The notes under the pieces: generated by a model | Databases searched by the model: none | What the model was told of the DNA's origin: nothing | Seen by the model: only the letters and a program-made list of their open reading frames with translations | Part shown: piece by piece, positions 1-14,849 of the stretch | Layout of the letters: the number at the start of each line of letters is the position of its first letter | Numbering within the stretch: the first letter of the stretch is position 1 | Made by a program: the position numbers and the translations under genes | Assembly: GCA_964035545.1 (NCBI GenBank) | Contig: CAXIUT010000240.1 | Coordinates: 1-14,849 of the forward strand | Direction: 5' to 3' | DNA from: Bugula neritina | Taxonomy: Eukaryota; Animalia; Bryozoa | DNA: 14,849 nucleotides

Positions 1-93
1 CCCAACCCCAACCCCAACCCCAACCCCAACCCCAACCCCAACCCCAACCCCAACCCCAACCCCAACCCCAACCCCAACCCCAACCCCAACCCC
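1..93 (+). repeat. Left telomere, (CCCCAA)n
   Basis: Perfect C4A2 hexamer array at the contig start, in the orientation expected for a 5' chromosome end; same repeat unit as Tetrahymena telomeres. Confidence 0.97.
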
Positions 94-403
94 TTGATGC
101 ATTATTATGATTTGAATATATTTTATTCAAGATTATTCATGAGTAATTATTTGATAAATATTGTCAGTAATCAATTTTCTATCGAACAGTTTATCGGCTT
201 TTACTTTTATTTTGACGAAATATAAAATTATCTTTAGAATATCATCCTTTTCAGTGCATAGAAGAAACTAAACAAAAAATTTCAACCTGAGTCAAGTTAG
301 ATATCTTAAACTTAAAAAGATGAGGTCAATAGAGTTTTTATTGATATTATTTAGTTAATTTAAGTAAGATTTTTTTATTGATAAAGGATTCACAAATCAT
401 TGA

Positions 404-1342
<939 letters not shown>

Positions 1343-2798
1343 TTAATAACCTCCATAGTTTTAAATCAAAACTTCTGATCAATTCTTACAATTTCAAACT
1401 TTTGGTCAGTATTACTCAGAATATATATATTAAATATCATATTTCAAATCATATCACTCTTAAACCTCTACAATACAGCAATTACTCATATCAACATTGA
1501 AGAATATATCCTCCATTCATCAGCAGAAGTCACTGTAAAGAAAGGAAATCAAGGAAATCTGACCATTTCTTACGTAGAGCAGCATTTTACCAGAATTATT
1601 CAGATTCATCAACATAAACATCTCAAAGAAAAGAAATCAATAGGTTTATTGCAGCTATTCAAATAGAAAAAGATATAAAATATCAATCTCAATTGATTTT
1701 ATTTATTTATTCTATCTAATAATTGAATATTCATCGTTATTCTTTGATTTCCTCCTTAAGCTTTGATATAAATCACAAATACTAAAAGCAAATCTTCAAA
1801 AGTAATAGTTATTCTGTTTAATGTTTATTTTTAATTATTTAAAAGACTTTTATTAAAGATAGAGAAGCACCCATACACTCTGATATTGTTTATCAGTTTT
1901 GGAAAAGCTATCTATCCTCTACATACGACTAACAAGCAATGCTCTTACTTCTATCAAAGTTATGTACTATCTCGACTCAGTTAAAGCAAATCAAACTTTT
2001 TTATACATCCATTAAAACCTATCAAACTGTCTCAAAACTTCGTAAAAACTTCTAGAAAAGCAAGAATAAGGTTTGTTTCAGGAAAAGAGGTGGGAATAAA
2101 ATCTGATCTTTCTTTTTTAAGACTTTGACTGATCATCTTGATTTTTTGGTTTGACATCTTTTTAGCATAATTTCTTCATAAACTCAACATCTTAGAACTC
2201 TTTCCTTCTTGCTAAAAAGAATGAATCATAAATCACTAAAAACATGTTAAGAGTACCTAATAGATCAGTTATTGCTATCATTTTTAAATCATAAAAATAT
2301 CATTTCATAATAAGGTTAAATAAATATCATAAGATTCTCTTCAATATAAACAAATTGTATAAAAACAAAGAATGCTAGTTTCTAGTTTTCAACAAGATTT
2401 TCGATACATGTTTCGCTCCCAATAAGATGAAATATTTTAAATTTAAGCTTCAAATAAAATGATACTTTTGATTTTGATTAAAATCTTCATATAAGATCGA
2501 TATCATCATCATAAGAATCTATAAATAAGATCAATGCTATCCCTAACTTCTCAATAAAATAATTAATACATCATTAGACATTTTAGGAGTTATATTTACT
2601 TTGGTTTTATGTTTCGTTCTTACTATTTAAAGATTATCAATATATTAGAAAAGCTTTAATATAATTATCTCGAAGGATTGTCAAAAAGATATTAAAAATA
2701 GGACAATCTGGTTCTTGATAACTTTGTGATATATGTCTTTGAGGTATTGAATAAAATATTGATTAAATTAAATAAGTTAATTATAATAATTACCACAA

Positions 2799-3011
2799 AT
2801 GGCTAAAGATAAGCATCACTCATCCAAGAACCAAAACCACAAAAACCACCAAAACGGAATCCAAAAGCCAAAAAGACAGAGATTCCCATCTCTCAAAGGA
2901 GTCAATCAACGCTTCTTAAGAAACAGAAGAAGAGCTCTTCAGAATGATCCCAACATCAAAAGAAACAGAGCACTCCAAAAAAGAGTAGACGCCTATAAAG
3001 CCCAAGCATGA
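2799..3011 (+). CDS. RPL29: 60S ribosomal protein L29 (eL29)
   Basis: MAKDKHHSSKNQNHKNHQNGIQKPKRQRFPSLKGVNQRFLRN matches the eL29 signature MAKSKNHT.HNQ..K.H.NGIKKP...RY.SLKGVD.KFLRN; TGA stop. Confidence 0.95.
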   Translation: MAKDKHHSSKNQNHKNHQNGIQKPKRQRFPSLKGVNQRFLRNRRRALQNDPNIKRNRALQKRVDAYKAQA

Positions 3012-3202
3012 TACATAGTCTATTTAAATCCATCAATCTTCAAATATCAATAATAAAACAACCTCAATCATTTGAACCATCCTCTCACCTGCCATCTCCA
3101 GAACATTTTACTAACCACTCAAAATTTGATAAAATGATCTCATAATGATATCATTGCTTTCTGATCGTATTTGAATAATATTTGATTATTTATATGTTTA
3201 AC

Positions 3203-4156
3203 ATGAACGCAGAACGTTCATCTCTCCGCAAGAAACCACCACCAGAAACATCGATACGCGACCGCTACACCACCCAATACAACAACTACATTGACAGATA
3301 ATTTACCTATAACACTTTGACCCTCATAAAAAAAATAACATAAAATGGATAAAAATAACCATACATGTACGGCATTCCTCTCCAAAAAATAATAATCCAA
3401 ATAGTAAAAACAATGATGATGAACTAGTTATAAACTTTATTCTTTGGCTCAACTCTTCAAGAAATGAAATGGAAAATAAGCGATCCCTGTCTAAACGAAT
3501 ACCTCAACTAAACTACAGATATCACGCCGCATATATAGAAAGATACATAAAGTAAAAAAGTACAATTTTCATTATTACTTATCTCGTATATAGTCAAAAT
3601 CTATCTCAATTAGGACAATAGTGTCATTGATTATAAAATTAGATAAATTGTTAAAAATGGATTCGATAGAATGTACCAGACTTGGGTCAGTAGAGTATCT
3701 AAACATTTTCAATTCAATCCTAAAAATATGAATAGAATTTTCAAAGAATATGATCATCAACATGAATAACATCAGGTTTAAATTGTTGACTATAATTATC
3801 TAGTATCATAGTTTTTCCAGCATGATACCAATCCCTATGAAGATCAAATACTTCCTTTGTATAAATAATAATCTCCAGATAAAAATATATTCAAAGAATC
3901 AGTCAATCACTACAAAAATATATCGACTGCTTTTCAACCTACAAGAAATGGCATTTAAGATCTACCCATGGAAGAAGAATAAGAGATACCTGTAAAAAGT
4001 TAAAGAATTTATAGTTCAAGATTGAAAAGAAATGGATCAGAGATAGGTTTTGTAAGAAAGGAATCGAATAATTAGTTTTTTGGAGGATAAAATTATAAAA
4101 AAGGAATATTTGGACTCGATATTCTCAGAAATTCGTCATCGAGAATTGAAGATTGA
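3203..4156 (+). CDS. Hypothetical protein, 317 aa (TAR=Glu)
   Basis: ATG-to-TGA frame of 318 codons with no internal TGA. It has a globular-looking N-terminal half (MMMNELETLFFG...WKI...LLLISYIVKIYLNED...FNPKNMNRIFKEY) and an acidic, low-complexity tail. No family recognised with confidence. Confidence 0.8.
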
Positions 4157-4263
4157 TTGTAACTTCTTTTATCAATATATTTACTTTACCATATTAATAT
4201 AGTATTTGAAGAATAAATCACATTTTATTTCAAGTTATTAATAAACATAATAATATCTAATCC

Positions 4264-4876
4264 ATGAGCGCTCCAGCATAAGAATAGGCATTGCCCGCAC
4301 CTCCAACCAAACCACCCATCAACGTACCTCCTCTTCTACTCAGAAAAAATAACTCTTCGCAGATATTGTAGCCTTCTTCTCCATCATTAGTACCAAAATA
4401 TCTATCTAGATTCATACTTCTTCATATCTTTAACCCTCCACTTCAGCATCTTTGAAAGCCAACTCGGTCTTAAACTCGATGATTACTCACTCATTATCTT
4501 CCTCCACCTCTCATATACTTTCTTCATACTAGTCCTGCATATATTCTCAAAAGTACTTACTAAATTCACACCTGATAAAGAAAATCCTGTCGCTAAATAC
4601 CTCTCAGAAGAAGTCAGTCTCTCCTTACTAACCATGCTTATCATCAGTGGAATCTATATTAGCGTACACTCTTTTGTTAGATAAATATCTCTGGAAGAAT
4701 TTTGTCATATAGCTCTATGGCTTTGGATAGGAGAGATGTCAAGAGTTTTAGGATCTTTTGTGGGTCAAGCTACAGGAATTGATAGCTTTTCGTATTGGGG
4801 AAAAAGCGTTGAAATAATTCTCATCGCTGGAGGAGTGCTAGAAGTTATTGGATTTGGAGTCTTTGTGCTGTTTTGA
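4264..4876 (+). CDS. Multipass membrane protein, 190 aa, two 20-nt introns
   Basis: Removing 4324-4343 and 4390-4409 gives a continuous frame MSAPAEEEALP...VLEVIGFGVFVLF* with about 5 hydrophobic segments. Confidence 0.8.
4324..4343 (+). other. 20-nt spliceosomal intron
   Basis: gtacctcctcttctactcag; needed to restore the frame. Confidence 0.75.
4390..4409 (+). other. 20-nt spliceosomal intron
   Basis: gtaccaaaatatctatctag; needed to restore the frame. Confidence 0.75.
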
Positions 4877-5170
4877 TTCTTCTACATTTAACCTTTCAAT
4901 TACTGATATTCAACTAATACAAATAGTAGTGTATTGTACTTTTAAAGACTTATTTTAAAATATTAAAGCAACTTCAAACAAGAAAATAAATTTTAAAATA
5001 ATTTTATTTTCTTCATCTTTAATATGTATATTAAGATAATAAAGCGACAAAATTGATTTTATTATTGTATTAAATGAAAGAAACTAAGAATAACAACTTA
5101 TTGATGTCAATTTATCTCTAACAATATTTCTTTATCTAAGCAATCATAATAATAACTAATCTCAACCATA

Positions 5171-5637
5171 ATGTTTAAACATAAGATCATTGTTAGTACT
5201 TCATCTCTTTTTTAGAATAATTACGTCACAGATAAAAAGAAAGAAAGTACTATGGACTTGACAACCTTAAAACTATCTATCATCTGCCAAAATAAAATGA
5301 AGAAATCCTAGATACAGATGAACCAGATATCGAATCTAACTCTATCTATGAACAGTACTCCTTCTCTTAAGTTCCACAAGAGACCCCAGTCTTCTACAAT
5401 CCTTATGATTTCTTTGATTTTGAGAAAGAATAATAACCAGAACCTGAGTCAGAAAGAATAATCTAAATAAATAACCTTTATAAAGCAAAAATGTAAGAAG
5501 AAATTCATAGACCAGAATCATAAAGAAAAGTAAAATTCAATCATGTGATAAAAATGGTTGATTTTGATGATTAAAAAGAAGTTGTTTATCTCGGAAAATA
5601 AAGATAAAAATAGGTAACTTATAATATCCATTTTTGA
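5171..5637 (+). CDS. Acidic protein, 148 aa, paralogue A of a tandem pair; RVxF-like motif RKVKF
   Basis: After removing intron 5196-5215 it reads MFKHKIIVKELRH...YGLDNLKTIYHLP...FSEVPQE...YNPYDFFD...RKVKF...IHF*; colinear with 6336-6826. Confidence 0.85.
5196..5215 (+). other. 20-nt spliceosomal intron
   Basis: gtacttcatctcttttttag; same position (after ATC ATT GTT A) as the intron in the paralogue. Confidence 0.85.
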
Positions 5638-5791
5638 CTAAAATGGCTGTGATATTATGAAACTCTTATCTATATCTAATCATCATCTCGAATATCAATA
5701 AAATAACTCATTTACTAAAAAAACAAAAGAAGAAACGTATTATTAACAAAGTCACTCAAATAATCACTAAATTAAGCAAATCGATGATGTT

Positions 5792-6121
5792 TCAGATCAT
5801 TTTGTTATTAATCATCAATTTGAATATTTTCTATATAAATTTACTGAAATCTATTTCCTTCATCTCAAGATTTATCACCTTATTATACCTCCAACTTTTC
5901 AAAAACAGTACCGACAGAACAGACGCCCTCTCTTTATTTCTTTTGCTATTGTGTTTTTTATCAAATATAAGATTAAAAATTAGATATTAAACCCTCTGAT
6001 TACTTGATTAATTAATCTGGTTTTGTTAATTGATCATAGCATCAGAACCAGACTAACATCTTTCTAAAATATTATTCACAAGGATACACATATAAAGTAT
6101 CTACTCATTTGTACTATTCAT
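5792..6121 (-). CDS. Possible small hypothetical protein, 109 aa
   Basis: ATG-to-TGA frame MNSTNEEILYMCILVNNIL...KLMINNKMI* fills the gap between the paralogues. No motif, and frames of this length can arise by chance when only TGA is a stop. Confidence 0.3.
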
Positions 6122-6335
6122 AAGGATTCAATAGATTTCTCTTATTGTTTGATAAAAAGTTTTATCATATATACATCATGATCTTCTTTCTCTCTATTTC
6201 AATAATTCTATCAATAAAACTGAAGCTAGACGATGATAGCATTGAATAATAACCATAAATAACAAAAAAGATAATTTATAAGTTGAAATAGTATGATAAA
6301 TACTAACTTTTTGGATGTTGGTTTATAATAATTAA

Positions 6336-6826
6336 ATGTTCAAAAGAAAAATCATTGTTAGTACATTTTTTTCTATTTAGAATCCTACAAACATAAACTC
6401 AAACTTAGATAATCCTATGGACTTGATAGATTCGATACAATTTATCGCTTTCCCAACAGAAATGCAGAAGAAGACTAAAAAGTTTAAACCATAGATTCTC
6501 TTTAAAATACTGAAGAGGAATAAAGCTCAAATTAATCAGATTTCTGTTTCTCAGAGATGGATCAAGAGTCACTCAATCTTTACTGTCCATATGACCTTTT
6601 TGATCATGAATTTGAGTAAAACTTTTAAGAGCCACTACCAAATAAAATAAACGAAATAAATACAGCCTATCAAGCTTCTATGGCTTGTTCAAGTTAGCCA
6701 GAAAGATTAGAGAAAAAATCAGTGTGTTTTGAAGAAAACTATTTATTCAAAACATATAAGAAAGAATCTTAGGTGATTTTAATCAAAAACTAGGAAGAAA
6801 TAAAAGAAAAAACACATTTCTTTTGA
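6336..6826 (+). CDS. Acidic protein, 156 aa, paralogue B of a tandem pair; RVxF-like motif KSVCF
   Basis: After removing intron 6361-6380 it reads MFKRKIIVKSYKH...YGLDRFDTIYRFP...FSEMDQE...YCPYDLFD...KKSVCF...THFF*. Confidence 0.85.
6361..6380 (+). other. 20-nt spliceosomal intron
   Basis: gtacatttttttctatttag; position conserved with 5196-5215. Confidence 0.85.
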
Positions 6827-7342
6827 AAAAATAACCATATATATTGATAGTATATACTTTTAATTTATCAGAATTATTTTTACCTATTTAAGTTTTAATA
6901 TTCTTGTTCAGAGATAAAACGAAATCAGTGACGAATATCTCAGTTATAAAAGACTTTAAAAGATAAAAGCTTGATGGAAAGTCAATAAAATCGTCTTTTA
7001 GGAGTTTATTAAAGGTGTTCATCTTCTTATTTTCATTAAAATTGTTTGAACTTTTGGTTCTAAAGTGGCTTACTGAGTCCATGTTATAAGTTATAATTGA
7101 AAACTTCAAAAAATATTCAAAATATAAATGAATATAATATGATCAAAAAATCGTTTTTGATAACACTGGCTTGTGATAAAGCTTTTAAAACCTAAAATAT
7201 GATTTTATATTTTTCTTCAAGGTGTTTTTTTTTCCCAAAAACTTGGAAAAATATCATTAAGATGTAATGGCATCTGTAATCTTCACCATAAGATCGATAA
7301 ACAAACTAAAATGATATGAAAAAATCATAATTAAAGTTCTTT

Positions 7343-8223
7343 TCAGGTCCAATTACACAACCAACTCTTTGGCTTTATCACCCTGTTTTTACTATTCTTC
7401 TCAGCTTCTTTAACAATCTTTAGCAGCAACTGCAAAGCATAGAAGTTAACCTCCTAGTTATTCTCCATCTTAGTAGTGACCATTTGGGATTGCTTCAAAG
7501 TCAACTTTCCATTACTTTTTACTGGTTCCATAAAATGGTAAATATCCATACAAACTATATCATCTCTTTTAATCTATAACTAAGAATGCAAAGATGTTAT
7601 CCTCTTCTCTATTTTCTTCCAGCTCTCTCCCTTCCGGTCAAAGCTACCTATCAACACCAACATCGTCTTCACACCTCGCTCGAACATATCTCCCCGCAAA
7701 AACTTCAAATAATTCATCTCATCCGATGATACCTCCATCATTGAATTTATCACTATCAGACAAACTTTAGCCTTAAAACGGGAATCTAACTAAGAAGTCT
7801 ATCCGATACAATGCCCCAAATTTCCCTCTACATATTCGAGTGCCCGCTTATATCTTGAACTTGGTTTCTCTTAAGTCAGCAACTCAATGCCTTGTACTCC
7901 AAATTTTTGTCCCACTTCTCGCAATTCTTTCATACCTTCTACTTGCCACTTTGCTCCCTTCTTTATTTCCACAATACTTGCTTGTCCCTTAGTATTCGTT
8001 CCCCATCCTTGTGACCCATTTAACGCAAACTGAAGAGTTCTAAATACCAAGATCTTTACTTGAGGAAGTTGGTTTTTCCTACTTTAGGTGGTCCAACTAC
8101 AAGGAAAGTACACTGTGATGGCATATTTTATCCCTGTGCCAATCTAAAATCAAATTAGCGAATATCTTTTCGAAGATCTATGTTATGTGAATAATAAAAT
8201 TGTTCTTGATAATTTTTCTCCAT
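7343..8223 (-). CDS. Divergent P-loop NTPase-fold protein, 286 aa (possibly IFI44-like)
   Basis: Walker A FLVVGPPKVGKT; continuous frame to TGA after removing intron 8040-8059. Family assignment is by eye only. Confidence 0.8.
8040..8059 (-). other. 20-nt spliceosomal intron
   Basis: gtaaagatcttggtatttag just after the P-loop; restores the frame. Confidence 0.8.
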
Positions 8224-8267
8224 CAAATATAAAACTATAAATCCCCGTATAATAGTTAGAAATACTA

Positions 8268-8958
8268 TCATGAAAACCTAGTCTTTATACCTCTAAAAAA
8301 ATCTTTAAAACTATTTGAACAAGATGATCCTCCCTATGCAGGCACATTTAAATGAACTCCACTCTGCTCTTCATTTTTTACCTTAGATAAACAGTCTTTA
8401 ATCAAATATTCTATAGCATCATGGACTCCTTCGCCTGTTTTAGCACTTGTCTAGAAATACGGGATCGATAACTCTTCTGAAAGAGTTTTAGCTAGTTATG
8501 CAGGAACTGAACGTTCAGAAGGCATATCTTTTTTATTACCTATCAATATTTGTCCACAATTTTAATGTGATTTTTACTTGATTTCAGGCACCCAGAATTT
8601 ATCCACCTCTAAATCATCATAAAATTACTATCAAAGCTGACTTTATCAGTCAAATCAAAAAGAACTAATACCCCATCAGCCTTTTGAAAATAATTTTTAG
8701 TCAAAGAAAAAAACTTTTACTGTCCAGCTGTATCCCAAATACAAACGGTTACCTCCTGTCCATTGATTTTAATCACTTTTTTTTATAAAGTGAGACCTAG
8801 AGTCGGAGTATAGAACTGATTAAAAGATGCTACTTTGTAATAATAGTACTCTAACCTTAAATAAAACGACGGATCAGACTTGTCTTCCCTGAATTAGGAT
8901 TGCCTATCACGATTAAATCTATCTTTGCCTTAGCTGGAACCTCCAATTCTTACGACAT
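8268..8958 (-). CDS. Rab-family small GTPase, about 216 aa, two introns, no C-terminal prenylation cysteines
   Basis: G1 GNPNSGKTS, G2 YTPTLG, G3 WDTAGQEKF, G4 GNKKD, G5 ETSAK; introns 8830-8849 and 8609-8628. Confidence 0.93.
8609..8628 (-). other. 20-nt spliceosomal intron
   Basis: gtaattttatgatgatttag; splicing restores SFDKVDKFW. Confidence 0.9.
8830..8849 (-). other. 20-nt spliceosomal intron (alternative in-frame donor at 8855 would give 26 nt)
   Basis: gtactattattacaaagtag joins G1 and G2 in frame. The GTAC donor matches the other introns; a GTTA donor 6 nt upstream is also frame-compatible. Confidence 0.7.
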
Positions 8959-9153
8959 TAATTATAAATTATCAAATTACACGCAGATGATTTTAGTTTT
9001 AAATTAAGTACAAACTAGAAAATAAAATCAAGAATTAATCCTCAAGAAATAGATAAAACAAATCAATATTATCGATCAATAGTAATATTTGATACTTATT
9101 TATTTTATAAATATTGTATTAACCTCTTTATTTCTTTAATATGTTTTGGATGA

Positions 9154-9230
9154 TTGGGGTTGGGGTTGGGGTTGGGGTTGGGGTTGGGGTTGGGGTTGGG
9201 GTTGGGGTTGGGGTTGGGGTTGGGGTTGGG
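9154..9230 (+). repeat. Internal (TTGGGG)n telomeric tract, 77 nt
   Basis: Perfect T2G4 array flanked by unique sequence on both sides. Confidence 0.95.
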
Positions 9231-9349
9231 ATAAACGTTATAGATTGTTTTGTTTTCATTCATAGAAGACAATAATAATAATATAACTCAATAATGCGAT
9301 CTTTCTTTATATTTTTTGTCAATTTCATATAAATAAACAATAATCATCA

Positions 9350-9841
9350 ATGCTAACACAACTAAACTAACTCGAACCCATCCCTCAAGTCCTAAAACAA
9401 AAAGTATTTCTCTTCAACCATCGCCTCTCCCCAAAATTAACCATACACAACAAAAACTCATAAAAAAATAACACCAAATACATAAATTCCTCAGATACCT
9501 CTCTACCTCAAGCAATCATGACAAAAAATACAAATCACTAACCTCTAGACAGACTATATCTGTAGAGAAAAAGAAACAAAATCATCAATACCCTCAAAAA
9601 TAACTCTCTCTTAGATACACCAACACATCATTAATAAAAAATAGCCAGTTCCAGATCTCTAGCATAGCAAAAACCTCTTCATCTCCTAGAATGCTAAAAA
9701 ATACGTAAAACAATCGAACCCATAAGAAAAAGACCAAATATCAACATCAACCTCAAAAGAATAATAAAAAATAGAAAACCAAAAGGAATCTTTTCCTGCA
9801 ATTAGTACAAATAACTTTTACAATAAGTCAGAAAAGGATGA
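9350..9841 (+). CDS. Hypothetical basic protein, 163 aa
   Basis: ATG-to-TGA frame MLTQLNELEPIPQVLKQKVFLF...ELLQEVRKG* ending 65 nt before the convergent TFIIS stop. The region is G-poor, so TGA is rare by chance. Confidence 0.5.
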
Positions 9842-9906
9842 ATATATCAGTATATAAAATAAATAAAAATGATTAATAAAATAAGATAATAGAGAATGAA
9901 TCATTA

Positions 9907-10779
9907 TCAATCTTTCCAAGTTTTATCACAATTATTGCACCTCATAAATCTTGTCATTGGTTCATCAGCAGCCCGAATCTGTCTCATGTCCTCCATAAAA
10001 GCCTTCTTAGCACGACAAAACTTGCAAGTCTCTTTAGCATCTTTGTTGAGTTTCCTCTTCATTTCTTCATATAATCCACTTCTGCTCTTCTCTATTCTTT
10101 CCTTCTGCAACTTGTCCATTTTCTTCACAATATCTTTGTCCAAAAACACTTCAAATTCATCTCGAGAAAGCTCTTTAGGAGTTATTTTCCCTGCTAAAAT
10201 TTTTTACTTAGCCTCTTTTGAATTCGAATTCAGGAATTTGAAGGCAATAGATTAAACTCTACCCTGAATATCTCTTATTAAATGACTAGCTTTTTTGTGT
10301 TATCTGCTTTACTATCTGTGCTAGATCTAAGTAAAGAGTTCTTTAATAATCTGAACCAACTTGATGTTTTTCTCTGCCTCCTTAAAACCATATATAAAAC
10401 CCCTGTATAACATCTTCAAACATTCAGTTTCATCCTCATTCTTTCCAATACATAATTTGTCAGGGAACTAGATGTAGGCAAGTGTTTGTCCTTTCTTTAC
10501 TTTCTTCAAATCAAATTTTTCATCTCTCTTGGCTTTATCTTTCATCGACCTCAGTTTTTTCTTGGCATTCAAACAAGGTCTAAACCAAGACTGCTAAATA
10601 TCATTCTCATCTGCTCTTACTATTTATCTGTGAAAAGAAGATACTGCATCTTCTAACTAAAATACATCCTCATCTCTGATCTTCTTAGCTTTATCAAGTA
10701 TCGACAAAATAACCAAAATCTATTTCCCTTTTTGCTTCCAATTTTTCAAAACCTTTACTTACTCGACCATATTCAGCAT
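9907..10779 (-). CDS. TFIIS: Transcription elongation factor TFIIS-like, 290 aa
   Basis: C-terminal Zn ribbon CKFC...QIRAADEPMTRFMRCNNCDKTWK, preceded by domain II-like KILAGKITPKEL; intronless frame from ATG at 10779 with TAR=Glu. Confidence 0.88.
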
Positions 10780-10991
10780 AAGTCAAATTATTATTGTATT
10801 TATAATAGTCAAATGCTCTCTATTTAAAATCAATAGTTATTTCTATAAGTATCTTTCAACACCATCATCATCAATCATATCAAGAATTAAAATCTATTAC
10901 CACTTGATCATCCTAATATAATCAATAAATATCGATAACTAAATAACTCAAAGATAATTAATATTTAAATTTAGATAATAACTCTATAATC

Positions 10992-11774
10992 ATGTCGTAA
11001 ACTTCCAGCTACAGCTCAGATTAAAGCTACGGATGGATCAGTTGGTTCTGCAACCTAGAAGACCATCAATTCTTTTGCAGAGTTGATTAGTAATACATCA
11101 AAGATAGCTTCAACCTCTATGGACTCAAAAATATGTTCGACCACTACAAGTATCATCCATCTAATCCAGTGACGCACTAGAAATGATACTAAGACCAGAT
11201 CCTCCTTAAGATTAATAACTATAAGACTAAAGGTATCAGCAACAATACTCAGATATCTGTCAATATACCAAGAAGCCACCGATATTTATGGACTTATCCA
11301 TGCTCGTTACATCGTCAGTCCAAGAGGTCTAGCTATAATGAAATAAAAATACCTCAAAGGATCATTTGGAGTCTGCCCACGAGTCCTTTGCGACAGACAA
11401 CCCACTCTACCTATCGGCATGAGTGAATAAATCAGAACATCTAGGGTCAAAATATTTTGTCCTAAATGCCAAGAAGTCTACATTCCCAAAAAGAAATGTC
11501 ATGATATCGATGGTGCCTATTTCGGTTGCTCTTTTCCCAATATTCTGTTATTAGTACATAGAATGATATTCAGATCTACCCATAATTAGTACCTAAAAAT
11601 GGAGAGACACAGTATGTTCCTAAAATATATGGATTTAGAGTCTACGGACGCAAAGGTTCAAAATACTAGAAAAAGTAAGATAAAAAAGAATTAACATATT
11701 ACACACAGTAATAACTTAAAAAAATAAAAACAAGAAACGATCCTAAAGATAAAAACGAAAGATAACTAAAATGA
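10992..11774 (+). CDS. CKB: Casein kinase II regulatory (beta) subunit, 240 aa, three 20-nt introns
   Basis: WISWFC...VDEEYIKDSFNLYGL; YGLIHARYI; FGVCPRVLC; KIFCPKCQEVY; IDGAYFG; YVPKIYGFRV. Confidence 0.97.
11150..11169 (+). other. 20-nt spliceosomal intron
   Basis: gtatcatccatctaatccag; restores HYNDALEMIL. Confidence 0.9.
11233..11252 (+). other. 20-nt spliceosomal intron
   Basis: gtatcagcaacaatactcag; restores LEDERYLSIYQEA. Confidence 0.9.
11554..11573 (+). other. 20-nt spliceosomal intron
   Basis: gtacatagaatgatattcag; restores FPNILLLIYPEL. Confidence 0.9.
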
Positions 11775-11987
11775 TACTATTAATATAAAAAAAAATATTT
11801 TCAATAACTAAAACCATTTGAAAAATATAAATATAAAAGAATAAATATACTTATCTTAATATTGAAAATATTTTGATCAACTTTTATATTAATATTAGTA
11901 ATAGTATCATATAGATATCAATTCAACTGATAAACACTAAATTTCAGAGCCTAACATATTTCAAGTTCTAATCTCTAGATTATAAAA

Positions 11988-13219
11988 ATGTTAGCATTCA
12001 AAAACAAAGAGAAAATAGCCAAAATAAGAATAAAAGTCAACACATGGCACAAAGATTCTCATAGTCTATATGACTATTAATCAAATAAAGTCATTGAAAT
12101 CAAAAAATAATTTAGTCTTACAACCAAATGGGTCAATATCTACAGAAGAAAAAGTAGTAAAAATTGTTTCTAACAAAGTTGTGAAATATAAATGGTAGAT
12201 TCGGAAACTTAAAACAAAGCAAAACTTTCAAATTTTGATTTTATTGCTCATTGCTAACTATAACTGATCAAACCATTCGGAGTCAGGTTATCATTAGTCA
12301 GTCCTTCAGTGTATAAAGACAGCATCAAATAATAAAACAATTAAAAATAAAATACGAATGAATCTATCGATATTTTAGAACAAAAATAATAAAAACCATA
12401 CTTTATCGTCAATAGAAACATGAACCAATATAATCTTAATGCAGGATACTAACTATGTACTTTTTGTATTATTCAGATCCAGGAATGACCCTCAAATTAG
12501 GCAGAATAAACTACATGGTTACCTAATACTACAATGGCACTTCTAAAAAGATCAAACCTTTGTCAAGAAATCATAATTATTTTAACAAAGATGTCTTCAA
12601 ATGCGATCAACTAACTTAAAAAAATAGAAATCAATGCAAAATATGTTTAGATTAAAAATAATAAGAAGAAAACTTCCTCTTCAATCCCTGCAAATGCAAC
12701 GGCTCATGCGGAACAGTACACTTCTAATGCCTAACATAATGGATACAAATCAAAATAAAAAAAGATGTAGTAGGAGGCACCAAACATTACAACCTCACGA
12801 AATTCGAATGCTAAGTCTGCAAAAGTGAACTACCAGGTTACATATAAATCAAAACCATATATGGAGATATAATCAACAAAGAACTAATAACCATCGACCG
12901 ACCCTAAGAAGGAAAATATATCATTTTAGAAGGAGCATGCTAAAAATAAAAAAATATAATGATTATCCAGAACCCTCCTTAAACTGGTATCAAATTAGGT
13001 CGAGGACATGAATGCTAAATAAGAATAGCTGATATTTCAGTATCAAGAAAACACGCGTACATCAAAAGCACTAGAGATCAATTTTTTGTTCATGATAACA
13101 ATTCTAAATTTGGAACTTTAGTTCGACAAGATAAGATGGCATTTTAGTTAAAGAAATAATTTGAGAAGAAATCTATACAAATCGGAAGAAGTATACTTTA
13201 ATTTGCAATAATGAAATGA
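11988..13219 (+). CDS. RING-CH (RINGv, C4HC3) plus FHA domain protein, 403 aa; putative E3 ligase
   Basis: CKICLD...PCKCNGSCGTVHFECLTEWI...CEVCK, then FHA LGRGHECEIRIADISVSRKHA...DNNSKFGTLV; intron 12457-12476. Confidence 0.93.
12457..12476 (+). other. 20-nt spliceosomal intron
   Basis: gtactttttgtattattcag; restores GYELYPGMTLKLGR. Confidence 0.88.
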
Positions 13220-13283
13220 TCAACTACTATTATCATATTACTTTTTACTTATAAAAAACTAATTAAAGTTATACTCAATTATA

Positions 13284-14255
13284 TCATGATTTCAAAATCC
13301 TAATTTTAGGTTTCTTTTTCATAATGATCTCATGTCTTTGCTTTCCTATCATCTAGATAGGTTCAATTATCTTCTAGTTAGTGTATTCTACTATTCCTGA
13401 TCTGTTGGAAATGTCTATCTGCTACCAAGCTCCATAAGAATTACCTTTATGTTGAACTTTCTAAAAAGGAACCTTCTTTTAATGCACTTTGATCTTTACT
13501 TATTATTTTAATTATTCCTGAATACTCCTCCTCGAAGGAGGTTCACATTTTTTACCTTCTATTTTATTCAACTTTTGATTCGCTTACAATTTGTTCTAAG
13601 ATAAATTTCTTTTATTATTTCTATATTTTTTCAACCTTTCTCTCTAAATTTCCATTCTAATCGAAGCTTTACTAAGCAAAGCATCCAATTTTTATAATCT
13701 ATTTGGAGCTAGAAAAGATATTTAATCCTTTAAAGAATGATTCCCTTCATTCTTATTTTCTATTTTCTACTCTTTAGTAATATTTACTACATAGTTATTA
13801 CCAATTTATATTTTACTAACTTTCTTTATCGAATAATTATGAACCATAGGAAGCGGTCTTTTCTCTTAAGAAGTCTTAATTTTCCTATCAATATCCAATG
13901 ATCTAAAAAGCTATTGATCTTTATCACAATATAAACTCTCTTTCGAAAGATCAGTGATCATCTTTTTAACAGGTTTCCTTTTCTGATAAATATACACCCT
14001 TGATCGATTAACAAAAGAATCCACATTGCTCTTATGATTCAACTTCATGTTCTAATCATTAAACGAATAATCAATTTGACTCTGACAGTTTCTTTGCATA
14101 TGTTGATATTATGACTATGACGACTTAGTATGATTAAATTGAGGTCTGCTTCGTGATCTTTACTTTCTATAAGATACTGTTTTAGTTTTTAATGCTTTTT
14201 ATTCTCTTGTTGTTATTGTACTGAATAAATGATCTCGCTATTTTTTGTTCTTCAT
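13284..14255 (-). CDS. Hypothetical Lys-rich protein, 323 aa
   Basis: Uninterrupted ATG-to-TGA frame of 324 codons with TAR=Glu (MKNKKERDHLFST...KKKPKIRILKS*), converging on the RING-CH/FHA gene with a 64-nt gap. Confidence 0.75.
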
Positions 14256-14309
14256 CGAGGATAATAAAATAATTATTCCTCTTATTATAACAAAATTGAT
14301 TATTCTTCA

Positions 14310-14517
<208 letters not shown>

Positions 14518-14663
14518 GGGGTTGGGGTTGGGGTTGGGGTTGGGGTTGGGGTTGGGGTTGGGGTTGGGGTTGGGGTTGGGGTTGGGGTTGGGGGGTTGGG
14601 GTTGGGGTTGGGGTTGGGGTTGGGGTTGGGGTTGGGGTTGGGGTTGGGGGGTTGGGGTTGGGG
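14518..14663 (+). repeat. Internal/subterminal (TTGGGG)n tract, 146 nt, with two G6 variants
   Basis: T2G4 array with G6 runs at 14590-14595 and 14646-14651, followed by 111 nt of unique sequence. Confidence 0.93.
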
Positions 14664-14774
14664 ATAATAGATTGATTTTGAATATAAAATATTTTTCTAA
14701 AGAATAATCTGGGATTAATACTATTTGAATAAATAAAATAAGACTAAATATAAAATAATCAATCAATCAATTTA

Positions 14775-14849
14775 GGGGTTGGGGTTGGGGTTGGGGTTGG
14801 GGTTGGGGTTGGGGTTGGGGTTGGGGTTGGGGTTGGGGTTGGGGTTGGG
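14775..14849 (+). repeat. Right telomere, (TTGGGG)n
   Basis: Perfect T2G4 array at the contig end, in the orientation expected for a 3' end. Confidence 0.97.

Follow-up and report, generated by a model that had tools for sequence, protein, structure and literature searches.

The window, a contig of 14,849 nucleotides assembled with the genome of the bryozoan Bugula neritina (GCA_964035545.1, contig CAXIUT010000240.1), carries genes for polyubiquitin, ribosomal protein L29e, a Rab GTPase, a TFIIS-like protein, CK2 beta and a RING-CH/FHA protein, together with a pair of tandem paralogues, a further conserved gene and two TGA-bounded frames (Table 1). For the first of these frames, a protein family was looked for with its longest stop-free piece and none was found. 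The contig features C4A2/G4T2 telomere tracts and 26–38% G+C, and hundreds of similar small contigs, roughly 300 of them ciliate, are present in the assembly next to the large, intron-rich host chromosomes. The source ciliate may either contaminate or inhabit the animal, for which a genome of 216 Mb was assembled. In the related locus L079, synteny is retained across the place of the internal GGGGTT tract that separates the Rab and TFIIS-like genes.

Table 1. Genes, frames and telomere-type tracts of the window, with the in-frame TAA and TAG codons discussed in the text.
Feature	Coordinates	Strand	Codons and stop	Basis
CCCCAA telomere tract, left contig end	6–89			regex scan
Polyubiquitin, four units	404–1315	-	0 TAA/TAG; stop TGA 404–406	
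Ribosomal protein L29e	2799–3011	+	0 TAA/TAG; stop TGA 3009–3011	Pfam PF01779, 3.7e-16
TGA-bounded frame	3149–4156	+	17 TAA, 5 TAG	
Tandem paralogue A	5197–5637	+	TAA 5368–5370 and 5464–5466; stop TGA	
Tandem paralogue B	6380–6826	+	GAG 6554–6556 (opposite TAA 5368 of copy A) and GAA 6653–6655 (opposite TAA 5464); stop TGA	
Conserved gene	7343–8149	-		55% identity over 254 residues to relative L049
Rab GTPase	8268–8958	-	TAA 8719–8717 (G3 motif, right after WDTAGQ); TAG 8453–8451 (G5 motif, before TSAK)	
Rab exons	8958–8856, 8832–8629, 8608 to predicted end	-	predicted stop TGA 8270–8268	
Rab introns (23 and 20 nt)	8855–8833, 8628–8609	-		
Internal GGGGTT tract, 12 units, between Rab and TFIIS-like genes	9156–9227			regex scan
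TFIIS-like, C-terminal zinc ribbon	9907–10782	-	6 TAA, 7 TAG; stop TGA 9909–9907	Pfam PF01096, 4.4e-13
CK2 beta	10992–11774	+	15 TAA, 2 TAG (TAG and TAA 11088–11093 in VD..YI; TAA 11344–11346 in MK.KY); stop TGA 11772–11774	Pfam PF01214, three exon pieces
CK2 beta exons, with three 20-nt introns	10992–11149, 11170–11232, 11253–11553, 11574–11771	+		
RING-CH/FHA	11988–13219	+	29 TAA (including 12812–12814 in C.VCK), 1 TAG; stop TGA 13217–13219	FHA PF00498, 7.8e-09; 63% identity over about 249 residues to L048 and L074
RING-CH/FHA intron, one, short	placed only to within 12453–12524	+		
TGA-bounded frame, weakly conserved	13284–14306	-	12 TAA, 11 TAG	25% identity over 314 residues to L070 and L074
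Internal GGGGTT tracts (14518–14589 and 14592–14645), long AAAT-type simple repeat upstream	14518–14645			regex scan
GGGGTT telomere tract, right contig end	14775–14846			regex scan

An earlier note on this DNA had proposed that both TAA and TAG (TAR; UAR in the mRNA) encode Glu, leaving TGA as the only stop, and all the codons that it quoted from the Rab, CK2 beta and RING-CH genes are correct. The Ras profile is continuous over both Rab TAA codons (C249:8627–8839, profile 19–89); the stop-free pieces flanking TAA match profile positions up to 58 and then from 60 onward, so that exactly one profile position is skipped. Likewise, the CK2 beta pieces match profile positions 63–88, 91–117 and 120–160, with one position skipped per TAA, and in the relative L079 both Rab sites have the codon of the window, TAA at one and TAG at the other. 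The internal control offered by the tandem paralogues, in which two TAA codons of copy A face GAG and GAA in copy B, is true as described but thin: identity between the copies is about 38% across 123 aligned positions, these two TAA codons are the only TAR sites in well-aligned blocks, and the remaining TAR sites lie opposite assorted residues.

We then compared the window genes with 80 related metagenome loci, counting sense codons. Among the 49 TAA sites of the window, Glu is the commonest sense residue at 33, the others being led by Asp (7), Gln (3), Lys (2) or another residue (4); the approximately 750 sense cells opposite these codons include 459 Glu, 131 Asp, 31 Lys, 30 Ser and 28 Gln. 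At the nine TAG sites Glu is commonest in six, and the sites where it is not (16 TAA and 3 TAG) are mostly Asp or variable positions. At the CK2 beta codons singled out earlier, Glu accounts for 54 of 71 sense cells at 11088 (TAG; Asp 12), 38 of 65 at 11091 (TAA; Asp 27) and 64 of 77 at 11344 (TAA; Asp 13), while the RING-CH codon at 12812 (TAA) faces Glu in all 8 cells (Asp 0). Within the conserved gene next to Rab, four of five TAG sites are Glu in L049, and two TAA sites lie opposite Asp and Gln. As an exchange control, we determined for each window codon the share of cells with TAR in the UAR=Glu-type relatives. This share is 31% opposite GAA and 19% opposite GAG, 9% and 6% opposite GAT and GAC, 0.9% and 2.4% opposite CAA and CAG, 1.2% and 1.8% opposite AAA and AAG, and 0% opposite TAT/TAC (0 of 759 cells). 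Among the closest relatives, swaps between TAR and GAA/GAG are 10 to 30 times more frequent than those with Gln, Lys or Tyr codons, and in the relatives TAG occurs many times at Glu columns and never at Gln columns. Other ciliate loci in the same set have TAR only at Gln columns; thus, the test is able to tell the codes apart.

Two alpha-tubulin genes and the eRF1 gene of the same ciliate were further compared with their host orthologues, which use the standard code. Of the 19 TAR sites in the alpha-tubulin paralogues, 17 face Glu in every one of the five host genes (TAA 15/17, TAG 2/2) and none is opposite Gln; when one ciliate paralogue is aligned with the other, TAR lies opposite GAA/GAG at 11 of 15 aligned TAR positions. 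For eRF1, Glu is present at 4 of 5 TAG and 4 of 7 TAA sites, and one site is opposite Gln. The host comparison in total has Glu at 19 of 24 TAA and 6 of 7 TAG sites, with Lys opposite TAA at 0 of 24. Together with the counts from the relatives, this bears out the assignment of TAA to Glu rather than to Lys or Gln; TAG, which was the weaker leg of the earlier proposal, gains independent support at 6/7 sites against the host and 6/9 against the relatives.

The claim that TGA is the only stop also holds, with 0 internal TGA in 3252 codons (1488 from the window and 1764 from the tubulin and eRF1 genes). A TGA at the end of every gene is in part a consequence of having read TAR as sense, but the ends of five genes (polyubiquitin, L29e, TFIIS-like, CK2 beta and RING-CH/FHA) are independently supported since TGA stands at their expected C-terminus. 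In the last three, it lies 0 to 2 codons from the TGA of most UAR=Glu-type relatives, and the TFIIS-like TGA has an identical position in L048, L050 and L079. The alpha-tubulin, beta-tubulin and eRF1 genes of the ciliate similarly end in TGA at the expected C-terminus. Moreover, about 50 Ras-domain matches on the small contigs read through TAA/TAG, and only 5 contain TGA. The alignments thus support UGA as the sole stop, with rare termination at TAR possible. TAA is used 56 times in the window genes against 54 for GAA, and TAR is absent from the highly expressed polyubiquitin, L29e and beta-tubulin genes, which suggests that its decoding may be less efficient than that of GAA.

The earlier note had also suggested looking for tRNA-Glu-derived tRNAs with UUA and CUA anticodons and inspecting the eRF1 N-domain. 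The ciliate contigs C10 and C256 each contain a genuine tRNA(CUA) gene, the two scoring 57 and 62 bits against the Rfam tRNA model (gathering score 29). Both share length, a 4-nt variable loop and the GGGTTCGATTCCC T-arm with the host tRNA-Glu, Asp and Gly class, and the acceptor stem of the C10 copy, with a 5' UCC and a 3' GGA, resembles that of eukaryotic tRNA-Glu. Their D-arm is also similar to host tRNA-Gln. Judged from these body features, a Glu identity is possible, with the D-arm part ambiguous with tRNA-Gln. Three pattern scans of the assembly turned up no tRNA(UUA), and none came to light in the 506 kb of related loci either; the patterns presumed a CUA-like body. The ciliate portion of the assembly is probably incomplete. 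UAG would be decoded by the tRNA(CUA), carrying Glu, and UAA by a putative tRNA(UUA) that is missing from the assembly. As for eRF1, its stop-codon recognition motifs are altered, as in other ciliates with UGA as their sole terminator: against the host eRF1 exon, the ciliate protein (contig C314) has QIKD for NIKS and G-S for GTS, with YxCxxxF kept, and such a factor would no longer recognise UAR.

We consider it very probable that the window is macronuclear ciliate DNA in which UAA and UAG are ordinary Glu codons and UGA is the sole terminator, as in NCBI table 30 (Vorticella, Opisthonecta, Carchesium, Campanella). The code itself is identical to table 30, and the evidence resembles that of the original alpha-tubulin work, namely in-frame TAR where Glu is invariant. 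The ciliate also has suppressor-type tRNA genes, with a body that may be Glu-like, the UAA-reading tRNA not having been found in this assembly. The split code of Oligohymenophorea sp. PL0344, a ciliate of probably the same class (PMC10553269), also has UAG as Glu and UGA as a stop, its UAG being read by a tRNA(CUA) resembling tRNA-Glu, but reads UAA as Lys. The recovery of tRNA(CUA) genes only in the assembly scans and the two of 49 window TAA sites where Lys is commonest in the relatives would fit such a code; however, of the 24 TAA sites compared with the host, 19 are opposite Glu and none is opposite Lys, Glu outnumbers Lys by 459 to 31 cells in the relatives, and TAR is opposite window AAA/AAG in 1.2–1.8% of cells versus 31% for GAA. 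The introns also differ, with a median of 57 nt in PL0344 (PMC10553269) versus 20–23 nt here. Table 6 (Tetrahymena, Paramecium, Oxytricha), the commonest ciliate variant and one used by several loci in the same metagenome set, resembles the window code in giving both UAR codons one new meaning and leaving UGA as the sole stop, and C4A2 telomeres are common to Tetrahymena and the window ciliate. It reads UAR as Gln, and Gln does lie opposite TAA at three sites of the window and opposite TAR at a single site of eRF1; against this, no alpha-tubulin TAR site is opposite Gln, Gln makes up 28 of the approximately 750 sense cells opposite window TAA, TAR is opposite CAA/CAG in 0.9–2.4% of cells, and the Gln-type loci form a separate group beyond the window's CK2 beta clade. 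Both the split code and table 6 are contradicted by the TAA alignment and the codon-exchange counts, and the chance of either is minimal. The code of Mesodinium (table 29), which also assigns both UAR codons to a single amino acid, differs in that this is Tyr, and TAR in the relatives never lies opposite window Tyr codons. A subtler departure from table 30 would be a dual or context-dependent meaning, with TAA/TAG mostly Glu yet terminating some genes; all three stop codons are so used in Condylostoma and karyorelicts (PMC4967479). Because gene ends were called assuming a TGA stop, a terminal TAA upstream of TGA could be overlooked, and it would escape notice where the C-terminus is poorly conserved, as in Rab. 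This is nevertheless highly improbable, as the CK2 beta, RING-CH/FHA and TFIIS-like frames reach TGA at the position of their relatives, with TAR codons near those ends (e.g., in the CK2 beta tail), and the tubulins and eRF1 terminate where expected.

With regard to the organism, no copy of a ciliate SSU rRNA is present in the assembly. In the CK2 beta tree, the window is nested in a clade of 24 rows (support 100/99), of which 21 have TAR at Glu columns, 3 are unclassified and none is Gln-type. The Gln-type loci lie outside the window's clade. All Glu-type loci lie on one side of a single branch, with the window nested inside, which speaks for a single, widespread lineage and not for an isolated case. 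The C4A2 telomeres are of the oligohymenophorean type. The window introns of 20–23 nt fit the narrow intron-length pattern of three peritrich genomes (PMC13685798). The code in which UAR means Glu is that of the peritrichs (Sanchez-Silva et al. 2003, cited in PMC4967479) and is reported only from them (PMC11687900). A peritrich is the economical reading of the organism. The CK2 beta topology, the telomere type, the intron lengths and the confinement of reports of this code to peritrichs all weigh against a ciliate outside Peritrichia, in which an independent reassignment would have produced UAR=Glu once more, and we regard this as very unlikely. What could be said for it is that neither rRNA nor another taxon-labelled marker of the ciliate was recovered, that the relatives of the window are metagenome contigs and that stop-codon reassignments have occurred repeatedly in ciliates (PMC11687900). 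If it were true, the environmental contigs with this code would mark an unrecognised, widespread lineage; in a milder version, the source would be a deep, undescribed branch of the peritrichs whose weakly expressed genes have come to use TAA as their chief Glu codon.

The UAR=Glu code is already known as table 30 and no new question about the genetic code is opened; the window is a further genome-level example of it, and its practical value lies mainly in annotation. The ciliate contigs in this animal assembly are to be flagged as non-host and translated with table 30, as the standard or bacterial code breaks every gene on them into fragments; the related CK2 beta genes illustrate this, their public gene calls being truncated. 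Of some biological interest are the use of TAA as frequently as GAA, yet its absence from the most highly expressed genes, and the presence of the UAR=Glu code in many metagenome contigs.

The window spans the whole of contig C249 in an assembly of 216 Mb and 321 contigs that falls into two parts. The large contigs (C1 to C9) carry intron-rich genes without in-frame stops along with a tandem rDNA array, and hundreds of small contigs combine low G+C with telomere repeats identical to those of the window, itself AT-rich (G+C 26-38%). Given this division into host-like large contigs and small, telomeric, low-G+C ones, the window is macronuclear (somatic) DNA of a ciliate that was brought in with the animal sample. 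Its layout of a single CCCCAA head followed by several GGGGTT tracts, all oriented as a right end, recurs on the small contigs C10, C11, C14 and C15. A chance joining of unrelated minichromosomes does not account for the contig, because the Rab and TFIIS-like genes, which flank the tract at 9156-9227, directly adjoin each other without a tract in the metagenome contig L079. Three explanations remain for the internal GGGGTT tracts, namely telomere addition at nested alternative sites, reads derived from the germline, or an effect of the assembler. No contig resembled human DNA. The window also codes for a polyubiquitin of four units, the last of which ends (404-420, minus strand) in ...LRLRG and then TGA, without the second C-terminal glycine present in the three internal units. 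An exact look-up of this protein and of L29e in public assemblies found neither on record.

An earlier note had proposed that TAA and TAG both encode glutamate in this DNA, and every codon that it quoted was found at its coordinate on re-reading the window. Without their tiny introns, Rab and CK2 beta form unbroken frames with many in-frame TAA and TAG codons, and the Ras profile runs without gaps over both TAA codons in Rab exon 2. On either side of the G3 codon, one stop-free Rab piece closes with WDTAGQ and the next picks up at profile position 60; therefore, the G3 TAA fills the one position that is Glu in the DTAGQE motif of Ras-family GTPases. In CK2 beta, the stop-free pieces cover profile positions 63-88, 91-117 and 120-160, and the gaps between them thus leave exactly one profile position per TAA. 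As to the internal control offered by the tandem paralogues, the cited TAA pairs are real and are the only two TAA sites within well-aligned blocks, but the control is weak with copies that are ~38% identical. Searches of solved structures with Rab pieces of 21-29 residues recovered flanking coordinates with no single chain common to both sides, and a 24-residue eRF1 piece gave no match there.

Coordinates of introns, compared TAA/TAG codons and telomere-repeat tracts in the window
Feature	Position	Strand or location	Detail
Rab introns	8855-8833 (23 nt), 8628-8609 (20 nt)	minus	GT..AG
CK2 beta introns	11150-11169, 11233-11252, 11554-11573 (20 nt each)	plus	GT..AG
CK2 beta TAG	11088	plus	relatives Glu 54, Asp 12
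CK2 beta TAA	11091	plus	relatives Glu 38, Asp 27
CK2 beta TAA	11344	plus	relatives Glu 64, Asp 13
RING-CH/FHA TAA	12812	plus	relatives Glu 8/8
CCCCAA tract	6-89	left end of window	motif scan
GGGGTT tracts	9156-9227, 14518-14645, 14775-14846	window	motif scan

Gene queries to the search tools were in all cases single exons or stop-free pieces. One CK2 beta exon piece, searched against the whole library, returned mostly short fragments, which are typical of ciliate genes split by standard-code gene callers, and the close relatives have Glu exactly opposite the window TAA. The alignment of these fragments was used to fetch 80 public metagenome loci (506 kb in total), several of which share with the window the gene order Rab, TFIIS-like, CK2 beta, RING-CH/FHA. 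Thirty-four of the 80 (within L047-L127) are ciliate contigs with TAR (TAA or TAG) at Glu columns, hereafter Glu-type loci, and their public gene calls are fragments beginning just past a TAR codon. TAA and TAG were masked as X in translation, which kept them from biasing the alignments; codon pairs were then read from alignments made one exon at a time. The CK2 beta comparisons were made by pairwise local alignment; multiple alignment misplaced short exon fragments containing X.

Among the 49 window TAA sites with a sense comparator, the commonest residue in the relatives is Glu at 33, Asp at 7, Gln at 3, Lys at 2 and others at 4; by cell, the counts are Glu 459, Asp 131, Lys 31, Ser 30 and Gln 28. 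For TAG, Glu is the commonest residue at six of nine such sites, with Val, Gln and Ser at one each. The two Rab sites yield no sense-codon comparison because their sole relative, L079, itself carries TAA and TAG there. Across the 34 Glu-type loci, TAR stands opposite window GAA in 31% of the cells and opposite GAG in 19%; the rates are 9% and 6% for GAT and GAC, 0.9% and 2.4% for CAA and CAG, 1.2% and 1.8% for AAA and AAG, and 0% for TAT/TAC. Other loci of the set have TAR at Gln columns only, one example being the conserved ..CERQNVLP.. stretch, and at no Glu column; these Gln-type loci are ordinary table-6 ciliates. Together, the exchange rates and the Gln-column loci show that the comparison discriminates between codes.

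Orthologues from the host part of the same assembly served as a standard-code reference. Two ciliate alpha-tubulin paralogues, on C87 and C16, have 6 and 14 in-frame TAR codons, and 19 of these could be aligned with the host. All five host genes have Glu at 17 of the 19 (TAA 15/17, TAG 2/2), and both non-Glu sites are variable positions. Between the paralogues themselves, TAR lies opposite GAA/GAG at 11 of the 15 aligned TAR positions and opposite TAR at 3. The ciliate eRF1 (on C314) contains 18 TAR codons, and the alignable part of the host protein shows Glu at four of five TAG and four of seven TAA sites, with Pro, Ala, Gln or Arg at the remaining ones, which are variable positions. Pooled, alpha-tubulin and eRF1 place host Glu at TAA in 19/24 cases and at TAG in 6/7, with Lys at no site and Gln at one. 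The reading of both codons as glutamate is thus borne out against the metagenome relatives and the host alike.

TGA likewise holds as the sole terminator. Six window genes, 1488 codons in all, contain no internal TGA, and neither do the tubulins and eRF1 over 1764 codons. The position of TGA at the gene end is conserved in three window genes: the terminal TGA of RING-CH/FHA and of the TFIIS-like gene is at the identical position in most Glu-type relatives, and that of CK2 beta is displaced by at most two codons in most of them. In alpha-tubulin, beta-tubulin and eRF1, TGA follows at the expected acidic C-termini. On the small contigs, about 50 Ras-domain matches read through TAA/TAG, with TGA inside only five.

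The earlier note had pointed to cognate tRNAs and the eRF1 N-domain as further places to look. ARAGORN detected a CUA-anticodon tRNA on C10, and a similarity search recovered a second, 80% identical, on C256 (L037, C256:3983-4047). Both are full-length Rfam tRNA matches (57 and 62 bits; gathering score 29). Their length of 72 nt, variable loop of 4 nt and T-arm GGGTTCGATTCCC all agree with the host tRNA-Glu, Asp and Gly class. The acceptor stem of the C10 copy, UCC...GGA, is presumably the eukaryotic tRNA-Glu form; that of the C256 copy ends in A1-U72. Since the D-arm is close to host tRNA-Gln as well, we regard a Glu identity as likely on these sequence features. Three pattern scans of the assembly for tRNA(UUA), which would be needed to read UAA, yielded nothing beyond the two CUA genes, tRNAs of the host and chance matches, and ARAGORN found no tRNAs in the 506 kb of related loci; the ciliate share of the assembly is probably incomplete. 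In the ciliate eRF1 (L041:592-1926, minus strand), the NIKS and GTS motifs are changed relative to the host exon, to QIKD and to a shortened G-S loop, respectively, with YxCxxxF kept. Changes in NIKS/GTS-type motifs are expected in a UGA-restricted factor (PMC10553269), and, going by the literature summarised there, the ciliate eRF1 would be restricted to UGA.

Codon counts in the window genes are TAA 56, GAA 54, GAG 22 and TAG 12, with TAA as frequent as GAA. No TAR codon occurs in polyubiquitin, L29e or beta-tubulin, and few occur in the main alpha-tubulin; this pattern resembles an avoidance of the reassigned codons tied to expression and suggests a lower decoding efficiency for TAR than for GAA. 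A very divergent beta-tubulin-like gene on C255 (L012/L028), with ~31% identity to host beta-tubulin over 251 residues, has about 30 in-frame TAR codons.

Weighed against the known codes, that of the window agrees with NCBI table 30, the peritrich nuclear code, in every respect tested. The PL0344 split code is ruled out as TAA is not Lys, table 6 as TAR is not Gln, and table 29 as TAR is not Tyr. An SSU search of the assembly, together with a universal SSU motif, for a ciliate SSU rRNA returned host copies only (C6, C135). In a CK2 beta tree, whose 100 columns are weak for deep branches, the window falls within a clade of 24 rows (support 100/99), 21 of them Glu-type and none Gln-type, and one change suffices for the Glu-type label. 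This argues for the Glu-type loci representing one widespread lineage. The C4A2 telomere repeat of the window is, we assume, of the oligohymenophorean type. With lengths of 20-23 nt, the introns are in line with the narrow distribution reported for three peritrich genomes (PMC13685798). PMC11687900 reports UAR=Glu from peritrichs only, and PMC4967479 cites Sanchez-Silva et al. 2003 for it in that group. On this indirect evidence, the ciliate is very probably a peritrich. The code finding is correct and already known, and its use lies in annotation and in the flagging of ciliate contigs as non-host.

Follow-up and report, generated by a model that had tools for sequence, protein, structure and literature searches.

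Does this locus carry genuine spliceosomal introns of a single length, and if so, what holds that length fixed? The window, by which we mean the whole stretch of DNA analysed, is 14,849 nucleotides long and is deposited under Bugula neritina (CAXIUT010000240.1:1-14849). A sequence-only reading of it had proposed 11 introns of exactly 20 nt; each of the 11 20-mers was found where it had been placed, all running from GTA to YAG, with three (8040, 8609 and 8830) on the minus strand. The tally of 5' ends given there (GTAC in seven, GTAT in two, GTAA in two) is exact, and the 3' ends divide into six TAG and five CAG, such that all 11 have the GT and AG ends of U2-type GT-AG introns. An A at position 15, i.e. 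at -6 from the 3' end, was likewise confirmed in 10 of the 11, with 5196-5215 as the sole exception. Splicing out all 11 leaves TGA-terminated frames of 148 to 403 amino acids. Judging from the sequence, we give a probability of about 0.72 to the reading of all 11 as ordinary spliceosomal introns (U2-type, GT-AG) in a ciliate that uses a peritrich-type code, essentially of one length, 20 nt, with spacings set by the spliceosome. Three parts of this reading we infer: that the segments are removed from RNA, which base is the branch point, and that the length is set by the spliceosome and not by selection alone.

The genetic code is of the peritrich type, with UAR mostly Glu and TGA as the sole stop. 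When compared with orthologue residues, TAA codons of the window fall opposite Glu in 39 cases, Gln in 16 and Asp in 12, and TAG opposite Glu in 12 and Gln in three, a Gln fraction that is not negligible. To illustrate, the Rab-like gene encodes the motif DTAGQ-[TAA]-KF, where homologues have Glu at the TAA. ARAGORN found no suppressor tRNA, and an Rfam survey for snRNAs across the window and 263 kb of related loci returned tRNAs only. Telomeres are G4T2, and the genome is very compact: mini-chromosomes of 5-9 kb each hold several genes, separated by short spacers.

Removal of the 20-mers restores frame and collinearity with homologues, or frame only in the case of 4324, 4390 and 8040. Residue-level support for the removal of exactly 20 nt comes from the casein kinase II beta (CK2-beta) gene, a Rab-like GTPase, a RINGv-FHA gene and a pair of tandem paralogues. 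CK2-beta (CDS 10992-11774; Pfam PF01214) has three introns on the plus strand, at 11150..11169 (phase 2), 11233..11252 (phase 2) and 11554..11573 (phase 0), all assessed by the offset to human CK2-beta (1jwh_C). This offset is 6 before the first intron and again 6 after the second, which implies that exactly 40 nt are removed in sum. On both flanks of the third intron the offset is 5 (residue 173 with 168; 181-198 with 176-193), and removal of exactly 20 nt therefore follows.

The Rab-like GTPase (CDS 8268-8958, minus strand) contains a first intron at 8830..8849 and a second at 8609..8628, both in phase 1. At the 8609 junction, the spliced protein aligns without gaps to an uninterrupted paralogue in a related locus, L003, and, relative to the Pfam Ras profile, the piece preceding the 8609 intron and the one that ends at this intron have the same offset of 15. 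A Rab paralogue in L003 bears a 20-nt intron as well. Across the 8830 intron the Ras profile offset shifts from 13 to 15, and a 26-nt solution starting GTTAGA would take out those two residues. The GTA, A at -6 and YAG signature favours 20 nt at 8830, with 26 nt as a possible alternative.

The RINGv-FHA gene (CDS 11988-13219, plus strand, 403 amino acids, with Pfam matches to both domains) has its intron at 12457..12476, in phase 1; its start is at 11988 and not at about 12420. An orthologue in another related locus, L006, is identical at 239 of 395 aligned residues over the full spliced alignment, and its own 20-nt intron, GTACACTTTACCCCACTCAG, interrupts the matching codon position between conserved flanks. 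It also has a second 20-nt intron that is absent from the window gene. The tandem paralogues on the plus strand, genes B (CDS 5171-5637) and C (CDS 6336-6826), share intron site and phase: 5196..5215 (phase 1, GTACTTCATCTCTTTTTTAG) in B and 6361..6380 in C, the intron sequences themselves having diverged. Their spliced frames align with 37% identity (E 1.6e-26), as compared with 29.6 bits for the unspliced frames.

Frame and motif are the basis for the introns at 4324, 4390 and 8040, and for the exact length of that at 8830. Gene A (CDS 4264-4876, plus strand), a predicted membrane protein, has introns at 4324..4343 (phase 0, GTACCTCCTCTTCTACTCAG) and 4390..4409 (phase 1, GTACCAAAATATCTATCTAG), and its ATG exon joins the 154-codon downstream frame only with both removed. 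No frame-keeping alternative GT..AG solution exists within +/-30 nt of the 4324 intron. Gene D1 (CDS about 7343-8124, minus strand), a P-loop-like protein, has an intron at 8040..8059 (phase 2) which, if retained, leads to a TGA 43 codons on. Pieces of genes A, D1 and K matched no Pfam family. Across the introns, the next in-frame TGA after retention lies 10-290 codons downstream (median about 43). The earlier suggestion that a length of 3n+2 makes every retention shift the frame is arithmetically correct, but an early stop does not always follow; with TGA the only stop, and the next one this far away, the protective value of the length is weak.

Within the window, the motif GTA-N11-A-N2-YAG has 11 matches against 2.88 +/- 1.73 expected, a number that none of 200 shuffles reached, and 10 of these matches are introns described above. 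The eleventh, at 11462-11481 on the minus strand, is antisense within a CK2-beta exon. Equivalent motifs at other lengths are all at chance level, with six matches at 18 nt (3.0 expected), two at 19 nt, one at 21 nt and five at 22 nt. A frame-restoration test with relaxed thresholds gave no discrimination on the window alone. We note separately the results from a related set of 56 metagenome loci (350 kb; GC 0.31-0.46), which come from several organisms and thus yield a pooled distribution. Calling introns from frame switches between tblastx-conserved segments proved too noisy in AT-rich DNA and was replaced by length spectra and a frame-restoring test, the latter applied to all GT..AG candidates of 10-120 nt with multiples of 3 left out.

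Over these 350 kb, when GT..AG candidates from 10 to 120 nt are compared, 20 nt is the sole length to show an excess; longer introns, and rare ones of 3n length, may exist besides. At 20 nt there are 177 candidates of the form GTA..YAG with A at -6, where other lengths have about 75; tightening the motif leaves 86 against 2-23 elsewhere, and the frame-restoring test yields 91 against about 40. Under the stricter motif, the neighbouring lengths of 19, 21 and 22 nt have 21, 16 and 14 matches, where background is about 14; 19 and 21-26 nt are at background and neither 18 nor 24 nt is in excess. The A at -6 is present in 28 of 31 frame-restoring 20-mers that start with GTA, as opposed to 10 of 36 that do not. 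No excess was found at 15-17 nt, the heterotrich range. Little 20-nt excess appears in one related group (62 kb), which includes the loci with the most similar RPL29. Candidates of 22 nt also seemed enriched for A at position 15, but this signal lacked U-rich context and disappeared under the stricter motif, and is taken as coding periodicity instead of a second intron class. Since metagenome contigs of many public samples contain the 20-nt class, it is suggestive of a trait at the level of a clade.

Searches of sequencing runs for the locus turned up DNA only. Positions 3200-9150 were also compared with contigs of runs X1, X3, X6 and X7, all of them DNA contigs. These cover intergenic DNA and introns without joints, and in two of the runs the 20-mers are present in contigs while the joined form is absent; since the segments are retained unjoined, there is no removal at the DNA level. 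Run word shares of 0.79 and 0.58, considered as a sign of spliced RNA, were rejected as such and reflect about 1% strain divergence plus patchy coverage. A search of close relatives for cDNA-like contigs or intron presence-absence, by way of 20-nt alignment gaps, found none. One X1 contig has an extra T after 5207, making a 21-nt variant of the 5196 intron.

What might fix the length? The candidate anatomy begins with a 5' GUA (often GUAC or GUAA) and about 10 unconstrained, U-rich bases, followed by a yUAy-like element with its A at position 15 (-6) and then NN-YAG (NAG in relatives). Were the A at +15 the branch point, splicing would form a lariat with a loop of 15 nt and a tail of 5 nt. Recognition of the whole intron as a single unit, at or near the steric minimum of this lineage's spliceosome, may be what keeps both spacings constant. 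A ruler mechanism, as the sequence-only reading called it, is plausible, and so is convergence with the heterotrichs. We put forward only tentatively, with the balance somewhat against it, the strict form in which a two-sided ruler accepts exactly 15 nt from 5' splice site to branch and 5 nt from branch to 3' splice site and arose independently of the heterotrichs. Under the strict form, intron length would itself be a recognition signal, and natural variants that differ by a single nucleotide, the 21-nt allele at 5196 among them, would not splice.

The alternative that survives best, although we consider it unlikely, accepts the introns as real and nearly all 20 nt in length but not as measured; 20 nt would be the floor of the spliceosome, reached through deletion bias and compaction, and longer introns would splice. 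The very compact genome, with its small chromosomes and short spacers, fits such a floor, as do the occurrence of that 21-nt allele in DNA and the equilibrium that PMC13685798 proposes for heterotrich introns of 15 bp, and Paramecium lengths do occupy several values around an optimum. Against it, the peak is one nucleotide wide over relatives that span the full GC range given above, and the tail at 21-25 nt that a floor predicts, as in Paramecium, is not seen in the relatives under the stricter motif. The extra intron of the L006 orthologue, absent from the window, is also exactly 20 nt.

Far less probable is that the uniformity is partly an artefact of the reader, several true lengths being 17, 23 or 26 nt, or 3n introns having been missed. 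The 26-nt GT..AG solution at 8830 does fit canonical Rab spacing better, four introns are without a homology check, and 3n introns are invisible to frame tests because they cause no frame shift. Nevertheless, exact-offset comparisons establish a length of 20 nt at 11554 and at 8609, and a sum of 40 nt for the pair 11150 and 11233; alternative GT..AG solutions mostly lack the GTA, A at -6 and YAG motif, and the only rival that fits it, a 26-nt version at 12457, yields an in-frame TGA. Moreover, the motif is not in excess at 18, 21 or 24 nt in either the window or the 350 kb of relatives. The bias towards 20-nt solutions that the sequence-only reading had conceded is largely answered by an unbiased length scan of the relatives, in which no length but 20 nt is enriched. 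Finally, that the 20-mers are programmed frameshift or bypass sites (ribosomal frameshifting being known in another ciliate, Euplotes), IES-like leftovers or pseudogene lesions is scarcely credible against their invariant GT and AG ends with GTA, A at -6 and YAG, the recurrence of motif and length in unrelated genes of many relatives, their persistence in DNA contigs without a joined form, and genes that are conserved and intact after splicing.

The reading of a single class of 20-nt U2-type introns also bears on annotation. Introns of this size are dropped by standard aligners and by gene finders, and gene models for peritrich-code ciliates and for environmental contigs such as those of the 56 loci will be frameshifted unless the class is permitted.

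Among known systems, the nucleomorph of Bigelowiella natans has introns of 18-21 nt, mostly 19. It resembles the present case in that its genome is compacted and its spliceosomal introns are ultra-short and nearly uniform, yet it differs in belonging to another supergroup, in being a relict nucleus and in having several lengths. Paramecium and the peritrichs both belong to the class Oligohymenophorea. Very short GT-AG introns are common to Paramecium and the window, but those of Paramecium are spread around about 25 nt (median 24-25, middle half 23-26, range 15-100; PMC12862383), with lengths of 3n disfavoured (PMC13685798), whereas here there is a single-nucleotide peak at 20. For three peritrich genomes, those of Campanella sinica, Epistylis hentscheli and Vorticella campanula, Zhou et al. 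2026 describe narrow intron-length distributions, as in Paramecium (PMC13685798). Glu reassignment has been cited for Campanella (PMC10553269), and on the strength of the UAR = Glu code the window organism probably belongs to the same group as these peritrichs. The available text of Zhou et al. 2026 gives no peritrich intron length, motif or branch position, and we found no statement in the literature that peritrichs have a class of 20-nt introns. With a median intron of 57 bp, PL0344 (UAA = Lys, UAG = Glu) is excluded as the organism of the window.

Single-length introns are rare, and the heterotrichs, at 15-16 nt, are the one well-described ciliate case in the literature cited here. The likeness to Stentor drawn in the earlier reading is apt, as the A at -6 is common to both; Stentor introns are 15 or 16 nt long, with the branch A at position 10 or 11, i.e. 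-6 (PMC9505925). Stentor coeruleus and Blepharisma spp. also share with the window practically one length, a GTA start, a near-invariant A at -6 with a 5-nt lariat tail (putative in the window), a U/A-rich interior and a TAG/YAG 3' end (PMC9505925; PMC13685798). They differ in length: against 20 nt in the window, their introns measure 15 nt, which accounts for 93% in Stentor and 79% in Blepharisma undulans, or else 16 nt, and 15 is a multiple of 3 whereas 20 is 3n+2. Among the branching factors, Cwc25 and Isy1 are altered in Stentor. The putative branch-to-3' splice site spacing would thus be that of Stentor and Blepharisma, and the 5' splice site-to-branch distance, 15 nt in the window against 10-11 nt in heterotrichs, would be 5 nt greater. 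A second, apparently independent lineage at 20 nt, with equal branch-to-3' spacing and a loop longer by 5 nt, offers a natural comparison with which to probe the minimal or permitted geometry of the spliceosome, whether this reflects steric limits, loss of regulators or selection.

The eleven 20-mers starting at 4324, 4390, 5196, 6361, 8040, 8609, 8830, 11150, 11233, 11554 and 12457 are, judging from sequence comparison, very probably real introns. All eleven, which the sequence-only reading had proposed, lie at these positions, three on the minus strand; each begins with GTA and ends with YAG, and all except 5196-5215 also carry the claimed A six nucleotides from the 3' end (A at -6, intron position 15). 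The motif GTA-N11-A-N2-YAG occurs 11 times in the window, where 2.88 +/- 1.73 occurrences are expected; not one of 200 shuffles gives as many as 11. When the motif is rebuilt for 18, 19, 21 and 22 nt, the window holds 6, 2, 1 and 5 matches, respectively, against about 3 expected for each, so the excess within the window is specific to 20 nt. Removal of the 20-mers yields TGA-terminated frames in seven genes.

A single intron length of 20 nt appears to be genuine and common to the relatives of this DNA, as evidenced by 56 metagenome loci (350 kb in total, 72-85% identity) retrieved with the ribosomal protein L29 gene (2799-3008). In these 350 kb, GTA..YAG candidates number 324 at 20 nt against about 225 at other lengths; with A at -6 required, the counts are 177 and about 75. 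A stricter, U-rich branch context leaves 86 at 20 nt, compared with 21, 16 and 14 at 19, 21 and 22 nt, respectively, and a background of about 14. A motif-free test considered all GT..AG stretches of 10-120 nt with lengths not a multiple of three, counting those whose removal joins two otherwise interrupted, coding-like, TGA-free frames; it returned 91 candidates at 20 nt and about 40 at each other length. Among the unique 20-mers from this test, A at -6 is present in 28 of 31 that start with GTA versus 10 of 36 others. The peak recurs in most locus groups, at GC contents of 0.31-0.46, with little 20-nt excess in one group of 62 kb. No motif excess was found at 18, 21 or 24 nt, which implies that introns of 3n length bearing the same signals are rare. 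In one related locus (L003), a canonical Rab paralogue has a 20-nt intron ending in AAG (GTAAACATACAAATATTAAG, 5546-5565, minus strand). The 3' splice site of the relatives would thus be NAG rather than strictly YAG, with AAG or GAG possible.

Individual junctions were tested with stop-free protein pieces, that is, those between in-frame TAA/TAG codons. In the CK2-beta gene (introns at 11150, 11233 and 11554), the pieces have collinear matches to Pfam CK_II_beta. The pieces upstream of intron 1 and those downstream of intron 2 have the same offset, 6, to human CK2-beta, and therefore exactly 40 nt are removed over both introns; the pieces flanking intron 3 share offset 5, so that exactly 20 nt are removed there. 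In the Rab-like GTPase gene, splicing at 8609 gives a protein whose alignment to an uninterrupted paralogue in L003 has no gap at that junction. At 8830 the spliced protein is two residues longer than the Ras profile, and an alternative 26-nt solution (GTTAGA...TAG) would take out both residues; the motif favours 20 nt, and homology is compatible with either length. The genes with introns at 5196 and 6361 are tandem paralogues interrupted at the same site. After splicing, the two frames show 37% identity (E 1.6e-26); compared unspliced, they score just 29.6 bits. The gene with the intron at 12457 encodes RINGv and FHA domains (403 aa, 11988-13219, plus strand); its true start at 11988 is 432 nt upstream of the one implied earlier. 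Its orthologue in a second related locus (L006:12677-13901) is 65% identical by tblastn; when both are spliced and aligned in full, 239 of 395 aligned residues agree. At the identical codon position the orthologue carries a 20-nt intron, GTACACTTTACCCCACTCAG, whose sequence differs. A further 20-nt intron, GTAAACCACCCTCTACTCAG, lies at 12846-12865 of L006, where the window gene is intron-less and about eight codons longer; an intron has thus been gained in one relative or lost in the other. The introns at 4324, 4390 and 8040 were placed by frame and motif only.

The sequencing runs found to contain the locus are DNA, and their contigs span spacers and introns with no joint reported, so elimination of the 20-mers does not take place at the DNA level. 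In run X1, one contig (depth 62.9 of 190.4) carries an additional T at 5207, in a T-run, which lengthens intron 5196-5215, the sole window intron lacking A at -6, to 21 nt. It may represent an allele, a paralogue or a gene copy in decay. The window DNA is ciliate macronuclear. A C4A2 tract at 1-94 and a G4T2 tract at 9160-9230 make 1-9230 look like a complete, telomere-to-telomere, multi-gene mini-chromosome of 9.2 kb. Two more pieces follow (9231-14664 and 14665-14849), each with a G4T2 end of the same polarity (14518-14664 and 14775-14849) and no left C4A2 tract. The window as a whole is not a single chromosome. The CK2-beta stretch is present in run X2, from a different study (share 0.79), which is not among the runs listed for 4200-9150, and an X1 contig extends 773 nt beyond 9150. 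The multi-piece structure could stem from chimeric assembly, from alternative fragmentation or from internal tracts that resemble telomeres. An (AAAT)n microsatellite of about 190 nt (14330-14517) directly abuts a G4T2 telomere tract.

Reading frames are closed by TGA and no other stop codon, and TAA and TAG sit mostly where homologues carry Glu. For instance, the Rab-like gene reads DTAGQ-[TAA]-KF, and CK2-beta reads VD-[TAG][TAA]-YI, the counterpart of which we take to be human VDEDYI; PDB alignments of human CK2-beta end at ..EVD. In orthologue alignments of the RINGv-FHA gene and of gene K (3203-4156, plus strand), TAA stands opposite E 39, Q 16 and D 12 times, and TAG opposite E 12 and Q 3 times; Gln is a sizeable minority, though Glu is the main partner. 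Peritrichs are known to use this code, which is cited for Campanella in PMC10553269. Gene K (317 aa) has neither an intron nor a Pfam match; it adjoins the L29 gene in several of the 56 related loci, at least eight, at 46-55% identity, and local gene order is thus conserved among these ciliates. A polyubiquitin gene (404-1315, minus strand) has four units, the last ending ..LRLRG with a stop in place of Gly76 (GGT TGA, versus GGT GGA in the other units), so that the C-terminal Gly-Gly used for conjugation would be missing from this unit.

The introns may be described as GUA, about 10 free bases, a yUAy-like element with A at +15, and NN-YAG. Because heterotrichs share this design (GUA, A at -6, 5-nt tail), the A at +15 is taken as the putative branch point, and the fixed length would follow from both spacings being constrained, ruler-like, by the spliceosome of this lineage. 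The main rival holds that 20 nt is just the floor to which compaction pushes every intron. A tail at 21-25 nt is absent, in contrast to Paramecium, where the median is 24-25 nt and the middle half spans 23-26 nt (PMC12862383), which argues against a floor and makes it the less likely of the two readings. The suggestion that retention always shifts the frame is arithmetically correct, but the next TGA lies 10-290 codons on, and retention would seldom yield an early stop.

Fixed-length tiny introns are established in heterotrichs: a 15-nt class, with the A at position 10, makes up 92.8% of Stentor introns, and in the 16-nt class the A is at position 11 (PMC9505925). Zhou et al. 2026 (PMC13685798) give a Blepharisma consensus of GTAAWWTTTATWTAG and report narrow, Paramecium-like intron-length distributions in three peritrich genomes; their main text states no peritrich intron length, motif or branch position, and the 20-nt class is possibly already visible in their figures. 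An explicit description of such a class was not found in the literature searched; the 20-nt form would therefore be new and the kind of intron known. The introns of the window begin with GUA, as heterotrich introns do, and agree with them in having A at -6 and a tail of 5 nt; they differ in a loop that is 5 nt longer.
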